This document shows positions 1 through 64,000 of a stretch of DNA of 64,000 bases, one piece after another (within the stretch, counting starts at the first letter, position 1; each line of letters opens with the position of its first letter). Location: positions 800,001 through 864,000 of the forward strand of contig OZ254086.1 of NCBI GenBank assembly GCA_965267575.1, given 5' to 3'. The notes under the pieces were generated by a model that was given only the letters and a program-made list of their open reading frames with translations, was not told the DNA's origin and made no database searches. Source of the stretch: Calditrichales bacterium. GTDB lineage: Bacteria > Calditrichota > Calditrichia > Calditrichales > J004. The translations under genes were made by a program, and so were the position numbers.

Positions 1-2
1 AC

Positions 3-818
3 CTAAAAGCTCGCGATGGCCAGCGGCGTTAACAACAAGGGGTGCTGCGGCAGGAGAATCTCGTAGTTTGGAAGCTCGCGGCGGAAGATGTCGGCGCTGC
101 CGGGGAAAAGAAATGTGCCGCCGGTGAGATAGATTTTCTCCACAGGATGTGGCTTAACATGGATGCGGGCGATATCGCTTAGCTTTTCAAATACCGGAGT
201 GACCACATTCAGGTAGTCGCCGTTTTGAGTGCTGCGTTTCAGCTGTTCGGCCTCATCAAAAGGGATGCGCAGGTTGCCGGCCAGCGTCAGCGTAACATGC
301 TCGCCGCCACCCGGCTCATCCGCGGAATAAATGACTTTTCCGTCCTCAAGAATAGCCACGCCGGTGGTGCCGCCACCCACATCCACTACTGCGGCGCGCG
401 CATCGGGCAGCAGCCGCGCCACGCAGGACGGCTCATCTTCCACATGCAGCACATCGCGTCCGGCAGATTCTATGACATTGGTGGAAAGCCTGGCGTCCGT
501 ACCGGGCGGGTAGCTGGTGGCAACGGACGTAATCTCAACAGCGCATTTTTGCTCAATCTTTCCCAGCAGTTTCTTCACAATTTGCGTAGCGCCATGATAA
601 TCCACAACGACGCCATCGCGCACTACGCGTGCCCATTCCAGAAAAGCCGCATACGGATGGCTTTTTTCGTCAACGAGCATCGCCACGATACTGGCCGTGC
701 CTAAATCAACGCCAACACGCCAGTTTTCCGGCGCCTTGACGGGATCTTCTTTATTTAAAATGGAAGTGGCTGTTTTGAGATGGGCGTTTATCTGCTGCCA
801 GGGGTCCATGCCGCTCAT
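3..818 (-). CDS. eutJ: Ethanolamine utilization protein EutJ (actin/Hsp70-like ATPase of BMC loci)
   Basis: GVDLGTASIV and VVDVGGGTTG phosphate loops, VVRDGVVVDY, PPGTD, YSADEPGGG and PLLLTPLAIA are EutJ signatures; start overlaps the eutE stop (ATGA); TAG stop at 3-5. Confidence 0.93.
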   Translation of the reverse strand: MSGMDPWQQINAHLKTATSILNKEDPVKAPENWRVGVDLGTASIVAMLVDEKSHPYAAFLEWARVVRDGVVVDYHGATQIVKKLLGKIEQKCAVEITSVATSYPPGTDARLSTNVIESAGRDVLHVEDEPSCVARLLPDARAAVVDVGGGTTGVAILEDGKVIYSADEPGGGEHVTLTLAGNLRIPFDEAEQLKRSTQNGDYLNVVTPVFEKLSDIARIHVKPHPVEKIYLTGGTFLFPGSADIFRRELPNYEILLPQHPLLLTPLAIASF

Positions 819-2230
819 ACAATACGGAAATTATCAACAAGCACGCAGCGCCGCAGCCGCACAAATGTGCGCGCGGAGGTAACGCCTTCACCGGTGGGTG
901 TGGTGATGGTCATCGAGGTGGAGCCTTCGCCGCCAAAACCGAGCCCGGCATAGTTGGGGCCGTTTTTAACAAAGATGCTGCAGTTGATTTCGTTGGCCAT
1001 GCGGTCCAGGTTATCCAGGTTTTTGGAGTACATCACTGCCGTGTGGCGATTGCCTTTTTCCAGCTCTACGGCCACGTCGATGGCCGTATCGGCGTCGGGG
1101 ACGCGCACCAGCGAAATCACCGGCATCATCAGCTCTTTTACGGCAAAAGGATGGTCCTTGTCGGTTTCCACGAAAAGGAGACGGGTACCTTCGGGTACTT
1201 TCAGGTCAATTTGTTTGGCGATCAGGTCGGCGTTTTTTCCGATCCAGTCACGGTGTGGTGTGGCATCGCGGTTGGGATAATTGTTCATGATAATGGTACC
1301 GAGGCGATCGGCCTGGTCCGCCGTCAGCTCATAAGCGCCGTTTTTGACCATCTCTTCTTTCAGCCTGTCAGCAATCGAATCAACCGCAATGATCTCTTTC
1401 TCGCAGGTGCACATAATGTTGTTGTCAAAGGAGCTGCCATCGACGATGCCTTTTCCGGCGCGGGCCAGGTCGGCGGTTTCATCAACCACTACTGGGGGGT
1501 TACCCGGTCCGGCGGCCATCAGGCGTTTGTCGGTCACCTTTCTCGCGGCCTTAACCACCCCGCCGCCACCGGTCACCACAAGCAAATCGATGCCGGGATA
1601 AACAAACAGCTCCTGTGCCGCCTCAATGGAAGGTTCTTCGATAGTGGTCAGTACGGAATCCGGACCACCCGCCGAAGCGATCGCCTCATTAAGAATAGTA
1701 ATGGCCCGCTGGCACACCCGTTTGGCGCTGGGATGCACGGCAAAAAGAACCGCGTTGCCGGCCGCAACCATGCTGATCGAGTTATTGATGATAGTCGCCC
1801 CGGGATTAGTGGACGGCGTCACCGAAGCAATCACGCCCCAGGCGGCGTTTTCAACCAGCGTCAAACCGTGATCGCCGGTCATAGCCAGCGGCTGCAGATC
1901 CTCGAGGCCCGGCGTTTTATGGGCCTGTACGAGATTCTTTTGCGTCTTTGTCTCCACGCGCCCCAGGCCTGTTTCGGCCACGGCGATTTCGGCCAGCTCT
2001 TTGGCATGCTTTACGGAAGCATCACGCATGGCCTGGATCGCTTTGGCGCGGAATTCCAGGTTGCGCAGGCTCTTTTGGGCGTTCTTTGCCGCTTCAAAAG
2101 CCTGGTCCAGCGTGGGGAAAATACCGGCGGGCAGACTGCCCGTGGAACTGCCGCGACGGGCATCCGTGCTTTCCAGGCGCTGAACGACTTTTTCAACGAT
2201 ATTGTTGATTTCGTTGGCCGATAGACTCAT
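815..2230 (-). CDS. eutE: CoA-acylating aldehyde dehydrogenase, EutE/PduP family, with N-terminal encapsulation peptide
   Basis: TPSTNP, VTGGGGVVKAA, AAGPGNPPVVVDETAD, SFDNNIMCTCEKE (catalytic Cys), ELMMP and TPTGEG motifs; N-terminal amphipathic EINNIVEKVVQRL. Confidence 0.93.
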   Translation of the reverse strand: MSLSANEINNIVEKVVQRLESTDARRGSSTGSLPAGIFPTLDQAFEAAKNAQKSLRNLEFRAKAIQAMRDASVKHAKELAEIAVAETGLGRVETKTQKNLVQAHKTPGLEDLQPLAMTGDHGLTLVENAAWGVIASVTPSTNPGATIINNSISMVAAGNAVLFAVHPSAKRVCQRAITILNEAIASAGGPDSVLTTIEEPSIEAAQELFVYPGIDLLVVTGGGGVVKAARKVTDKRLMAAGPGNPPVVVDETADLARAGKGIVDGSSFDNNIMCTCEKEIIAVDSIADRLKEEMVKNGAYELTADQADRLGTIIMNNYPNRDATPHRDWIGKNADLIAKQIDLKVPEGTRLLFVETDKDHPFAVKELMMPVISLVRVPDADTAIDVAVELEKGNRHTAVMYSKNLDNLDRMANEINCSIFVKNGPNYAGLGFGGEGSTSMTITTPTGEGVTSARTFVRLRRCVLVDNFRIV

Positions 2231-2259
2231 GAGGATTTCCCGGAGTTAGTCCGTGAAGT

Positions 2260-2550
2260 TTACTTTTTCTTTGCAGCCGGCAGCTTGATTGGGAAAATAT
2301 CTTCCAGATCGCCGTGCGGGCGCGGGATAACGTGTACCGCAACCAGCTCACCAACGCGTTCGGCTGCAGCAGCTCCGGCATCGGTGGCCGCTTTACAGGC
2401 AGCAACGTCGCCGCGTACCAGGGCCGTTACATAACCGGCGCCGATCTGGGCGTAGCCAACCAATTGTACACGGGCCGCTTTAACCATGGCATCCGAAGCT
2501 TCGATCAAGCCAACCAGACCCTTGGTTTCAATCATTCCTAATGCTTCCAT
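2260..2550 (-). CDS. BMC-H hexameric shell protein (EutM/PduA-like), copy 2
   Basis: [11 protein letters not shown]...DAMVKAA...[15 protein letters not shown]...HVIPRPH; ATG at 2550 with GGAG RBS (the ORF track's 2574 start is an upstream extension). Confidence 0.95.
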
Positions 2551-2560
2551 TTCCGTCTCC

Positions 2561-2848
2561 TTATTCGATCTCACCGGTTAATTTAATGGGATACATATCT
2601 TCCAGTTCGCCATGCGGGCGCGGAATAACATGCACGGATACCAGCTCACCGACACGTTCGGCAGCAGCAGCTCCGGCATCGGTGGCCGCTTTGCAGGCAG
2701 CCACATCGCCGCGCACAAGAGCCGTTACGTAACCGGCGCCGATCTGCTTGTACCCCACAAGCTTCACACGGGCCGCTTTAACCATGGCGTCCGATGCTTC
2801 AATCAGCGCAACAAGACCCTTGGTTTCAATCATGCCTAATGCTTCCAT
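2561..2848 (-). CDS. BMC-H hexameric shell protein (EutM/PduA-like), copy 1
   Basis: Same BMC-H motifs; near-identical to the adjacent copy; AAGGAG RBS. Confidence 0.95.
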
Positions 2849-2863
2849 AGAAGTCTCCTTTTG

Positions 2864-3859
2864 TCAGGCCTGTACATTTTCAGAATTAATTTTAAGATAC
2901 GACGCAGCCAACACCTGCCGCACAATACTCTCCGGCGTACTCTGAACCGGCAGCAGCTGCCAGGAATGACGCAAGCCCACGGTCAGCGGCCCGATGGATG
3001 TATACCCGGCCAGATGCTCCGTCATTTTCTGGGCAATGTTGGCGGATTCTAAAGTTGGAAAAATAAACACATTAGCATTGCCTTTCAAGCGCGCAGCCGG
3101 GGCTTTTTTTTGGGCGACGCTTTGCAGCAGGGCCGTATCAAACTGCAATTCACCGTCGGCCAGCAGGCCGGGGTGATTGTTTTGCAGCCAGCGAGCGGCC
3201 TGTTGCACTTTTTCAACACGGGGATGCTGCGCGCTGCCTTTGCTGGAAAAACTCAGTAACGCCACACGTGGGTCTTCATCCGTAATTTGGCGAAAAGCTT
3301 TGGCCGTGTTGATGGCGATGTGTCCCAGCGCCGGAGGATCGGGATTGACATTCAGGCTGCAGTCACCAAAAGCGTAACTGCGTTGCCCGTCGGGTGAAAT
3401 CATCAGGTAGAAAGCACTGGCCAGCCCGGAAGCAGGATCCACCTCCAACTGCTTCAAGCCATAACGAAACACTTTTTGTGGCTTCGACTGATTCCCGCCT
3501 AAAACGACATCGCAATGCCCGTGGCGCAGGCTGGCGGCGGCCACATTCCAGGGATCGCTGAAAAGACGCTCTGCATCCTGGCGGGTAGCGCCTTTATGGC
3601 GGTTTTCACGCAGGTACTGCTCGATGTAAGGCTGTACGTGGCGCGGTTGCCTGGAGTGAATCACTTTGAGCCCGCGTGTATTTATGCCCAGATCGCGTAA
3701 TTCATAGGGACCGCCCAGAAGTTCCGGCTGTGCCAGACCTTCATCGGCAAGCAAGCGCGCGGCCTGTAAAACACGGATATCTGCTGCTTCGGCAAACAAC
3801 ACGCGCTGCGGCTTCTGGCGGCAGGTGTTCTCGATACGGTTCCAGTAGGCGGGCAGCAC
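2864..3859 (-). CDS. Phosphate acetyltransferase (Pta/EutD) family protein, apparently lacking catalytic residues
   Basis: D.RVLQAA, FGDCSLNVNP, VALLSFSSKGSA, DGELQFDTA, ANVFIFPTLESANI; the canonical DLSRG..DI segment reads LLPVQSTPESI. Confidence 0.85.
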   Translation of the reverse strand: MLPAYWNRIENTCRQKPQRVLFAEAADIRVLQAARLLADEGLAQPELLGGPYELRDLGINTRGLKVIHSRQPRHVQPYIEQYLRENRHKGATRQDAERLFSDPWNVAAASLRHGHCDVVLGGNQSKPQKVFRYGLKQLEVDPASGLASAFYLMISPDGQRSYAFGDCSLNVNPDPPALGHIAINTAKAFRQITDEDPRVALLSFSSKGSAQHPRVEKVQQAARWLQNNHPGLLADGELQFDTALLQSVAQKKAPAARLKGNANVFIFPTLESANIAQKMTEHLAGYTSIGPLTVGLRHSWQLLPVQSTPESIVRQVLAASYLKINSENVQA

Positions 3860-3862
3860 AGT

Positions 3863-4135
3863 CTATTCGCGCTCCTTCAAAATATCGCGCACCGCTTTTT
3901 CTACTTTGACCCGGCTCATGTTGGGACTCTTTAAACGGACCAATACCTCATCGACGATCCTTTGCATGTCACGGTAGCCCACTTTTTCCGTGGCCGATTC
4001 CAGCAGCTCCACACCCAGTTGTTCAGCGCGCTCACGGGCCTGCGGCGTCACGATCTGCCCGGCAGCAACCTCCAGCTTCAGTTGATGCGCGGCATGCACC
4101 TGCTCAATCGTTTCCGCTGATATCAGTTTTTTCAT
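3863..4135 (-). CDS. Small BMC-associated protein resembling the N-terminal domain of EutQ (no cupin), with encapsulation-peptide-like helices
   Basis: MKKLISAETI...IVTPQARERAEQLGV resembles the EutQ N-terminus (MKKLITA...IITP.ARE.A..LG); MQRIVDEVLVRL and VEKAVRDIL helices; ATG at 4135 with AAAGGG RBS. Confidence 0.65.
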   Translation of the reverse strand: MKKLISAETIEQVHAAHQLKLEVAAGQIVTPQARERAEQLGVELLESATEKVGYRDMQRIVDEVLVRLKSPNMSRVKVEKAVRDILKERE

Positions 4136-4151
4136 GTCATTTCCCTTTTTC

Positions 4152-4336
4152 AACCACAGGGCACACAGAGTACGTCACAGAGGGCACGGAGAAAGAAAAA
4201 TTATTTCAAAATAAAAACCTGTGTTTGCTCTGTATCCCCCGTGATTTCTCTGCAAAGCCGCGATTCTATTCTTTAAAAATTTTTATCTCTTTTTATCTCA
4301 GTGTCCTCTGTGCAGCACTCTGAGTCCTCTGCGGTT
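4152..4336. repeat. CACAGAG-based inverted-repeat (hairpin) unit A
   Basis: Arm 4152-4192 aaccacagggcacacagagtacgtcacagagggcacggaga pairs with arm 4296-4336 (reverse complement aaccgcagaggactcagagtgctgcacagaggacactgaga), 32/41 identical by hand count; AT-rich loop with a degenerate extra arm near 4227-4265. Confidence 0.85.
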
Positions 4337-4351
4337 TCCGACGGTTTGCCC

Positions 4352-4735
4352 CTACAGGATGATCCGCTTAATGCCGCTTTTCAATCGTTCCACTTTAAAA
4401 TTTATTAATAATCCGATCTTACACCCTGTGGCTCTAAGATATGTTAAAATCTGCGCATCATAAACCGGATGCAGATTTTCAACACATTTTAGTTCAAGCA
4501 CTACGGAATTCTCAACCAAAAAATCCAGGCGATGTTCTCCTACCATGTGTCCTTTGTAACTCAAAGGAATAGGCATTTGTTGTTTATATCCAATTTGTTG
4601 AATCTCGAATTCGCGGGCAAGAGCGTTCTCATAAACACTCTCCAAAAGCCCCGGACCCAAAGTCGAGTGCACTTCTATGGCACATCCGATAATTCTGTGA
4701 GTCAATTCTTTTAAAGGATATTTTTCTTCTGCCAT
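4352..4735 (-). CDS. GxxExxY protein (PD-(D/E)XK nuclease superfamily)
   Basis: IIGCAIEVH..LGPGLLESVY, RLDFLVE..VVLELK, AQILTYL, GLLINF; 127 aa from ATG 4735. Confidence 0.93.
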   Translation of the reverse strand: MAEEKYPLKELTHRIIGCAIEVHSTLGPGLLESVYENALAREFEIQQIGYKQQMPIPLSYKGHMVGEHRLDFLVENSVVLELKCVENLHPVYDAQILTYLRATGCKIGLLINFKVERLKSGIKRIIL

Positions 4736-4744
4736 CTTTTTTTT

Positions 4745-4867
4745 AGCCACAGAGGGCGCAGAGTACAGCACAGAGAACACAGAGCAAATACAAAGAAAAG
4801 TTTATTTAAAAAAAAGAAACCTATTTCTCTGTGGCCTCTGTGAAAATCCTCTGTGCCCTCTGTGGTT
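4745..4867. repeat. CACAGAG-based inverted-repeat (hairpin) unit B
   Basis: Arm 4745-4784 agccacagagggcgcagagtacagcacagagaacacagag pairs with arm 4827-4867 ctctgtggcctctgtgaaaatcctctgtgccctctgtggtt; A-rich loop similar to unit A. Confidence 0.88.
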
Positions 4868-4872
4868 TTCCG

Positions 4873-5640
4873 TTACCTCAGCCCCAGACGAGACATTATC
4901 TCCAGAGCCAGTTCGGCATACTCTTTGGCGCCGCTGGCCGACGGGTTTTTATGGATGATCGGTTTTTGTGCGTCGAAGGCCTCTACCAGTTTGCTGTTCA
5001 CACCAATGGCCGTTTCGAACACATCCTTGCCAAAGCGCTCACGCAGGTGGTTCAACACATCGTGCGCCACTCGGGTACGCCGGTCGAATTGCGTGCCGAA
5101 GTAGCCCAGGATCTTGAGCCGTGGATTTAACCGCCGCTGTACCTTGGCGACAGACTTCAGCGTCAGCTCCAACCCGGTTAAGGCGAGGTACTGCGTCTGC
5201 ACGGGTATCAGCACAAACTGCGCGATGGCCAGCGCGTTGAGTCCCAGCGAGCCCATATTGGGCGGGCTGTCAAATAAAATGATATCATAGCCCCGCGGCA
5301 AATTGTTTTTAGTCAGGAAAAATTCGCTCTCCTGTTCTTGCAGCATCTCATCGTAAAAATCGCTCAACGAAGGTTCAGACGGCAGGCAAAACAGGTTATC
5401 GTAACGGGTGGGATAAATGAATTCACCCAACGGTTTTGTTTTGGTTACGATGAAATCGCATAGTGTGGCAATGCCGCTTTCGGCATGGTTAAAACCCAGG
5501 TGAATGGATGCGCTCGCCGCGGGATCGAGATCAATCACCAGCGTTTTATAGCCGGCCTGGGCAAAGCAGGCCGCCAGGTTTACGACGCTGGTGGTTTTGC
5601 CGACGCCGCCTTTGTTGTTTAGCACCACGACGGTTTTCAT
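4873..5640 (-). CDS. ParA/Soj-family ATPase (candidate BMC-positioning ATPase)
   Basis: Deviant Walker A NNKGGVGKTT, LVIDLDP, ILFDSPP, IPVQTQYLAL, FDRRT DNA-binding patch; no parB in the window. Confidence 0.92.
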   Translation of the reverse strand: MKTVVVLNNKGGVGKTTSVVNLAACFAQAGYKTLVIDLDPAASASIHLGFNHAESGIATLCDFIVTKTKPLGEFIYPTRYDNLFCLPSEPSLSDFYDEMLQEQESEFFLTKNNLPRGYDIILFDSPPNMGSLGLNALAIAQFVLIPVQTQYLALTGLELTLKSVAKVQRRLNPRLKILGYFGTQFDRRTRVAHDVLNHLRERFGKDVFETAIGVNSKLVEAFDAQKPIIHKNPSASGAKEYAELALEIMSRLGLR

Positions 5641-5641
5641 A

Positions 5642-6277
5642 TCAACCTCGCTGCGGTAACGGGTAATAAAGCTGCTTCACTTTTTCCACGCGCCCCTCGT
5701 CAATCAACCCTTTAAGCACAACACGCGCCTTTGCCGAATCGAGATTCGTTTCAGTAGCGATTTCTTCCAGTGTCGCGCCATCTTTGCCTGCCCCGAGAAA
5801 CGCCATGATCGCGTCAGCGTTTTCAGTGGGTGTCTCTTGTTTGGGCGGCATTACCGGCGGACCTTTTATGGCTTTTTTCTTTTTGGGCGATCGTTTTTTG
5901 GGTGGACTTTTTTTTGCGGGTTTTGCGGGAGGCGCCGTCTTCCGCGCGGGTGTTACAGGTGGCTTCTTCTCGGTGCCGTCTACCGGGCCTGTCGATACGG
6001 GACCAAGTGTCCCGGCCACAAGCCCCTCCGTATCATCAAATGGTCGCGGGATTACATGTGAGGTCACAAACTGGCCCAGTCTTTCGGCGGCGGCGCGTCC
6101 GGCATCCACGGCGGCCTGAACCGCGCCCAGCTCACCTTCCACGACCACGGTCACCAAACCGGCGCCAACTTCCCGGCGCTGCACGATATGCACTTTGGCC
6201 GCCTTCAACATCGCGTCCGCTGCTTCCAGCGATCCGGTGAGACCCAGCGTTTCCACAAAACCGTAAGATAAAGCCAT
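5642..6277 (-). CDS. BMC-H shell protein with Lys/Pro-rich linker and C-terminal winged HTH (EutK-like architecture)
   Basis: N-terminal BMC domain (GFVETLG...DAMLKAA...HVIPRP); basic linker KKSPPKKRSPKKKK; wHTH-like ATLEEIATETNLDSAKARVVLKGLIDEGRVEK. Confidence 0.85.
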   Translation of the reverse strand: MALSYGFVETLGLTGSLEAADAMLKAAKVHIVQRREVGAGLVTVVVEGELGAVQAAVDAGRAAAERLGQFVTSHVIPRPFDDTEGLVAGTLGPVSTGPVDGTEKKPPVTPARKTAPPAKPAKKSPPKKRSPKKKKAIKGPPVMPPKQETPTENADAIMAFLGAGKDGATLEEIATETNLDSAKARVVLKGLIDEGRVEKVKQLYYPLPQRG

Positions 6278-6347
6278 AGGAATTTCCGTAATAAAAGGGT
6301 GTTAATCTACACAGCCGGATGCATTGCAGGCAAGAACAGGGCTTCTT

Positions 6348-7022
6348 TTATCCTTCGCCGCCCGGCAACGATTGCAGAAAGGCCTCACGGAACGATTCAC
6401 CGACAGGCAGTTTACTCTTCCCGATTACAACGTGGCTGCTGCTGTAAGAGCTGATCTTACGGGTGTTGACAATGTAGGATTTATGGATTCGCCGGAACCA
6501 GGACGGCAGTTTGGCCAGGGCCTGGGACGTCGATTCACGGGCCAGAATTTCCTGCCCCACAGCATGGTAAATCATATAGTTGCCGTCCTTTTGCAGGAAA
6601 AGGACCTCATCGATCTTCACGATATGGCTCTGCGGCCCGCTCTTTATAATAAGCGTTTGGCCGGCTTCTCCCTGCCACGCCTGCAAAGCCTTGCCAACGG
6701 CTTTTGTAAATCTCTCCAGGCTGATGGGTTTAAGCAGGTAGTCCAGCGCCTGCACATCATAACTATCCACGGCGAACTCGGCATGGGCGGTAGTAAAAAT
6801 GATTTTCGTCTCCGAAGCAATCATCTGCGACAGCGCCAGGCCCGAAATATCCGGCATGTTGATGTCCAGGAACACCAGGTCGACCGGATGCTTTCCGAGG
6901 TAGTCGAACGCCTTCAAACCGTTGCGGAAAGTGGCGCTTAGTTCGATGGTGTCAAAATGCTGCAGGTAGCTTTTAAGCAGCTCGATGGCCCGCGGTTCGT
7001 CATCAACGATGATCGCTTGCAT
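6348..7022 (-). CDS. LytTR-family response regulator
   Basis: IVDDEP, FLDINMP, FTTAH, LDYLLKP receiver motifs; FRRIHKSYIVN LytTR motif. Confidence 0.93.
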   Translation of the reverse strand: MQAIIVDDEPRAIELLKSYLQHFDTIELSATFRNGLKAFDYLGKHPVDLVFLDINMPDISGLALSQMIASETKIIFTTAHAEFAVDSYDVQALDYLLKPISLERFTKAVGKALQAWQGEAGQTLIIKSGPQSHIVKIDEVLFLQKDGNYMIYHAVGQEILARESTSQALAKLPSWFRRIHKSYIVNTRKISSYSSSHVVIGKSKLPVGESFREAFLQSLPGGEG

Positions 7023-8052
7023 CGGTCACAATCTCCAGTTTTACGCTAAACGTGTTATTCGCCTCAATCTCCAGGCGGTGTCGCCCGGGATAGATTAACG
7101 TCAGCCGCTTGCGTGTCGCGGCAATCCCCTCACCGCCGCGTTCCGCCGGCAGCGCATCGTGACGGCTGTTTTCCACGGCAAAAACGATGGCATTCGCGGA
7201 AGAGAGGTCAAAATCAATCCTGATAAACGATTTCTTCTCTGGGCGCGCGCCATGTTTGAAAGCATTTTCGACGAAGGGAACAAACAGTCCGGGCTCCACC
7301 CGCTGTTGATCGTATTCTCCGGTAATGTGCAGCTTAAAATCAATCTCGCTTTCTTCAAAGCGCAGCTGCTGCAGGGCAGCATAGTTGCGGATAAAGTCAA
7401 TTTCTCCGGCAACCGGCACCTCGCCATCGCGGGTTTCGTAAACCACGTAACGCAGCAAGGCAGAGAGCCGGTCGATGGAATCGGCCAAAGCAGGGTTTTG
7501 AAGCGGATCGACCATTGACAAAAGGTTATTAAGCACGTTAAAGAGAAAGTGCGGTTGTAGCTGCATGCGCAACAGGGACAACTCGGCTTCTCTTTTTTGC
7601 AAAGTCAGCATCTGCAATTGTTGCTGACCACGCAGCCAGCTTTTACCGATGCCGTAAGTGGACGACACCGCGTAATAGAAAAAGACAATGCCGCCCAAAA
7701 CCGGCGCTGACAAAACAGGCCCCTCGGCGACAACCCGCAGTTCTATCAAAGCCAGTGCGATAATCAATACGATAAAAAACAATGAAACGGATTGAGCAAC
7801 GGTTTTTAGCCGTCGTCCGGTATCGTCGAGACGGGCCAGCAGGGCGCGATTGAGATAGAAGAGTACCATCGATAAAACAACGGTGAGCAAAAGCTGGTAA
7901 ACAAGTTCCGCGCTGCGGCTAATCCATACCCGTTCCTCGCCGTTGATGATCTCCACTTCATGCGCTTCAATAGAAAAAGTTGCTAAAATCAGCCAGGCGC
8001 TGCCCGCCCAAAACACAATATTGAAGGCAATCTCAATCCATTTTCGGTTCAT
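7003..8052 (-). CDS. LytS/YehU-type membrane sensor histidine kinase
   Basis: Four TM segments; QLQPHFLFNVLNN H-box, VENAFKHG, GEGIAATRKRL. Confidence 0.92.
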   Translation of the reverse strand: MNRKWIEIAFNIVFWAGSAWLILATFSIEAHEVEIINGEERVWISRSAELVYQLLLTVVLSMVLFYLNRALLARLDDTGRRLKTVAQSVSLFFIVLIIALALIELRVVAEGPVLSAPVLGGIVFFYYAVSSTYGIGKSWLRGQQQLQMLTLQKREAELSLLRMQLQPHFLFNVLNNLLSMVDPLQNPALADSIDRLSALLRYVVYETRDGEVPVAGEIDFIRNYAALQQLRFEESEIDFKLHITGEYDQQRVEPGLFVPFVENAFKHGARPEKKSFIRIDFDLSSANAIVFAVENSRHDALPAERGGEGIAATRKRLTLIYPGRHRLEIEANNTFSVKLEIVTDASDHR

Positions 8053-8219
8053 GCCGCTTTCCCTAAATAGAATTGTTCAATGCAGATTAAGCACTGCGCC
8101 CGTCTGTTTCAAACCATTTGTCGCCTATTTGTACCAGCACGGGCCGGTTAATAACAATCCCAAAACTTTTTCTTTTGCCCGACCTATATTGGCGCACATA
8201 TTCAATTGAGGAGCATATC

Positions 8220-9632
8220 ATGAAACATTTTAGCATGATTCTGATTTTGGCATTTTGCGCTATGCTTTATGGGCGGGAAAATTTACATGAGCGTCCGCAA
8301 CTGGAGGACAAAATCGACCGGCTCGCCAGCCAATATACAGAGCTGGATATTTTTTCCGGCGTGGTGTTGGTAGCGCAGGAAGGGAAACCGGTTTACCACA
8401 AGGCGTTTGGCCTGGCCAATCGCGAAAAAAACATCCCCAACACGCTGCGTACGCGTTTTGACATCGGTTCAATGAACAAGACCTTTACCAAGGTAGTCAT
8501 CCTGCAGCTGGCGGATGAAGGTAAGCTCGATTTGTCTGATAAGCTTGTGGATTACCTGCCCGGTTTTACGCAAAAAGGCACCGAAAAAATCACCATTGAA
8601 CACTTGCTAACGCATCAATCCGGATTTGGTGACTATCATTCGCCGGAATATATGCAGACACCTCCGGCTGAGCGCACCATCAACTGGATTGTTGAGCGCG
8701 TACAAAACATGCCGCTGATGTTTGAGCCGGGAACAGAGCAGGAATACAGCAACGCCGGCTTCGTGCTGCTGGGCGCGATCATCGAAAAAGTAACCGGCAC
8801 ATCGTACCACCGGAATGTGGTGGAGAGGATCATCGAACCTCTGGGTTTGCAGCAGACGCACGTGGAGAATAAAAGCACGGTGCCGCAAAAGGCGATCGGC
8901 TATTTTAAAACAGCCACGGGCGAGCTGCGTGATAACAACAATTTTTCGGAGCTGCCCAATCCCGATGGCGGTTTTCATTCCACGACTAGCGATATAATGA
9001 CTTTTTACCGCGAATACTTTTATGGCAACACTTTGCTGGATAATGAAACAAGAAAACTTGATCCCATGTTTGGCTTTGTGCAAGAGCACCGTAACAGCGG
9101 GGGCGCCATTCCGCTGGCGGGAGGTTTTCCCGGTGCCAATACGGTTTTATATGAAATCCTGCGCGACCGCATAACCGTCGTTGTGTTCGCCAACATGGAT
9201 GAACCGGTTGCCGAACAGCTTGGCGCGGGAATCCTGGCGATCATTCGCGGGCAGCAGCCGCGAGAACCGCAACTGCCGGCCATCCAGAATGTGTACAACG
9301 CCTACAAAACACACGGGACGACCTACGTAAAAGAGAACTGGGACAAGCTGATCATCAATTTCCACCCCGGCGATCCCCATGATATGATCCTGAACCAGGT
9401 GGGTTATGAGCTTTTGTTTAGTGGAAAAACCGACCAAGCGATTGAGATTTTCACACTCAATACGGAGATGTTTCCCGAGGTGGCCAACGTGTGGGACAGC
9501 CTGGGCGAGGCCTGGCGTAAAAAAGGCGATAATGCCAAAGCATTGAAATTTTACAAAAGGGCCCTGTCCATTAGGCCGGATATGCCCAGCGCGAAACAGG
9601 CAGTTGAGGAGTTGGAAGGGAATTCCGAATAG
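8220..9632 (+). CDS. Class C beta-lactamase-like serine hydrolase with C-terminal TPR
   Basis: Signal peptide; IGSMNK (SxxK), LLTHQSG, YSN; TPR (ANVWDSLGEAW); ATG 8220 with GAGGAG RBS. Confidence 0.9.
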   Translation: MKHFSMILILAFCAMLYGRENLHERPQLEDKIDRLASQYTELDIFSGVVLVAQEGKPVYHKAFGLANREKNIPNTLRTRFDIGSMNKTFTKVVILQLADEGKLDLSDKLVDYLPGFTQKGTEKITIEHLLTHQSGFGDYHSPEYMQTPPAERTINWIVERVQNMPLMFEPGTEQEYSNAGFVLLGAIIEKVTGTSYHRNVVERIIEPLGLQQTHVENKSTVPQKAIGYFKTATGELRDNNNFSELPNPDGGFHSTTSDIMTFYREYFYGNTLLDNETRKLDPMFGFVQEHRNSGGAIPLAGGFPGANTVLYEILRDRITVVVFANMDEPVAEQLGAGILAIIRGQQPREPQLPAIQNVYNAYKTHGTTYVKENWDKLIINFHPGDPHDMILNQVGYELLFSGKTDQAIEIFTLNTEMFPEVANVWDSLGEAWRKKGDNAKALKFYKRALSIRPDMPSAKQAVEELEGNSE

Positions 9633-9721
9633 TAACCCCTCAATAATTGTCTCAATTAAATGTTCTTGCCCCGTTTTATACATCCTTCTAACTTTGGGCC
9701 TTCTAACCTTGGAGGCCCATT

Positions 9722-10510
9722 GTGTTTCACAGCAATTTTAAACTGATCTACCTGGTAATCATCGTTCTGATTGGTCTGGCCGGCTATTACTGGCTTTGGC
9801 CGATGGTGCGCGGCTACAATGCCCGCGGGAATTCTGCCGACCTCTATAATCAAATGCGTGAGGATGCGGTGCCCTGGGAAGTGCTGCACCGGTCACCAAA
9901 CGGCAATCCCATCTATATCTGGCAAACCGGCGGTGGCGACGATGTCACGCTCATCTTTGGCGGTTTTCACGGCAATGAATTTGGCGGCTTTGACCTGGTT
10001 CTGCGCCTGGCACGCTATATTCATGAAAATCCGGACGTCGTAAAAAGTAAAGTGGTGATCGTTCCGGTGCTTAATCCGGATGGCCTTTTAGCCGGCACGC
10101 GCACCAACAGCAACGAGGTTGACGTTAACCGCAACTTCCCGACCGAAAACTGGTCGCCGGCCTATGAGAGCAAGCGCAACTACCCCGGCCAGGAACCGGC
10201 TTCCGAGGTAGAAACGCTGCTGGCCATGAAACTGGTGGAAGACCATCAGCCGGACAAGATCATCAGCGTGCACGCGCCGTTGGAGGTTGTAAACTACGAC
10301 GGACCTGCCGGCGATCTGGCCAGGGCCATGGCCCGTCATAACGGCTATCCCACCAGCGGCGATATCGGCTATGCCACGCCGGGCAGCTTTGGCACCTGGG
10401 CCGGCAAAGAGCTCAACATCCCCACCATCACGCTGGAGCTGCCGCCTTACGACCCGGATGAAGCCTGGGAAGAAAATCGCGACGCCCTGATCACCGCGAT
10501 CAATTATTGA
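9722..10510 (+). CDS. M14 zinc carboxypeptidase, murein peptide amidase A (MpaA)-like, membrane anchored
   Basis: HGNE, NPDG, DVNRNFP, ASEVET, ISVH, GYATPGSFGTW, TLELP; N-terminal TM. Confidence 0.85.
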   Translation: MFHSNFKLIYLVIIVLIGLAGYYWLWPMVRGYNARGNSADLYNQMREDAVPWEVLHRSPNGNPIYIWQTGGGDDVTLIFGGFHGNEFGGFDLVLRLARYIHENPDVVKSKVVIVPVLNPDGLLAGTRTNSNEVDVNRNFPTENWSPAYESKRNYPGQEPASEVETLLAMKLVEDHQPDKIISVHAPLEVVNYDGPAGDLARAMARHNGYPTSGDIGYATPGSFGTWAGKELNIPTITLELPPYDPDEAWEENRDALITAINY

Positions 10511-10541
10511 ATTTTTTTTGCGTCACCAGCGGGAGAGCCTG

Positions 10542-12950
10542 ATGCGTAGAATATCTATTCTGCTGCTTATTTGGGGTGCATTCGTTTTTGCCGCCACGCC
10601 AAAAGTAGGCGTTGTGTTGTCCGGGGGAGGCGCACGCGGTTTTGCCCATATTCCAGTGTTGCAGGCGCTGGATAGTCTGCAAATTCCGGTCTCATTCATC
10701 GCCGGAACCAGCATGGGCGGCATAGCCTCCGGCCTTTATTCCATAGGTTACAGCGGCGATTCGATTCGTGCCCTGGTACAATCTATCGACTGGAACGAGA
10801 TCTTCAGCGATACGCCGCCCCGCTCCGTTGTGCCTTATCTGCAGAAATTCGACGACGGCTGGTACCAGCTTTCTTTTGAACTTAAAGACTTCACGCCCAA
10901 ACCACCTCAAAGCTTTGTGCGCGGCCAGAAGATAAGTCAGTTGCTTTCACGCATGACGCTGCATGCGGGCAGCTATTCGGATTTTGATAATTTCACGATC
11001 CCCTTCCGCTGCGTGGCCGTAGACCTCGTAAGCGGCAACGAGGTGGTGCTTAAGGAAGGTTCCCTGGCCCGGGCATTACGTGCCACCATGTCCGTACCTA
11101 CTGTTTTCAGCCCGGTGGAATGGGGCGATTCGCTGCTGGTGGATGGCGGCATTCTTAACAACCTGCCTGTAGATGTTGTGCGCGAAATGGGTGCCGACTT
11201 CATTATTGCCGTCAATGTTGGCGAATACCTGAAACCACGGGATGAGCTGGACAACATCGCCGGGGTGGCCGAGCAAATGTTCAACATTCCGCTCTATCCG
11301 CGGATAGAGGAAAACCGCCGCCAAAGCGATATTTTTATCCAGCCAAACCTTGAAGGCCTCTCTTCTGCCAGCTTCAACGCCCAGGAAATAGACAGCATCA
11401 TCAGCCGGGGAAAGATTGCCGCAAACGCCGCTCTGCCCCAGCTGCAAAAACTGGCAGACAGACTGCGCCGACGGAGCACGGTGACCGACAGCATTGTTAC
11501 CATAGGGAAAATTCGTCTCAGCGGATCCTATTATCTGCCGGACAGCGCCATGCGCCGGGACTTAAAATTGACGTCCGGGCAAAGCGGTCCCCTGCACGAT
11601 TTTGAAAAACGCCTGCAGGCACTTAAAACGGAAGGCCCTTTTGACTCTCTAAGCTGGACGTGGCAGGCGGCCCAGGATGGAAAAAACGACCTGCTGGTAA
11701 AAATAAAAGACTCCCGTCGTCCGATTGTCTTCAGGGTATTGATAGACGGAAACTACTCCGTTTCCTTTGGGCTTATTTACAATCTGCTGGATATTGAGCC
11801 GGGCGACACGCTAAACATTAACAACCTCGAAAAACAGATTGACCTGATCTACGGGCTGGGCTACTTCGAGCAGATTTCTTACCTGATCAGCCCGGTAAAA
11901 AACGAAAAAGTTGAGCTGCGCCTTAAGGTAAAGGAAGGCGCGCGCCGCCAGTTGCTGCTGGGTCTGCATTATGACAATCTCTATAAACTTGTGGGCCTTG
12001 TGGGCATTAAGGGCGACGGCCTGCTGATACCCGATCTGCGCCAGCATGTTTTCGTCCAGTTCTCCGGTCTGACGCGCATCGGCAGCGAAGTCTCCTATCC
12101 TTCACAGAGCCTGCGCCGGCCACTGATACCATTTGTCCGCTGGATGTATCGCGATATTCCGATTGACATTTTTGATGTCCCCACTGCCCGGAAGCTGGCC
12201 TCTTACAACGACCGCGGTTTTACGGCCGGTTTTGGTCTGGCTACACTGATCGGTCTTTCCGCCCGGCTGGAGGGCGAGCTGCGCCAGGAATGGCTGGACA
12301 TCAATCCCAGCGTGGCCTCACTTCCGGATTCCGTTTTTCCCGCCTGGCGAAACAATCTGCGTCAACTGCGCCTGCGCTTTCATTATGACGGCCTGGATGA
12401 CATAGCGCTGCCGCGGCACGGGATGGAACTGCGCGCCACCTATGAAGGCAGCCTGCGCAGTCTGGATACGGACCTCGCCTACTACAGCTTAACCGCAGAT
12501 GCCAGGGTGGTAAAAACCCTGTATCAGAATCACACCTTTATCACATCGCTTTTTTTCGGCTGGAGCGGTGATACGCTGCCCGTCTACAAATGGCATTACC
12601 GCGGGGGCGGCGAATCTTTTGTCGGCGCCGATTATAACCAGCTCATCGGGCGGCGCTACGCCACGGCACGCCTGGACTACCGTTTTGAGTACAAAAAAGA
12701 TATTTTTCTTAAACTGATCGCCAATGCCGGATTTAACCTGGACAGGGAGTTTGTGCCGCGGCCTACGCGGGATGTTATCTGGGGTGGTGGTATTGGCGTG
12801 CAATTTCTTTCTTTATTGGGTCCTCTGGAGTTTGTTGCTGCAAGAGGCCGGGCGGCATTCTATAAAGAGGCGCCGCTCAGTACACATTTTTACCTGACAT
12901 TGGGGGCGCGCCTGGAAATGCTCATAGGCCGCCATTACGCCAACCCTTAA
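10542..12950 (+). CDS. Patatin-like phospholipase with POTRA and Omp85-type barrel (PlpD-like)
   Basis: LSGGGARG, GTSMGG, DGG; POTRA (GLGYFEQI); C-terminal beta strands (SLLGPLEF). Confidence 0.88.
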   Translation: MRRISILLLIWGAFVFAATPKVGVVLSGGGARGFAHIPVLQALDSLQIPVSFIAGTSMGGIASGLYSIGYSGDSIRALVQSIDWNEIFSDTPPRSVVPYLQKFDDGWYQLSFELKDFTPKPPQSFVRGQKISQLLSRMTLHAGSYSDFDNFTIPFRCVAVDLVSGNEVVLKEGSLARALRATMSVPTVFSPVEWGDSLLVDGGILNNLPVDVVREMGADFIIAVNVGEYLKPRDELDNIAGVAEQMFNIPLYPRIEENRRQSDIFIQPNLEGLSSASFNAQEIDSIISRGKIAANAALPQLQKLADRLRRRSTVTDSIVTIGKIRLSGSYYLPDSAMRRDLKLTSGQSGPLHDFEKRLQALKTEGPFDSLSWTWQAAQDGKNDLLVKIKDSRRPIVFRVLIDGNYSVSFGLIYNLLDIEPGDTLNINNLEKQIDLIYGLGYFEQISYLISPVKNEKVELRLKVKEGARRQLLLGLHYDNLYKLVGLVGIKGDGLLIPDLRQHVFVQFSGLTRIGSEVSYPSQSLRRPLIPFVRWMYRDIPIDIFDVPTARKLASYNDRGFTAGFGLATLIGLSARLEGELRQEWLDINPSVASLPDSVFPAWRNNLRQLRLRFHYDGLDDIALPRHGMELRATYEGSLRSLDTDLAYYSLTADARVVKTLYQNHTFITSLFFGWSGDTLPVYKWHYRGGGESFVGADYNQLIGRRYATARLDYRFEYKKDIFLKLIANAGFNLDREFVPRPTRDVIWGGGIGVQFLSLLGPLEFVAARGRAAFYKEAPLSTHFYLTLGARLEMLIGRHYANP

Positions 12951-12961
12951 AAGGAGAAGAT

Positions 12962-13297
12962 ATGGAACTGCTAATTCGCTGGATTCTTTTCAGCTTGTCT
13001 GTTTTTATTGTTGCCCGCGTCTTGCCGGGCATCAGGATCAAGGGCTTCGCAACAGCGCTGTGGGTGGCATTTGTCTATGGCGTAATTAAAGTCGTGTTTG
13101 GCTGGCTATTAACGCTAATAACGCTGCCGGCGGTCATATTGACCTTCGGGCTGTTCCTTTTTGTCATCAACGCCGTATTGCTGTGGATTACCGATAAGCT
13201 GATTGACGGCTTTGAGATCCGCAGCTTTGGAATGACGTTGCTTGCGGCCTTCCTGATCACATTACTGGACTCACTTTTCCGGGCAGTGATATTCTAA
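12962..13297 (+). CDS. YvlD/DUF360 4-TM membrane protein ('phage holin family' superfamily IV)
   Basis: LLTLITLPAVILTFGLFLFVINAVLL...GFEI.SF pattern; AGGAG RBS. Confidence 0.85.
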   Translation: MELLIRWILFSLSVFIVARVLPGIRIKGFATALWVAFVYGVIKVVFGWLLTLITLPAVILTFGLFLFVINAVLLWITDKLIDGFEIRSFGMTLLAAFLITLLDSLFRAVIF

Positions 13298-13299
13298 AT

Positions 13300-13331
13300 A
13301 AAAAAAGGGAGCCGCAAGCGGCTCCCTTTTA
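13300..13331. terminator. Bidirectional intrinsic terminator
   Basis: aaaaaaagggagccgc-aa-gcggctccctttt between convergent genes. Confidence 0.9.
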
Positions 13332-13350
13332 TTCATTGAATGAATTATGG

Positions 13351-15111
13351 TTATTCAGGGCAGGTTAAATAATCACCTGTTATTTCCCCATCGACGAAAT
13401 TTTCGTTAACTGCCGCAAGAGCGTCCGTAAGTTCGCTCTCATCATAATCATCACGGCAGCCACCCAACACATCGCTGGAAACGTCAAATAGTTCCCCTAC
13501 GGTCCAGCCTGCAAAATCACCGGATACAATAACAAGGTTTTCCAAAGGTGTATCGGAAGAACCGAAGTCGCTATCGTACGCATCAAAGCCGATACTCAGA
13601 GCGAGCGCCGTCAACTGGCTAACCATTGTATTCTTTAGCTGATTTGTGCTAGGATCGGTATAGCTTCTCTTCAGATATGTTGGTTTACCACCGGCCGGCA
13701 AATAATCGGTAATGGCCTGTGCGCTAGTAAAATGGACCGTATGTTCATCAGTGCAACCAACTGTTAAGCCGGACGGGAACGCGCCTGTAAAGTTTGCATG
13801 CAGATAAGCACCGGGATTATCGCCTTCCGGAGGTGCGCCCCAGCCGCCCGGTGTTTGCGTACGGTGGCCTAATTCGCACTCATCATCATCTGGCTGATAG
13901 ATTCCGGCATCCCAGGTTAAATCATTTTCGCCGGCGTCAAGTGTGGTACAGGCCGCTTCACCACTTGTTGGATCGGCGTCGCTGTCAACATCGTCCGCGG
14001 TCGCGTCCTGACTTGTAAATACATAACCACCCGGCAAGATGAATTTAACGTTGTAATCACCGGAATCGAGGTTATCAAAGAGGTAATTACCATTGCCGTC
14101 TGTGGTTGTGGTGGCAAGAAGATTACCGTCGCAATCATATAATTCAACTGTAACGCCGCTTACCCCCGCTTCGCCGTTATCCTGAACGCCATTCATATTG
14201 GCATCCAACCATACGCGGTCTCCCAAAGATGCAGGCTCTTCCTGGGGCTGATAGATTCCGGCATCCCAGGTCAGGTCATTCTCGCCTTCATCGAGTGTCG
14301 TACAAGCTGCTTCACCGCTCGATGGGTCGGCGTCACTGTCCACATCGTCTGCAGCAGCATCCTGTTGAGTAAATACGTATCCGTCAGGAAGGATAAATTT
14401 TACGTTGTAATCACCGGCATCGAGGTTATCAAAGAGGTAATTACCATTTGCATCCGTAGTTGTTGTGGCAAGCAGATTTCCGGCACAATCATACAGTTCA
14501 ACGGTAACCCCGCCAACTCCGGCCTCTCCGTCATCCTGGACACCATTCATATTGGCATCCAGCCATACACGATCACCCAAAGAAGCAGGTTGCGGCTCGG
14601 GGTCATCACACTTGGCCACAGAATATTCAAGCTCAGTGCGTCCTGTATCATCGCCCACATTTTGATTAATGCCGTCAACAACAATCGCTATGCAAAAGGA
14701 ATCGCCCAGACCGTCCAAAGACATCTGAAATTCGTAAAATTCATCGTCCATACCCGGAGTATGAGTATGCTGAATTGGAAAATCGTTTTTGTCAGCCGGG
14801 ATATGGTCACAAGGGCCCACATAAATATAGCTGACAGCGAGTTTTGTATAGTTTTTACCCTGAATCTGGAAAAACAGTGAGTCCGAAGAATTGGCAATAC
14901 TAATTGTGGCGATCTTGTGACCCGACACTTCGCCGTCAATATTAACCGTTATCGGATCCGCGCAGATGCTTGTTGAAAAATGGTAAAGCGCATAGCGATC
15001 TCCCGTATCCGTGCTTTGGGTCGGTATTACCTGTTGATCTCCGCTACAATGCCACAGCATCAGGGACAACGGCAGCAAAAGCCAGAACCTTGCTAATATT
15101 CTTTGAGTCAT
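13351..15111 (-). CDS. Secreted/lipoprotein with two SdrD B-like Ig domains
   Basis: Lipobox-like LMLWHC; two SLGDRVWLDANMNGVQD.GE.GV.GVTVELY...TTTD.NGNYLF..L..GDY.VKF...WDAG repeats; Asp/Cys-rich C-terminal domain (RTQTPGGWG). Confidence 0.85.
   Translation of the reverse strand: MTQRILARFWLLLPLSLMLWHCSGDQQVIPTQSTDTGDRYALYHFSTSICADPITVNIDGEVSGHKIATISIANSSDSLFFQIQGKNYTKLAVSYIYVGPCDHIPADKNDFPIQHTHTPGMDDEFYEFQMSLDGLGDSFCIAIVVDGINQNVGDDTGRTELEYSVAKCDDPEPQPASLGDRVWLDANMNGVQDDGEAGVGGVTVELYDCAGNLLATTTTDANGNYLFDNLDAGDYNVKFILPDGYVFTQQDAAADDVDSDADPSSGEAACTTLDEGENDLTWDAGIYQPQEEPASLGDRVWLDANMNGVQDNGEAGVSGVTVELYDCDGNLLATTTTDGNGNYLFDNLDSGDYNVKFILPGGYVFTSQDATADDVDSDADPTSGEAACTTLDAGENDLTWDAGIYQPDDDECELGHRTQTPGGWGAPPEGDNPGAYLHANFTGAFPSGLTVGCTDEHTVHFTSAQAITDYLPAGGKPTYLKRSYTDPSTNQLKNTMVSQLTALALSIGFDAYDSDFGSSDTPLENLVIVSGDFAGWTVGELFDVSSDVLGGCRDDYDESELTDALAAVNENFVDGEITGDYLTCPE
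13891..14589 (-). repeat. Intragenic tandem duplication of an SdrD B-like domain (354 bp period)
   Basis: PASLGDRVW begins at 14589 and at 14235; protein copies nearly identical, DNA differs largely at synonymous sites. Confidence 0.9.
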
Positions 15112-15285
15112 AGTTGACCTCCTATATAGGGTTTGAGTGGAACAGCTAAAATGATGCAGTAAGATGCTCTACAGAAAAAAATTATGTTTGACAGATGTCA
15201 ACTAATCAAAGAACAAAAAATAATATCTAACAAATTGTCAATAAGAGGTAAAAGAAAATGTGCAGCCCCGTCCGGATAGTTTTTC

Positions 15286-18200
15286 TTAAGAAGGGTTATC
15301 TGCTAAAGGCAAGCTGATTGTAAAAGTGGTATGATCGTTTTCTTTGCTTTCGAACGTAATGCTGCCACCGTGCGCTTTTATGATATCGTGGCTTATCGAT
15401 AGCCCCAACCCGGTACCGGAGCCGGTGGGTTTGCTTGTATGGAAAGGTGTAAAAATCTTGTCGCGCATCTCTTTGGAAATACCGGTGCCGTTGTCATAAA
15501 CATGAACAAGGATGGCATTATCCTTCAGCTCGCTGCTTAGCTTTACAATAGCTCCGCCGCCTTTTTCCTTATGGCGTTCCCAAGCGGCATAACAGGCATT
15601 GTTGATCGTGTTCAGGAAAACCCGGCTAAGGTCCTGCGGCAGTGCGCGTATCTGCGGCAGCTTGTCATCCAGCTCACTTTGCAGGTCTACATTAAATTCC
15701 GGTATTTGCGCGCGCAGGCCATGATAGACAAGATTCATTGCTTCGCGCACCAGCCTGTTAATATCCGTCTCTTCCTGCTGGCCGCTGCTGCCCCGGGCGT
15801 GAAGCATCATGCTGCGGATAATACCGTCGGCGCGCTTACTGTGGGAGCTTATTTTTTCCATGTTACCGCGCAGGAAGCCGGTCAGGTCGCGAACCTCCTC
15901 AGCGGCCTCTTCCGTCAGGCTTTCTTTTTGTAACAGATCCTCCAGCTCCGCCACATACTCGGCGCTCACCTCCGAAAAATTGGCCACAAAGTTAAGCGGG
16001 TTCTTCAGCTCATGGGCGATACCGGCGGTTAGCTGGCCCAGCGAGACCAGCTTTTCGGACTGCACCAGCTGATCCTGGGTCTGGCGCAAGCGGGACAGCG
16101 TATCCTGAAGCTGGCTGTTAGCCTGTGCCAGATCTTCGGAGCGGCGCTGCAGGTCTTCGGTGCGTTTCTGCACTTTTTCTTCCAGTGACTTGCTGTATTC
16201 GGCAAGCTGCTTGTTGGCATCCTGCAGTTCCGTGTACAGCAAGGCGTTTTCAATGGAAATGGCCATTTCGTTGCTTAACATTTCCAGCAGCTCAATGCGC
16301 TGGCGGCTAAAGGCATGCGTGGTGAGATTGTTTTCAAGGTAAAGAACGCCCTTCAGGCTGCCCTTGTAACGCACAGCCATAGCCAGCATCGACTTAACGC
16401 GGTTCTCCTTGATATAGGCATCGGATGTAAAATCGCCTTCATTGCCGGCATCTGCCAGCAGCACGCTTTCAGCGGTATTTTGCACAAATCGCACCACGGA
16501 TTGCGGAATCTCGTTAAAACGGGTTACCGGCATATTCTGCAATGTCTCGATGGCCTCATCCTTTGCGCGGCAGGTAGCTTTTACCAGCAGGGCCTCTTTT
16601 TCCAGCAACAGGAAAACCGCCCGTTCCGCGCCGGCGTTGGCCAGCACAATACGCATGATATTTTCCAGCAATCGCTCCAGGCGTATTTCGCTGGAAAGGG
16701 TTTGCGATGCTTTTAAAATGGTGTCAATATCCAAAGCACTGGAAATAGAGCCCTGACCTTTTGCGGCGGTCCCGGCCTCCTCGAGCCCGCTGCTGATGGC
16801 CGGCGCCATGTCCAGCAGGTCTTTATATTTTTCCTTAAAACGCTCCTGCACGATGCCGGCGCCCCATTGCCCGCAAAACCGCAGGCATTCCAACAGATAC
16901 ATAAAAGCCACACGCTGCTGCCTGCGCTCCAGGTACCAGGAAACGGCCCTTTCACATGCCAGCGCGGCCACAGGATAGTTTTGCTGAGATGCGGCCGCGG
17001 AAATTGCCTCATCGTAATGCCGGGCATCAAAACGATCGTTTCCGCTTACGCGGGCATACTCATTGCGCACAAGCTGGTAATGGTGCTTATAATTCTCGGG
17101 ACAATTTTCCGCCCACGCTTTAAGCTTTTTCAGATGCGCTTTAATCGTGCGGTGCTGTTTGCGACTGCCTTGCCGGAAAAGAAAGATCAGCGTCAACGCG
17201 GTATAAAAACGGTATTCCAGCTCCATGAGCTGTCCAAAAGCGCCATGCTGCACCTTCTCCGCATCCTCGGCAAATGCCCGTGCCTGCTCATAATCACCGC
17301 GGAAAAACGCGTTCTTAAGACGACAGATAAAAAACTGCACCTCCGCAGATAGGTCACGCGCTTCACGGATCTCGGCAAGCAGGCCTTCATCCTCAAAATC
17401 GTAGCTGTCCTGTTCACCGGGACCGGTCAACTCGCTGATCATTTTATGGTAAGCCAGCAGATCCAGACTGGTATGGCGTATCTTCTGGCTGTAATCAAGG
17501 AAACGTTCAATTTCTTTCTGAAGGCCTTTCAACTCCACGCCCATGGAAACTTTACTGTGAATGGTAAAGCTATTGGCATAAAGCGCGTAAAGCAGATCGC
17601 CGCTTTCCTGAGCACTGTGCCACGCTTCCCGCAGAATGGGCAGGTTATCGGCCATGGGCCGCCGCCAATGGTTTATGATTGCTCCCATGGCCAGGTAGGT
17701 CTTGCTCTTCCAGTAAGGCATGTTCTTTTCATCGGCCAGGCGCAGGGCCAGTTGGCCAAACTGATAGGCTTCTTCGTATTGTCCGCTGCCGGCTCCCACC
17801 AGCAAACCGTATTGCGAATAGACATGCGATGCGCTATCCGGATTGCCGTGCTTCAGCACCAGGCGCATCATCTTCAGGTTCAGCAGGCCAATCATCTCCG
17901 GTCCCGTGAAATAGGCCGCCGTCAGCATATGGCTAATAAGATCGATCGCCGCGCGGGCGCCCGGGTTTGTCATCTCAGGCAGATTATACAAGTCGGCCGG
18001 TTTGCGGCCAAACAGGCGGATTTTAGCAAGCACAAATTCCCGCGCCACCTGCAGGCGCGTCGGGTTGGCAGGTATATTAATATCCAGCAGCCGTGCGGCA
18101 AACCGTCCTGTGGTGAGCGCCTCATCCACCTTGTTTATATGCGTATAGAGACGCACCTTGGTAATATAAATGCGGGCTTTTTCAACATTGGATTCCGTAT

Positions 18201-20670
18201 TACGGATGACGAGATCGAAATGGCTTTCAGCATCATCAAAGCGCCCGGTGATGTATTCCGTCTCGCTCAGTTCCCTGTACAATTTCCAGCACAATTCGTA
18301 TGCAGTTTGCCAGGCATCGCCCAAAAGCCGGGCGGCGGTTGTAAAATACTGGTAGGCCGCCTCAAAAGCCGCCGATCGTTTGGCCTTTTCACCGGCCTGC
18401 AGATTGAGAGCAGCCAGCTTCATTTTGTCGGTCGATTCTTCCGCCCGCTTGCCGCTCAGATTGAGGTGGTGAATGATATCGTAAATGTGCTCGGCGGTCT
18501 GCTCTTCGTTCATGCTTTCCAGGAATTGCCGGCCAATTTTGTAATGCACTTCTTCCCTGTCCGCCAGAGGCAGCATATCATAGGCCGCCTGCTGCACGCG
18601 GTCATGCAAAAAGCGGTAACTGACAGTTGTGTCAACACCGGCCGGCTCGCTGTCTGCGCCACTTTCAAAAATAAACTTGTAGGAATCATCAAGCGCCATC
18701 AGCAGGCCCTGCTTCAAAGGCACCCACAGGTGCGTAGCTACGCGCGTAACGGGCATTCCGGCAATCAAGCCCAGCGTTTTAAGGTCAAACGTGTTGCCGA
18801 TGCACGAGGCCAGAAGAATCACGCGGCGTGATTCCCCGGGCAGGGCTTTCAGCTTTCCGGCCATCAGTTCAACCACGTTTTCAGAAATGCCCAGCTTGCG
18901 GATCGCCTCGCTGTTCCAGCTCCAGCCGGGACCCTTGTCGTTGCGGTAGAGCCATTTTTTCTCATAAATGTCGGTCATAAACTGCCGCACGAAAAAAGGA
19001 TTCCCCTGCGTTTTTTCAAAAACCAGGGCAGCCAGCGGCGCCGTTTTTTCCGGTTCACTGTAGAGGGCGTCAGCCACAAGTTGCGTCACATCTTTTTGCA
19101 GTAACGGCTTCAAACGCAGCGGAGTAACGGAAAAGCCCCTCTTTTCCAGGTCATTCAGCAGCAGGCTCAGGGGATGATGCGCGTCCACGTGATTATCGCG
19201 GTAAGCGCAGATAAGCAGCAACGAAAGATTGTTGTAGTCTTCCACGATCTGCCGGATAATTTCGAGCGAGGCGCGGTCGGCCCACTGCACATCGTCGAGA
19301 AAAAGCACCAGCGGATGCTCGCTGCCTTCTGCAAAAATTTCCAGGAAATTTTTAAAAACGCGGTTAAAACGGTTGCGCGATTCCTGTGCCGGAAGAGGCT
19401 GCAAAGGAGGCTGCGGTCCGGTAATAAATTCAAGCTCCGGTATCACGTCGATAATTACACGGATGTTTGAGCCCAGCTTTTTCTCAAAGCTGCTTTTCCA
19501 ACCGGCGATGCGGCTCTCTTTTTCGGTAAGTATCTGTTTCAGCAAACGCCGGAAAGCTTCCAGGATGGAAAAGTACGGTGTCTCACGATTGAGCTGGTCG
19601 AACTTGCCGGAGGTAAAATAACCGCGGTATTGCGTCAGCGGCTTGTAGATCTCATTTACCAGGGCGGTCTTGCCAATGCCGGAATAACCGCTGACGGTTA
19701 CAAAACGTGTATGTCCGCTAACAACATCGTCAAAAACTTTGCTGAGAATTTTGATCTCCTCTTCCCGGCCGTAAAGCTTTTGCGGCAAATTAAACACATC
19801 ATGCTCATCGTGCCTGCCCACCGGAAAAGAATCGATGCGCTCCTTTTTGGTCCATTGCAGCAGGCATTCTTCCAGGTCCGCCTTAAGCCCGTTGATGCTT
19901 TGATAGCGGTCCTCGGCGTTTTTGGCCAGCAGCTTCATTACGATTTCGGAGATCATTTCCGGGATTTCACCGTTCTTCTGTGTCGGTGAAGGCGGAATGC
20001 GCGCAATATGGCTGTGCACCATTTCCAGCGGATCGCGCGAGCGGAATGGCGGGTGGCCGATCAGGATTTCATAAAGCACGGCGCCGAGGGCATAGAAGTC
20101 GGAGCGATAATCCACGGAGCGGTTCATGCGGCCGGTTTGCTCCGGCGAGATGTAAGGCAGTGACGAATCAAGATACGTGCTGTTAAACAGGCGCGGTGCT
20201 TCCACGCTCAGCAAGGACGCATTACCAAAATTGAGGATTTTCACTTCACCGCGGGCCAGGTTTACGAGGATGTTTTCCGGGTTCAAAGCATTGTGGATAA
20301 TCTGCGCGCGGTGGATAGCGGCAATGCTCTCGGCCAGCTTTATGCCCAGCCTTAAAAAAGAGGGTATGTCAATGCGCGCATCACGAATAGCCTCAGCCAG
20401 CCAGATGCCGTCAAAGTCGGACAAAACCAGCATCTGGCTTTCGCCATCATAAAACTTGTCCATGGCCTCCGGCACGGCAGGCGTGTGCATGCTTTTAAGC
20501 AGATTGTATTCATGGATAAGGCGGTTGTTGACCGAACCGTTGCCTTGCGCGGCCAGCGCCTTCTTAAGCAGCACCGGCCGGCCGTCTTCTTCTTTGCGCG
20601 CCCTGTACAGATTATGGTCACGACGCTTTTGGATCAGTTGCAGTTCACTAAAACCGGAAATCGAGGGCAT
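15286..20670 (-). CDS. Trifunctional Ser/Thr kinase-like / AAA ATPase / TPR-like / GAF / histidine kinase
   Basis: YISPEQTGRMNRSVDYRSDFY; Walker A GYSGIGKT, Walker B LFLDDVQW; FLHDRVQQAAY; GAF (LYLEN); AHELKNPLNF H-box; DNGTG and GTGLGL. Confidence 0.93.
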   Translation of the reverse strand: MPSISGFSELQLIQKRRDHNLYRARKEEDGRPVLLKKALAAQGNGSVNNRLIHEYNLLKSMHTPAVPEAMDKFYDGESQMLVLSDFDGIWLAEAIRDARIDIPSFLRLGIKLAESIAAIHRAQIIHNALNPENILVNLARGEVKILNFGNASLLSVEAPRLFNSTYLDSSLPYISPEQTGRMNRSVDYRSDFYALGAVLYEILIGHPPFRSRDPLEMVHSHIARIPPSPTQKNGEIPEMISEIVMKLLAKNAEDRYQSINGLKADLEECLLQWTKKERIDSFPVGRHDEHDVFNLPQKLYGREEEIKILSKVFDDVVSGHTRFVTVSGYSGIGKTALVNEIYKPLTQYRGYFTSGKFDQLNRETPYFSILEAFRRLLKQILTEKESRIAGWKSSFEKKLGSNIRVIIDVIPELEFITGPQPPLQPLPAQESRNRFNRVFKNFLEIFAEGSEHPLVLFLDDVQWADRASLEIIRQIVEDYNNLSLLLICAYRDNHVDAHHPLSLLLNDLEKRGFSVTPLRLKPLLQKDVTQLVADALYSEPEKTAPLAALVFEKTQGNPFFVRQFMTDIYEKKWLYRNDKGPGWSWNSEAIRKLGISENVVELMAGKLKALPGESRRVILLASCIGNTFDLKTLGLIAGMPVTRVATHLWVPLKQGLLMALDDSYKFIFESGADSEPAGVDTTVSYRFLHDRVQQAAYDMLPLADREEVHYKIGRQFLESMNEEQTAEHIYDIIHHLNLSGKRAEESTDKMKLAALNLQAGEKAKRSAAFEAAYQYFTTAARLLGDAWQTAYELCWKLYRELSETEYITGRFDDAESHFDLVIRNTESNVEKARIYITKVRLYTHINKVDEALTTGRFAARLLDINIPANPTRLQVAREFVLAKIRLFGRKPADLYNLPEMTNPGARAAIDLISHMLTAAYFTGPEMIGLLNLKMMRLVLKHGNPDSASHVYSQYGLLVGAGSGQYEEAYQFGQLALRLADEKNMPYWKSKTYLAMGAIINHWRRPMADNLPILREAWHSAQESGDLLYALYANSFTIHSKVSMGVELKGLQKEIERFLDYSQKIRHTSLDLLAYHKMISELTGPGEQDSYDFEDEGLLAEIREARDLSAEVQFFICRLKNAFFRGDYEQARAFAEDAEKVQHGAFGQLMELEYRFYTALTLIFLFRQGSRKQHRTIKAHLKKLKAWAENCPENYKHHYQLVRNEYARVSGNDRFDARHYDEAISAAASQQNYPVAALACERAVSWYLERRQQRVAFMYLLECLRFCGQWGAGIVQERFKEKYKDLLDMAPAISSGLEEAGTAAKGQGSISSALDIDTILKASQTLSSEIRLERLLENIMRIVLANAGAERAVFLLLEKEALLVKATCRAKDEAIETLQNMPVTRFNEIPQSVVRFVQNTAESVLLADAGNEGDFTSDAYIKENRVKSMLAMAVRYKGSLKGVLYLENNLTTHAFSRQRIELLEMLSNEMAISIENALLYTELQDANKQLAEYSKSLEEKVQKRTEDLQRRSEDLAQANSQLQDTLSRLRQTQDQLVQSEKLVSLGQLTAGIAHELKNPLNFVANFSEVSAEYVAELEDLLQKESLTEEAAEEVRDLTGFLRGNMEKISSHSKRADGIIRSMMLHARGSSGQQEETDINRLVREAMNLVYHGLRAQIPEFNVDLQSELDDKLPQIRALPQDLSRVFLNTINNACYAAWERHKEKGGGAIVKLSSELKDNAILVHVYDNGTGISKEMRDKIFTPFHTSKPTGSGTGLGLSISHDIIKAHGGSITFESKENDHTTFTISLPLADNPS

Positions 20671-20679
20671 TTACAATCC

Positions 20680-21351
20680 TTAAGCGATTTTAATTTTTCC
20701 TTTACGACGCATGGTGAACAGCGTGATGTAAAACATGTCCAGTATAAAGGCGATGATGCCCATGGCGTGCAGGAAGTGGTTTTCCGGATAGTGCAGCAGC
20801 ATAAAAACCGTATTGGCACCGGTACCGAAAGTGCGCAGATAAGCCACCCACGTCGAAAAACCGGTGATGTTAGGCTGACGCAGAATCAGCAGAATATAGA
20901 GCGTTGAGATAAAAAGCTGACAGATATAAGCCGAGTTCGCGCCGATGGATGTATCGAATCCCTGCTTTGTAAATAAATAGTATAACAGCGTCATAGCCAG
21001 CATGGCAATCACAATAAGATAGCGATAGTGCTGATGCAGGTAGGGCGTAAATACGTTTTTGATACCGTACTTGATAACCATGTAAAAAATAAAGATATCC
21101 AGCACCAGCCAGGAGCGATAGGTCCAGACCAGCAGCTGACCCATGTCCGTTTCAAAAAACGTGGACCACAAAAACTCCCAGGCAAAGTTGGACGCCGCCG
21201 CAAAAACGGGCATTTCTATTACTTTATACTTGATGCCGTTGCGCACGATAATGGCGTAGGCAACCACCCACATCAGGCATCCTCCGAAAAACAAGACCAT
21301 CTCATGCGGCGGATACTGGCTAAGATTTAATAAGCTGCTGCTGTCTGTCAT
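20680..21351 (-). CDS. Integral membrane terpene cyclase-like protein (PaxB/AtmB/Pyr4/XiaE family)
   Basis: About 7 TM; W..AY..I.......MP..A...NFAWE, WLVLD, and C-terminal LD..Y motifs typical of the family. Confidence 0.75.
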   Translation of the reverse strand: MTDSSSLLNLSQYPPHEMVLFFGGCLMWVVAYAIIVRNGIKYKVIEMPVFAAASNFAWEFLWSTFFETDMGQLLVWTYRSWLVLDIFIFYMVIKYGIKNVFTPYLHQHYRYLIVIAMLAMTLLYYLFTKQGFDTSIGANSAYICQLFISTLYILLILRQPNITGFSTWVAYLRTFGTGANTVFMLLHYPENHFLHAMGIIAFILDMFYITLFTMRRKGKIKIA

Positions 21352-21375
21352 AAGGCCTCCATTATGAAAACAGGA

Positions 21376-22554
21376 TTACCGGTTCACCATTTCGCGTACG
21401 TCTTTTAGCGTAACGGGAACGGTAAACGTAATTTCGTGTCCGAATTTTTTGTTAATCATGCGCCGGAAAACGCCTTCACTGAGGAAATGATGGCTGCTGG
21501 GAAAGTGCCGCGTTTCCGGGTTGAACAGGGTGTAAACAGCCATGTAGGCTTTAGGCATGTTAAACAGCAGCCACTTGAAAAGCGGAAAGCCGGGAAGCGG
21601 CCGGATGCCCACGCGGCGGCAGGCCTCTCTGCCGATCAGGTGTTGTGTGTAAATGCGCGGCGCCAAACCAAAACCCAGCAGCCGCAGCCAGAACGGTACC
21701 AGTTTTTTCAACATTTTCAGGTTGGCCCGCGAAAGCTGCACACCATCCGGATTTTTATCGGCGCTGGTGTAATGGCGGCGGGCGTATTCGTTGTACAGGG
21801 TACGGGCGTCATCCACGTTGTCCGGCAAATAGTCCATGGAAGCCGGTTCTCCGGGCGGGTGAATTCCGATCATCAGCGCGTAGACATTCCACATATAAAG
21901 ATAATCTTCGGCCTCCTGCCTGCTGAAGGGAAATTCCAGAATTTCCATCCCATCTATCACCAGCAGAGAAAATCCGAGAATGGTTGCCAGCATATCTTCA
22001 TGATTGATGGCCACGCCGTATCTTTTGGCGTAATCCGGTACATGCCTGTGTGCCACATGGCGGATTCCGGCGTGCAGCAGGCGCAGTTTCTGGGCCGTGA
22101 TCACCGCCTTGCCCTCATGTTCAAAGCCGCGACCGGCGCCCACGTTCAGCACCATCTGCAGAACCTGCAGCAGGCGGCGGTAGGGCTTACGCTCGAGGTT
22201 TCCGGACATGTTAAGAATTTTGGCAAGGCCGGGCGATGCGTAGCCCTCATTAAGGCTCTTAACAAGCAGAACAAGCGCGGCAGGAAAGGCGTGGCGCCCA
22301 AATGCTTCCTCGGCACGGGCAATGCGCTGCAGGTCCACTGTTTCGGGGAGGCGGCTGGTTAAATCATAAAATTCTGTAAAAGCCGGGTGCATCTCCGGGG
22401 CGGGCCGGTGGTCGTTGGTATTCAGCTCTTTGAACAGAAAGCGCAGGTCTTCGATTTCTTTATCGGCGATGAGGCGCTGCAGGTAATCATCGGCCAGGGC
22501 GTCTCCCTGATCGCGCAGCGTGTTGAGAAAGTCGTCGTTCCAGCGATGTGCCAT
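21376..22554 (-). CDS. MpaB / latex-clearing-protein (Lcp) family heme oxygenase
   Basis: GDALAD, SL.EGYA.P, LRLLHAGIR (heme His motif), INHEDM.AT...FS, YLYMW....LMIG; ATG 22554 with GGAGG RBS. Confidence 0.82.
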   Translation of the reverse strand: MAHRWNDDFLNTLRDQGDALADDYLQRLIADKEIEDLRFLFKELNTNDHRPAPEMHPAFTEFYDLTSRLPETVDLQRIARAEEAFGRHAFPAALVLLVKSLNEGYASPGLAKILNMSGNLERKPYRRLLQVLQMVLNVGAGRGFEHEGKAVITAQKLRLLHAGIRHVAHRHVPDYAKRYGVAINHEDMLATILGFSLLVIDGMEILEFPFSRQEAEDYLYMWNVYALMIGIHPPGEPASMDYLPDNVDDARTLYNEYARRHYTSADKNPDGVQLSRANLKMLKKLVPFWLRLLGFGLAPRIYTQHLIGREACRRVGIRPLPGFPLFKWLLFNMPKAYMAVYTLFNPETRHFPSSHHFLSEGVFRRMINKKFGHEITFTVPVTLKDVREMVNR

Positions 22555-22585
22555 GGCACCCTCCGTGCATAAAGGGCAAGAAATA

Positions 22586-23746
22586 TCAGTCTTTGTATTG
22601 TACAGCCAGCATGGTGATGTCGTCCGACTGTTCCGTGCCCCGGGTAAACTGCTCAATCTGCTCCTGCAAATCGTGGATCAGTTTTTCCGGGTTTTTGGTT
22701 TCAGCTTTGGACAAACTCTCTTCCAGCCGCTGCTCGGAGAACTCATTCTCCTCTTCATCCATGGCTTCGTTAACGCCGTCCGTGTAAAAAAATACAGTCT
22801 GCCCGGGCTGCAGCGCGATCGTTCCGCTGACATAGCTGAAATCGGGCATAAAACTAAGCGGTATGCCGCCGTTGGCGGGTATTTCCTTCAGCTCGCCGTT
22901 CGTGCTTACAATGTAAAACGGGTTATGCCCGCCATTGCAGAAGGTGAGCTGGCCGTTGGTCAAATCGAGGATGCCGTAAATCAGGGTAACAAATACGGCA
23001 GGATCGCTTTGCTGGTGCAGGATATTGTTTACGCTGCGCAGGCATTTGCCCGGATCCATACCCGTTATGGCATGGGCCTTAAGCAGGCTTTTGCATAACA
23101 CCATAAACAACGCAGCCGGCACTCCCTTGCCGGAAACATCACCGATGCAAAAACCAAGCTTTTGATTTTCCACCATAAAGAAATCGTAAAAATCTCCGCC
23201 GACGGCACGGGCCGGTTTCATGCTGGCTTCTATGGCAAAATGGGGTTTATCGTGGAATTCGGGTCGCACGGGTGGCAGCATGCGGCGCTGAATGTCACGC
23301 GCCACTTTCAGCTCATTTTCGAAAGAGAGAACGCGGTTGCGGTCATCCATCGCCTGGCGCATTTGCTCCACTTCACGCAGCGTTTTGTTGATCGTAATTT
23401 CCAGGTCTTCGAAATCGATGGGCTTGGTGATGAAGTCGAAGGCGCCGCGGTTAAGCGCCGTACGGATATTTTTCATGTCACCATAAGCGGAAATGATGAC
23501 GGGACGCAAATCCGGAAATAATTCATTTATTTCGCTTAGCAGCGTAAGGCCGTCCATACGGGGCATATTGATATCGGTAAGCACAACGTCAATGCGCCGG
23601 CCCTGTTTTAGAATATCAAGGGCTTCAACGCCATCCGCGGCAAATGAAAAATAAAATTCCTTTGCCTTGATGTGTTTACGGAATCGTTGTTCAATCAACG
23701 AAGAAAGGTCCGGTTCGTCGTCAACGACCAAGATATGGGCAGGCAT
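22586..23746 (-). CDS. Response regulator receiver fused to SpoIIE/PP2C phosphatase (RsbU-like)
   Basis: VVDDE, TDINMP, FITKP; VGGDFYD, GDVSGKG, YTDG, DDIT. Confidence 0.93.
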   Translation of the reverse strand: MPAHILVVDDEPDLSSLIEQRFRKHIKAKEFYFSFAADGVEALDILKQGRRIDVVLTDINMPRMDGLTLLSEINELFPDLRPVIISAYGDMKNIRTALNRGAFDFITKPIDFEDLEITINKTLREVEQMRQAMDDRNRVLSFENELKVARDIQRRMLPPVRPEFHDKPHFAIEASMKPARAVGGDFYDFFMVENQKLGFCIGDVSGKGVPAALFMVLCKSLLKAHAITGMDPGKCLRSVNNILHQQSDPAVFVTLIYGILDLTNGQLTFCNGGHNPFYIVSTNGELKEIPANGGIPLSFMPDFSYVSGTIALQPGQTVFFYTDGVNEAMDEEENEFSEQRLEESLSKAETKNPEKLIHDLQEQIEQFTRGTEQSDDITMLAVQYKD

Positions 23747-23843
23747 GCTCCCCTCCGATCAGCCTGTAGTCAAGTCGTTTAGAAATACGTGTTTAAGTGG
23801 CGCAATATAAACCAAAGAGTGAGAGAATCAAAAAAATGATAAG

Positions 23844-23878
23844 AAAAAAGGCGGCCCATGAAAAGAAAGACCGCCTTT
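23844..23878 (-). terminator. Intrinsic terminator after ccmF
   Basis: aaaggcgg...ccgccttt stem followed by a U-tract on the minus strand. Confidence 0.65.
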
Positions 23879-23888
23879 CTATTAATCG

Positions 23889-26114
23889 CTATGCAAACCT
23901 GTTTTTTGCGGCAACGATGGTGCCCAGCGTCAGCAAGATCGTTCCCAGCCAAAGGACGTTCATGAATGGCTTTTTGCTCACTTCCACCAGAAGCTGCTTT
24001 TGAGGAGCAGCCTGGGCTGATTTGGAGCCCGCACCTTCCAGGGCAATTTCCACGCGACCGGAGCCGGCATCGATCCCGTGCAGATCAATCATTATTTCCT
24101 GGCCGCCCGCAGAGGTAAAGGTTGCCGGCTGCGACGTGCGCTGGCCGTTTTCCATCAGAACGGCGGGTGTAATATCATATTCATTACCGTCGCGACTAAC
24201 TTTCAGCCTGGCGCCAACATGGAAGGCATTGGTGTTTTCGTGGCTGGACATATCAAAATCTATAAATGTGATTTGATAGCCGGACATCTCAACCGTCTGC
24301 CCTTTGCTGATCACTTTATGCTCATGATCGTGACCCGTGGCCGCACCGCCCTGCCGCACCACTTGCAATGGAGATATATAAGTATCGCTGAAAAGAGAGC
24401 GCTCAACGTGCGGCTCGTGCATTTCGCTGCGTGTATAATCGTTCATGTAAAGACGCGGACGGGCCTCATAGCTGTCGCCGCCCTCCATCACTTTTATAAT
24501 CAGGCCGTCTTTACCGTCGGGGCTTTGGAAATCGCCGCTGTAGGTCATGGTCAGATCAAAGACATTTTGCGGCTGTTCCAGCGGCAGCAGCACACGCTGG
24601 TCTTCGGCAAAACGCCCGGCCATTATGATACCGATGAACATCATACCAAGACCGATATGTCCCAGCGGCGCGGCTGTATTGCTGAAACCGAAACGCAGCT
24701 TCTGGAAAAAGACAATCAGATTGCTGGTAAAAGCGATGGCGCTTACGATCAGAAAGAGCAGCAGCCAGACGTCTGTAAGCCCAAAGACAAAGCCCAGCAC
24801 GCCAACGATCAATCCGCTGGCGACGGTGGGTGTCAGTTTGCGCATAAGGTCGGGGAAGTCGTGCCCGCGCCAGGACAGAAAAGGCGCGACAGAAAGCAGC
24901 AAGGCAATCAGAATACCGATGGGCAGGTTCACATCATTATAAAAGGAGATGTCCACCTGCGAAGGCTGCCCGGCTATGCCCGTAAGGATAGGAGAAGAGG
25001 TGCCGATGAGCGTGAGAAACGCCGAAAGCAGCAGCACGACCATCGAATAGAACAGAACGCTTTCTTTAGTAAACTTGGAAAAGTCGATTTTTTCACCGGG
25101 TATGGCGTCGCGCCTGCTGTAAAAAAAGCCCAGCCCGCCAACAAATGCCAGCAGCATAAAAATTATCAGGTAAATATCAATGCCGCGGTCGGCGAAGGAG
25201 TGTACGGAAAAATCGGCCAACACCCCGCTGCGTGTCAGGTAAGTGGCGTAAATTACAAGTGTGAATGAAACAATCGACAAAGCGATATTGCTTTTATGCA
25301 GCGCGTTGGTTGTGCGCGTAATGAGCATGCCATGGAACAAGGCCAGAACTGCCAGCCAGGCGATCAGTGAAGAGTTTTCCACCGGGTCCCAGCCCCAGTA
25401 ACCACCCCAGCCCAGCACTTCGTAGGCCCAGAAACCACCGATGATAATACCGGCGCCGAGTGTTACGGAAGCGAACAGCGTCCAGGGTAATGCGATGTGT
25501 ACCCACTCTTTAAAATCCTTTTGCCACAGGGTAGCCAGGGCCAGCGCAAAAGGCACGCTGACGGCGGCATAACCAATAAACAGGATCGGCGGATGGATCA
25601 CCATCCAGGGGTTTTGCAACAGCGGATTAAGACCGGCACCATCGGGAGGATTGCCCTGCTGAATCTCGAAGGGACTGGCTTTTATAAGCAGAATAAGAAA
25701 AGCCGCCTGTACCAGATTGTAAAACAGCATGGAGCGCGCTTCGAACTGCCGTGAGCTTCGGATCAGCCATAAGCCGATCAGAGCAATCATCAATGCCCAG
25801 AACAGGAAGGAGCCTTCCTGGCCGGCCCAAAAAGATGAGAACAGATAGCCAAAGCCCAGATCGCGGGATGAGTATTGATAAACGTATAGTACCTTAAACT
25901 GGTGTGAAAAAAGCAGGTACCAAAGATAAACAGAGGCCAGAACAACCAGCGTGGTCATAGTGTAGTAGGCGAAGCGGGCACGTTTTAAGGTATCCGCCAG
26001 GATTTTGTCGGCACGCTTTTTCTTTGGATCCACCCATGTGGCCTGAAGATAAGCCCAGGCGGAGAAAAGTGTTGCAGCCAAAGCCAGGTAAATAGCCAGA
26101 AAACCCAATTTCAT
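23889..26114 (-). CDS. ccmF: Cytochrome c heme lyase CcmF/NrfE
   Basis: WAGQEGSFLFW, GLNPLLQNPWMVIHPP, WAYEVLGWGGYWGWDPVENSS (WWD), TRSG..SVHSF. Confidence 0.92.
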   Translation of the reverse strand: MKLGFLAIYLALAATLFSAWAYLQATWVDPKKKRADKILADTLKRARFAYYTMTTLVVLASVYLWYLLFSHQFKVLYVYQYSSRDLGFGYLFSSFWAGQEGSFLFWALMIALIGLWLIRSSRQFEARSMLFYNLVQAAFLILLIKASPFEIQQGNPPDGAGLNPLLQNPWMVIHPPILFIGYAAVSVPFALALATLWQKDFKEWVHIALPWTLFASVTLGAGIIIGGFWAYEVLGWGGYWGWDPVENSSLIAWLAVLALFHGMLITRTTNALHKSNIALSIVSFTLVIYATYLTRSGVLADFSVHSFADRGIDIYLIIFMLLAFVGGLGFFYSRRDAIPGEKIDFSKFTKESVLFYSMVVLLLSAFLTLIGTSSPILTGIAGQPSQVDISFYNDVNLPIGILIALLLSVAPFLSWRGHDFPDLMRKLTPTVASGLIVGVLGFVFGLTDVWLLLFLIVSAIAFTSNLIVFFQKLRFGFSNTAAPLGHIGLGMMFIGIIMAGRFAEDQRVLLPLEQPQNVFDLTMTYSGDFQSPDGKDGLIIKVMEGGDSYEARPRLYMNDYTRSEMHEPHVERSLFSDTYISPLQVVRQGGAATGHDHEHKVISKGQTVEMSGYQITFIDFDMSSHENTNAFHVGARLKVSRDGNEYDITPAVLMENGQRTSQPATFTSAGGQEIMIDLHGIDAGSGRVEIALEGAGSKSAQAAPQKQLLVEVSKKPFMNVLWLGTILLTLGTIVAAKNRFA

Positions 26115-26447
26115 TTTCGATTCCTTTCTTAGGGATTACGGGGTACGGAATTAAGATATAAATATACACATAATATTTAACGGCGCAAACGACTTTAGAC
26201 GCTTTCTGTACGATTTTGCATCGCATAAGCAGGACGGCAAAAACCAGATGTTTTAATAGCTTGAAGAAGAAAACTACGGCCCAGGGTGCCGTTTACTTAT
26301 TTCGTAGTATTCACCGCGCATCAGTATCGCTTCATTCATTGTGATCAAAAACAAAAATACTTGCTTATTTTCTTTATCAGCGAAATTTCGCTTGACAACC
26401 GATTTTCACGTCCTATATTTTTCCCGCAAACAAAAAAAGGCCTGGTA

Positions 26448-28337
26448 ATGAACTTTACGATCCGCAATAATCTGCAAACGCACTACAGTGACATCTATAC
26501 CCCTGAAGCGCTGGAGGTTCTGAACAGCCTGCAACATCTTAATGAAGAGCGTCTGCACCTGATGCGGAAACGTGTCAACCGGCGCACAGAACGTTTTAAC
26601 AAAAAACAGCGCATTGATTTCCTGAATCCGAGCGAAAAAATCCCCGGCACCAGCATCACCGTGCAACAGGCCCGTGAAGGAAAATTTGAAGGCTCCGACA
26701 TACCACATGACCTGCAGCGTCAATGGATACAGGGCACGGGTCCCGCGGCCAAACCCAACAGCAGCGTGGAAAAGTCAATCCGCAACGTGGCTTACGCCCT
26801 GCTCTCCGGCGCCGACGGCTGGATGTTTGACGGCGAAGACGCCTTGGGACAAATCAACAGCATGTCGCTGGACAACCAGCGTAATCTTAAACTGGCTATC
26901 AGCCGCAACGTGATTTTTCTGGAAGCAGCCAAAACCGTGGCCACGGAAATGAACGCCTGGGCGCGTAATTTTTTTGGCCGCTCCATCATCGCCGACTGGC
27001 GCGAGCAGCTGGATTTTACCACTGTCATTTTCCGCGCGCGCGGCCTGCACCTGGACGATCGCCATACGCGCGACGCGAAAGGCAACGGTCTATCAGCATC
27101 GCTCGTAGATGCCGTGCTTTACGTGGTAAATAACTACGAGGCGCTACAACAGCAAAAGCGCTCCGTTGTACTTTACCTGCCCAAAATTCAAACCGCGGAA
27201 GAGGCCGCTTTTTGGCATAAAATGCTTGGTGCCTTGGAGCAGCATCTTGGTCTGGAGGTTGGCACCATCAAAGTATATGTGCTGGTAGAACAATTGGAAG
27301 CCACCTTTCAGCTTATGGAAATCCGCGCCGCGCTGGGTGTGCGCTTTGTGGGCTACAACACCGGCCGATGGGACTATATCAACTCCGTTTCCGATGCCAT
27401 GGCCTGGGACGAGGAATTCATCAATCCCAATATCGAAGAAATAGTAATGACGTATGGCTATATGCGCCACTACGAAGACCGCGTGCGGCGCTGCGTGAAC
27501 ACACCGGACCAAAACGGCAACTTCGCTTTGTGGCAGGGCGGCATGGAGCCCAACATCCCTGTCGGTTCGGAAGTGGGTATTAAAAACAGCATGGAAAAAG
27601 CCGTGGCCGGGGCCAGGCGTGAGCAGCAGGAAGGCGCCAGCGGCAAGTGGGTGGCGCATTGGCGCATGGTACACATTGTACGTCCCGTGTGGGAAGAGGC
27701 GGGTGAAGACAATCAGCTTGGACGCAATTTTCCCGCGTTGACCTACACGCAGCACGATGCCGACAACCTGTTGTTGCTTGAGCCGGCTGAGCGCAGCATT
27801 CGTGGTGCGCGCAATTTGCTAAGCGTGGCCCTGCAATACGGCAACGCTTTTGGTCAGGGTATGCAGGCGGCGGCGTTGAAGCCGGCCGACTATTTTGGCA
27901 ATGATGATATTCTTTACCTGATGGAAGACATGGCCACGGGTGAAATCCGTATGAGCATTTTGTGGGAGTGGATTCACAAAAAGGCAAAGCTCAACAAGGA
28001 TGATGAGGAAACAGGCTTAAAGGCCGGCGACCTGTTCAGCATAGAGATTTTTGAAAGGTTGCTACAGGAAGAATACGATAAACTACTGCAGGCCCGTGAT
28101 AAAGATGTGTTTGATCATTCCAAGAAAACCACCCTGCCCATTGCCAGGGAAATCGTTAAAGCCTACATCAACGAAGAGATCAAAATACCGTGGTACATTG
28201 ATCTGCTGAATATAAATCTGAACAACATGAATATGGATACGGCCCGCAAACGCATTCAAAACTATTTAAAAGCTTTTAAAAAGGACGGCACCAGGATTAC
28301 GGAGAACCTGGACTTCTCGGCAACACTGTCATCCTGA
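26448..28337 (+). CDS. aceB: Malate synthase
   Basis: MFDGEDA, FRARGLHL, YLPKIQ, VLVEQ, NTGRWDYINS, KWVAH, LMEDMATGEI; ATG 26448; upstream of isocitrate lyase. Confidence 0.88.
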   Translation: MNFTIRNNLQTHYSDIYTPEALEVLNSLQHLNEERLHLMRKRVNRRTERFNKKQRIDFLNPSEKIPGTSITVQQAREGKFEGSDIPHDLQRQWIQGTGPAAKPNSSVEKSIRNVAYALLSGADGWMFDGEDALGQINSMSLDNQRNLKLAISRNVIFLEAAKTVATEMNAWARNFFGRSIIADWREQLDFTTVIFRARGLHLDDRHTRDAKGNGLSASLVDAVLYVVNNYEALQQQKRSVVLYLPKIQTAEEAAFWHKMLGALEQHLGLEVGTIKVYVLVEQLEATFQLMEIRAALGVRFVGYNTGRWDYINSVSDAMAWDEEFINPNIEEIVMTYGYMRHYEDRVRRCVNTPDQNGNFALWQGGMEPNIPVGSEVGIKNSMEKAVAGARREQQEGASGKWVAHWRMVHIVRPVWEEAGEDNQLGRNFPALTYTQHDADNLLLLEPAERSIRGARNLLSVALQYGNAFGQGMQAAALKPADYFGNDDILYLMEDMATGEIRMSILWEWIHKKAKLNKDDEETGLKAGDLFSIEIFERLLQEEYDKLLQARDKDVFDHSKKTTLPIAREIVKAYINEEIKIPWYIDLLNINLNNMNMDTARKRIQNYLKAFKKDGTRITENLDFSATLSS

Positions 28338-28396
28338 ATACATTTCAGGATCCAAAGGCAGGCGGAAGAAGATGCTGAAACGAGTTCAGCATGACG
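28327..28396. repeat. Inverted dimer of CGTC/TGTC-tagged REP-like palindromes
   Basis: tgtcatcctgaa-tacat-ttcaggatc ... gatgctgaa-acgag-ttcagcatgacg. Confidence 0.75.
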
Positions 28397-28456
28397 TTTA
28401 ATCGCCAGCGTGGTCCGAAATAAAGAATGAAACTTTCATAAAAGCAGGAGAGCCTC

Positions 28457-30718
28457 ATGGACAGATTTGAAAAAGATGTGCTGCAAACCAGGGAGTGGTT
28501 TAAAGGCCCGCGTTTTAAGGGCATCAACCGGCTGTACAGCGCCCGCCAGATTGCGGAACAGCGTGGTACTATTACCAACAGCTACCCGGTTGCCCAAAAC
28601 GCCGCCGCGGAATTTTACGATCTCCTGCGTGAGCTGTTTGCCAAAGGTGAATCGATAACAACCTTTGGACCCTATTCGCCGGGGCAGGCGGTTATGATGA
28701 AGCGTCTGGGGATAAAAGGTATCTACCTGGGCGGCTGGGCTACATCGGCCAAAGGCTCCGTAAGCGAAGATCCCGGCGCCGACCTGGCCAGCTATCCCCT
28801 GAGCCAGGTGCCCAACGAAGCGGCACCCATTGTCCGTGCTTTGCTGGCAGCCGATAAAAATCAGCAATACCTGCGCTCGCGCATGACCGAAGCGGAACGT
28901 AAAAAAACACCCGAGTATGACTACCGTCCGTTCATTATTGCCGACGCCGATACCGGTCATGGCGGCGACGCCCATGTACGCAACCTGATCCGCCGTTTCG
29001 TGGAGGCCGGTGTGACCGGTTACCACATCGAAGACCAGCGCGCGGGCACCAAAAAATGCGGCCACCAGGGCGGTAAAGTGCTCGTTTCCATCGACGAACA
29101 GATCAAGCGGCTCAACTCGGCGCGTTTCCAACTGGACGTGATGAACGTGCCGGGCATCATCGTGGCCCGCACCGATGCCGAAGCGGCCACGCTTTTGGAC
29201 AACAACGGCGATGATCGCGACCATCCGTTTATCCTCGGGGTGACCAACCTGGAAATCCCCAGTTACAAAACCTGTATGCTCGCCATCATGAAGCGTTTTT
29301 ACGACAAAGGCGTGGAAGAAATCAACGGCCACCAGCTATACGATCTAAGCGAGAGCAGCTATAAAAAGGCGTTGCACTGGTTTGAAAGCGCCGCTATCCT
29401 TGAAAAAATCGATGCTGAAATCAAGGCTTACAGCGATGGCAGCCAGCACCTGGTGGATCGCGCTTTAAACGCCGCGCAAGACCTGTTTGTTGAAGCCTGG
29501 GAAGTGGAATCGGGTTTGACCACATACCCCGAAGCGGTGGCTGAAGCGATGCGTTTTCAGCAGGAGGAAGGCACGGAGTTCCCGATGAGCGCCGACGAAT
29601 GGCTGGAATATGCCGGTTCGGTTTCTCTGGAAGAGGCTCGCGCCAAAACATTGGAAATGGACCTTGATGAAGTGCCCTGGAGCGCCGAGCTTTCGCGCAC
29701 ACCTGAAGGCTACTACCAGGTACGCGGCGGCATTCCTTACGCCATCGCCAAGTCACTTGCCGTGGCTCCCTATTGTGATATCCTGTGGATGGAAACAAAA
29801 ACGGCCAAACTGGAAGATGCCAAAAAGTTTGCCGATGCCATCCACGCCGTTTACCCGGACAAAATGCTGGCCTACAACCTGTCTCCTTCCTTTAACTGGG
29901 ATACTACCGGCATGAACGACGAGGAGATGCGCGCCTTCCCGATCGAGTTGGGCAAGATGGGTTTTGTGTTCAATTTTATCACCTACGGCGGGCACCAGAT
30001 CGACGGGTTGGTGGCCGAGGAATTTGCCACATCGCTACAGCAAAACGGCATGCTGGCGCTGGCCCGGTTGCAGCGCAAACTGCGTCTGCTGGAATCGCCC
30101 TACAAAACCCCGCAAACCCACGTCGGCGGCCCCAGGCTGGATGGCGCGTTGGCCGCTTCGTCGGGTCGCACCGCCACCACCAAGGCCATGGGCAAAGGTT
30201 CCACCCAATTCCAGCATCTGGTACAAACCGAAGTGCCGGTACAATTGCTGGACGGCTGGCTGGAGCTGTGGAGCAAACACTACAACATCACCGGCACACT
30301 AACCGCGAAATTGCGTCCGCACCACGCCGGCTCGGAATTGTTGGAACTGCGCGTACAGGATGAGTTTGGCAACAAAATGTCGGACATCGTATTTGCCGTC
30401 ATTCAGGACCGCCGTAACAAGAACATCCTGTCCGTGCGCGACCAGAACAATCACAATGAAAATTTCCGCATGAAGCGTTTTATGACGTTGAACCAGATCT
30501 TTTTACTGCACCGCTACAAGGCGCACTCCATCCATTACGTGACGCCCAACGAGGACAACCGCCGCCAGACGGAGGGTATGAAAAAGCTGGGCATCTTCAG
30601 CGAGGTGAGCAAGGAGATCGGCGACATCATCGTGGCCACGGTTAACCGCGACAAGGTGCTGGAGCTGCTGAAGGAAGACCGAGTGAAGCTGAAGAAGCTG
30701 ATCGCCAAGGAAGAGTGA
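28457..30718 (+). CDS. aceA: Isocitrate lyase, long Icl2-type with C-terminal extension
   Basis: [55 protein letters not shown]; 753 aa. Confidence 0.95.
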
Positions 30719-30758
30719 AAGATGTGCTAGTGTGTAAAGTATTATTGTGTTAATGCTG

Positions 30759-30790
30759 GGGCGCTGGGGATGCGCCCTTTCTTTATTTTC
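30759..30790 (+). terminator. Probable intrinsic terminator after aceA
   Basis: gggcgc-tggggat-gcgccc followed by tttctttatttt. Confidence 0.55.
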
Positions 30791-30802
30791 AGGATTTAGA
30801 TT

Positions 30803-31642
30803 CTAAAAGTGCGGTAACCACATACCCATGGTTGTGGCAAATATGCCGACTGCCATAATGCCGGTCAGCAAGAAAATAAACGCGGCCACCAGCGAAGAGC
30901 CTGTTTGGCCCGCGCGTGATTCGGCCCAAAAGAATAATTCCAATACTGCAAGCGGCAGCAGGTATTGGGCAAAAGCGAGGATATCCAAAAACGGGCCGCG
31001 GAAAGTGGCCATATCAAAACCCACCGGACCCCCGTGGATAAACAGCCACAACATCAACCCGATCCGGAAAAACCAAACCCCGCTGACGGCCATAAACAAC
31101 CGCAATATCCAACGCCGGTGACGTGTAATACGCCGCGCCATAGCGTGGCGCAGGGCGATATACCCAAAAACCATAATTAAAACAGCGTTGATACTGATGC
31201 TGACGGCGCCAAGGGGTCCACTGGCCGACCCTCGAATAAATATCATGTAAAGACCGTCGAGACTGATGGCAAAAGCGGTAAACATGTATATTCTGCCATT
31301 AATGCGGTGCAGCAATGGAAGGCGGGCTCGCAGCTGTGCGGAAAATTGTAGGGGAGCCAATACAAGAATAATAAAGGCAAGCAGAATGTGCACAGCCACG
31401 GCCAGATTGCCCATCGTATCGCCAGACACGTATCCATGAGGCATAAAAGTATTCCATGCTTCAAACTCCCCGCGTACGGCGGAGCGGCCATATAAGGCGA
31501 TGAGATAATAGGCGAAGATCCACTGACCGACTACAGCCACGCTGAACCAGGCCAGGGCCGCTTTAGCCAGCAGGCCGCTTCCACGCTGAGCCGGTGGCGC
31601 GATAATTTGGTTTCCTGCACTTACGGTATCTTTTATGTTCAT
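30803..31642 (-). CDS. DUF2306-family membrane protein
   Basis: VHIL, LHRINGRIY, HRRWILR conserved His pattern; multiple TMs. Confidence 0.8.
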   Translation of the reverse strand: MNIKDTVSAGNQIIAPPAQRGSGLLAKAALAWFSVAVVGQWIFAYYLIALYGRSAVRGEFEAWNTFMPHGYVSGDTMGNLAVAVHILLAFIILVLAPLQFSAQLRARLPLLHRINGRIYMFTAFAISLDGLYMIFIRGSASGPLGAVSISINAVLIMVFGYIALRHAMARRITRHRRWILRLFMAVSGVWFFRIGLMLWLFIHGGPVGFDMATFRGPFLDILAFAQYLLPLAVLELFFWAESRAGQTGSSLVAAFIFLLTGIMAVGIFATTMGMWLPHF

Positions 31643-31675
31643 GGCTTTTCCCGGGGATGTTGCTGATGTGCCTGA

Positions 31676-31701
31676 TACGGGCTTTCGCGATGCTTGTTAC
31701 A
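31676..31701 (-). promoter_or_regulatory. Putative ECF sigma factor promoter
   Basis: Minus strand TGTAAC-N16-CGTA, ending about 34 bp upstream of the DUF2306 start. Confidence 0.5.
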
Positions 31702-31929
31702 TAAGTGTATTCACGCGGCAACGCTCTGACCGGTTATATTTATAACACGGCTTTTTGTGACGCGCTTGGGTTGTGTCGAAAGAACAAAGTTTAAATTGAC
31801 CCACAATTTATTTCTATAAACACACCTAGCTTCATTCTACAACTTTTTAAATGAAAGGAGCCCGGTCCGGTAATTACCTTTTATTTTTTGTACCTGATAT
31901 ACAACCCACCACAACCAGGAGGATATTTG

Positions 31930-32718
31930 ATGAAGAGATCAAATAGGCTATTCACTCTCGTTTTGCTTCTTTCCGTTTTTATGCTTGTACAGTGCAGTAA
32001 TGAACCGGTGCTCGAACCGAATGACAGCATGAATTCAAACGCCGCGTTGTTTAAAAGCAATTTGCCCAACAACGAATATATAAAGGTTTTTCATACAACA
32101 CGCACCATCGAAATTGATGGTACGGACAAAGAGTGGGTGAACGCTCCCAAGCATGTCATGCGCGTTTATTATAATCTGCCCGATCCCATTGACGATAAAT
32201 CCGATTTATACTCCTATTTCAGGATGGCCTGGGACGACCAGAATGTTTACGTGTTTGTAAACGTGCAGGATAACGTGATCAGCGTGGATGCTGTGGATGA
32301 TTTTAATAAAGACAGTTTTGAGCTGTTTTTAGATGGTGACAACAGCAAAAACGGTCCAGCCGATGCCAATATACCTCATCCCTACCCGGGTTCTTATGAC
32401 TTTAATGACGAACAAATGCGCTTTATCTGGCAGCAGGCGCCTACGCGTTTCCCCTGGTTTTATGATCCAAGCCCGATTGATTACGCCTATCTTGAGACCG
32501 AAAAAGGCTGGAATGTGGAAATAAAGATTCCTTTTAGTACCCTGAATGATTTTCCGGCTGAACCGGGCCATGTGTTTGGTGTTGAGTTCCACGTGAACGA
32601 TAACGACGGCACGGGAAGAGAGAATTTTGTGAAATGGAATTCTGAGAGTGATTTTACCTTTTTGTATCCGAGCCTGTTTGGATCGGCCTACCTGTTTAAA
32701 AGCAACGGCAATAATTGA
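31930..32718 (+). CDS. Lipoprotein with CBM9-like (DOMON-fold) sugar-binding domain
   Basis: Lipobox LVQC; IEIDG..EW, MAWDDQNVYV.V.VQD, DSFELFLD, VEIKIPF, G.EFHVNDND. Confidence 0.8.
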   Translation: MKRSNRLFTLVLLLSVFMLVQCSNEPVLEPNDSMNSNAALFKSNLPNNEYIKVFHTTRTIEIDGTDKEWVNAPKHVMRVYYNLPDPIDDKSDLYSYFRMAWDDQNVYVFVNVQDNVISVDAVDDFNKDSFELFLDGDNSKNGPADANIPHPYPGSYDFNDEQMRFIWQQAPTRFPWFYDPSPIDYAYLETEKGWNVEIKIPFSTLNDFPAEPGHVFGVEFHVNDNDGTGRENFVKWNSESDFTFLYPSLFGSAYLFKSNGNN

Positions 32719-32724
32719 TCTAAC

Positions 32725-32754
32725 AAGGCGCGTCCTTCAGGCCGCGCCTTTTTT
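32725..32754. terminator. Intrinsic terminator between convergent genes
   Basis: aaggcgcg...cgcgcctttttt. Confidence 0.75.
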
Positions 32755-32762
32755 ATTTCTTT

Positions 32763-33506
32763 TTACTTAATAATAAATGCTAACGAATTAATCGGCCGGC
32801 CGGCATTGTCTCCGGGGCAACGTGCTTTGACGTCCGTAAAAAGATAGATATCTCCCGGTTTGGCCTGGTTGACAAGACGCCTGGCAACATCGTTGTAGCG
32901 GGCACCCGCGTTTTGAACCGTAATAGCGTCCTGGCGCCTGGGGATGTAGGTCAGTGTAAATCCCTGGATGGCACATGCGGCATCAAAATCAAAATTATCA
33001 AGAAAAGCGCCCAACCCACCCTGTGCTTTGAATTCGCCATTGCCCATTTCGTCGCCACTGCTGCTGGAAAGCCGCGCAACCGGGTCGGGGATGCGTTTTG
33101 CCCGGAACGTAAAACTTGTCCTGACTTCCGCGCCCGAAACATTGATGCGTACTTCTCCCGGCGATGAGACCGTCACATTGTAAGAGTTCGCGCCCGTTTT
33201 GCGGATTTGGGCACCGCCACCCGTTACGGAAACATTCAAATCGTTGGGATCTACTCCGTTGGCCTGTATCCGTACGGGATTGTCCACACCTATGTAGAAT
33301 ACGTTCATTTTCTCCGCGTTTACCGAAACATGCGGTCGCGTAGTGCCCGGCCCTTCAGGAACATAGACAGTGTCCCGCACGGTGATCGTATCGTGTACAA
33401 CTACCGTATCGACAGTGCCGTCGCCGCCGGTTTTGTCTTTGGAATTACAGTGAAAAAGAAGCAGACTCAAGCCAAACAGCATCAGGATGGGGAACACGCG
33501 TTTCAT
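32763..33506 (-). CDS. Lipoprotein carrying only the C-terminal Ig domains of GldM/PorM
   Basis: Lipobox LFHC; EKMNVFYIGVDNPVRI..G, FRAKRIPDP, NFDFD...GF.L; ATG 33506 with AAGGAG RBS. Confidence 0.75.
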   Translation of the reverse strand: MKRVFPILMLFGLSLLLFHCNSKDKTGGDGTVDTVVVHDTITVRDTVYVPEGPGTTRPHVSVNAEKMNVFYIGVDNPVRIQANGVDPNDLNVSVTGGGAQIRKTGANSYNVTVSSPGEVRINVSGAEVRTSFTFRAKRIPDPVARLSSSSGDEMGNGEFKAQGGLGAFLDNFDFDAACAIQGFTLTYIPRRQDAITVQNAGARYNDVARRLVNQAKPGDIYLFTDVKARCPGDNAGRPINSLAFIIK

Positions 33507-33655
33507 AGCGATCTCCTTTAGATTGTAACAGCGCCACACCATTGCACTGAGCTAAGCCGGAAACGCGGAGGGGAAAGCAGCAGTGCGCCGCAAACATAAC
33601 TATTTTGGGTAGATAAAGCGAATTACACATTTCTGCTGACTTTCAAAAAATACAG

Positions 33656-33685
33656 CCATTCATCCCACCCAAACGACCACCCGTC
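33656..33685 (+). promoter_or_regulatory. Putative LytTR direct-repeat binding site
   Basis: ccattcatc and ccacccgtc at a 21 bp period (AlgR-type CCGTTCGTC-like), upstream of an operon encoding a LytTR regulator. Confidence 0.45.
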
Positions 33686-33760
33686 GGAAACTGCTTCGCT
33701 ATATATAAAAGAGTGGCGATCTTGCCTGCAACAAAAAAAACTAACCGATGGAGGTAAGCA

Positions 33761-34891
33761 ATGAGAATTCTTTATTTGATAACTGCCATGGTTCTGTTAG
33801 CTGCCGGTACCCTGCCCGCATCCGAGTACCGTGCCCAGGAGACCGTCCACATCATCGAGGGCGATACACTGTCAAACAACCTGTTTGCCACCGGCAACCG
33901 CATTGATGTGGAGGGTGTCGTAAAGGGCAGTCTTTTTTCTGCCGGCGAACGCAGTGAGATGCAGGGCCGCGTAATGGGCAACATGTTCAGCGGCAGCCGC
34001 GATGTCATGGTGCGCGGAACCGTTGAAGGCCTGGTGGCTGTTGCCGGGGAGAATATCACCATCGACGGCGTTGTGCTGGACGATGTGCTGGCTTTTGGCG
34101 GGCGCGTTATTGTGACGGAGCGTGCAGATATCCGCGGCAACCTTTTCGCCGGCACAGGAAACATCATCCTGGAAGAAGGCAGCCGCGTGGGCGGTAACTT
34201 GCGTGGCGGCGCGGGATGGGCTACGCTGAACGGCAGTATCGCAGGTGAAGTTGAGTTCCAGGCCGACTTCATTGCTTTTGGCGATGACTTTGCCGCAAGC
34301 GGACCTGTGGCGCTAAAACTGCACAAAAGATGGATGGAGCGCGAGATCGAAAATCTACCCGATAACGCGACAATTGCCTACACGGAAACAGAGCGCTTTT
34401 TCCTATCCGGTTTTTTCTACTGGTCCCTTTTATCCATGTTTGTGTTGGGCATTATTTACCTACTTCTCTTTAAAAACGCCTCGCGTGATCAGCTTGTCTA
34501 CGCAAAAGAAAATCCGGGCATGAGCCTGCTAAGCGGTCTCGGTGTGCTTGTGGGTATACCTGTGGCAGTTGTTATTCTTGCCGTAATGGTAATTACCATA
34601 CCGGTTGCGTTGATCCTGCTGCTGCTGTACGGCATTGCGGTGTATGTCAGCACCATTTTTGCATCATTGTATGTGGGCCGTCTTATTCTCGCCCGCAACA
34701 ACGGCCTGCGGTCGGCCGGCAGCTACATAGGCGCACTGGCGCTGGGTCTGCTTATCATTTTCCTGGTAACGGAGATTCCGTTCCTTGGCGGATTGATTCA
34801 ACTGGCGGTTATCTGTTTTGGCCTGGGTGGATTTGTATCCTATTTGTGGTATCATTATAAAAGCAACAGGGAACAAGCGGCAGGCGCGTGA
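33761..34891 (+). CDS. Membrane protein with N-terminal beta-helix (polymer-forming/bactofilin-like repeats) and multi-TM C-terminus
   Basis: Signal peptide; repeated V.G.V.GNLF.AG units; about 6 TMs ending IPFLGG. Confidence 0.7.
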   Translation: MRILYLITAMVLLAAGTLPASEYRAQETVHIIEGDTLSNNLFATGNRIDVEGVVKGSLFSAGERSEMQGRVMGNMFSGSRDVMVRGTVEGLVAVAGENITIDGVVLDDVLAFGGRVIVTERADIRGNLFAGTGNIILEEGSRVGGNLRGGAGWATLNGSIAGEVEFQADFIAFGDDFAASGPVALKLHKRWMEREIENLPDNATIAYTETERFFLSGFFYWSLLSMFVLGIIYLLLFKNASRDQLVYAKENPGMSLLSGLGVLVGIPVAVVILAVMVITIPVALILLLLYGIAVYVSTIFASLYVGRLILARNNGLRSAGSYIGALALGLLIIFLVTEIPFLGGLIQLAVICFGLGGFVSYLWYHYKSNREQAAGA

Positions 34892-35994
34892 ACACATTTC
34901 TTAAATCAACAATAATTATAAGCGCCATCGGTTTAGGTGGCGCTTTTTTAAGTTATTTTTTCTGGAACGATAACGGGAAGCTTGCAGCATCCGTTTTGCT
35001 GGGTTTTTATTACCCCGTCGCCTTGCTGGCGCTTTTTGCGTTTTTGAATAAACTGCTGGCTAACCGGCTCAGCGTTTTTTCCGGTGGCCAACAGTGGCTG
35101 TTGCGGGCCGTGCTCTACCTGATGGTTTTTACCCTGGTTTACCTCGCCGGACTGATGCTGCAAATCGTGCTGCTGTATCCCGTTTCGGTGGAGGATTTGC
35201 GCCTGGCCACCTGGAGCATGCTGGCCGACGTGATAACCGCCACCGCCGAAGAAAAGGATCTGCGTCAACTGCTTTCGCCGGAATTCCGCAGTTTTATTTT
35301 TAGCTTTATTGCGCTGATTGTTTTGGTGGGCCTGGCCAGCGTGGTGGGCAGCTGGATCGAGATTCGCTGGAAGGAAAACCGCAACCGCGCGGCCCTGCAG
35401 CGCGCCGAACTGAACGCATTGCGCTCGCAGATTGAACCGCACTTTCTGTTCAACGCGCTTAACACCATCACCAGCCTGATACAAAGCGAGCCCGCCAAAG
35501 CTGAAAAACTGCTTATTGATCTGAGCGACCTGCTGCGCTACGTCTTTCGCAATTCCAATGAAGAGCGCGTGCCGCTGTCCCGTGAGCTGGAGTTTGCGCG
35601 GCGTTACCTGGCGCTGCTACAGGAACGTTTTGGCGATGCCCTTTCCGTTAACTGGCACATTTCCGCGGATGTGGAGCAGATCGAAGTGCCTGTATTTTTG
35701 CTGCAGCCGCTCATCGAAAATGCTATCAACCACGGCTGGAGCGACAAGACAAAAACACTGCAACTGCAGATAAGCCTGGCCAGGGAAAAGAACGCGCTCA
35801 AAATCAAGATCAGTGACAATGGTGCCGGTATAAGGCAAAGCCGTCTCAGCCGTTTGCCGCAATCGGGCCACGCTTTGGGCAACATTGCCGAACGCCTGTT
35901 TTTATACTATCACCGTAATGATTTGCTCGCGATCGTTTCGCAGCACGGGCAGGGCACACAGGTAACCATAACCATTCCCGTGGATAAAAAATGA
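34888..35994 (+). CDS. LytS-type sensor histidine kinase
   Basis: SQIEPHFLFNALNTI, QPLIENAINHG, DNGAG; GTGA overlap with the upstream gene. Confidence 0.92.
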   Translation: MNTFLKSTIIISAIGLGGAFLSYFFWNDNGKLAASVLLGFYYPVALLALFAFLNKLLANRLSVFSGGQQWLLRAVLYLMVFTLVYLAGLMLQIVLLYPVSVEDLRLATWSMLADVITATAEEKDLRQLLSPEFRSFIFSFIALIVLVGLASVVGSWIEIRWKENRNRAALQRAELNALRSQIEPHFLFNALNTITSLIQSEPAKAEKLLIDLSDLLRYVFRNSNEERVPLSRELEFARRYLALLQERFGDALSVNWHISADVEQIEVPVFLLQPLIENAINHGWSDKTKTLQLQISLAREKNALKIKISDNGAGIRQSRLSRLPQSGHALGNIAERLFLYYHRNDLLAIVSQHGQGTQVTITIPVDKK

Positions 35995-36743
35995 TGATAC
36001 AAACCTACATCGTAGAAGACGAAAAACCGGCATTAAAGCGGCTGCGCGAAATGCTCGAGGAGCTGGAAGACATCGAGATCATCGGCCACAGCGCCAGCGG
36101 CAAACAGGCTGTCGCGGAAATCGACGCCCTGAAACCGCAACTGCTTTTCCTGGACATCCACCTGCCCGACATCTCCGGCATTGACGTGCTGCATGTCTGC
36201 GAACACACCCCGGCGATTATTTTTACCACCGCCTATGACCAATACGCCATCGAAGCGTTCGAACTGCGGGCGCTGGATTACCTGCTGAAGCCTTTCTCCA
36301 AAGAACGTCTGCATGAAGCCGTGGAACGGGCGCGGGAGTCGATTACCAAACCGGCTCCCGATGCGTCGCTGCAGCAGTTGTTGGCGCAATGGCAGCCGCC
36401 GGCTCACCGCCTCAAACGCATCGCTTCCAAAATCGGCGACCGCATCTATGTGTTTAACGATGATGATGTGGTTTATTTTGCCAGCGATAACAAGCTGGTT
36501 TTCGCCCACCTGCAAAATGAAAAACACCTGATCAACTACACGCTGGATCAACTGGAAACACGGCTGGACCACCAGAAGTTTTTCCGCATCCACCGCTCCA
36601 CCATTGTCAACCTCAACTATGTCGATAAAATCGAAGCCTGGTTCAGCGGTGGTTATAAAATGACTGTCCGCGATAAAGAGAAAACCGAGCTTAATATCAG
36701 TCGCAACGCCGGCAGAGCGCTGCGCGAAAAACTGGGCTGGTGA
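35991..36743 (+). CDS. LytTR-family response regulator
   Basis: VEDEKPA, FLDIHLP, FTTAYDQYA, DYLLKP, FFRIHRSTIVN. Confidence 0.94.
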   Translation: MMIQTYIVEDEKPALKRLREMLEELEDIEIIGHSASGKQAVAEIDALKPQLLFLDIHLPDISGIDVLHVCEHTPAIIFTTAYDQYAIEAFELRALDYLLKPFSKERLHEAVERARESITKPAPDASLQQLLAQWQPPAHRLKRIASKIGDRIYVFNDDDVVYFASDNKLVFAHLQNEKHLINYTLDQLETRLDHQKFFRIHRSTIVNLNYVDKIEAWFSGGYKMTVRDKEKTELNISRNAGRALREKLGW

Positions 36744-36753
36744 AAGAGTGTAC

Positions 36754-36776
36754 TAAGGTGTTAAGGTGTTAAGGTG
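36754..36776. repeat. Short tandem repeat (TAAGGTGT) x3
   Basis: taaggtgt taaggtgt taaggtg just after the LytTR stop. Confidence 0.7.
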
Positions 36777-36798
36777 CGGGAATGTGTCCCGGGAAAAG

Positions 36799-36827
36799 GC
36801 AGAGACGCAAGATTCTTGCGCCTCTGC
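36799..36827. repeat. GTAG-type REP-like palindrome (may act as terminator)
   Basis: gcagagacgcaagattcttgcgcctctgc between convergent genes. Confidence 0.6.
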
Positions 36828-36836
36828 ATAAAAAAA

Positions 36837-37364
36837 TTACCATTTCTGCGCGGCTCGTTCGGATGCTTCTTTTTGTTTGGCCAGTTGCTTGTCGCTTTCA
36901 GCGATAACCTGTGCCAGTATGATGCGTCTTTCGTCGGGTGTCTTATTTTCAAAATTGTAATACTGGTCGGCATTAAGACCGCTGGCCGTGGCCGCGCCCA
37001 CTATGCCGCCGGCAATGGCTCCAAGTAATGTTCCATACATTTGGCCCGGCGCGTAAAAAAATCCGCCACCGCCGGAACCTTTCGCAAGCTGATTGCCGAT
37101 AATGCCGCCGCCAATGGCACCGGCAACCGCCCCTACACCGGCGTACGATTTTTGCTCATGACGCATATATTTTATGGAATCTATAGCAACAGGATAGTTC
37201 TGGCCCAGTGTTTTTACAAAAAGCGTATCTCCATTTATGGCCTTTAAAACAACATCCTTATAGGGCTGGTTATCCTTTGTAACAATTTCCCAGATGGGTG
37301 TCTGACAAAAGGCGAGGTTTGTAATGGACATCATGAAAATAATAGCAGCAAAACTCTTTTTCAT
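36837..37364 (-). CDS. Exported hypothetical protein with glycine-zipper helices
   Basis: Signal peptide; GVGAVAGAIGGGIIG and GTLLGAIAGGIVG; GGAGG RBS. Confidence 0.75.
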   Translation of the reverse strand: MKKSFAAIIFMMSITNLAFCQTPIWEIVTKDNQPYKDVVLKAINGDTLFVKTLGQNYPVAIDSIKYMRHEQKSYAGVGAVAGAIGGGIIGNQLAKGSGGGGFFYAPGQMYGTLLGAIAGGIVGAATASGLNADQYYNFENKTPDERRIILAQVIAESDKQLAKQKEASERAAQKW

Positions 37365-37628
37365 CTTTACTTCCTCCGCAAAGAGAACCCGTAGAGAATA
37401 TACTTTTTATGTTAGCAGGCTACAAGTTTCCTTATTGCAATAATTTTGGCAATACACAATTACTATCTCAAACTAACGTCGCCGCCTTTTGATCGTTTTA
37501 TGTTGCTTTTGCCTTTAACCATAAATAATATTGAATCATAACAGTAAGGCCCCGCACTAAAACTTATTGTCCGGAAAAACGTTCTTTTTAACAGGCCCCG
37601 CCCAATACCATAAATGGGGAATACCGTT

Positions 37629-37787
37629 ATGCGCACCCTACTGCCTGTTTTTATCGCTATTATTACTGTGCTAATCGTCCTTTTCTTTGTCAAAACCAAA
37701 CCTTGGCCGGAGATGTCTACCACCGAAAAAGTGCTTGTAGTACTGATCCTGATCGTAGGTATTGTGTTGTTCATTTTAATGATCTGA
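37629..37787 (+). CDS. Putative 52-aa two-TM small membrane protein (below the ORF track cutoff)
   Basis: MRTLLPVFIAIITVLIVLFFVKTKPWPEMSTTEKVLVVLILIVGIVLFILMI*; GGGG upstream; alternative ATG at 37614. Confidence 0.55.
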   Translation: MRTLLPVFIAIITVLIVLFFVKTKPWPEMSTTEKVLVVLILIVGIVLFILMI

Positions 37788-37928
37788 CAAGTATCGCATA
37801 ACGCGGCAGAGTCATGGCACGATGTCCTTTTTTACTGTTTAAAATAGAGCAAAGATTTTTTTTGATTTTGCGATTTGCTAAGTTTGCAGCATCGCAGATT
37901 TTGCTATCGATTATAAAACCGGAAGGAC

Positions 37929-39059
37929 ATGATGAAAAGAGGATATATTTTGCTGTTTTTGGCCGTGTGGTTTTTTTTGAGTTCGTTGTCGTTCGGCGCA
38001 GAAGATTATTATTTCATCATCCGCGTCGATGACATTCAATCACGCATAAACTGGGAGCCGCGGCGCATTATTGATTTTGAAGAGGCGCTTGAAGCACGCG
38101 GCGCAAAAATATCCTGGGCGGTCATCCCGCACCGGCTAATTGAATCACAAAACGCCGATGGCGTCCTGGCGGAAGATCTGCGCCAATCCATTGCTGACGG
38201 GCATGAAATTGTTCTGCACGGTTATGTCCATATCTGCCCGCTGTGCAGCCAATCCAGCCACGAGATGTATTGCACCTTTTACAACACGGCGCATTCGTAC
38301 GAAACCCAGTCCGGCATGATCCGGGATGGCCTGCAGCTTTTGACGGACAGCGTTGGTTATACGCCGCTTGCCTTTGTACCGCCCGGCCACCACGCCGACA
38401 CGACCACCTATCAGGTGCTGCTGGACAGCGAATTCAAGTGGATCTCAACCACGGGAGCAACCAAAGATACAATCTACAAAAACCTGTTTAACCTGGCGCC
38501 GCACAATGAGTACACCTGGTATCTGACCGACGCCGACTACGACAACAAGCTTAACCAGGCGCTGGCCGATATCGATTCCAAATTCGAAAGCCAGGGTTAC
38601 TACTGCTTGCTGTTGCACGATCCCTTTACCCGTTCCGGCTACGAAGAGGGTCTGGTGATCGACTGGACGGCAGAGCTGCTGGATTCGCTGAATGCGCGTT
38701 ATGGTGAGAAGCTGAAGTATAAGACGCTAAGTGAAACGGCCGCGATCTTTGCAGACAGCGTGGCTACTTTTGTAAATGCGCCGCAAACCGTGCCGCAATC
38801 GGCGCAGCTATTCCAGAATTATCCCAACCCGTTTAACCCGCAAACCACCATTCGCTACGCGCTTCACCAAGCGGCGAATGTTGAACTGGCCGTATATAAC
38901 CTGTTGGGCCAGAAAGTGGCTGTATTGGTATCGGGCAGGCAACCGGCGGGAGTCTACACGGCTGTTTTTGACGGCGCGTCCTTGTCGAGCGGGGTCTACA
39001 TTTATGAATTGAAGACCGCTGAATCGATATCTCGAAAACGGATGCTTTTGTTAAGGTAG
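37929..39059 (+). CDS. Secreted polysaccharide deacetylase-like (DUF2334/NodB fold) protein with T9SS-type/FlgD-Ig C-terminal domain
   Basis: IRVDD, EIVLHGYVH, FVPPGH, LLLH; QNYPNPFNPQTTIRY...YNLLGQKV...SSGVYIY...KRMLLLR. Confidence 0.8.
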   Translation: MMKRGYILLFLAVWFFLSSLSFGAEDYYFIIRVDDIQSRINWEPRRIIDFEEALEARGAKISWAVIPHRLIESQNADGVLAEDLRQSIADGHEIVLHGYVHICPLCSQSSHEMYCTFYNTAHSYETQSGMIRDGLQLLTDSVGYTPLAFVPPGHHADTTTYQVLLDSEFKWISTTGATKDTIYKNLFNLAPHNEYTWYLTDADYDNKLNQALADIDSKFESQGYYCLLLHDPFTRSGYEEGLVIDWTAELLDSLNARYGEKLKYKTLSETAAIFADSVATFVNAPQTVPQSAQLFQNYPNPFNPQTTIRYALHQAANVELAVYNLLGQKVAVLVSGRQPAGVYTAVFDGASLSSGVYIYELKTAESISRKRMLLLR

Positions 39060-39062
39060 AAC

Positions 39063-39099
39063 AAAAAAAGCCCGTTATCATTTATGCGGCCGGGCTTTT
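39063..39099. terminator. Bidirectional intrinsic terminator
   Basis: aaaaaaagcccg...cgggctttt between convergent genes. Confidence 0.7.
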
Positions 39100-39118
39100 A
39101 ATTTTTTGGCGGATATTT

Positions 39119-40861
39119 TCAAGCTTCCAAAGCAGCTTTCCTTTTCTTCAACCAGTCTTTGATGTATTTAATCCAGGCAAAACTAAACACATAGGCATAG
39201 ACATAGGTACCTATAATAATTATCACAAAGGTTTTAGCGATATCCCAAACATCGCCCTGCAGCGTAAAGCCCGGCACATAGCCAAAAAGGAACGGTCCGA
39301 GGTACAGGAACTTGCCAAACTTGAAAGCCGAAAAGGCCGTTCGCCACATATTGGCCTTGGCGATCGTAGCACCGGCAAAAGCGGCGATACAGACCGGCGG
39401 GGAGATGTTGGAATCCTGAGAGAGCCAGTAAACGATCATATGCGCGGCCAGCTCATTGACACCCAGGTGCGTGAGCGCGGGAACAGCCACGACAGCGGTG
39501 ATAAGGTAAGCCGCCGTTACGGGGACGCCCATTCCCAAAATAAGAGAAGCCAGCGCGATAAAGAGAATCGTTAACACAAGATTGCCCGAAGCCAGCTCAA
39601 TTACGATGTCGGCAAAGGTCAGGATCAGACCGCTGAAGGTGAGCATGGAGATGATGATACCGATGATACCGACCGTGGCGCCGATTTTTAGGCTGGCTTC
39701 GGTGCCCATGCGCGCCGCTTCCACGAAACGCATCGGGGTCATCCGTGTATCTTTTTTAAAGTAGCTCACCGCGATACTGCTAACAATACCCATCACAGCC
39801 GCAAAGCCCGCGGAATAACCGAAAAGCATCAGTACGGTGATTATCACCAGCGGCGCTATGTAATACCACTCTTTCTTTAAAATTTCCCAGGCCGTGAATT
39901 TCGATTTTTCACCTTTGATATTATGCACCTTGGCCTCGTAATGCACCATCACAAACACGCTGAAGAAGTACATTAAAGCGGGGAAAATGGCCACAAGCAT
40001 GATGTACGAATAGGGTAATCCGGTAAGCTCAGCCATGATAAAGCCACCGGCACCCATGATAGGCGGCATAAACATACCGCCAATGGAAGCCGCCGGTTCA
40101 ACAGCCCCGGCTATATGCGGACGGAAGCCCACTTTTTTCATCAGGGGAATTGTGAATGCGCCGGTCGATACCGTGTTGGCAATGGCGCTGCCTGAAATGG
40201 AACCGAACAATCCGGACGCGATAACAGCCACTTTAGCCGGTCCACCGGTTTTATGGCCCACGGCGGCAATGGGGAAATCTATAAAAAACTTTTGCGCCCC
40301 GGAGCGTTCCAGGAAGGCGCCAAATAACACGAACAGCAGAACATAGGTAGCCAGAACGTTGGCCATAATGCCGAAGACACCGTCTTCTTTGAAAAAAATT
40401 GTCGTACATATCCCGAAAAAAGAATCGCCGAAATGCGCGATCATGCCGGGAAAATGCTGACCGTATACGCCGTAAAAAAGCATAAACGCGCCAATCAGCA
40501 CAAAGACCGTTCCCACAGCGCGTCGCGCCACTTCAATTCCAATAAGCACACCGATGACGGAAACCCATTGATCAAGCAATGTTTCGGCGCCCGCACGGTA
40601 GTTGATATCCTCAAAATTCAGCATCCAGTAAACTACCGTTACTGCAGAGGCGGTCATCAGTACATAGTCCAGAATACGCAGGTATTTGTTTTCCGATTTG
40701 TAGAGCATAAAAACCAGGATGTACGTGATAAAAACGTAAACCCCACGATGGTATTGCGTCGCTGCCGGAATCCATACAGCGGAGAGCGAATAAAAAAGAA
40801 CCAGAAATACCGACAATGCACTGAAGACTATTTTTTCATATTTATTTAATCTGTCAAACAC
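39119..40861 (-). CDS. TRAP transporter fused permease (4TM/12TM, TAXI-associated)
   Basis: GGPAKVAVIASGLFGSISGSAIAN, MPPIMGAGGFIMAE, LGMGVPVTAAY, SPPVCIAAF. Confidence 0.92.
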   Translation of the reverse strand: MFDRLNKYEKIVFSALSVFLVLFYSLSAVWIPAATQYHRGVYVFITYILVFMLYKSENKYLRILDYVLMTASAVTVVYWMLNFEDINYRAGAETLLDQWVSVIGVLIGIEVARRAVGTVFVLIGAFMLFYGVYGQHFPGMIAHFGDSFFGICTTIFFKEDGVFGIMANVLATYVLLFVLFGAFLERSGAQKFFIDFPIAAVGHKTGGPAKVAVIASGLFGSISGSAIANTVSTGAFTIPLMKKVGFRPHIAGAVEPAASIGGMFMPPIMGAGGFIMAELTGLPYSYIMLVAIFPALMYFFSVFVMVHYEAKVHNIKGEKSKFTAWEILKKEWYYIAPLVIITVLMLFGYSAGFAAVMGIVSSIAVSYFKKDTRMTPMRFVEAARMGTEASLKIGATVGIIGIIISMLTFSGLILTFADIVIELASGNLVLTILFIALASLILGMGVPVTAAYLITAVVAVPALTHLGVNELAAHMIVYWLSQDSNISPPVCIAAFAGATIAKANMWRTAFSAFKFGKFLYLGPFLFGYVPGFTLQGDVWDIAKTFVIIIIGTYVYAYVFSFAWIKYIKDWLKKRKAALEA

Positions 40862-40887
40862 GAACGCCTCCGTTCTGCGCTAAATAA

Positions 40888-40914
40888 GCCGGACCCGACA
40901 GAGACGGGCCCGGC
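40888..40914. other. Intercistronic GC-rich hairpin between TAXI and permease genes
   Basis: gccggacccg-acagaga-cgggcccggc; typical mRNA-stabilising or attenuating position. Confidence 0.5.
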
Positions 40915-40927
40915 GGGAAATGGGGCT

Positions 40928-41878
40928 TTACTTAATTACACCCTTTTCTTTCCAGAATTTTACAGCACCCGGATGCATTTCCGTTACAATGCCTTTCGTG
41001 CCGTTTTCAATGCTCATGGCCTTGGCCGATTTATGCACCTCAACCATGTACTTTAAACCCTCTTCGCTATATACGGTTTGTAAGAGCTTATACACATCGT
41101 CTTCGGAAACCTTGCTACTGGCAACCCACAACGCCGCGTCCTGAAATGTGTTGACGGGTTCGGTCTGGCCGGAGTATGTGTTGGCAGGAATGGTCACCTT
41201 GTTAAAGTAAGGATAGTCATTGAACAAGCCCGCTTCTTCGCCGGCTTTATAGGTGTCCAGTAAACGGATGTCCGTCTGCAAGGCTGCTTCAATAACCGAA
41301 GCATTGGGATAGCCTACGAATACCCAAAAGGCATCCAGTTGGTTGTTCTTGAAAGCGTCGGCGGCCTGGCGATAGCCCAGGTTTTCACGGGACATTTGTT
41401 CCCAAATGCCCAGTTGACGGAAGAACAGTTCGGCATTGGCCGCTGCACCGGAACCGGCGTTACCCACACCCACGCGCTTATCGGCAAGCTCCTTGGGATG
41501 CGTAATGCCTGATTTTTCTTTTACAACGAGCTGGGCAGGCGCGCCATAGAGATAGGCCACGGCCAGAACATTATCATATTTCTTGCCATCGTTGCGTAGT
41601 TTACCGTTGGAAGCTGCCCATACGTGTCCGGAATAGGTAACGGCGAAAGACGATTTGTTGTTGTCTATAAGACGAATGTTTTCGATGGCGCCACCGGAAG
41701 AGCTGGCCAATACTTTCATGCCGGCTTTTTTGGATAAGGTGGAAATGGCGCTGGCGTAGTATTGGAATGTACCGCCGGACGGGCCGCCGGAAAATTTATA
41801 AACCTGCGCGGAAAGTCCGCTAAATGCGCAGAAAAGCGCGCTTGCCAGTAAAATGATAAATAGTCTGCTTTTTAACAT
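40928..41878 (-). CDS. TAXI-family TRAP solute-binding protein
   Basis: GGPSGGTF, SGGAIENI, GNAGSG, IPANTY.GQ, HPGAVKFWKE.G. Confidence 0.92.
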   Translation of the reverse strand: MLKSRLFIILLASALFCAFSGLSAQVYKFSGGPSGGTFQYYASAISTLSKKAGMKVLASSSGGAIENIRLIDNNKSSFAVTYSGHVWAASNGKLRNDGKKYDNVLAVAYLYGAPAQLVVKEKSGITHPKELADKRVGVGNAGSGAAANAELFFRQLGIWEQMSRENLGYRQAADAFKNNQLDAFWVFVGYPNASVIEAALQTDIRLLDTYKAGEEAGLFNDYPYFNKVTIPANTYSGQTEPVNTFQDAALWVASSKVSEDDVYKLLQTVYSEEGLKYMVEVHKSAKAMSIENGTKGIVTEMHPGAVKFWKEKGVIK

Positions 41879-41917
41879 GATATTACTCCTCGTTTTGAGT
41901 TTAAAAAACCCGAAAGA

Positions 41918-42391
41918 CTAGTCCCGGTCCGTCACTTTTCTGACTACCAGGACATTGCACGTGGCGCGGCGTACCACTTTTTCGGTGGTGCTTCCGTAAA
42001 AGAAGTCCTGTAATCCGCTTAAACCGCGGGTAGCAATGGAGATCAGGTCAACCCCGGATTCTTTTTCCTGCTTTAAAATTTCATCATAAGGTACGCCTTC
42101 GCGGATCTTCACCTGGTATTTAACCCGGCGCTCGCCAATATATTTTTTAGCGAATTCCTGCAGCTCAGATATGGCCTGTTCGCGCATTTTCTTTTTCAAC
42201 TCATCCATCTTGACATCGTCAAGAAAGAAGAGCGGCTTTTTGTATACATCTTCCGTGATCACATGCAGAAATATGAGCTGGGAATTATTCTGCTCGGCAA
42301 GCAATACGGCCTGCTTCACAGCGATCCGCGAGCTTTGTGCGCCCAGTTCGGAAAAGTCGGTCGGGACTAAGATCTTTTCGGGTTTAAACAT
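41918..42391 (-). CDS. Universal stress protein
   Basis: KILVPTDFS, G.PY.EI, ATRG.SG...FFYGSTTEKVVR.A.C.VLVV. Confidence 0.92.
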   Translation of the reverse strand: MFKPEKILVPTDFSELGAQSSRIAVKQAVLLAEQNNSQLIFLHVITEDVYKKPLFFLDDVKMDELKKKMREQAISELQEFAKKYIGERRVKYQVKIREGVPYDEILKQEKESGVDLISIATRGLSGLQDFFYGSTTEKVVRRATCNVLVVRKVTDRD

Positions 42392-42403
42392 AGTGCGGCC
42401 TCA

Positions 42404-43522
42404 CTATTTGAATTTGATATCGAAACGGAATTCGATTTTGTGGCGTGTTTCAACCGTTTCACCTTCAAACGTTTTCTGAATCATACGCCACTCCGGCGAA
42501 ACCGAAAAATCGCCATACTCGCCTTTATGCAGCGTAATGGTGTAGCTCAGCCAGTGGTAGTAGAAATCCCACACAACGTCGGCAGCCAGTTCATCAGTGC
42601 GCGAGCCATAATCAATCCAGAACAGCAAGCTTCCCGGACCCAGTTTTCCTTTAACCTTTCCGCGAGCCAGCCAGCCGCTGTATTTATTGTTGGGCATGCC
42701 AGGGATTTTATCACCACCCATAGCAATATTTTCTTCACCCTGCATCGTGTAACCAAAAAACAGGCTTGGGCTCAGCGTGGAAATATTTGGCAGCGAAGCT
42801 TCAGCACCAAAGGTTATCGGCGCGGCCGAAGAATCATCGGCAATAACGGACGCCAGAACCATCGGCGCAACGCTGATGTTTTCCGATAACGGCAGGTTAT
42901 AATGCAGATACAAGGTATAGTTATCGTTGGAGTCGGACAGTTCGTTGCCATCCACATCTTCCCTGTAGATTCCGGCATTGTCATCTATAAGTAACGCGCC
43001 TGTGAGTTTGCCCGGGCCAAACTTATGATAGCCCCAAAAGCCGTAAGCGCCGTCGGTATTAAATATGAAATAGGGTATATCAATCATACCGGCCGGATAA
43101 AAGTGCAAATCAAATATGGGATTGTTATATGCCCCCATGAGAAACAAACCGATCTTAAAGCCACTGTTTTCCCCCAGCTGGCCCATATACATTTCCATAA
43201 AGTAAAGCGCTGTGCGGCCGGCACTTAAGTTAGAACTGCCGCTGGGCTTCGCTTCATTTGAGGAAATCGAATAATAGCCAAGCTCATTGCCGGAAACCAT
43301 CGTCTGGAACAGCCAGCCTTCACCTATATCTGCTTTCATGCGCAGGCGGGCACGATATTGGTGATACAGAGTTTGTGTAAGTTCACCACCACCGCCGGTG
43401 CGGTCGCGTACATCATAGCGCGGCCGGAAACGGGCATCGCCGGAAAACGAAACCTGGCTATAGGCTTCGCCGATTCCGCTAACCAGTAAAACGAGAAACA
43501 GTAAACGTATGTACTTGAACAT
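42404..43522 (-). CDS. Putative outer-membrane porin (alginate-export-like beta barrel)
   Basis: Signal peptide from ATG 43522 (GGGGG RBS); FSGDARFRPRYD...YRARLRM; C-terminal FRFDIKFK. Confidence 0.65.
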   Translation of the reverse strand: MFKYIRLLFLVLLVSGIGEAYSQVSFSGDARFRPRYDVRDRTGGGGELTQTLYHQYRARLRMKADIGEGWLFQTMVSGNELGYYSISSNEAKPSGSSNLSAGRTALYFMEMYMGQLGENSGFKIGLFLMGAYNNPIFDLHFYPAGMIDIPYFIFNTDGAYGFWGYHKFGPGKLTGALLIDDNAGIYREDVDGNELSDSNDNYTLYLHYNLPLSENISVAPMVLASVIADDSSAAPITFGAEASLPNISTLSPSLFFGYTMQGEENIAMGGDKIPGMPNNKYSGWLARGKVKGKLGPGSLLFWIDYGSRTDELAADVVWDFYYHWLSYTITLHKGEYGDFSVSPEWRMIQKTFEGETVETRHKIEFRFDIKFK

Positions 43523-43573
43523 ACAGCCCCCTTTTGTGAGAGTTATGAGTGAATGAAGCTTCGTGAAGTATTT

Positions 43574-43589
43574 AGCAAGGGCTGTGCCA
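43574..43589 (-). promoter_or_regulatory. Sigma54 (-24/-12) promoter
   Basis: Minus strand TGGCACAGCCCTTGCT with exact consensus spacing, about 52 bp upstream of the porin start and just downstream of a sigma54 activator gene. Confidence 0.85.
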
Positions 43590-43687
43590 GCCGGTTTTCC
43601 GGCACTCAGGCCGCAGAAAAGGGGTATTATACAGAAAACAATTATTTTTATAAGGAAAGCAATTCGGCCAAAATTCACCAAAAGCGG

Positions 43688-45073
43688 TCAATTTTCACCA
43701 TCATTGAAGCCCATCTTGGAGAGTTTATAACGCAGGGTTTCACGAGGAATTTTCAGCAGGCGCGCGGTTTGGCTGACGTTGTAGTTGGCTATGGTGCGGG
43801 CTTTTTTAATCAATTCCAATTCGACGTTGAACATAATTTCATCAAGCGGCATCTGGCCCAGGTTTTTGTCGGGACTGTCAGGCATCATGGCAGCTGACGG
43901 ATTAAGGATTTCACCGGGCAGGTTTTCAACCGAAACCATGCTGCCTTTTTGTAAAATGCAAATCCGCTCAACCACGTTTTTGAGTTCACGAATATTGCCG
44001 GGCCAGCTATACATCATTAATTGCCCGGAGGCCTCTTTGGAGAAGCCTTCTATCTTTTTATTAAACTTTTTATTAAACAACTCCAGAAAGTGCCTGGCCA
44101 GTATCAGGATGTCCTGCCCGCGTTCCCGCAGGGGCGGCATTTCCACGCGCAATACATTCAAACGGTAATAGAGGTCTTCGCGAAACTGTTTTTCGCGGAT
44201 AGCGTCCTGCAGGTCTCTGTTGGTCGCGGCCACGATGCGAAGGTCCACCTGGATATCCTGTGTGCCACCCAGGCGCCGGAATTTCTTGTTTTCCAGTACA
44301 CGCAAAAGCTTGGCCTGCAAACCGGCGGACATCTCGCCAATTTCATCCAAAAAAAGCGTGCCCCCGTTGGCTTTTTCAAACAGACCCTTCTTGCGCTGCT
44401 TCGCGTCTGTAAAGGCTCCCTTCTCGTAACCGAACAACTCACTTTCCAGTAGACTTTCCGGTATTGAGGCGCAGTTGATTTCAATAAATTCGTTACTGCG
44501 GCGCCGGCTGAGTTCATGCAGGGCCAGGGCGGCCAATTCCTTACCGGAGCCACTTTCGCCGGTAACAAGCACAGTTTCGGAATCGTGCTTGGCGAATTCT
44601 TCAATCTGGTGTTTCACTTTGTGGATGGCATCGCTTTCGCCCAGCATGGTCCTGGCGCCTGCATTGCTTTGGGAATCTTTAAGTTCCTTTACCCTTTCTT
44701 TAAGAGATTGTGTTTCCAGGGCCAGTCGCACGATCAGCTTTATGGCGTCCGCCTTAAAGGGTTTCCGCATGTAATCGTATGCCCCGAGCTTTAACGCTTC
44801 AACCGCCGATTCCACGGAGGCGTAGCCGGTAATTATAATCACCAGCAAGTCAGGCTGCATCACCTTTAGCTCTTTCAGCACCTTAATCCCGTTGGTGTCG
44901 GGAAGATTCAAATCCAGCAGAGCCAGATCGATTTGTTCCTTCTTAACGATCTCGCGGGCCTGTCTGCCGTTTTCGGCCAGATACAGCTTATAGCTTTCAC
45001 CGGAAAAGATGTTTTTAAGGTTCATGCGGATGAACTCTTCATCATCCACAGCCAGGATATTATAAATCGCCAT
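43688..45073 (-). CDS. Sigma54-dependent response regulator (NtrC/AtoC family)
   Basis: Receiver; GESGSGKE, ESELFG.EKGAFTDA, LFLDEIGE, WPGNIREL; Fis-type HTH. Confidence 0.95.
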   Translation of the reverse strand: MAIYNILAVDDEEFIRMNLKNIFSGESYKLYLAENGRQAREIVKKEQIDLALLDLNLPDTNGIKVLKELKVMQPDLLVIIITGYASVESAVEALKLGAYDYMRKPFKADAIKLIVRLALETQSLKERVKELKDSQSNAGARTMLGESDAIHKVKHQIEEFAKHDSETVLVTGESGSGKELAALALHELSRRRSNEFIEINCASIPESLLESELFGYEKGAFTDAKQRKKGLFEKANGGTLFLDEIGEMSAGLQAKLLRVLENKKFRRLGGTQDIQVDLRIVAATNRDLQDAIREKQFREDLYYRLNVLRVEMPPLRERGQDILILARHFLELFNKKFNKKIEGFSKEASGQLMMYSWPGNIRELKNVVERICILQKGSMVSVENLPGEILNPSAAMMPDSPDKNLGQMPLDEIMFNVELELIKKARTIANYNVSQTARLLKIPRETLRYKLSKMGFNDGEN

Positions 45074-48000
45074 ATAAACTCTCTCTTTTCGCCAATTCTG
45101 CTTTTTTACCCGGCCGCGTCCTGGGCAGCAACACGGTAATCAGCGTGCCGCGCTTACGCATGGAATCCACGCGAATGATGCCTTTGTGATCGGAAATGAT
45201 ATTATACGTTGTGGAAAGCCCCAGCCCGGTGCCCTTCTTTTTAGATGAATAGAAAGGTTCGAATATCTTGCCCAGTTCCGCCGTCTTGATACCTATGCCC
45301 GTGTCACGGACGTCTATACGTATCCATTCTCCTTTTTCCTTTTCTTGCAATTTACTGCTTACCGATAACATCCCGCCTTCCGGCATAGCCTCGACGGCGT
45401 TAAGCATAATGTTTAGCAGCGCCTGCTTCATGCGATCCGGATTAAAAAGCGATTCTCCGATATTTTCATCAAGGTCCATTTCGATTTGAACATGTGCTTT
45501 CTTGCACTGTATGGACAGAAAATCCATTATGGTTTTTATTACTTCGTTTATATCACCGGCGTGGTGACCGCCACTGGCCGGATGCGTAAATACAAGGATC
45601 TCGTGGGTCAGCTTTTCCAGACGCTCTATTTCCTTTTGCGCCTTTTCCAGCAGCGGCAGAATATCAGGCTTATCGTTCAGATGATTAACCAGGTCATCAA
45701 TAAAAAGGCTGATCCCCGTAAGAGGATTGCGTATTTCGTGGGCCACCTTCGCCGCGAACCGGCCCAACGAAGCGAGCTTTTCCAACTGCTGTACCTGTTC
45801 GTCCAGTTGCTTTTTGTCGGTAACATCTTCCAGGATAATCACACTGTCCGGATTTGCCCCCTGCTCTGATTTGAACTGGGATGCATGTACGTTTAAAAAT
45901 TTTGTTTTGCCCGCAATGGAAAACTCCAGGTTATAACCGCTAAAAAAGCCGCGGTGCAGAATCTGCTGCCGGATGCGTTCAACCATCTGGCTGTTATCCC
46001 GGAACAATTCGGTAATATTTTGATATGGTCGAAAATCTTTTATCTCCAGCACCTCCATAGCCGCCTTGTTCATGCTGGTAATCTGCCCCTCGCTGCTTAC
46101 CGTGATCAGGCCATTGAGCATATATTTGAAAACGTTTTCAACAAAATTGCGCTGGTCAATGATCTCTCCGTAAAGACGCGTATTTTCGATAACGCGTGAC
46201 GCCTGGTTGGCCAGGATTTGCAGTGAATTGATGTCGGCGCTGCTGATATCCTTTTGCGAACGGATCTTATCGGCGCCCATGATGCCGATAATCTTTTCCT
46301 GTACACGCAGGGGCACAAATACAAAAGAGTTGCTCTTGGTATATTCCCGTATTTTTTTATCAAGTTTGGTTTGCTGGCTATAGCTGTTAAAGTCTTCCAC
46401 GAAAATTATACGACCTTCTTTAACAACCCGGGTTTCAATGCAATCGAAACGTTGCAGATGGTACCTGGAACGTCGCGCAACGCGTTCATTTTCGGCGGAG
46501 AAGCCGTACGTTTCGCGGCATGCTAAATATTTTTGGCGGTCATCTATGAGGTAAAGAATAGCGCGATCAAAACCGATGCTTTTTACGCATTTTTCCAGAA
46601 TCAGGCGGATAACCGTATTTACATCAAAAGTAGAGCCAAGAATATTGCTGATGCTTTGAATGCTTTTAAAAATCTCGATCTGATATTCCAGTTCACGGGC
46701 GTACTCTTCGGCTTTGCCTTTACTGGTCTTTAGCTCGTCTATGGTGCTTAGCAGGCGCGAGCGGTTCTTCTTCAGTTCCCCGGCCATTGAGTTAAAAACG
46801 CGGGCCAGCGTCCCGATTTCATCACTGCGATTGACGTTGATCTCCTTGCCAAGATCACCACGGGCGATTTTGCCGGCACCTTCCGTTAAGCTCACAATCG
46901 GCTTGGTAAGCTGGCGGGAAAAAAACCAAGCCGTCATCATTGCTGTCAAAAGGGCCAGCAGCATAAACAGAAAATAGTCGCTCTTCACCTGGGCGATCAG
47001 GCTTTCGATTTCGCGGCTTACAAACGCCGCTGATGTATTGAAGCCTATCAACTCCGCGCCAACGGTTACGCCCCCAAAAACGCCATGTTCGGCATACACT
47101 CCGCCGGAATATAAAACGGGTGCGTAAGCCATGATTTTAGTGATACCGCCGACATTTGTTGTAATGAGCGTGCCGGTATGTTTTTGGCGAACCTTTTGCG
47201 CTACGATCGGATAGTTGGGATGTACGAATCCGGTGCTGTCCAGATTAAACGGAATATAGCCCCGGTCTATCTGCTCCTGCGTGCTTGTTTCCGTGTAGGC
47301 GGGTATCCAGTTTCCCTGCCGATCAACACCTTTAATATCCCACAACTTGGGATGCGTGATAATCCAGCCCTGGTCATCAAACAAAAAGGCGTAGTTGCCG
47401 GAATTGTAACTTGGGAAGAGCACTTTTTCTTTGCTAAGCGGAAGCAGGTGTTGCGTAAACCCCATCAGATGGCGCTGATCCAGGGCCAGGGTAACCATGC
47501 CCGCAAGCTTATTGCCTTCATACACAGGAGCACAAAAACGAATGACGCCGTCATAGTAGACGCCGCCGGGCGCGTCATCCAGATTTTGCGCCCCTTGAAG
47601 CTGCTCTTTCTTATCTACAAAAAACCCAACCAAACGGCTGACATAAATTTCACCGGGTTGCAATGATTTTGTGCGTGCAAAATATTCTTCCACGCCGTAG
47701 CGCGTTTGCCGGGGATCAGAAACATTCTTTAGCCTTTCTCCCCGGGCCACGGTACCATCCTCAACCTTTATCAGCTCCCGGCCTGAAGGCGCAATAAATG
47801 CAATTTCTTTATATAAAGGAAGATCGACGGTTTGGTGATGGTGGCCTCGTTCCCAAACGGGTGCGGTTTGGTTTTGCAGAAAGGTGAGGTAAAAACCGGC
47901 TGATGGTTGGGCCTCTTTGATCGTCTGCAGGTCCGCTTCTATGTTTTTTAAAAAAACACCTATTTGCGTGGCCGTCTCGCTGGCCTGCAACTCCAGCATA

Positions 48001-48203
48001 TCGATGGTTTTTTCGTTCAGGCTGACAGTGGTCTTTTCATTGATCTCATCACCCACGTCGTGGATGGTTGACACCATATAAACGGTAATCAGCAGAACAG
48101 GCACCAGTACAAAAACTATCAACAGAACAAATACGCGCTGGAAAATTCCAAAGCGCGGGCCGGACAAAGGGACGGTTGTTTTTTCTACGGCATCAGCCAT
48201 CAC
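45060..48203 (-). CDS. Sensor histidine kinase (Cache-HAMP-GAF-PAS-HisKA-HATPase)
   Basis: Two TMs around a large periplasmic domain; DEIGTLA..FN HAMP; AHEIRNPL; DTGIG and GTGLGL. Confidence 0.92.
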   Translation of the reverse strand: MMADAVEKTTVPLSGPRFGIFQRVFVLLIVFVLVPVLLITVYMVSTIHDVGDEINEKTTVSLNEKTIDMLELQASETATQIGVFLKNIEADLQTIKEAQPSAGFYLTFLQNQTAPVWERGHHHQTVDLPLYKEIAFIAPSGRELIKVEDGTVARGERLKNVSDPRQTRYGVEEYFARTKSLQPGEIYVSRLVGFFVDKKEQLQGAQNLDDAPGGVYYDGVIRFCAPVYEGNKLAGMVTLALDQRHLMGFTQHLLPLSKEKVLFPSYNSGNYAFLFDDQGWIITHPKLWDIKGVDRQGNWIPAYTETSTQEQIDRGYIPFNLDSTGFVHPNYPIVAQKVRQKHTGTLITTNVGGITKIMAYAPVLYSGGVYAEHGVFGGVTVGAELIGFNTSAAFVSREIESLIAQVKSDYFLFMLLALLTAMMTAWFFSRQLTKPIVSLTEGAGKIARGDLGKEINVNRSDEIGTLARVFNSMAGELKKNRSRLLSTIDELKTSKGKAEEYARELEYQIEIFKSIQSISNILGSTFDVNTVIRLILEKCVKSIGFDRAILYLIDDRQKYLACRETYGFSAENERVARRSRYHLQRFDCIETRVVKEGRIIFVEDFNSYSQQTKLDKKIREYTKSNSFVFVPLRVQEKIIGIMGADKIRSQKDISSADINSLQILANQASRVIENTRLYGEIIDQRNFVENVFKYMLNGLITVSSEGQITSMNKAAMEVLEIKDFRPYQNITELFRDNSQMVERIRQQILHRGFFSGYNLEFSIAGKTKFLNVHASQFKSEQGANPDSVIILEDVTDKKQLDEQVQQLEKLASLGRFAAKVAHEIRNPLTGISLFIDDLVNHLNDKPDILPLLEKAQKEIERLEKLTHEILVFTHPASGGHHAGDINEVIKTIMDFLSIQCKKAHVQIEMDLDENIGESLFNPDRMKQALLNIMLNAVEAMPEGGMLSVSSKLQEKEKGEWIRIDVRDTGIGIKTAELGKIFEPFYSSKKKGTGLGLSTTYNIISDHKGIIRVDSMRKRGTLITVLLPRTRPGKKAELAKRESLYGDL

Positions 48204-48281
48204 GAATTGCCTTGATAGTAAATCGGGATAACCTATTATGAATAAATAAGCGGCCTACTGCAAATTTAAATGCGCGATGTG

Positions 48282-50963
48282 TCAGTTGGCGTCTTTTCTG
48301 GTAATTAAAACCACATCGTCGTCATATTGGCCACGGGAAAGCAGCAAATCGCCATTGGCGGCCCAATCAAAAGCCATAATATAGTGGTTGCTTTCACCCA
48401 CTTTAAAAAATGTAATTTGTCTGGGAGCGCTTCCGTCCATCGGGTAATTCCAAAGGTTAGAAATATCCTGATCGTCAATGATCAGGGTGATAGCTTTGCC
48501 ATCGCTTGTCCAGCGCAGATAGCGCGAATAAACACCCTCCGGCAGGTCTTCAAGAAACACGACGGGTTCTCCCCCTTCAAGCGGTGCCAATATAAGGCTT
48601 GATTTACCATCCACGCGCTGGAAAAAAGCGACCGTTTTCCCATCGGGAGAGACGGCCGGAGCGAAGCCCTCCCCGGTGCTCAGTATTTCATAATCACCAC
48701 CTGTAACAGGTATTTTAGCTACATGGGAAAACGCGTTGGAAGTCATCTCACACACAACCCAGTCATTTGCAGGAGAAATCTGAGGATTGCGCATATCGAA
48801 TGGCGCGTTATCGTTTATTGGGGTTGCTTTTCCACCGCTCAGGTTCAGCCGGTAAATCATAGTCTTTTTTTCATTACGCCAGGATTCAAAAATGATATAT
48901 TTTCCATCGGAAGACACATCGGGCCAGCGGTTTGTTTTGTTGTCGCCGGTAAGAAGACGTCCGTTGGTGCCGTCCTTATTTATTAACCAGATACTCCAAT
49001 CCCTGGTGCCGTGAACGATATGTCCGTCGGGTGTCCAGGCCAATCCGGCAAAGCCATCAAATTTGCCTTTGCTGACCTGTTCCAGTTTTTTGAAATCCCC
49101 GCCGGGCGCAACCCAAATGTTTGATGTCCAGTCTGATTTTACGGTAATAAAACTTTTGTCGCTGCCGGTAATACTGATGCCATTGTAGTTATTGGGATCG
49201 TTTGTGACGCGCCGCTCTTTTCCGCCGGGATAAGAAACATACCAGATTTGATAAAAATAGTCCGTTTCCCTGTGTGCGGCGGAAATCAGCAAACCGCGTC
49301 CGTCATTGGTCCAGGCCAATTGGTCAATCGCCCCCCAGAAGACGTCGTTTAGCATACTTTGCTCTCCCGATTGGGAATCAACCAAAATAATGCCTTCTTT
49401 TAAACTATCCAGCACCCCGTGGTAAGCGATGTGCACTCCATCCGGTGACCAGGCGATAACATCATTTGTCCAGGGCTGTTTCTCCCTTTTCAGGAGTACG
49501 CGTTCACTTCCACTCAAATCAGAAATGATCAGCTCTGTCGCGCTGTTGCCTGGGTCAAAACGGAAAAAAGCAAACTCTTTTCCTGTCGGTGAAAAAGAGA
49601 CAGGGCCGCTAACGTCTTCGGCTATTTTCTCGGGCTCGCCGCCCAAAACCGGCACTCTAAAAAGTCTGCTCCTCCTCCAATCCCCGCCATGATAATCCCT
49701 AAAAAAAATATGATTTCCGTCAGATGAAAAAATTATATTTCTGATGCTCTTTCGCGGCGGAATTATCTGGACGTTGCTGCGCGTAGCTATCGAATTAAGC
49801 CACAGGCTGCGTTTCCCGCGATCTTCCAGAACATAGGCGATGTACTTACCATCCGGTGAAATGGCCGCGCTGCCCGTACGCCCGTGTGTCGTAAAATGGG
49901 TAATGCTCATATTCTGAAAAGGTGAACTGTCCGTATTGTCATTTGTAAGCACAAACCAGGCGGCTATCGTCAAAGCAGCGAAAGCCGCGGCAATCCAGAG
50001 TGTTGGCTTCTTAATGCTAATAATATTGCCGTTTCGGTTACCTTTGTTCTCTTTATTCTTTTTATCAGACCGTTGAGGATTTTCGGGCAGAATCTCGCTA
50101 CTCACAGAAGGTTTGGCCTTTGAAGACCCTGTAATTGAGGCAGGCTCGGCTTTCTCAGAAGACGACTGATTTAAAGAATGTATAATTTCACGGATAGTTT
50201 GAATGCGCTGAGATATCTCTTTTTTTAAGCAGCGTTCACAGATATCCTTCAATCGTTCCGGTACATCCGGGCGCAGCGCAGAAAGCGATTGTGCCTCTTC
50301 ATTGACTATAGCGTAGACAACGGCTTGCTCATACTCACCCGGAAAAGGGAGTTGGCCGGCAAGCATTTCAAACAATAAAACGCCAAATGACCAGATGTCT
50401 GAACGACTGTCCACCTCTTCCCCGCGCACCTGTTCAGGTGACATGTAGGGAGCCGTGCCGAGGGTTGATTGCTCTTTTGTAAGCTGTATGCCCGCGCCCA
50501 CTTTGGCCAATCCAAAATCCATAATCTTGACCATGCCGCTCTTGGTAATCATAATATTTGAAGACTTTATATCACGATGAACAATCTCTTTTTGGTGCGC
50601 AGCCTCCAGACCTTGCGCTATCTGCAGCGCAATATCTTCCACTTCTTCAAATCGCAGCGCACCGTCTTTTAGGCTGGCGGCCAGTTCCTGCCCCTCGACA
50701 TATTCCATGACCAGGAAAACGTCATCATCGGTCTCTTCGATGGCGTGGATAGTGGCAATATTCGGATGGTTTAAAGCTGCAGCCGCCCTGGCTTCGATCT
50801 CAAAGCGTTTGCGCTCATCGGAATTAGCCGCAATGTGGCGCGGTAAAAATTTTATGGCGACCTGCCGCTCCAGTTTGGTGTCTTCGGCCAGGTAGACCAC
50901 ACCCATGCCGCCTTCGCCCAGCTTCTGTTTTATTTTATAATGAAGGATAGTTTTACCAATCAC
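48282..50963 (-). CDS. Transmembrane Ser/Thr kinase with TolB/PD40 beta-propeller
   Basis: GEGGMG, VAIK, HRDIK, DFG, SPE; TM; repeated (W/F/I)SPDG. Confidence 0.93.
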   Translation of the reverse strand: MIGKTILHYKIKQKLGEGGMGVVYLAEDTKLERQVAIKFLPRHIAANSDERKRFEIEARAAAALNHPNIATIHAIEETDDDVFLVMEYVEGQELAASLKDGALRFEEVEDIALQIAQGLEAAHQKEIVHRDIKSSNIMITKSGMVKIMDFGLAKVGAGIQLTKEQSTLGTAPYMSPEQVRGEEVDSRSDIWSFGVLLFEMLAGQLPFPGEYEQAVVYAIVNEEAQSLSALRPDVPERLKDICERCLKKEISQRIQTIREIIHSLNQSSSEKAEPASITGSSKAKPSVSSEILPENPQRSDKKNKENKGNRNGNIISIKKPTLWIAAAFAALTIAAWFVLTNDNTDSSPFQNMSITHFTTHGRTGSAAISPDGKYIAYVLEDRGKRSLWLNSIATRSNVQIIPPRKSIRNIIFSSDGNHIFFRDYHGGDWRRSRLFRVPVLGGEPEKIAEDVSGPVSFSPTGKEFAFFRFDPGNSATELIISDLSGSERVLLKREKQPWTNDVIAWSPDGVHIAYHGVLDSLKEGIILVDSQSGEQSMLNDVFWGAIDQLAWTNDGRGLLISAAHRETDYFYQIWYVSYPGGKERRVTNDPNNYNGISITGSDKSFITVKSDWTSNIWVAPGGDFKKLEQVSKGKFDGFAGLAWTPDGHIVHGTRDWSIWLINKDGTNGRLLTGDNKTNRWPDVSSDGKYIIFESWRNEKKTMIYRLNLSGGKATPINDNAPFDMRNPQISPANDWVVCEMTSNAFSHVAKIPVTGGDYEILSTGEGFAPAVSPDGKTVAFFQRVDGKSSLILAPLEGGEPVVFLEDLPEGVYSRYLRWTSDGKAITLIIDDQDISNLWNYPMDGSAPRQITFFKVGESNHYIMAFDWAANGDLLLSRGQYDDDVVLITRKDAN

Positions 50964-53716
50964 GTGACCAAGCCTTTATCTATTTTGGCTTTTAAATCTA
51001 TTAATTTGCGATAAAAGGCTGAATCCTTATCTCCGTTTTTCCAGGCCTCCAGCAAGTCGTTGCAAATCTCAAGTGCCTTTTTTTTGTTTCCCATAAGGCG
51101 GTATACATCTGCAATTTCATACATAAAATAGGGATAAAAGACACGGTAAAAGGTTACATCTGTCATGGGCGATTCATTTATGGCAATAGCATCTTCGTAT
51201 CTTCCCGCTTTTTTGTAAGCCATAACAAGCGGTAGCTGGTATTTATAACCCCATGATGATTGTTCCAGCAATTTAATGGCCCGTGTATACTCTTTTTCTG
51301 CCAGAGCAATGTACCCGGCGGGGTGATAGTAATAACGGTTGGGTTTATTGTTTAGCTTTTCCAGCAATTCTTCCGTTAATGATTTTGCCTTTTCCAAAGT
51401 GCCGAATTGAGCATGCCAGGCCGCTATATCCCGCAAAACGCGCAGATGTCCGGAGCTTTCATATACCGCGTTGTACTCGTCCAGGGCTTTGTCATGCTCT
51501 CCGCTTAATTCATACATAAAGGCCAGGCCCAGGCGAATCATGTCATAAACAAACCGATCGTGATCTGTTTCCATCGGGAGCGTTTTAAGATAGTTGCGCC
51601 AACCTCTTTTTGCGCGCTCTTTCTGCCCGATTTGGAAAAGCAGGCTGTACTTGCTGGTATGGGGGTTCTCCATATAATCTATTTTGTCGTAATGGGCAAT
51701 GGAAGAATCATAATAAGCCAGGGCTTGATTGTAGTTCTTGGTTAGCATGGCGAGATTGCCCACGTTCAGATAGTTCCGGAAATTACCGGGTTCAAGTTTA
51801 ATCTGTTGCAGTGCCTGCGCCCGCGCTTTTTCATATTGACGGGCATTGAAATAGGCATCAAACAGGTGCGCCATTCCCAATCTAAAATCAGGGTCAAGCT
51901 CCAGTAAAGATTCCATGACTGTAATGGCTTCATTATACTTTCCGCTGTGAAAATAGCTTTCGCTAAGCTGGTACAGGGCCTCTTTATCGTTTGGATAATC
52001 TTCAACGACCTTTTTAAAAAGAGGAATGGTCTCCGCAAACCCCTTTTCTTCTCTTTCGATGATAGCCTCAGTCAGCCGGTAATTTACCTTGCTGAGCTGA
52101 TCACCGTATTTAAGCGCCTTTTTGTAGAATGCTGCAAGCTCTGCCGTGTTATCCCTCTCCCAGCCAATAGCCGTTGCATATTTGTAGTAAGCCAGAGCGA
52201 AGGTGGAATCCAGCGTAAAGGCCTTTTCGAATTGTTCTGCCGCCGCAATCCAATTGTACTTATTCAGCAGTTTATCGCCTTCAAATATGTACCTGTAGGC
52301 TTCAAGGTTGTCAGTTGCTTTACCGGATTTGGAAGCTTTCGGGGCTATCGTTATAAAGTTGGTTACGATTTCAGAACTCAACCGATCAACCAGTTGAAGC
52401 ACTTCTTCTCCGCTGACATGGTTAGCCAGGACAATCTTTTTGTCTTTGAGATCTTCCAGTTGAAAATCAATACGCACCTGCGTACCGATTTTAAAAATGC
52501 TGCCATACAGAATATTCCTAACCCCGGCTTTTCCGGCCACCTCCGATGCCGTTGAGCGATCGATATTTTCAATATTTTCCAGGTTCATCTTTTTTAAGAT
52601 ATCATACATGCGCTGGTAACCGAGCACATCAATCCCGTCTACTCTTTCCAGGTCGGTTATGAGCATATGCGGCAACCCGCGGCTGAACCATTTCATCTCT
52701 TCGTCGGCGGAGTTGTTCTCAAAATACATTACGGCGATACTGTTTTTATTGGTGGAGCTGCTTAATGCTGCTTCCTGTTCGCTGCCCCAAAAGCTATTGG
52801 TAATTATGACAAGAGCTGTAAGCAGCAATACCACAGCACCTGCAATGATAAAGGGTTTTTTGGATCGTTTTGACAAAGCTGCTTTATTGCCGGTTACTGT
52901 TTTATCACCATCATTTTTGTGTGCCAGGTCGCTCAAAATTTCCGACATATCCTGGTAACGATTATCAGGCTCTTTTTCCAGGCATTTGTTCACAATGGAT
53001 ATTACTTCCCCCGGTACGTCCGGATTTACCGAGGAAATATTTTCCGGCGCTTCGTTTAAAACCGAATAAATAATCGCTTGCTCATAATCGCCTTTAAAGG
53101 GCAATTTCCCGGTTAATAACTCGTAAAGAACAATCCCGAAACTCCAGATATCCGTGCGCTGGTCTACGTCAGCTCCTCGGGCCTGCTCCGGGGACATAAA
53201 AGCGGCAGTACCGACGGTGGTGCCCACTTGTGTAAGCTGCGCCGAGCCCCGGAATTTAGCCAGGCCAAAATCCATAATCTTCACCTCACCATCCGGGCTG
53301 CTCATAATATTAGCCGATTTTATATCGCGGTGAACGATGCCTTTCTGGTGCGCCGCCCAAAGTCCTTTGGCAACTTGCCGCGCAATGTCAACCGCCTCTT
53401 CAACCGGCAACGCTTTGCCCTGAATGTGGTCCTTCAGGTGCTTGCCGGGAATATACTCCATAACCAAAAAAAGCTCATCGTCGGCCTCTTCAATAGCATG
53501 GATGGTGGCAATGTTGGGATGATTTAAGGCGGCTGCCGCTTTGGCTTCAATCTCAAAACGCTTGCGCTCATCGGAATTGGCGGTAATGTGGCGCGGTAAA
53601 AACTTGATGGCTACCTGGCGCTCCAGCTTCGTATCCTCGGCAAGATATACCACGCCCATACCGCCTTCGCCCAGCTTTTCAATAATATTATAGTGTAATA
53701 TATGTTTTCCGATCAT
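50960..53716 (-). CDS. Transmembrane Ser/Thr kinase with TolB-N/FlgO-like domain and TPRs
   Basis: Intact kinase motifs; TM; SIAVMYFEN; NLEAYRY; multiple TPRs. Confidence 0.93.
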   Translation of the reverse strand: MIGKHILHYNIIEKLGEGGMGVVYLAEDTKLERQVAIKFLPRHITANSDERKRFEIEAKAAAALNHPNIATIHAIEEADDELFLVMEYIPGKHLKDHIQGKALPVEEAVDIARQVAKGLWAAHQKGIVHRDIKSANIMSSPDGEVKIMDFGLAKFRGSAQLTQVGTTVGTAAFMSPEQARGADVDQRTDIWSFGIVLYELLTGKLPFKGDYEQAIIYSVLNEAPENISSVNPDVPGEVISIVNKCLEKEPDNRYQDMSEILSDLAHKNDGDKTVTGNKAALSKRSKKPFIIAGAVVLLLTALVIITNSFWGSEQEAALSSSTNKNSIAVMYFENNSADEEMKWFSRGLPHMLITDLERVDGIDVLGYQRMYDILKKMNLENIENIDRSTASEVAGKAGVRNILYGSIFKIGTQVRIDFQLEDLKDKKIVLANHVSGEEVLQLVDRLSSEIVTNFITIAPKASKSGKATDNLEAYRYIFEGDKLLNKYNWIAAAEQFEKAFTLDSTFALAYYKYATAIGWERDNTAELAAFYKKALKYGDQLSKVNYRLTEAIIEREEKGFAETIPLFKKVVEDYPNDKEALYQLSESYFHSGKYNEAITVMESLLELDPDFRLGMAHLFDAYFNARQYEKARAQALQQIKLEPGNFRNYLNVGNLAMLTKNYNQALAYYDSSIAHYDKIDYMENPHTSKYSLLFQIGQKERAKRGWRNYLKTLPMETDHDRFVYDMIRLGLAFMYELSGEHDKALDEYNAVYESSGHLRVLRDIAAWHAQFGTLEKAKSLTEELLEKLNNKPNRYYYHPAGYIALAEKEYTRAIKLLEQSSWGYKYQLPLVMAYKKAGRYEDAIAINESPMTDVTFYRVFYPYFMYEIADVYRLMGNKKKALEICNDLLEAWKNGDKDSAFYRKLIDLKAKIDKGLVT

Positions 53717-56343
53717 TTGTCTTTTTCTGCGTGTTTTTCGATAAGCTTCTTATATCCCTGTTCGCCGCGTATAGGGTCCCAAACCGGGTCAAGTTTTAGC
53801 GGCCAAATTCCCAACGCATCGGTAGGGAGAGAAAGCAGTTTATCAATGGCTTGTAAGGCAGGCTTGTGCTCTCCCACCATCACATAAATCTGGGCCAAAT
53901 CCAGCAAACGGAAAGTCCCTCTCCAGGCTTCCTTTTCAATGGGCAAAAGAGCAACGCCCCTTTTTCCATTGCTTAAGGCTTTTTCTTTTTGCCCAAGGCC
54001 CGCATAGGCAAGTCCCAGGGATGTATACAGGCGTGAGTCGTCCGGGTATTGTCTAATTTTTTCCTGCAGGTTTTCCACAGCGGAAGAAAAACTTCTTCTA
54101 GCCTGTTGCTTGTTGTCCAGATATAGGTATACAAAACCCCGCAGTAAATCACCGGGCTTATAGTTAAATTGAGCGTCAAGGTCTCCGAATCCTTCGAGCT
54201 TTGTCAACGCCTCCGCGAAGTTTCGTTCGTAAAGATCCAGGTTCACCAGCTGTAAATTACTCGGCCCATAGTCTAACCCAATATTGTTTGCATGGGCGTT
54301 TTGCAACAATTCCCGGGCAGTGGATATATCGCCATTATCAAGAATCTTACCCTTTGCTTTTGTGAAAATGGGCGCGCCAGCGTTGGGGGCAAGGGAAATA
54401 GCCTTGTTTAAAAACTCTGTCCCCTTATCATATTCTCTCAGCAGATTATAGGTTTCGCCCACGGAAAAGACGGTTGTGTAATTTCGCGGATCCAGCTTAA
54501 ACGTTTTCACAAAATAGCCAATGGCTTCCCTCATTTTTCCTTGTCTGCGGTATACGAAACCGATGCCATTATTAGCAGCCACATTATCCGGCTGCAATTT
54601 TAACGCCTGGTTGTACTGCTCTAAAGCAGATTCATAATTAAGTTTTCCATGATAATAATAGTGTGCCAGGGCCACATGGGCCATTGGAAGATCGGGGTCA
54701 ATTTCCAATGCTTTTAGAGCATTAGTTTTGGAATTGTCTAAATTTTCCCTGGTGCGTTCGGCATATTCCCAATACAGGTTGGATTGCATAATGGATAGAC
54801 CGGCGTATGCCGCGGCGAAATTATTATCGAGGCCAACCGCCTCAAGAAAAAGCTTTTCGGCAAGTCGGGTATTCTGCACGTTTGTTATATCTTCGCCCAG
54901 CAAGACCGCCCGCAAATAAAGATCATATGCGGCGGGATTGTCGGTTATTTTTTGTTCCAGGGTTTTCTTTTCCGATTTCAGCAGCTTTAAGTTAAGGGCT
55001 TCGGCCACGGTTGAAGCAATTTTTGCCTGCAGCTCAAAGACGTTGGAAAAATCAGCTTCGTATGGTTTAGACCAAATCTGTGTTGCATTATTGATTTCAA
55101 TAAGCTCAGGATTTACACGCACGCGTTTTGAGCCGTCCGCGATTTGTTCCCATTGCACCGTACCTTCAAGTATGTAGTCAACGCCGAGTTCGCCGGCTAT
55201 TTGCTGTAGGTCTTTTTCGCTATTTTTATACTGCATGGCGCTGGATCTGGCGATGACTCCCAGGCCGGAGAGCCCCGATAGCTTGCTGGTAATCTCTCCT
55301 GTTATTCCATCCGCAAAATATTCATCCTCGGTATTGCCCAGGTTTTCGAAGGGTAGTATGGCCAGCATTTTTTTTGTGGTTCGCGCGTTTTCCGCTCCCG
55401 GTTTGAGGATATACCAACCGGCGAATATCAAAACCAACAGGGCAGCCAAAATAGCCGGCCATTTTATGTTAAAGCTTTTTTCTTGCTTCAGGCTGCCGCC
55501 GCTCTTTGCCTCGGAACTATAAACCGGTGTTTTTGAATCCGAACCGCTTTTAAGCTCAGATAAAACTTCGTCCATGGACCGGTAACGGTCGTGCCTCTCT
55601 TTTTGCAGGCACTTCTCAACAATGGCGCATATTTCTCCGGGAATGGCGGGATTTGTATCCTTAAGCGGGGGTGCTTCTTCATTTAGCAGGTTGTAGATCA
55701 ACGCCTGTTCGTATTCGCCTTTAAAAGGCGGCTGGCCTGTCAGCATCTCGTAAAAAACGATGCCGAAACTCCAGATATCGGAGCGCTGGTCTGCCTCTTC
55801 ACCACGCGCCTGCTCCGGGCTCATATAAGCGGCCGTTCCAAGAGTTGTCCCCACCTGCGTAAGCTGCGCAGAGCCGCGAAATTTAGCCAGGCCGAAATCC
55901 ATAATGCGTACATGGCCATCGTCCGTGCTCATGATATTGGCAGATTTAATATCGCGGTGCACGATGCCCTTTTTGTGTGCCGCCTGCAGGCCCTTGGCAA
56001 TCTGTATCGCTATATCAACGGCCTCTTCCACGGGCAAAGGTTTGTTGTTTATATGATCTTTCAAATGCTTGCCGAAGATATATTCCATGACCAGAAAAAG
56101 TTCGTTATCTGCTTCTTCAATGGCATGGATGGTGGCAATGTTGGGGTGGTTCAGCGCGGCGGCCGCTTTGGCTTCAATTTCAAAGCGTTTGCGCTCATCG
56201 GAATTGGCAGCAATATGGCGCGGTAAAAACTTTATCGCGACCTGCCGTTCCAGCTTCGTGTCTTCGGCCAGGTAGACCACGCCCATACCGCCCTCGCCAA
56301 GCTTCTCGATGATTTTATAATGAAGGATTTTTTGACCTGTCAT
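53713..56343 (-). CDS. Transmembrane Ser/Thr kinase with TolB-N-like domain and TPRs
   Basis: Intact kinase motifs; TM; LAILPFENL..EYFADGIT; AYDLYLR; TPRs; LDPVWDPIR terminus. Confidence 0.93.
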   Translation of the reverse strand: MTGQKILHYKIIEKLGEGGMGVVYLAEDTKLERQVAIKFLPRHIAANSDERKRFEIEAKAAAALNHPNIATIHAIEEADNELFLVMEYIFGKHLKDHINNKPLPVEEAVDIAIQIAKGLQAAHKKGIVHRDIKSANIMSTDDGHVRIMDFGLAKFRGSAQLTQVGTTLGTAAYMSPEQARGEEADQRSDIWSFGIVFYEMLTGQPPFKGEYEQALIYNLLNEEAPPLKDTNPAIPGEICAIVEKCLQKERHDRYRSMDEVLSELKSGSDSKTPVYSSEAKSGGSLKQEKSFNIKWPAILAALLVLIFAGWYILKPGAENARTTKKMLAILPFENLGNTEDEYFADGITGEITSKLSGLSGLGVIARSSAMQYKNSEKDLQQIAGELGVDYILEGTVQWEQIADGSKRVRVNPELIEINNATQIWSKPYEADFSNVFELQAKIASTVAEALNLKLLKSEKKTLEQKITDNPAAYDLYLRAVLLGEDITNVQNTRLAEKLFLEAVGLDNNFAAAYAGLSIMQSNLYWEYAERTRENLDNSKTNALKALEIDPDLPMAHVALAHYYYHGKLNYESALEQYNQALKLQPDNVAANNGIGFVYRRQGKMREAIGYFVKTFKLDPRNYTTVFSVGETYNLLREYDKGTEFLNKAISLAPNAGAPIFTKAKGKILDNGDISTARELLQNAHANNIGLDYGPSNLQLVNLDLYERNFAEALTKLEGFGDLDAQFNYKPGDLLRGFVYLYLDNKQQARRSFSSAVENLQEKIRQYPDDSRLYTSLGLAYAGLGQKEKALSNGKRGVALLPIEKEAWRGTFRLLDLAQIYVMVGEHKPALQAIDKLLSLPTDALGIWPLKLDPVWDPIRGEQGYKKLIEKHAEKDK

Positions 56344-56444
56344 TTTGATAGTCGGAATAAGTTAGGTGTGGTTTTATTTGCCAAGCTGCAAATGAAGCAA
56401 AGAAAAAGGGCATCCGCAAGTTTTTCGCGAATGCCCGGAAAACG

Positions 56445-57146
56445 TTAAGGTTTAATGGCCGACGTGGCTGTTGGCCTCAACTCATAATCATAAGATGAAC
56501 GCTTTGGGAAGTCCTGTATCTTTTCGGAGGTACCGTCACTATCGTGAAAAACACGACCATCCCCGTTAGCTATAAAATAGCCGCTGGGGTTGCCCAGGTT
56601 GTCCAGCATAAAGAGGGCGATATGCATACCGGCTATCGCCTGCTGCTGCATTTTCCCGGAAAAGACAACAAGAATGTACGCACTGTCCGTACCTACGGTG
56701 ACCGTCAGCCGTGAAAAAACGGAAAAACTATCGGCTTTTCCAACTACAAAGCTGCCCAGACCATTGCCCATTTCGCTTGCATTCTGGTAATCGATATTAA
56801 CCGTGAGCTGAGAATTGTTTTGATCATAAAAGTGAACATAGTAATCCGCAAATTGCGCTCCGGGAGAGTCACCGGTGCGATTGCTGCTTAACAAAATAAA
56901 GGGCGCTGCATGATAGTATCCGCCGATAGCCGGAGGTGAATCCCCACCATTGATCGGCATGCCAAGCGAATCCATAATACGTAACAATGAATCGGGAACA
57001 ATATCATTAATGTCACGGGAAAGACCATTATCTTCAACGCGCGCCTTCTTTTCTCCATCATCTGTGGGAGAACTGCACGCCACAAAAATTGCCAGGGACA
57101 GAATAAAAAACATTAGTGGCACTAAATGCCGGATCTTGTTACGCAT
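56445..57146 (-). CDS. Hypothetical lipoprotein
   Basis: Lipobox FVAC; GMPINGGDSPP.I.G.Y; AGGAG RBS. Confidence 0.75.
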   Translation of the reverse strand: MRNKIRHLVPLMFFILSLAIFVACSSPTDDGEKKARVEDNGLSRDINDIVPDSLLRIMDSLGMPINGGDSPPAIGGYYHAAPFILLSSNRTGDSPGAQFADYYVHFYDQNNSQLTVNIDYQNASEMGNGLGSFVVGKADSFSVFSRLTVTVGTDSAYILVVFSGKMQQQAIAGMHIALFMLDNLGNPSGYFIANGDGRVFHDSDGTSEKIQDFPKRSSYDYELRPTATSAIKP

Positions 57147-57306
57147 AATTCGACTCCTGTTATAGGTTTACTATTATACCACCAACGTAATGATGGTAGT
57201 GGCTAAAAAGACCGGCTATATATTATTTATCAATTAAAGACCCGTCTGTGACCACCAACCCAAAAAAGCAGCTTGGACAAAAAAAACCACAGCTACAAAC
57301 GTACTT

Positions 57307-57648
57307 TCAGGATTGTAATGCTTCCAAAGCTTCCTTTGCGCTGGAATAAGTTTTAAATACTTTGTTAAGCTGCATCAACACCAGCACACTGCTGACCTTG
57401 CCCGTGATTGAGGAAAGCACAAATTGCCCTTCCTGATTTTTTACCGTGGCATAGCTACGCATGATGGCGCCCACACCGACACTGTTAACCCAATCCACGC
57501 CTTCCATGTCCAAGACTATTTTTTTAACCTTCTGCCCCAGCATGGCGCGCACTTCATCGTGCAGCGTTTCCGTATCCGGCATGCCCATTAATTTTCCCTT
57601 AAGCGTAATAACGCCTACGTCACCGTGGATTTTGTCCTTGAACTTCAT
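57307..57648 (-). CDS. STAS-domain anti-sigma factor antagonist
   Basis: LKGKL, IVLDM.GV.WVNSVGVG (phosphorylatable Ser), L.KVF..Y....EAL. Confidence 0.9.
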   Translation of the reverse strand: MKFKDKIHGDVGVITLKGKLMGMPDTETLHDEVRAMLGQKVKKIVLDMEGVDWVNSVGVGAIMRSYATVKNQEGQFVLSSITGKVSSVLVLMQLNKVFKTYSSAKEALEALQS

Positions 57649-57870
57649 TGCGACCTCCGAAAAAAAAGATTCTGAACCAAATGTGTTAATTTTTTCCTAA
57701 CCATACAGCAGCGGGCGTCATCAGCAAACCCCGATCTGCCTGTGGACAAATTACTCCGGACTGTGATTTATAAAGTGAGTTAAAAAGCAAAAACGCGCTA
57801 TACGATACGACAAAGGAAGTCAAAAAGAAAGTGCAATTTGTCGCAAATATGATTGAAAAAAACAGACCCT

Positions 57871-58749
57871 TTAAGCCGATTTTAGGGGTGCCCTCAGCGA
57901 ACCGGTTTGCTTCCTGATTACGGCCATCGCGACACCGCCCAGTATCAGGATGCTGGCAACGATGAGTCTTGCGGAAACTACCTCCGCCAGTAAAAGAACG
58001 CCGCCGAAAGCAGCGATAACGGGTACCAGCAGCTGGACAATCGCCGCCAACGTTGTACTAAGCCCCTTAAGCGCTTTGTACCACAGTACGTATCCCAGCC
58101 CGGATGTAACCGAACCGGAGATGACAGCCAGTAAAATACCGCCCGCGTGGATTTGATCGATTTGAATAAACGGAAAGGCGATGATAATGGCGAGCAATGC
58201 CAGCGGCAGGGTGCCTGTGAAGTTTGCCGCGGTGGCTGCTACGGGGGCATACGCCTTTCTGCCACGCACAGAATAAATGCCCCAGGCTATCCCGGAAACA
58301 ACCATCAGCAGCGCGCCGAGAGGATCGGGAGCAGTTAATCCCGGAAAGACCAGAAAAATGAGTCCGCCCAGGGCAAGGGACAAACCCAGCCATTGCAGCG
58401 GATGTGGCCGTTCACCGGAGATCAGCCCGCTGCCTATCATGGTAGCCTGTACGGCGCCGAACAATATCAGGGCGCCAACGCCCGTATCCAGCGTTACATA
58501 GGCCAGCGAAAAGGCCGCGGCATAAACAAAGAGGGCCAGGGCAGAGGCGGCGATTCTTTTTTTGGGTATAGTCTTTATGGGTCCGGCCCTGAAACGTGCT
58601 ATCGGTATGAGGATAAGCGCGCCGCTGAGCAGTCGCAGCGTTGTGAAGGAAACGGGATCGATAAGGGCGCCACCCAGGGCCATGCGGCACAAAAGCGAAT
58701 TGGCGGCAAAAGCAATCAACGTAAATAACGTGAGAACGAATATCAGCAT
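57871..58749 (-). CDS. DMT/EamA-family transporter
   Basis: 10 TM; FAANSLLCR.AL, SGLGY.LWY, QL.VPVIAA.GG; ATG 58749. Confidence 0.88.
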   Translation of the reverse strand: MLIFVLTLFTLIAFAANSLLCRMALGGALIDPVSFTTLRLLSGALILIPIARFRAGPIKTIPKKRIAASALALFVYAAAFSLAYVTLDTGVGALILFGAVQATMIGSGLISGERPHPLQWLGLSLALGGLIFLVFPGLTAPDPLGALLMVVSGIAWGIYSVRGRKAYAPVAATAANFTGTLPLALLAIIIAFPFIQIDQIHAGGILLAVISGSVTSGLGYVLWYKALKGLSTTLAAIVQLLVPVIAAFGGVLLLAEVVSARLIVASILILGGVAMAVIRKQTGSLRAPLKSA

Positions 58750-59037
58750 AACACCCCCGGTGCGGGAAACGGAAAACTCATATTGAATCAATGGCGAAAA
58801 AGATAGATTGCTACGATTTCCGGGGCAATTAAATCAACAGGGCCGCTCTTTATGGCACAGCGTTGAATTGGTAGATAATTATTCATTTAATAATAATACC
58901 CAGATTGTAGTTTGGCGTCAACTTACAATAATGAGTCCCTTTGCAAGACGTATTAAATAACCTTATAAAACAGTTTATTCATATCTTCTGAATGCCTATC
59001 TTTTCTTTAAAGCACTATTACCTTGCTCGGACGACCT

Positions 59038-60612
59038 ATGAAAAAGGCTATTTTCTGTTTACTGCTAACGATGCTAACGATTTCATGCGGCCCTGTTATA
59101 ACCAGGATTGGCTATGAAAGACCTGCCGTCATGGACAAAAAGGAGTATTCCGTACCCATTATCGCCGCAAAGCCGACACGACTTCACGGGTTTGAGAAAA
59201 TCGCCGAAATCAGAATTAAAAATCGTAATTTCAAAATGTTTTCCGGCTGCACGGAGGATCAGATTCGTCATATTCTACAATATGACGCAGGCTTAATAAA
59301 GGCTGATCTGATCAATATCGTCTCCATTCTGTTTCCCAGACGTGACGGTGAATGCTATACCGTGAATGCTGGCTTTCTTAAGAAAACGGCTGATTGGGTT
59401 GATACCGAAGAGGTAATCGCTCAGTATCACTACGATTTTGATACTGAGGTGCTGGACGGTCGTCGCATTGAAGCAGAAGAGGATTCTCTCGTTTTTTACT
59501 CTGACCTGGTTCGAATGACAGATACAAGTGCCACCGATAGCTGCTGGAGTGCTTTCGTTATTAAAAAAGGACGCCAACGCGAGCAACGTGATAACATGTT
59601 CAGTTTTTCTAAAAACGGATTCTATCTTGCGCGCGGAATCCTGTATGAATTCGAACTTGATAACCCGCATAACGAAAGGTTTATGGGGAAACTTGTTGAC
59701 ATAAAAAAGGACACATTGGTCTTTATTAACTTCATGAACCAGTCCGTTGCTTTAAATTCTGTACTCGAATATGATACGCTGCAGCTTTCCTTTGAAGATA
59801 TTAGTAAATTCTACCTTGTCGAAGACCGGGCACTCGGCATCTACAGTAGTATGAATTTAAGTAATTACACTATCGAATATGCGAGAGATACAATATCGTG
59901 CAAAGCACAAAACATGTACGGCCCCATTTATTATAATGACAGCACGGTTTACGAAATCGCACCTTACTTTACTGGTATCGGACTTATTTGGATATATGAG
60001 GATGCCGGTAAAACATATTATTTTTCCGGTGTCCGCCCCAAGCCCGGTACCGTGCCAGTGGACACGACCTTTGACAGGAGATACCCCATTTGGTTTACGC
60101 CCTGTGGCGTTGAGGAAATCAACGGAATCGCTTTTGGACTTTTAGCGGAGAATTTAAAAAACTTCGACAATCAAGATACTTTAACCATAAACGGGCTCAA
60201 CATAGAAGTAAATCCATTCAAGATCTTTAGTGTAATCGGACCTTATACGCCCCCATACATAGACAGCCTCGCTATATACGAAAACCATCTGCGGGGCAAA
60301 GAGACAACTACGGTCAACGGACTTAATTTCAGCGTGATGGGCAATGTAGGGTTGCGTGAGTCGAACGGTATTACCTTAAACGGATTTCATTACATGATTC
60401 TAAAATCCAACTGGATTTCGGTTACAGGTATGAACTCAGCGATTTATGAGTTTAATGGCCTAGCTATTTCAGTTCTAAGAAATAAAGCAACTATCGGCAA
60501 GGGTCTGCAGATCGGGCTTTTTAATTCCTGCAAAAATCTAAAGGGTTTTCAAATAGGTTTATGGAATACGAATGGCAAACGCTCACTCCCCCTGATAAAC
60601 TGGGATTTTTAA
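59038..60612 (+). CDS. Hypothetical multi-domain lipoprotein with C-terminal G.Q.G..N repeats
   Basis: Lipobox TISC; INGLNI, VNGLNF, GLQIGLFN, GFQIGLWN; terminal PLINWDF; AT-rich. Confidence 0.65.
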   Translation: MKKAIFCLLLTMLTISCGPVITRIGYERPAVMDKKEYSVPIIAAKPTRLHGFEKIAEIRIKNRNFKMFSGCTEDQIRHILQYDAGLIKADLINIVSILFPRRDGECYTVNAGFLKKTADWVDTEEVIAQYHYDFDTEVLDGRRIEAEEDSLVFYSDLVRMTDTSATDSCWSAFVIKKGRQREQRDNMFSFSKNGFYLARGILYEFELDNPHNERFMGKLVDIKKDTLVFINFMNQSVALNSVLEYDTLQLSFEDISKFYLVEDRALGIYSSMNLSNYTIEYARDTISCKAQNMYGPIYYNDSTVYEIAPYFTGIGLIWIYEDAGKTYYFSGVRPKPGTVPVDTTFDRRYPIWFTPCGVEEINGIAFGLLAENLKNFDNQDTLTINGLNIEVNPFKIFSVIGPYTPPYIDSLAIYENHLRGKETTTVNGLNFSVMGNVGLRESNGITLNGFHYMILKSNWISVTGMNSAIYEFNGLAISVLRNKATIGKGLQIGLFNSCKNLKGFQIGLWNTNGKRSLPLINWDF

Positions 60613-60674
60613 GGCCAGCAGCCATGCTCTTACCTGTCAATCACTATCCAAATCAGAACATGACCCATATTCAA

Positions 60675-62762
60675 TTATTTTTCGGACCAACGCAGGCCCA
60701 ATCCGACATAGAAATTTCTTCCCGGTGCTGCTTCAAAATAGTTTCCACCAAAGGCATTCAGGCGCACATTATCTATATGCTCCGAGTCAAATAAATTATT
60801 AATACCACCGAAGAGCGTCCATTTATGGTTTCGCATTGGTAAAGTATGCTGTATACGTAAGTTGAGCTCAAAAAATGAATCTGAAAAAGCAGTGTTGGCA
60901 TCATCAGCAAATATCCGGTCAAGGTAGCGCCCTTCCAGTATGACCAGCCCTTTTTCACTATAAGTGTATGTCAATCCGCCGGTGGCCAGATGCTTTGGAA
61001 TCCCGGGCAGCCTGTTCCCCCCGTATTGATTTCCCGCAACCAGATAATCGTTGTATTTAAAATCAGAATAGGTGTAGGAAATCCTGCCCGAAAAGTAATT
61101 CGTTGCCTGCCAGTTCAAGGATGATTCGATACCCTTTCGTGTGGAAACTCCCGCATTACGATAAAAAAAACGACCCGGGTTGCTGCTTATTTCAAAAGGG
61201 ACAAGCTCATTGTTTAATTTAAGATAGAAGAATGCTGTCTGATAGCTGAGCCGGGATTTTCTGCCTTTCACGCCAACTTCGTAATTGTACGCCTCCTGAG
61301 GGTCAAGCTGATCATTAAATCCCTGTGAACCGTCCGGATTGGCGGAGAGTTCACTTAGCGCAGGTGTTTCAAAATTATAGCTGTAATTTGCATAAAGATA
61401 ATGATTTGCATTCAACGCATAGCTTATTCCCAAAGCAGGGCTCACACTCTTATAAATAGAAATGCCCGAATCATCACCGTCATTAAAAAATTTATCATCT
61501 GCGCTTAATTCGTTGTAATCATAGCGTAAAGCGCTCATTAACCAGATGTCCGGAAGCGGGGCCCATTCCTGCAGCCAATAGAATCCGGCAGATGAAAATT
61601 GCTCAATTTGCTCAAATACAAGCGGTCCCGGTGTACCCTGCAGATTATCAAAGCGTTTCCTGTGATCCGATTGCCATTCCAAATCTATACCTGCGGAGAT
61701 TATGTAGGGTTTCTTAAATAATTCACTTTTGCTTTTTATCTGAAATCCGGCACCACTAAAGTTGCGGAATAAGTTAACTGCACCACCGGATTCAAAGGGC
61801 AGACGGTTGCTAAAATCCCGGAAAAGATAAAATCCGTACGCATTAAGGCTAATATCATCAGACCATTGCTGCTGCCAGCGTAAACCGATTTTACCCTGCT
61901 CGACATTTTCGCCCGCGGAAAAGGAGAGATTGCGATTTCGTGCCTGGGCGGGATTTGCAGCAAACTCTTCTGCTGTTAAACCACCGGCATCCTCAGCCAG
62001 CGGACTGTAAACATAATTCAGAGTCCATTCAAGAAAACCCGTATCGCTGAGCACGTGCTGAACTTTGGCATTAAACAGACTGTTTTGCATACGGCTATGT
62101 TTTCTATATCCGTTCTGCTGTGTGTGAGTGGCAAAAGCAATCCATCTGAAGGAACCGATTTTACTCCCAGCTTTTAACTGGTAGCGCTGCATATCATAAC
62201 TTCCGGTCGTAATGCGGGCTTCTGTAAAGGTCCGTTTTGGTGGATTCTCTGAATTAAGCAGAATGACACCCCCGGCGGCATTGCCGAATATTCCGGAAGC
62301 AGGCCCGCTTAACATTGTAGCTCCTGTAATCAAACCGGCATCGAGATTGTCCACCTGGCCCTGTCCGTCAGGCGTCGTTTCCGGTAAGCCATCGATGTAA
62401 ATTTTAATTCCGCGTATCCCGAAAGCGGCCCTGGCACCAAAACCGCGTACCGAAAGACGCAAATCCTGGGCAAAATTATTGGCATTTAGAACGAGCAGTC
62501 CGGGGATATGCTTAAGGGGTTCGGCCAGGGAAACCTGTCTGCGCCCATTCTGCCAGTCATCCTGATTCAGTCTGTTTATTTTATAGGGCGCATGAAGCTC
62601 CTGTAAAGGGAGACGCTGTGCCTCGACGACAATTGAATCAAGCGTGCCAACAAACAGGGTATCCCGGCTCTGAGCGGAGATAAAGTTTATTTGCAGAAAG
62701 AAGCACGCTAATCCGGGATAGATTAATCTATTCCAGCCTCCTTTAAAAAATCCACAAAACAT
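60675..62762 (-). CDS. TonB-dependent receptor, YncD/PqqU-like
   Basis: NFAQDLRLSVRGFGARAAFGIRGI.IYIDG.P.T.PDGQGQ plug, FETP...EL, YFEAAPGRN terminus; exact start uncertain. Confidence 0.85.
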   Translation of the reverse strand: MFCGFFKGGWNRLIYPGLACFFLQINFISAQSRDTLFVGTLDSIVVEAQRLPLQELHAPYKINRLNQDDWQNGRRQVSLAEPLKHIPGLLVLNANNFAQDLRLSVRGFGARAAFGIRGIKIYIDGLPETTPDGQGQVDNLDAGLITGATMLSGPASGIFGNAAGGVILLNSENPPKRTFTEARITTGSYDMQRYQLKAGSKIGSFRWIAFATHTQQNGYRKHSRMQNSLFNAKVQHVLSDTGFLEWTLNYVYSPLAEDAGGLTAEEFAANPAQARNRNLSFSAGENVEQGKIGLRWQQQWSDDISLNAYGFYLFRDFSNRLPFESGGAVNLFRNFSGAGFQIKSKSELFKKPYIISAGIDLEWQSDHRKRFDNLQGTPGPLVFEQIEQFSSAGFYWLQEWAPLPDIWLMSALRYDYNELSADDKFFNDGDDSGISIYKSVSPALGISYALNANHYLYANYSYNFETPALSELSANPDGSQGFNDQLDPQEAYNYEVGVKGRKSRLSYQTAFFYLKLNNELVPFEISSNPGRFFYRNAGVSTRKGIESSLNWQATNYFSGRISYTYSDFKYNDYLVAGNQYGGNRLPGIPKHLATGGLTYTYSEKGLVILEGRYLDRIFADDANTAFSDSFFELNLRIQHTLPMRNHKWTLFGGINNLFDSEHIDNVRLNAFGGNYFEAAPGRNFYVGLGLRWSEK

Positions 62763-62763
62763 A

Positions 62764-63999
62764 CTAAAGAATTGGAATGAGTTTATAGATCTCGCCCGGG
62801 TTCTCCACGGCGACATAAATATAATTGTCCGGTGATTCCCTAACCTGCCTGACGCGGCCGATATTCTTCAACAAAACTTCCTGTGCTGTAACTTTATTAC
62901 CATCGACCTTACAGAGATTAACATATTTATAGCGCAAAGAACCCACCAGCAGATGCCCTTTCCAGCCGGGATAGCGATCTCCTTCCACGAAATCCATTCC
63001 GCATGGTGCAATCGACGGTACCCAATACAAGAGGGGCTGGGCCATGCCTTCTTTTTCGGTCAGTTTCGTAAAAACGGTTCCATCATAGTTGATTCCATAT
63101 GAAATAACCGGCCAGCCGTAGTTAGCAGCCTTTTTTATGATGTTGATTTCGTCACCGCCGCGAGGTCCGTGTTCATGGGTCCAGATTTCGCCGCTCGTTG
63201 GATTCTTTACCATGCCCTGTTGATTACGGTGGCCATACGAATAGATGCTTTTTACGGCATCCGCCCGATTGACAAACGGATTATCATCTGGTATCCGGCC
63301 GTCATCGTAAATACGATGCACTTTTCCGGGATAAACAGAGAGATCCTGGGGATAGACATTTCTTGAGCCGCGGTCACCTACGGTGATAAACAGATAGCCA
63401 TTATTGTCAAACTCCAGCCGTGAACCGTAATGGTGCCTTTTTGTCGAATAGGGTAACGCTTCCAGCAATAATTTGCCTTCCGTAAGCTGGTTTCCCTCGA
63501 GCGTGTAGCGCGAAACGGCCGTAGTTGATAAAATTTCGCCACCCTCTTTTTTGAAGATAGAATAAGAAAGGTAGAGCCAGTTGTTTTCAGGAAAATCGGG
63601 ATGCAATTCAATATCCAGCAGACCGCCCTGGCCCTTGTATAAAACTTCCGGCACACCGCTTATTTGGATCTTGCTTTTGTCTTCTTTACAGCGCCACAAT
63701 TCGCCGGATTTATCTGTAACGAGCATATCACCGTTTGGAAGAAAAGCCATACCCCAGGGACTCTCCAGCCCATCAACCACTTTCTCCAGGCGGAAGCTGA
63801 ATTTTTCCGCCTCAAAAATATTATCCGTAACGGATTCCTTTTTAAAATCATATTTGTCCAGATTTTGAATACCATAGCGGATATAACTTACAAGCTCATC
63901 CAATTGCTGCTCATTGAAAGCTTTTCCGAAGGCCGGCATACCAGCTTCCAGATCGCCCCTGCCATCTGAAATAGATTTACGCAATTCTTCGGGAGAATT
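62764..63999 (-). CDS. PQQ-dependent aldose sugar dehydrogenase (GSDH/YliI family) with N-terminal cytochrome c domain; 5'-partial
   Basis: PWGMAFLP, GQGGLLD, HYGSRL, YGHRNQQG, EHGPRGGDEIN, NYGWP; MPAF...L....L..YI cytochrome c tail; frame open to the window end. Confidence 0.9.
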   Translation of the reverse strand, partial: NSPEELRKSISDGRGDLEAGMPAFGKAFNEQQLDELVSYIRYGIQNLDKYDFKKESVTDNIFEAEKFSFRLEKVVDGLESPWGMAFLPNGDMLVTDKSGELWRCKEDKSKIQISGVPEVLYKGQGGLLDIELHPDFPENNWLYLSYSIFKKEGGEILSTTAVSRYTLEGNQLTEGKLLLEALPYSTKRHHYGSRLEFDNNGYLFITVGDRGSRNVYPQDLSVYPGKVHRIYDDGRIPDDNPFVNRADAVKSIYSYGHRNQQGMVKNPTSGEIWTHEHGPRGGDEINIIKKAANYGWPVISYGINYDGTVFTKLTEKEGMAQPLLYWVPSIAPCGMDFVEGDRYPGWKGHLLVGSLRYKYVNLCKVDGNKVTAQEVLLKNIGRVRQVRESPDNYIYVAVENPGEIYKLIPIL

Positions 64000-64000
64000 A

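What the first reader, a model, noticed from the sequence alone, without database searches (positions are those of the whole stretch)
4873..6277. ParA ATPase coupled to a shell protein with basic linker and winged HTH: candidate metabolosome positioning system without a separate McdB
Seen: the first two BMC operon genes are separated by 1 nt. One is a BMC-H domain followed by a Lys/Pro-rich linker (KKSPPKKRSPKKKK) and a wHTH-like tail. The other is a Soj-like ParA with signature Lys and FDRRT patch. No parB or recognisable mcdB is in the window. Known: McdA/McdB position carboxysomes on the nucleoid, ParA activators use basic peptides, and EutK has a C-terminal HTH of unclear role. Inference: the adaptor function is fused into the shell, so the linker stimulates ParA and/or the wHTH tethers the organelle to DNA.
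Basis: partly seen in the sequence, partly recalled or inferred. Interest (0 to 1): 0.78.

Follow-up and report, generated by a model that had tools for sequence, protein, structure and literature searches.

The report
Shell protein tail paired with ParA
A microcompartment shell protein carrying a flexible basic arm and a small winged-helix domain is always encoded directly in front of its own ParA ATPase, and modelling suggests the winged helix plugs into ParA's partner pocket, giving a testable way in which catabolic protein organelles are spaced along the chromosome.

Summary
Window 5642-6277 (-) encodes a BMC-H shell domain, a Lys/Pro-rich disordered linker and a C-terminal winged helix. 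One nucleotide downstream, 4873-5640 (-) encodes a Soj-like ParA that is not the chromosomal Soj.

The pair is a conserved module. The ParA clade and the tail occur in the same 35 of 86 Calditrichota genomes, always adjacent (37 of 37 pairs). It recurs in Ignavibacteria-type metagenome contigs (5 of 5). In true ethanolamine (EUT) loci the fusion sits in the EutK slot.

The small gene after ParA is a stand-alone EutQ N-terminal shell-cargo linker, not a McdB.

A complex model scored 0.72 against 0.00 for the best control. It places helix 3 and the wing of the winged helix, not the linker, in a pocket across the ParA dimer interface. That pocket is equivalent to the mapped ParB-peptide pocket of Myxococcus ParA. 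Five of the seven invariant tail residues lie in the interface.

Most likely this is a ParA diffusion-ratchet positioning system whose adaptor is built into the shell. Nothing has been tested at the bench.

ParA genes in BMC loci are published, as is a speculated ParB-like role for EutK. This scan had noted ParA in BMC operons and shell-winged-helix fusions on other DNA, but not this pair.

The parts
5642..6277 (-). EutK-like shell protein (211 aa): BMC-H domain + basic disordered linker + C-terminal winged helix; first gene of the operon
   Evidence: PF00936 E 1.6e-25; EutK_C and HTH_IclR weak. Orthologue directly upstream of ParA in 30 of 30 loci. Sits in the EutK slot of EUT loci L035 and L039.
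6041..6268 (-). BMC-H domain (residues 4-79)
   Evidence: the match at G000:C1:806041-806268.
5831..6004 (-). Lys/Arg/Pro-rich disordered linker (about residues 92-149)
   Evidence: No secondary structure, block pLDDT 57-71. 16 K+R, 15 P and 3 D+E in 58 aa. Orthologous linkers are 18-73 aa, K/R-rich and not alignable. Unique composition in the proteome.
5645..5830 (-). Winged helix-turn-helix (residues 150-211); invariant R185, K189, D193, E198, K199, Y204; predicted ParA-docking surface
   Evidence: AF2 pLDDT 92-95. Invariant columns. Interface residues of the complex model. 5 of 7 invariant columns lie in the interface.
4873..5640 (-). BMC-associated ParA ATPase (255 aa), Soj-like, with signature Lys10
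   Evidence: Clade at 48-73% identity versus 37% to the chromosomal Soj. Separated from the Soj group in the tree. Keeps the nsDNA-binding equivalents R188 and K217.
4352..4780 (-). GxxExxY / PD-(D/E)XK_3 gene inserted between ParA and the next operon gene; not part of the module
   Evidence: PF13366 E 1e-42, TIGR04256. Found in 1 of 30 loci, the window's own.
3863..4153 (-). Stand-alone EutQ-N-terminal homologue (96 aa): probable shell-cargo linker, not a ParA adaptor
   Evidence: NCBIfam EutQ positions 1-51, E 1e-7. 37% identity to the N-terminus of a full-length EutQ. Four helices with a flexible middle, as described for EutQ 1-99 in PMC12487888.
3..3859 (-). Rest of the operon: Pta (2864-3859), two BMC-H (2561-2848, 2260-2574), acylating aldehyde dehydrogenase with N-terminal targeting helix (815-2230), EutJ (3-818)
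6348..8052 (-). LytTR response regulator (6348-7022) and histidine kinase (7003-8052) directly upstream

Best explanation
The two genes form a positioning module for a catabolic microcompartment, with the adaptor built into the shell.

The EutK-like protein enters the shell through its BMC-H domain. It exposes six tails per hexamer on the outside; this orientation is recalled from published shell structures and was not tested here. Each tail is a flexible basic arm of 20-70 residues ending in a small winged helix.

The dedicated ParA binds ATP, dimerises and sits on the nucleoid through conserved basic residues (inferred from homology). The winged helix docks with helix 3 and its wing into the bipartite pocket across the ParA dimer interface (predicted). 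Chromosomal ParB peptides use the same site, on the face opposite the DNA.

Many weak tethers between shell and nucleoid-bound ParA, broken by partner-stimulated ATP hydrolysis, would space the organelles by a diffusion ratchet, as McdAB does for carboxysomes (inferred).

The role of the basic linker is open. It may be a spacer, an extra electrostatic contact with DNA or ParA, or the ATPase stimulator.
For: (1) Linkage.
- The ParA clade (E<=1e-55) is in 35 of 86 Calditrichota genomes, all in one order (34 of 38 other members; 0 of 47 elsewhere).
- The tail profile gives strong matches (E<=2.9e-15) in exactly the same 35 genomes.
- G010 and G013 hold two ParAs and two tails.
- All 37 pairs are adjacent on one strand: 30 of 30 loci by tblastn, and the other 7 by the place tables.
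- Stop and start overlap or lie within about 15 nt in most loci, about 50 nt at most.

(2) The pair travels as a module.
- It heads the Pta/AldDH operon.
- It also sits in complete EUT loci as EutA-B-C-L-[fusion]-ParA-EutS-P-Q-T, in Calditrichota (L035) and in Ignavibacteria-type contigs.
- In those contigs 5 of 5 fusion loci have ParA at the fusion's stop, at 48% ParA identity.

(3) ParA is not the chromosomal Soj.
- Soj-ParB lies at C1:2728641-2730264.
- In a 40-row tree the Soj group is split from all BMC ParAs by a branch of 2.56, support 97/96.

(4) ParA keeps the equivalents of the nsDNA-binding residues.
- R188 matches BsSoj R189 / TtSoj R182.
- K217 matches BsSoj R218 / HpSoj K230.
- Both are invariant.

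(5) Complex model (ParA x2 + 2 ATP + 2 Mg + tail).
- Score 0.72, best of 3 controls 0.00.
- That mark was reached by 116 of 157 solved complexes and 2 of 215 mismatched pairs.
- The runs agree in at least 36% of contacts, and the partner's pLDDT is at least 62.
- My own alignments and riding ligands make these counts rough.

(6) Conservation analyses made before the model agree with it.
- 5 of 7 invariant tail columns are in the interface (P 0.0003 over the tail, 0.007 over the folded part).
- 8 of 16 positions equivalent to the experimentally mapped ParB-peptide pocket of M. xanthus ParA are in the interface (P 1e-6).
- 5 of those 16 are clade-specific substitutions (S93, M129, T160, K166, R169).

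(7) Experimental precedent.
- Deleting eutK makes Eut compartments polar and static.
- The authors speculate on a ParB-like role (PMC12487888, passages; bioRxiv 10.64898/2026.10.07.757396, passages).
Against: - There is no experiment on these proteins. The interface is a model's confidence, and a known ParA partner pocket could attract a chain from memory, although three controls scored 0.00.
- Adjacent genes of one operon are inherited together. The perfect co-occurrence is therefore not independent evidence, and the genomes are kin.
- Distance-matrix correlation did not single out the pair: ParA-wHTH r 0.61 against ParA-Pta r 0.81; partial r 0.25.
- The overlap of clade-specific ParA positions with the interface is modest: 4 of 18, P 0.07.
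- The fold is a generic nucleic-acid-binding winged helix (best Foldseek rows Z-alpha, IclR, MarR; none at E<=0.001). The linker looks histone-like. Direct DNA binding is not excluded.
- Two of the four HpSoj DNA-patch positions are not basic here (V214, S234).
- 24 of the 47 Calditrichota genomes outside this order have BMC domains without the pair. Enteric EutK works without a dedicated ParA. The module is therefore not required for BMC function in general.
Confidence: 0.6

Rival explanations
1. Direct nucleoid (or RNA) tether. The basic linker and the winged helix bind nucleic acid themselves, as proposed for the positively charged EutK tail. ParA would then act independently of the tail or through some other contact.
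For: - The linker is K/R/P-rich with SPKK-like runs: 22 of 30 orthologues have a run of three or more K/R, and the composition is unique in the proteome.
- The fold matches nucleic-acid-binding winged helices.
- There are weak hits to EutK_C and to the EutK C-terminal structure 3I71 (E 0.005).
- The mean net charge of the winged helix is +3.4.
- Enteric EutK affects positioning without a dedicated ParA.
Against: - The invariant residues of helix 3 and the wing are the ones the model puts on ParA.
- The domain's charge ranges from -2 to +9 and is -2 in this genome.
- A strong non-specific DNA anchor would immobilise the cargo and make the strictly linked ParA superfluous.
- The tail never occurs without ParA in the 86 genomes.
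Confidence: 0.2
2. ParA acts in assembly or number control of the compartment, for example nucleating or separating nascent shells by binding the EutK-like tail, and not in nucleoid-based spacing.
For: - Position at the head of the operon and translational coupling to a shell gene.
- The tail-ParA model is equally compatible with this reading.
- eutK mutants also show assembly and encapsulation defects.
Against: - The DNA-binding Arg/Lys equivalents are invariant.
- Every characterised Soj-like relative found works on the nucleoid.
Confidence: 0.1
3. The small protein encoded after ParA (window 3863-4153) is the real, McdB-like adaptor, and the shell tail is unrelated to ParA.
For: - ParA partners are usually encoded directly downstream (PMC8262871).
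- A homologue follows ParA in 22 of 30 loci, or 22 of the 27 that extend past ParA.
Against: - It is a homologue of the EutQ N-terminus. That region was shown to bridge shell and cargo peptides (PMC12487888).
- In EUT loci ParA is followed by EutS and EutP, and the EutQ N-terminal region is part of a full-length EutQ two genes further on.
- In this genome an unrelated gene separates it from ParA.
- It has no disordered basic N-terminus and no C-terminal aromatic residue.
Confidence: 0.04
4. There is no functional link. ParA is a passenger partition gene, or the winged helix is a transcription factor domain regulating the operon.
For: - Databases call the proteins 'chromosome partitioning protein' and 'EutM/BMC domain protein'.
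- Winged helices of IclR/MarR type are usually regulators.
Against: - 37 of 37 pairs are adjacent across about 50% sequence divergence and in two locus types.
- ParA is the best conserved protein of the set: mean p-distance 0.36 against 0.61 for Pta.
- A separate LytTR two-component regulator lies upstream.
Confidence: 0.04

Closest known systems
McdA/McdB carboxysome positioning systems (beta type in Synechococcus elongatus, alpha type in Halothiobacillus neapolitanus)
   Same: A ParA-type ATPase encoded with shell genes. Its presumed action is on the nucleoid, with a multivalent adaptor on the organelle surface. Like alpha-McdA and beta-McdA type 2, it has the signature lysine (PMC8359340).
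   Different: - There is no separate small disordered McdB. The adaptor is a C-terminal extension of a shell hexamer and is encoded upstream, not downstream.
- The predicted ParA contact is a folded winged helix, not a charged N-terminal peptide.
- ParA is much closer to Soj (E 1e-44) than to the solved McdA (E 2e-12, residues 1-169 only).
EutK of the Salmonella/E. coli eut operon (BMC-H with a C-terminal helix-turn-helix domain)
   Same: The same architecture and the same slot after EutL in EUT loci. Weak sequence matches to EutK_C and 3I71. EutK controls the distribution of Eut compartments.
   Different: - Below the curated cut-offs of both the EutK_C and the EutK equivalog models.
- The linker is longer and more basic.
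- It is always followed by a dedicated ParA, which the enteric operon lacks.
- It is also used in a non-ethanolamine locus.
ParABS: the ParB N-terminal peptide in the ParA dimer pocket (Myxococcus xanthus, PMC12462528)
   Same: The predicted site spans both ParA subunits and corresponds to L155, L187, Q190, L192 and the D110-L118 helix of M. xanthus ParA. It therefore exists only in the ATP dimer, opposite the DNA face.
   Different: The ligand is a folded domain instead of a short amphipathic helix. The pocket is remodelled: L187 to K166, Q190 to R169, L150 to M129, plus new F95/Y96. The cargo is a protein shell, not DNA.
Putative McdAB-like or ParA genes noted next to non-carboxysome BMC operons (Axen 2014 PMC4207490; MacCready 2021 PMC8359340 section 2.9; review PMC13052382)
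   Same: A ParA gene inside a metabolosome locus, proposed from sequence to position the organelle.
   Different: Those reports name ParA and, where present, a small partner with a C-terminal tyrosine. The passages I could read do not link ParA to an EutK-like shell fusion. Figure 8f of MacCready 2021 and the locus diagrams of Sutter 2021 could not be seen and may show this locus type.

Membership tests
ParA/Soj family (deviant Walker A partition ATPases) | Deviant Walker A KGGxGK[ST] with the signature lysine, Walker A' and B aspartates, and full-length match to ParA models | tested here: met
   NNKGGVGKTT with K10 and K15. D37/D39 and D124 are invariant. PF13614 E 4e-44 over 1-177 of 177. 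Soj structures match at E 1e-43 to 1e-44.
ParA/Soj family (deviant Walker A partition ATPases) | Basic residues for non-specific DNA binding (BsSoj R189 and R218 equivalents) | tested here: met
   R188 and K217 are invariant in 26 orthologues. They were mapped through the alignments and the residue lists of PMC6393308. Two further HpSoj patch positions are not basic (V214, S234). Binding itself was not tested.
Chromosomal Soj (ParABS) | Encoded with ParB, and orthologous to the Soj of related genomes | tested here: not met
   The only ParB_N lies at C1:2729479, beside another ParA with 37% identity. The tree separates the two groups.
McdA (maintenance of carboxysome distribution A) | ParA-type ATPase that positions a BMC through a cognate shell-bound adaptor | not testable with these tools
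   This is a functional definition. By sequence, the solved McdA matches only residues 1-169 at E 2e-12.
McdB | Small, largely disordered protein encoded directly after mcdA, with a charged N-terminus and an invariant C-terminal Trp (or an aromatic residue in the last four residues) | tested here: not met
   No such gene is in the operon. The tail is disordered and basic, but it is part of a shell protein and is encoded upstream. Its invariant Tyr lies in the wing, and by my reading of the sequences it falls within the last four residues in only 8 of 27 orthologues.
EutK | BMC-H domain followed by the EutK_C helix-turn-helix domain | tested here: inconclusive
   BMC domain met. EutK_C scores 21.2 bits against a cut-off of 27.5. 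3I71 matches the tail profile at E 0.005. The NCBIfam EutK equivalog scores 89.6 bits against a cut-off of 218 and matches the BMC part only.
EutK | Position after eutL in an ethanolamine-utilisation operon | tested here: met
   Met for the paralogous/orthologous copies in L035 and L039: EutA-EutB-EutC-EutL-fusion. The window's own copy heads a Pta/AldDH operon instead.
EutQ N-terminal shell-cargo linker (for the 96-aa ORF) | Four helices H1-H4 with a flexible region between H2 and H3, homologous to EutQ residues 1-99 | tested here: met
   NCBIfam EutQ positions 1-51, E 1e-7. 37% identity to the N-terminus of a full-length EutQ. AF2 helices at 13-21, 37-46, 60-74 and 81-95. Description in PMC12487888.

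The most novel reading that the evidence does not exclude
EutK-type shell proteins are shell-integral ParA adaptors. Their C-terminal winged helix would not be a DNA-binding domain but a docking module. Its 'recognition' helix and wing would occupy the ParB-peptide pocket of an ATP-bound ParA dimer. This would be the first folded-domain ligand of that pocket and the first organelle whose ParA adaptor is part of the cargo itself. It would give a mechanism for the unexplained polar, static phenotype of eutK mutants. It would also suggest that enteric EutK borrows a ParA/MinD-type ATPase encoded elsewhere.
Probability: 0.35. Interest if true: 0.8.

Novelty: new variant of a known kind. Interest (0 to 1): 0.7.

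Why it matters
How catabolic microcompartments are distributed and inherited is an open question. Two recent studies show that EutK is needed for their distribution, but neither knows its partner.

Here a natural operon couples an EutK-like shell protein to a dedicated ParA in two bacterial lineages and two locus types. A model names the contact residues on both sides. That turns a speculation into a small set of binding, ATPase and imaging experiments.

It would also give synthetic biology a two-gene module for spacing engineered shells, and would widen the repertoire of ParA partner recognition.

Tried and rejected
- **Locus search with the tail alignment A1.** I used the genome search with A1 and the representative search instead.
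- **The one genome-contig scan, with ParA.** It returned only 4 loci, two of them distant Pirellula ParAs. Spread across phyla beyond Ignavibacteria could therefore not be surveyed with context. The Gemmatimonadota cases noted earlier by this scan could not be checked.
- **Stand-alone forms of the tail.** The short hits among the best 150 (P0003, P0032 and similar) are fragments of fusions. Weaker hits are coiled-coil proteins with a related C-terminal winged helix, not linked to ParA as far as seen.
- **Mirror-tree correlation.** It did not discriminate between partners.
- **Foldseek against the PDB.** It gave only generic winged helices, none at E<=0.001.
- **Supplement search of the BMC catalogue for ParA/Pfam codes.** 0 hits in the 4 files held as text. 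The locus diagrams are PDFs or archives too large to read.
- **Look-up of this scan's notes by ParA sequence.** Nothing found.
- **McdB-like reading of the 96-aa ORF.** Rejected; see the rival explanations.
- **The four genomes of the order that lack the pair.**
  - G030 and G038 have no BMC domain; G038 is 64% complete.
  - G004 has only a tandem BMC-T.
  - G025 has one BMC-H and a BMC-T, with no Pta next to the BMC-H.
  - None of them therefore tests the pair's separability.
- **Alternative partner in the complex model.** It was run once, with the whole tail. The 96-aa protein could not be tested as a partner because the cap is one job.
Full report
**What is there.** The window lies at G000:C1:800001-864000 of a single-contig 4.73-Mb genome. 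On the minus strand an operon runs from 6277 down to 3. In order it encodes:
- a 211-aa BMC-H protein with a long tail (5642-6277);
- a 255-aa ParA (4873-5640);
- a GxxExxY/PD-(D/E)XK gene (4352-4780);
- a 96-aa protein (3863-4153);
- Pta (2864-3859);
- two plain BMC-H genes, an acylating aldehyde dehydrogenase and EutJ.

A LytTR response regulator and a histidine kinase lie directly upstream. The first two genes are separated by one base, TGA-t-ATG.

Other shell genes are scattered:
- a tandem BMC-T lies at C1:126566-127114;
- four BMC-P genes lie at three places;
- one BMC-P is followed by a DeoC-type aldolase, and another pair is preceded by a phosphopentomutase-like gene (recognised by eye, not scanned).

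The organelle is therefore probably a fragmented, sugar-phosphate-type metabolosome. That point is incidental to the finding.

**The shell protein.**
- Residues 4-79 are a BMC domain (E 1.6e-25).
- Residues about 92-149 are a Lys/Arg/Pro-rich stretch: 16 K+R, 15 P, 3 D+E. AF2 leaves it unstructured. It is compositionally unique among 3214 long ORFs of the genome.
- Residues 150-211 fold with pLDDT 92-95 into three helices and a beta-hairpin wing.

In 30 orthologues the linker varies from 18 to 73 residues. It cannot be aligned, but it stays K/R-rich in nearly all (L002 has more acidic than basic residues), and 22 of 30 have a run of three or more K/R. The winged helix is alignable, with seven invariant columns. 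In the window's protein these are G167, R185, K189, D193, E198, K199 and Y204.

Its Pfam matches (EutK_C, HTH_IclR) are below or near cut-off. The tail profile finds the EutK C-terminal structure 3I71 at E 0.005. Foldseek gives only generic winged helices such as Z-alpha, IclR and MarR, none at E<=0.001. The domain's net charge averages +3.4 but is -2 in this genome.

**ParA.** It is a classical Soj-like ParA with the signature lysine.
- Its closest solved relatives are M. xanthus ParA 8RAY and T. thermophilus Soj (E about 1e-44). The solved McdA matches only the N-terminal two thirds, at E 2e-12.
- The genome has its own Soj-ParB pair at C1:2728641-2730264, and two further paralogues.
- In a 40-row tree the Soj group is separated from every BMC-linked ParA by a long, well-supported branch (2.56; 97/96). 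One row, L019, carried an internal stop.
- Using the printed alignments and the residue lists in PMC6393308 (passages), I mapped the two Soj residues whose mutation abolishes nucleoid binding in B. subtilis. R189 corresponds to R188 and R218 to K217, and both are invariant in 26 orthologues.
- HpSoj K199 corresponds to H193 here and to K or R in most orthologues. HpSoj K227 and K247 correspond to non-basic V214 and S234.

**Linkage of the two genes.**
- The phylum holds 86 species genomes. Record titles printed by the tools name Calditrichaceae.
- The ParA clade (E<=1e-55) is in 35 genomes including the window's own, all in one order: 34 of its 38 other members, against 0 of 47 elsewhere.
- The tail profile gives strong matches in exactly the same 35 genomes. 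It also gives two weak matches (E 3e-4 and 5e-4) inside long unrelated frames.
- G010 and G013 have two of each.
- The fusion lies directly upstream of ParA in 30 of 30 loci by tblastn. The same holds by coordinates for the remaining seven pairs. That makes 37 of 37.
- Of the 47 genomes outside the order, 24 have BMC domains but neither gene.
- The four genomes of the order without the pair have no main BMC locus that I could find.
- These genomes are kin and the genes are neighbours, so the counts show a stable module, not independent events.

**Beyond the phylum.**
- A profile search of 1.84 billion representatives found 290 proteins at E<=0.001.
- I scanned the 60 single-stretch hits among the best 150 with Pfam. 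28 are BMC-H proteins of 165-237 aa with the tail at their C-terminus. The short ones I read are fragments of such fusions.
- One cluster carries Ignavibacteria names.
- A metagenome scan with that protein gave 10 loci. Five carry the full fusion, and all five have a ParA (48% identical to the window's) starting at the fusion's stop.
- ParA relatives at E<=1e-60 number 123 clusters. Those with organism names are Calditrichota-type, apart from one labelled only 'bacterium', plus one Ignavibacteriaceae. All are annotated only as ParA or chromosome partitioning proteins.

**The EutK connection.**
- The second pair of G010 lies in a complete ethanolamine locus: EutA-EutB-EutC-EutL-[fusion]-ParA-EutS-EutP-EutQ-EutT-Pta-three BMC-H-EutN-EutE.
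- The Ignavibacteria-type contig L039 has the same order.
- The slot after EutL is where eutK lies in the enteric operon. That gene order is recalled, not taken from a call.
- The fusion is thus an EutK-like protein by architecture and position, although it fails the curated EutK cut-offs.
- In Salmonella, deletion of eutK leaves Eut compartments polar and static. [quoted passage not shown]
- A 2026 preprint reports (bi)polar aggregates and compares them with mcdA/mcdB mutants (passages).

**The small gene after ParA.**
- It matches positions 1-51 of the EutQ model and is 37% identical to the N-terminus of the full-length EutQ of L035.
- It folds as four helices with a flexible middle.
- PMC12487888 shows that EutQ 1-99 has exactly this build: H1/H2 bind the shell and H3/H4 bind cargo targeting peptides.
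- In EUT loci ParA is followed by EutS and EutP instead.

**The complex model.** One job was allowed. I gave it two ParA copies (alignment A4), two ATP, two Mg and the 120-residue tail (alignment A2) as partner.
- Score 0.72, best of 3 controls 0.00. That mark was reached by 116 of 157 solved complexes and 2 of 215 mismatched pairs.
- The runs agree in at least 36% of their contacts, and the partner's pLDDT is at least 62.
- The tool warns that my own alignments and the riding ligands make the counts rough, and that a pass supports binding but does not show it.
- The confident contacts on the tail are residues 79, 90-91, 94-95, 98, 101-102, 107-112 and 114 of the tail. These are helix 3 and the wing. 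Five of the seven invariant columns are among them (P 0.0003 over the tail, 0.007 over the folded part).
- On ParA the contacts are 56, 61-62, 65-67, 91, 94-95, 98-99 and 102 of one subunit, and 134, 166-167 and 169-171 of the other.
- The linker is not placed.

**The site on ParA.**
- PMC12462528 (section 8 read whole) maps the ParB-peptide pocket of M. xanthus ParA by mutagenesis (V116, L150, L152, L155, L187, L192) and by NMR. The pocket spans both subunits and lies opposite the DNA face.
- 8RAY is that protein. With native = chain + 19, all sixteen residue identities check against the alignment.
- Eight of the sixteen equivalent positions are in the predicted interface (P 1e-6).
- Five are positions where BMC ParAs carry a residue never seen in nine Soj sequences: S93, M129, T160, K166 and R169. 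F95 and Y96 lie beside them.
- These residues, and the tail's invariant residues, are kept in the Ignavibacteria pair.
- The canonical partner pocket thus seems to have been remodelled for a different ligand.

**Reading.** The best-supported mechanism is a ParA diffusion ratchet in which the adaptor is part of the shell.
- Shown: anatomy, linkage, separateness from Soj, and conservation of catalytic and DNA-binding residues.
- Predicted: the winged helix docks in the dimer pocket.
- Inferred: nucleoid binding, ATPase stimulation, the outward orientation of the tail (recalled from published shell structures) and spacing of organelles.

I put this at 0.6. The main rival is direct nucleic-acid tethering by the tail, at 0.2.

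**Novelty.**
- Already in print: ParA genes in BMC loci (Axen 2014; MacCready 2021; review) and a ParB-like role for EutK.
- Four library searches found no paper that links an EutK-like shell fusion to an adjacent ParA, or that proposes a winged helix as the ParA ligand. Only two papers hold both 'EutK' and 'McdA'.
- Figure 8f of MacCready 2021 and the locus diagrams of Sutter 2021 could not be seen, and may depict this locus type.
- I class the finding as a new variant of a known kind.

Noticed in passing
window 4352-4780 (-): A GxxExxY / PD-(D/E)XK_3 gene sits between ParA and the EutQ-N-like gene. It is found only in this genome among the 30 loci compared, so it looks like a recent insertion into an otherwise tightly packed operon.
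   Followed up: partly
G000:C1:1596806-1599253; C1:2454791-2456529; C1:126566-128688: Satellite BMC loci lie far from the main operon. One holds a phosphomutase, a BMC-P and a DeoC-type aldolase. Another holds a phosphopentomutase-like gene followed by two BMC-P genes. A third holds a tandem BMC-T next to an RnfC/PduS-like gene. Only the BMC, BMC-P and DeoC domains were scanned; the mutase and RnfC/PduS labels are by eye from ORF translations. Together they suggest a fragmented deoxyribose-phosphate (SPU-like) metabolosome.
   Followed up: partly
L035 (G010:C21:60000-75725) and L039: Two Calditrichota genomes (G010, G013) and Ignavibacteria-type contigs carry a second EutK-like/ParA pair; in G010 (L035) and contig L039, which were read in full, it lies in a complete EUT locus, ordered A-B-C-L-K-ParA-S-P-Q-T-Pta-M-M-M-N-E. 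This is a circular permutation of the enteric order, which is recalled and not taken from a call.
   Followed up: yes
G000:C1:608390-610734 (-): A third ParA paralogue (38% identical) lies beside a CheW-like gene. This is reminiscent of ParA-type systems that position chemotaxis arrays.
   Followed up: no
proteins P0107, P0116, P0119, P0123, P0128, P0131: A related C-terminal winged helix (motif HPxGIxLxxI...L.DxxxxEKI..xYYP) ends a set of 185-292-aa proteins made of coiled-coil-like repeats with no Pfam family. They may be surface adaptors of some other structure.
   Followed up: no
ParA residues 89-108 (window about 5317-5376): All BMC-linked ParAs, including the Ignavibacteria ones, share a PSE-x-x-LS-[DE]-FY motif. 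Chromosomal Soj has unrelated residues at these positions.
   Followed up: partly
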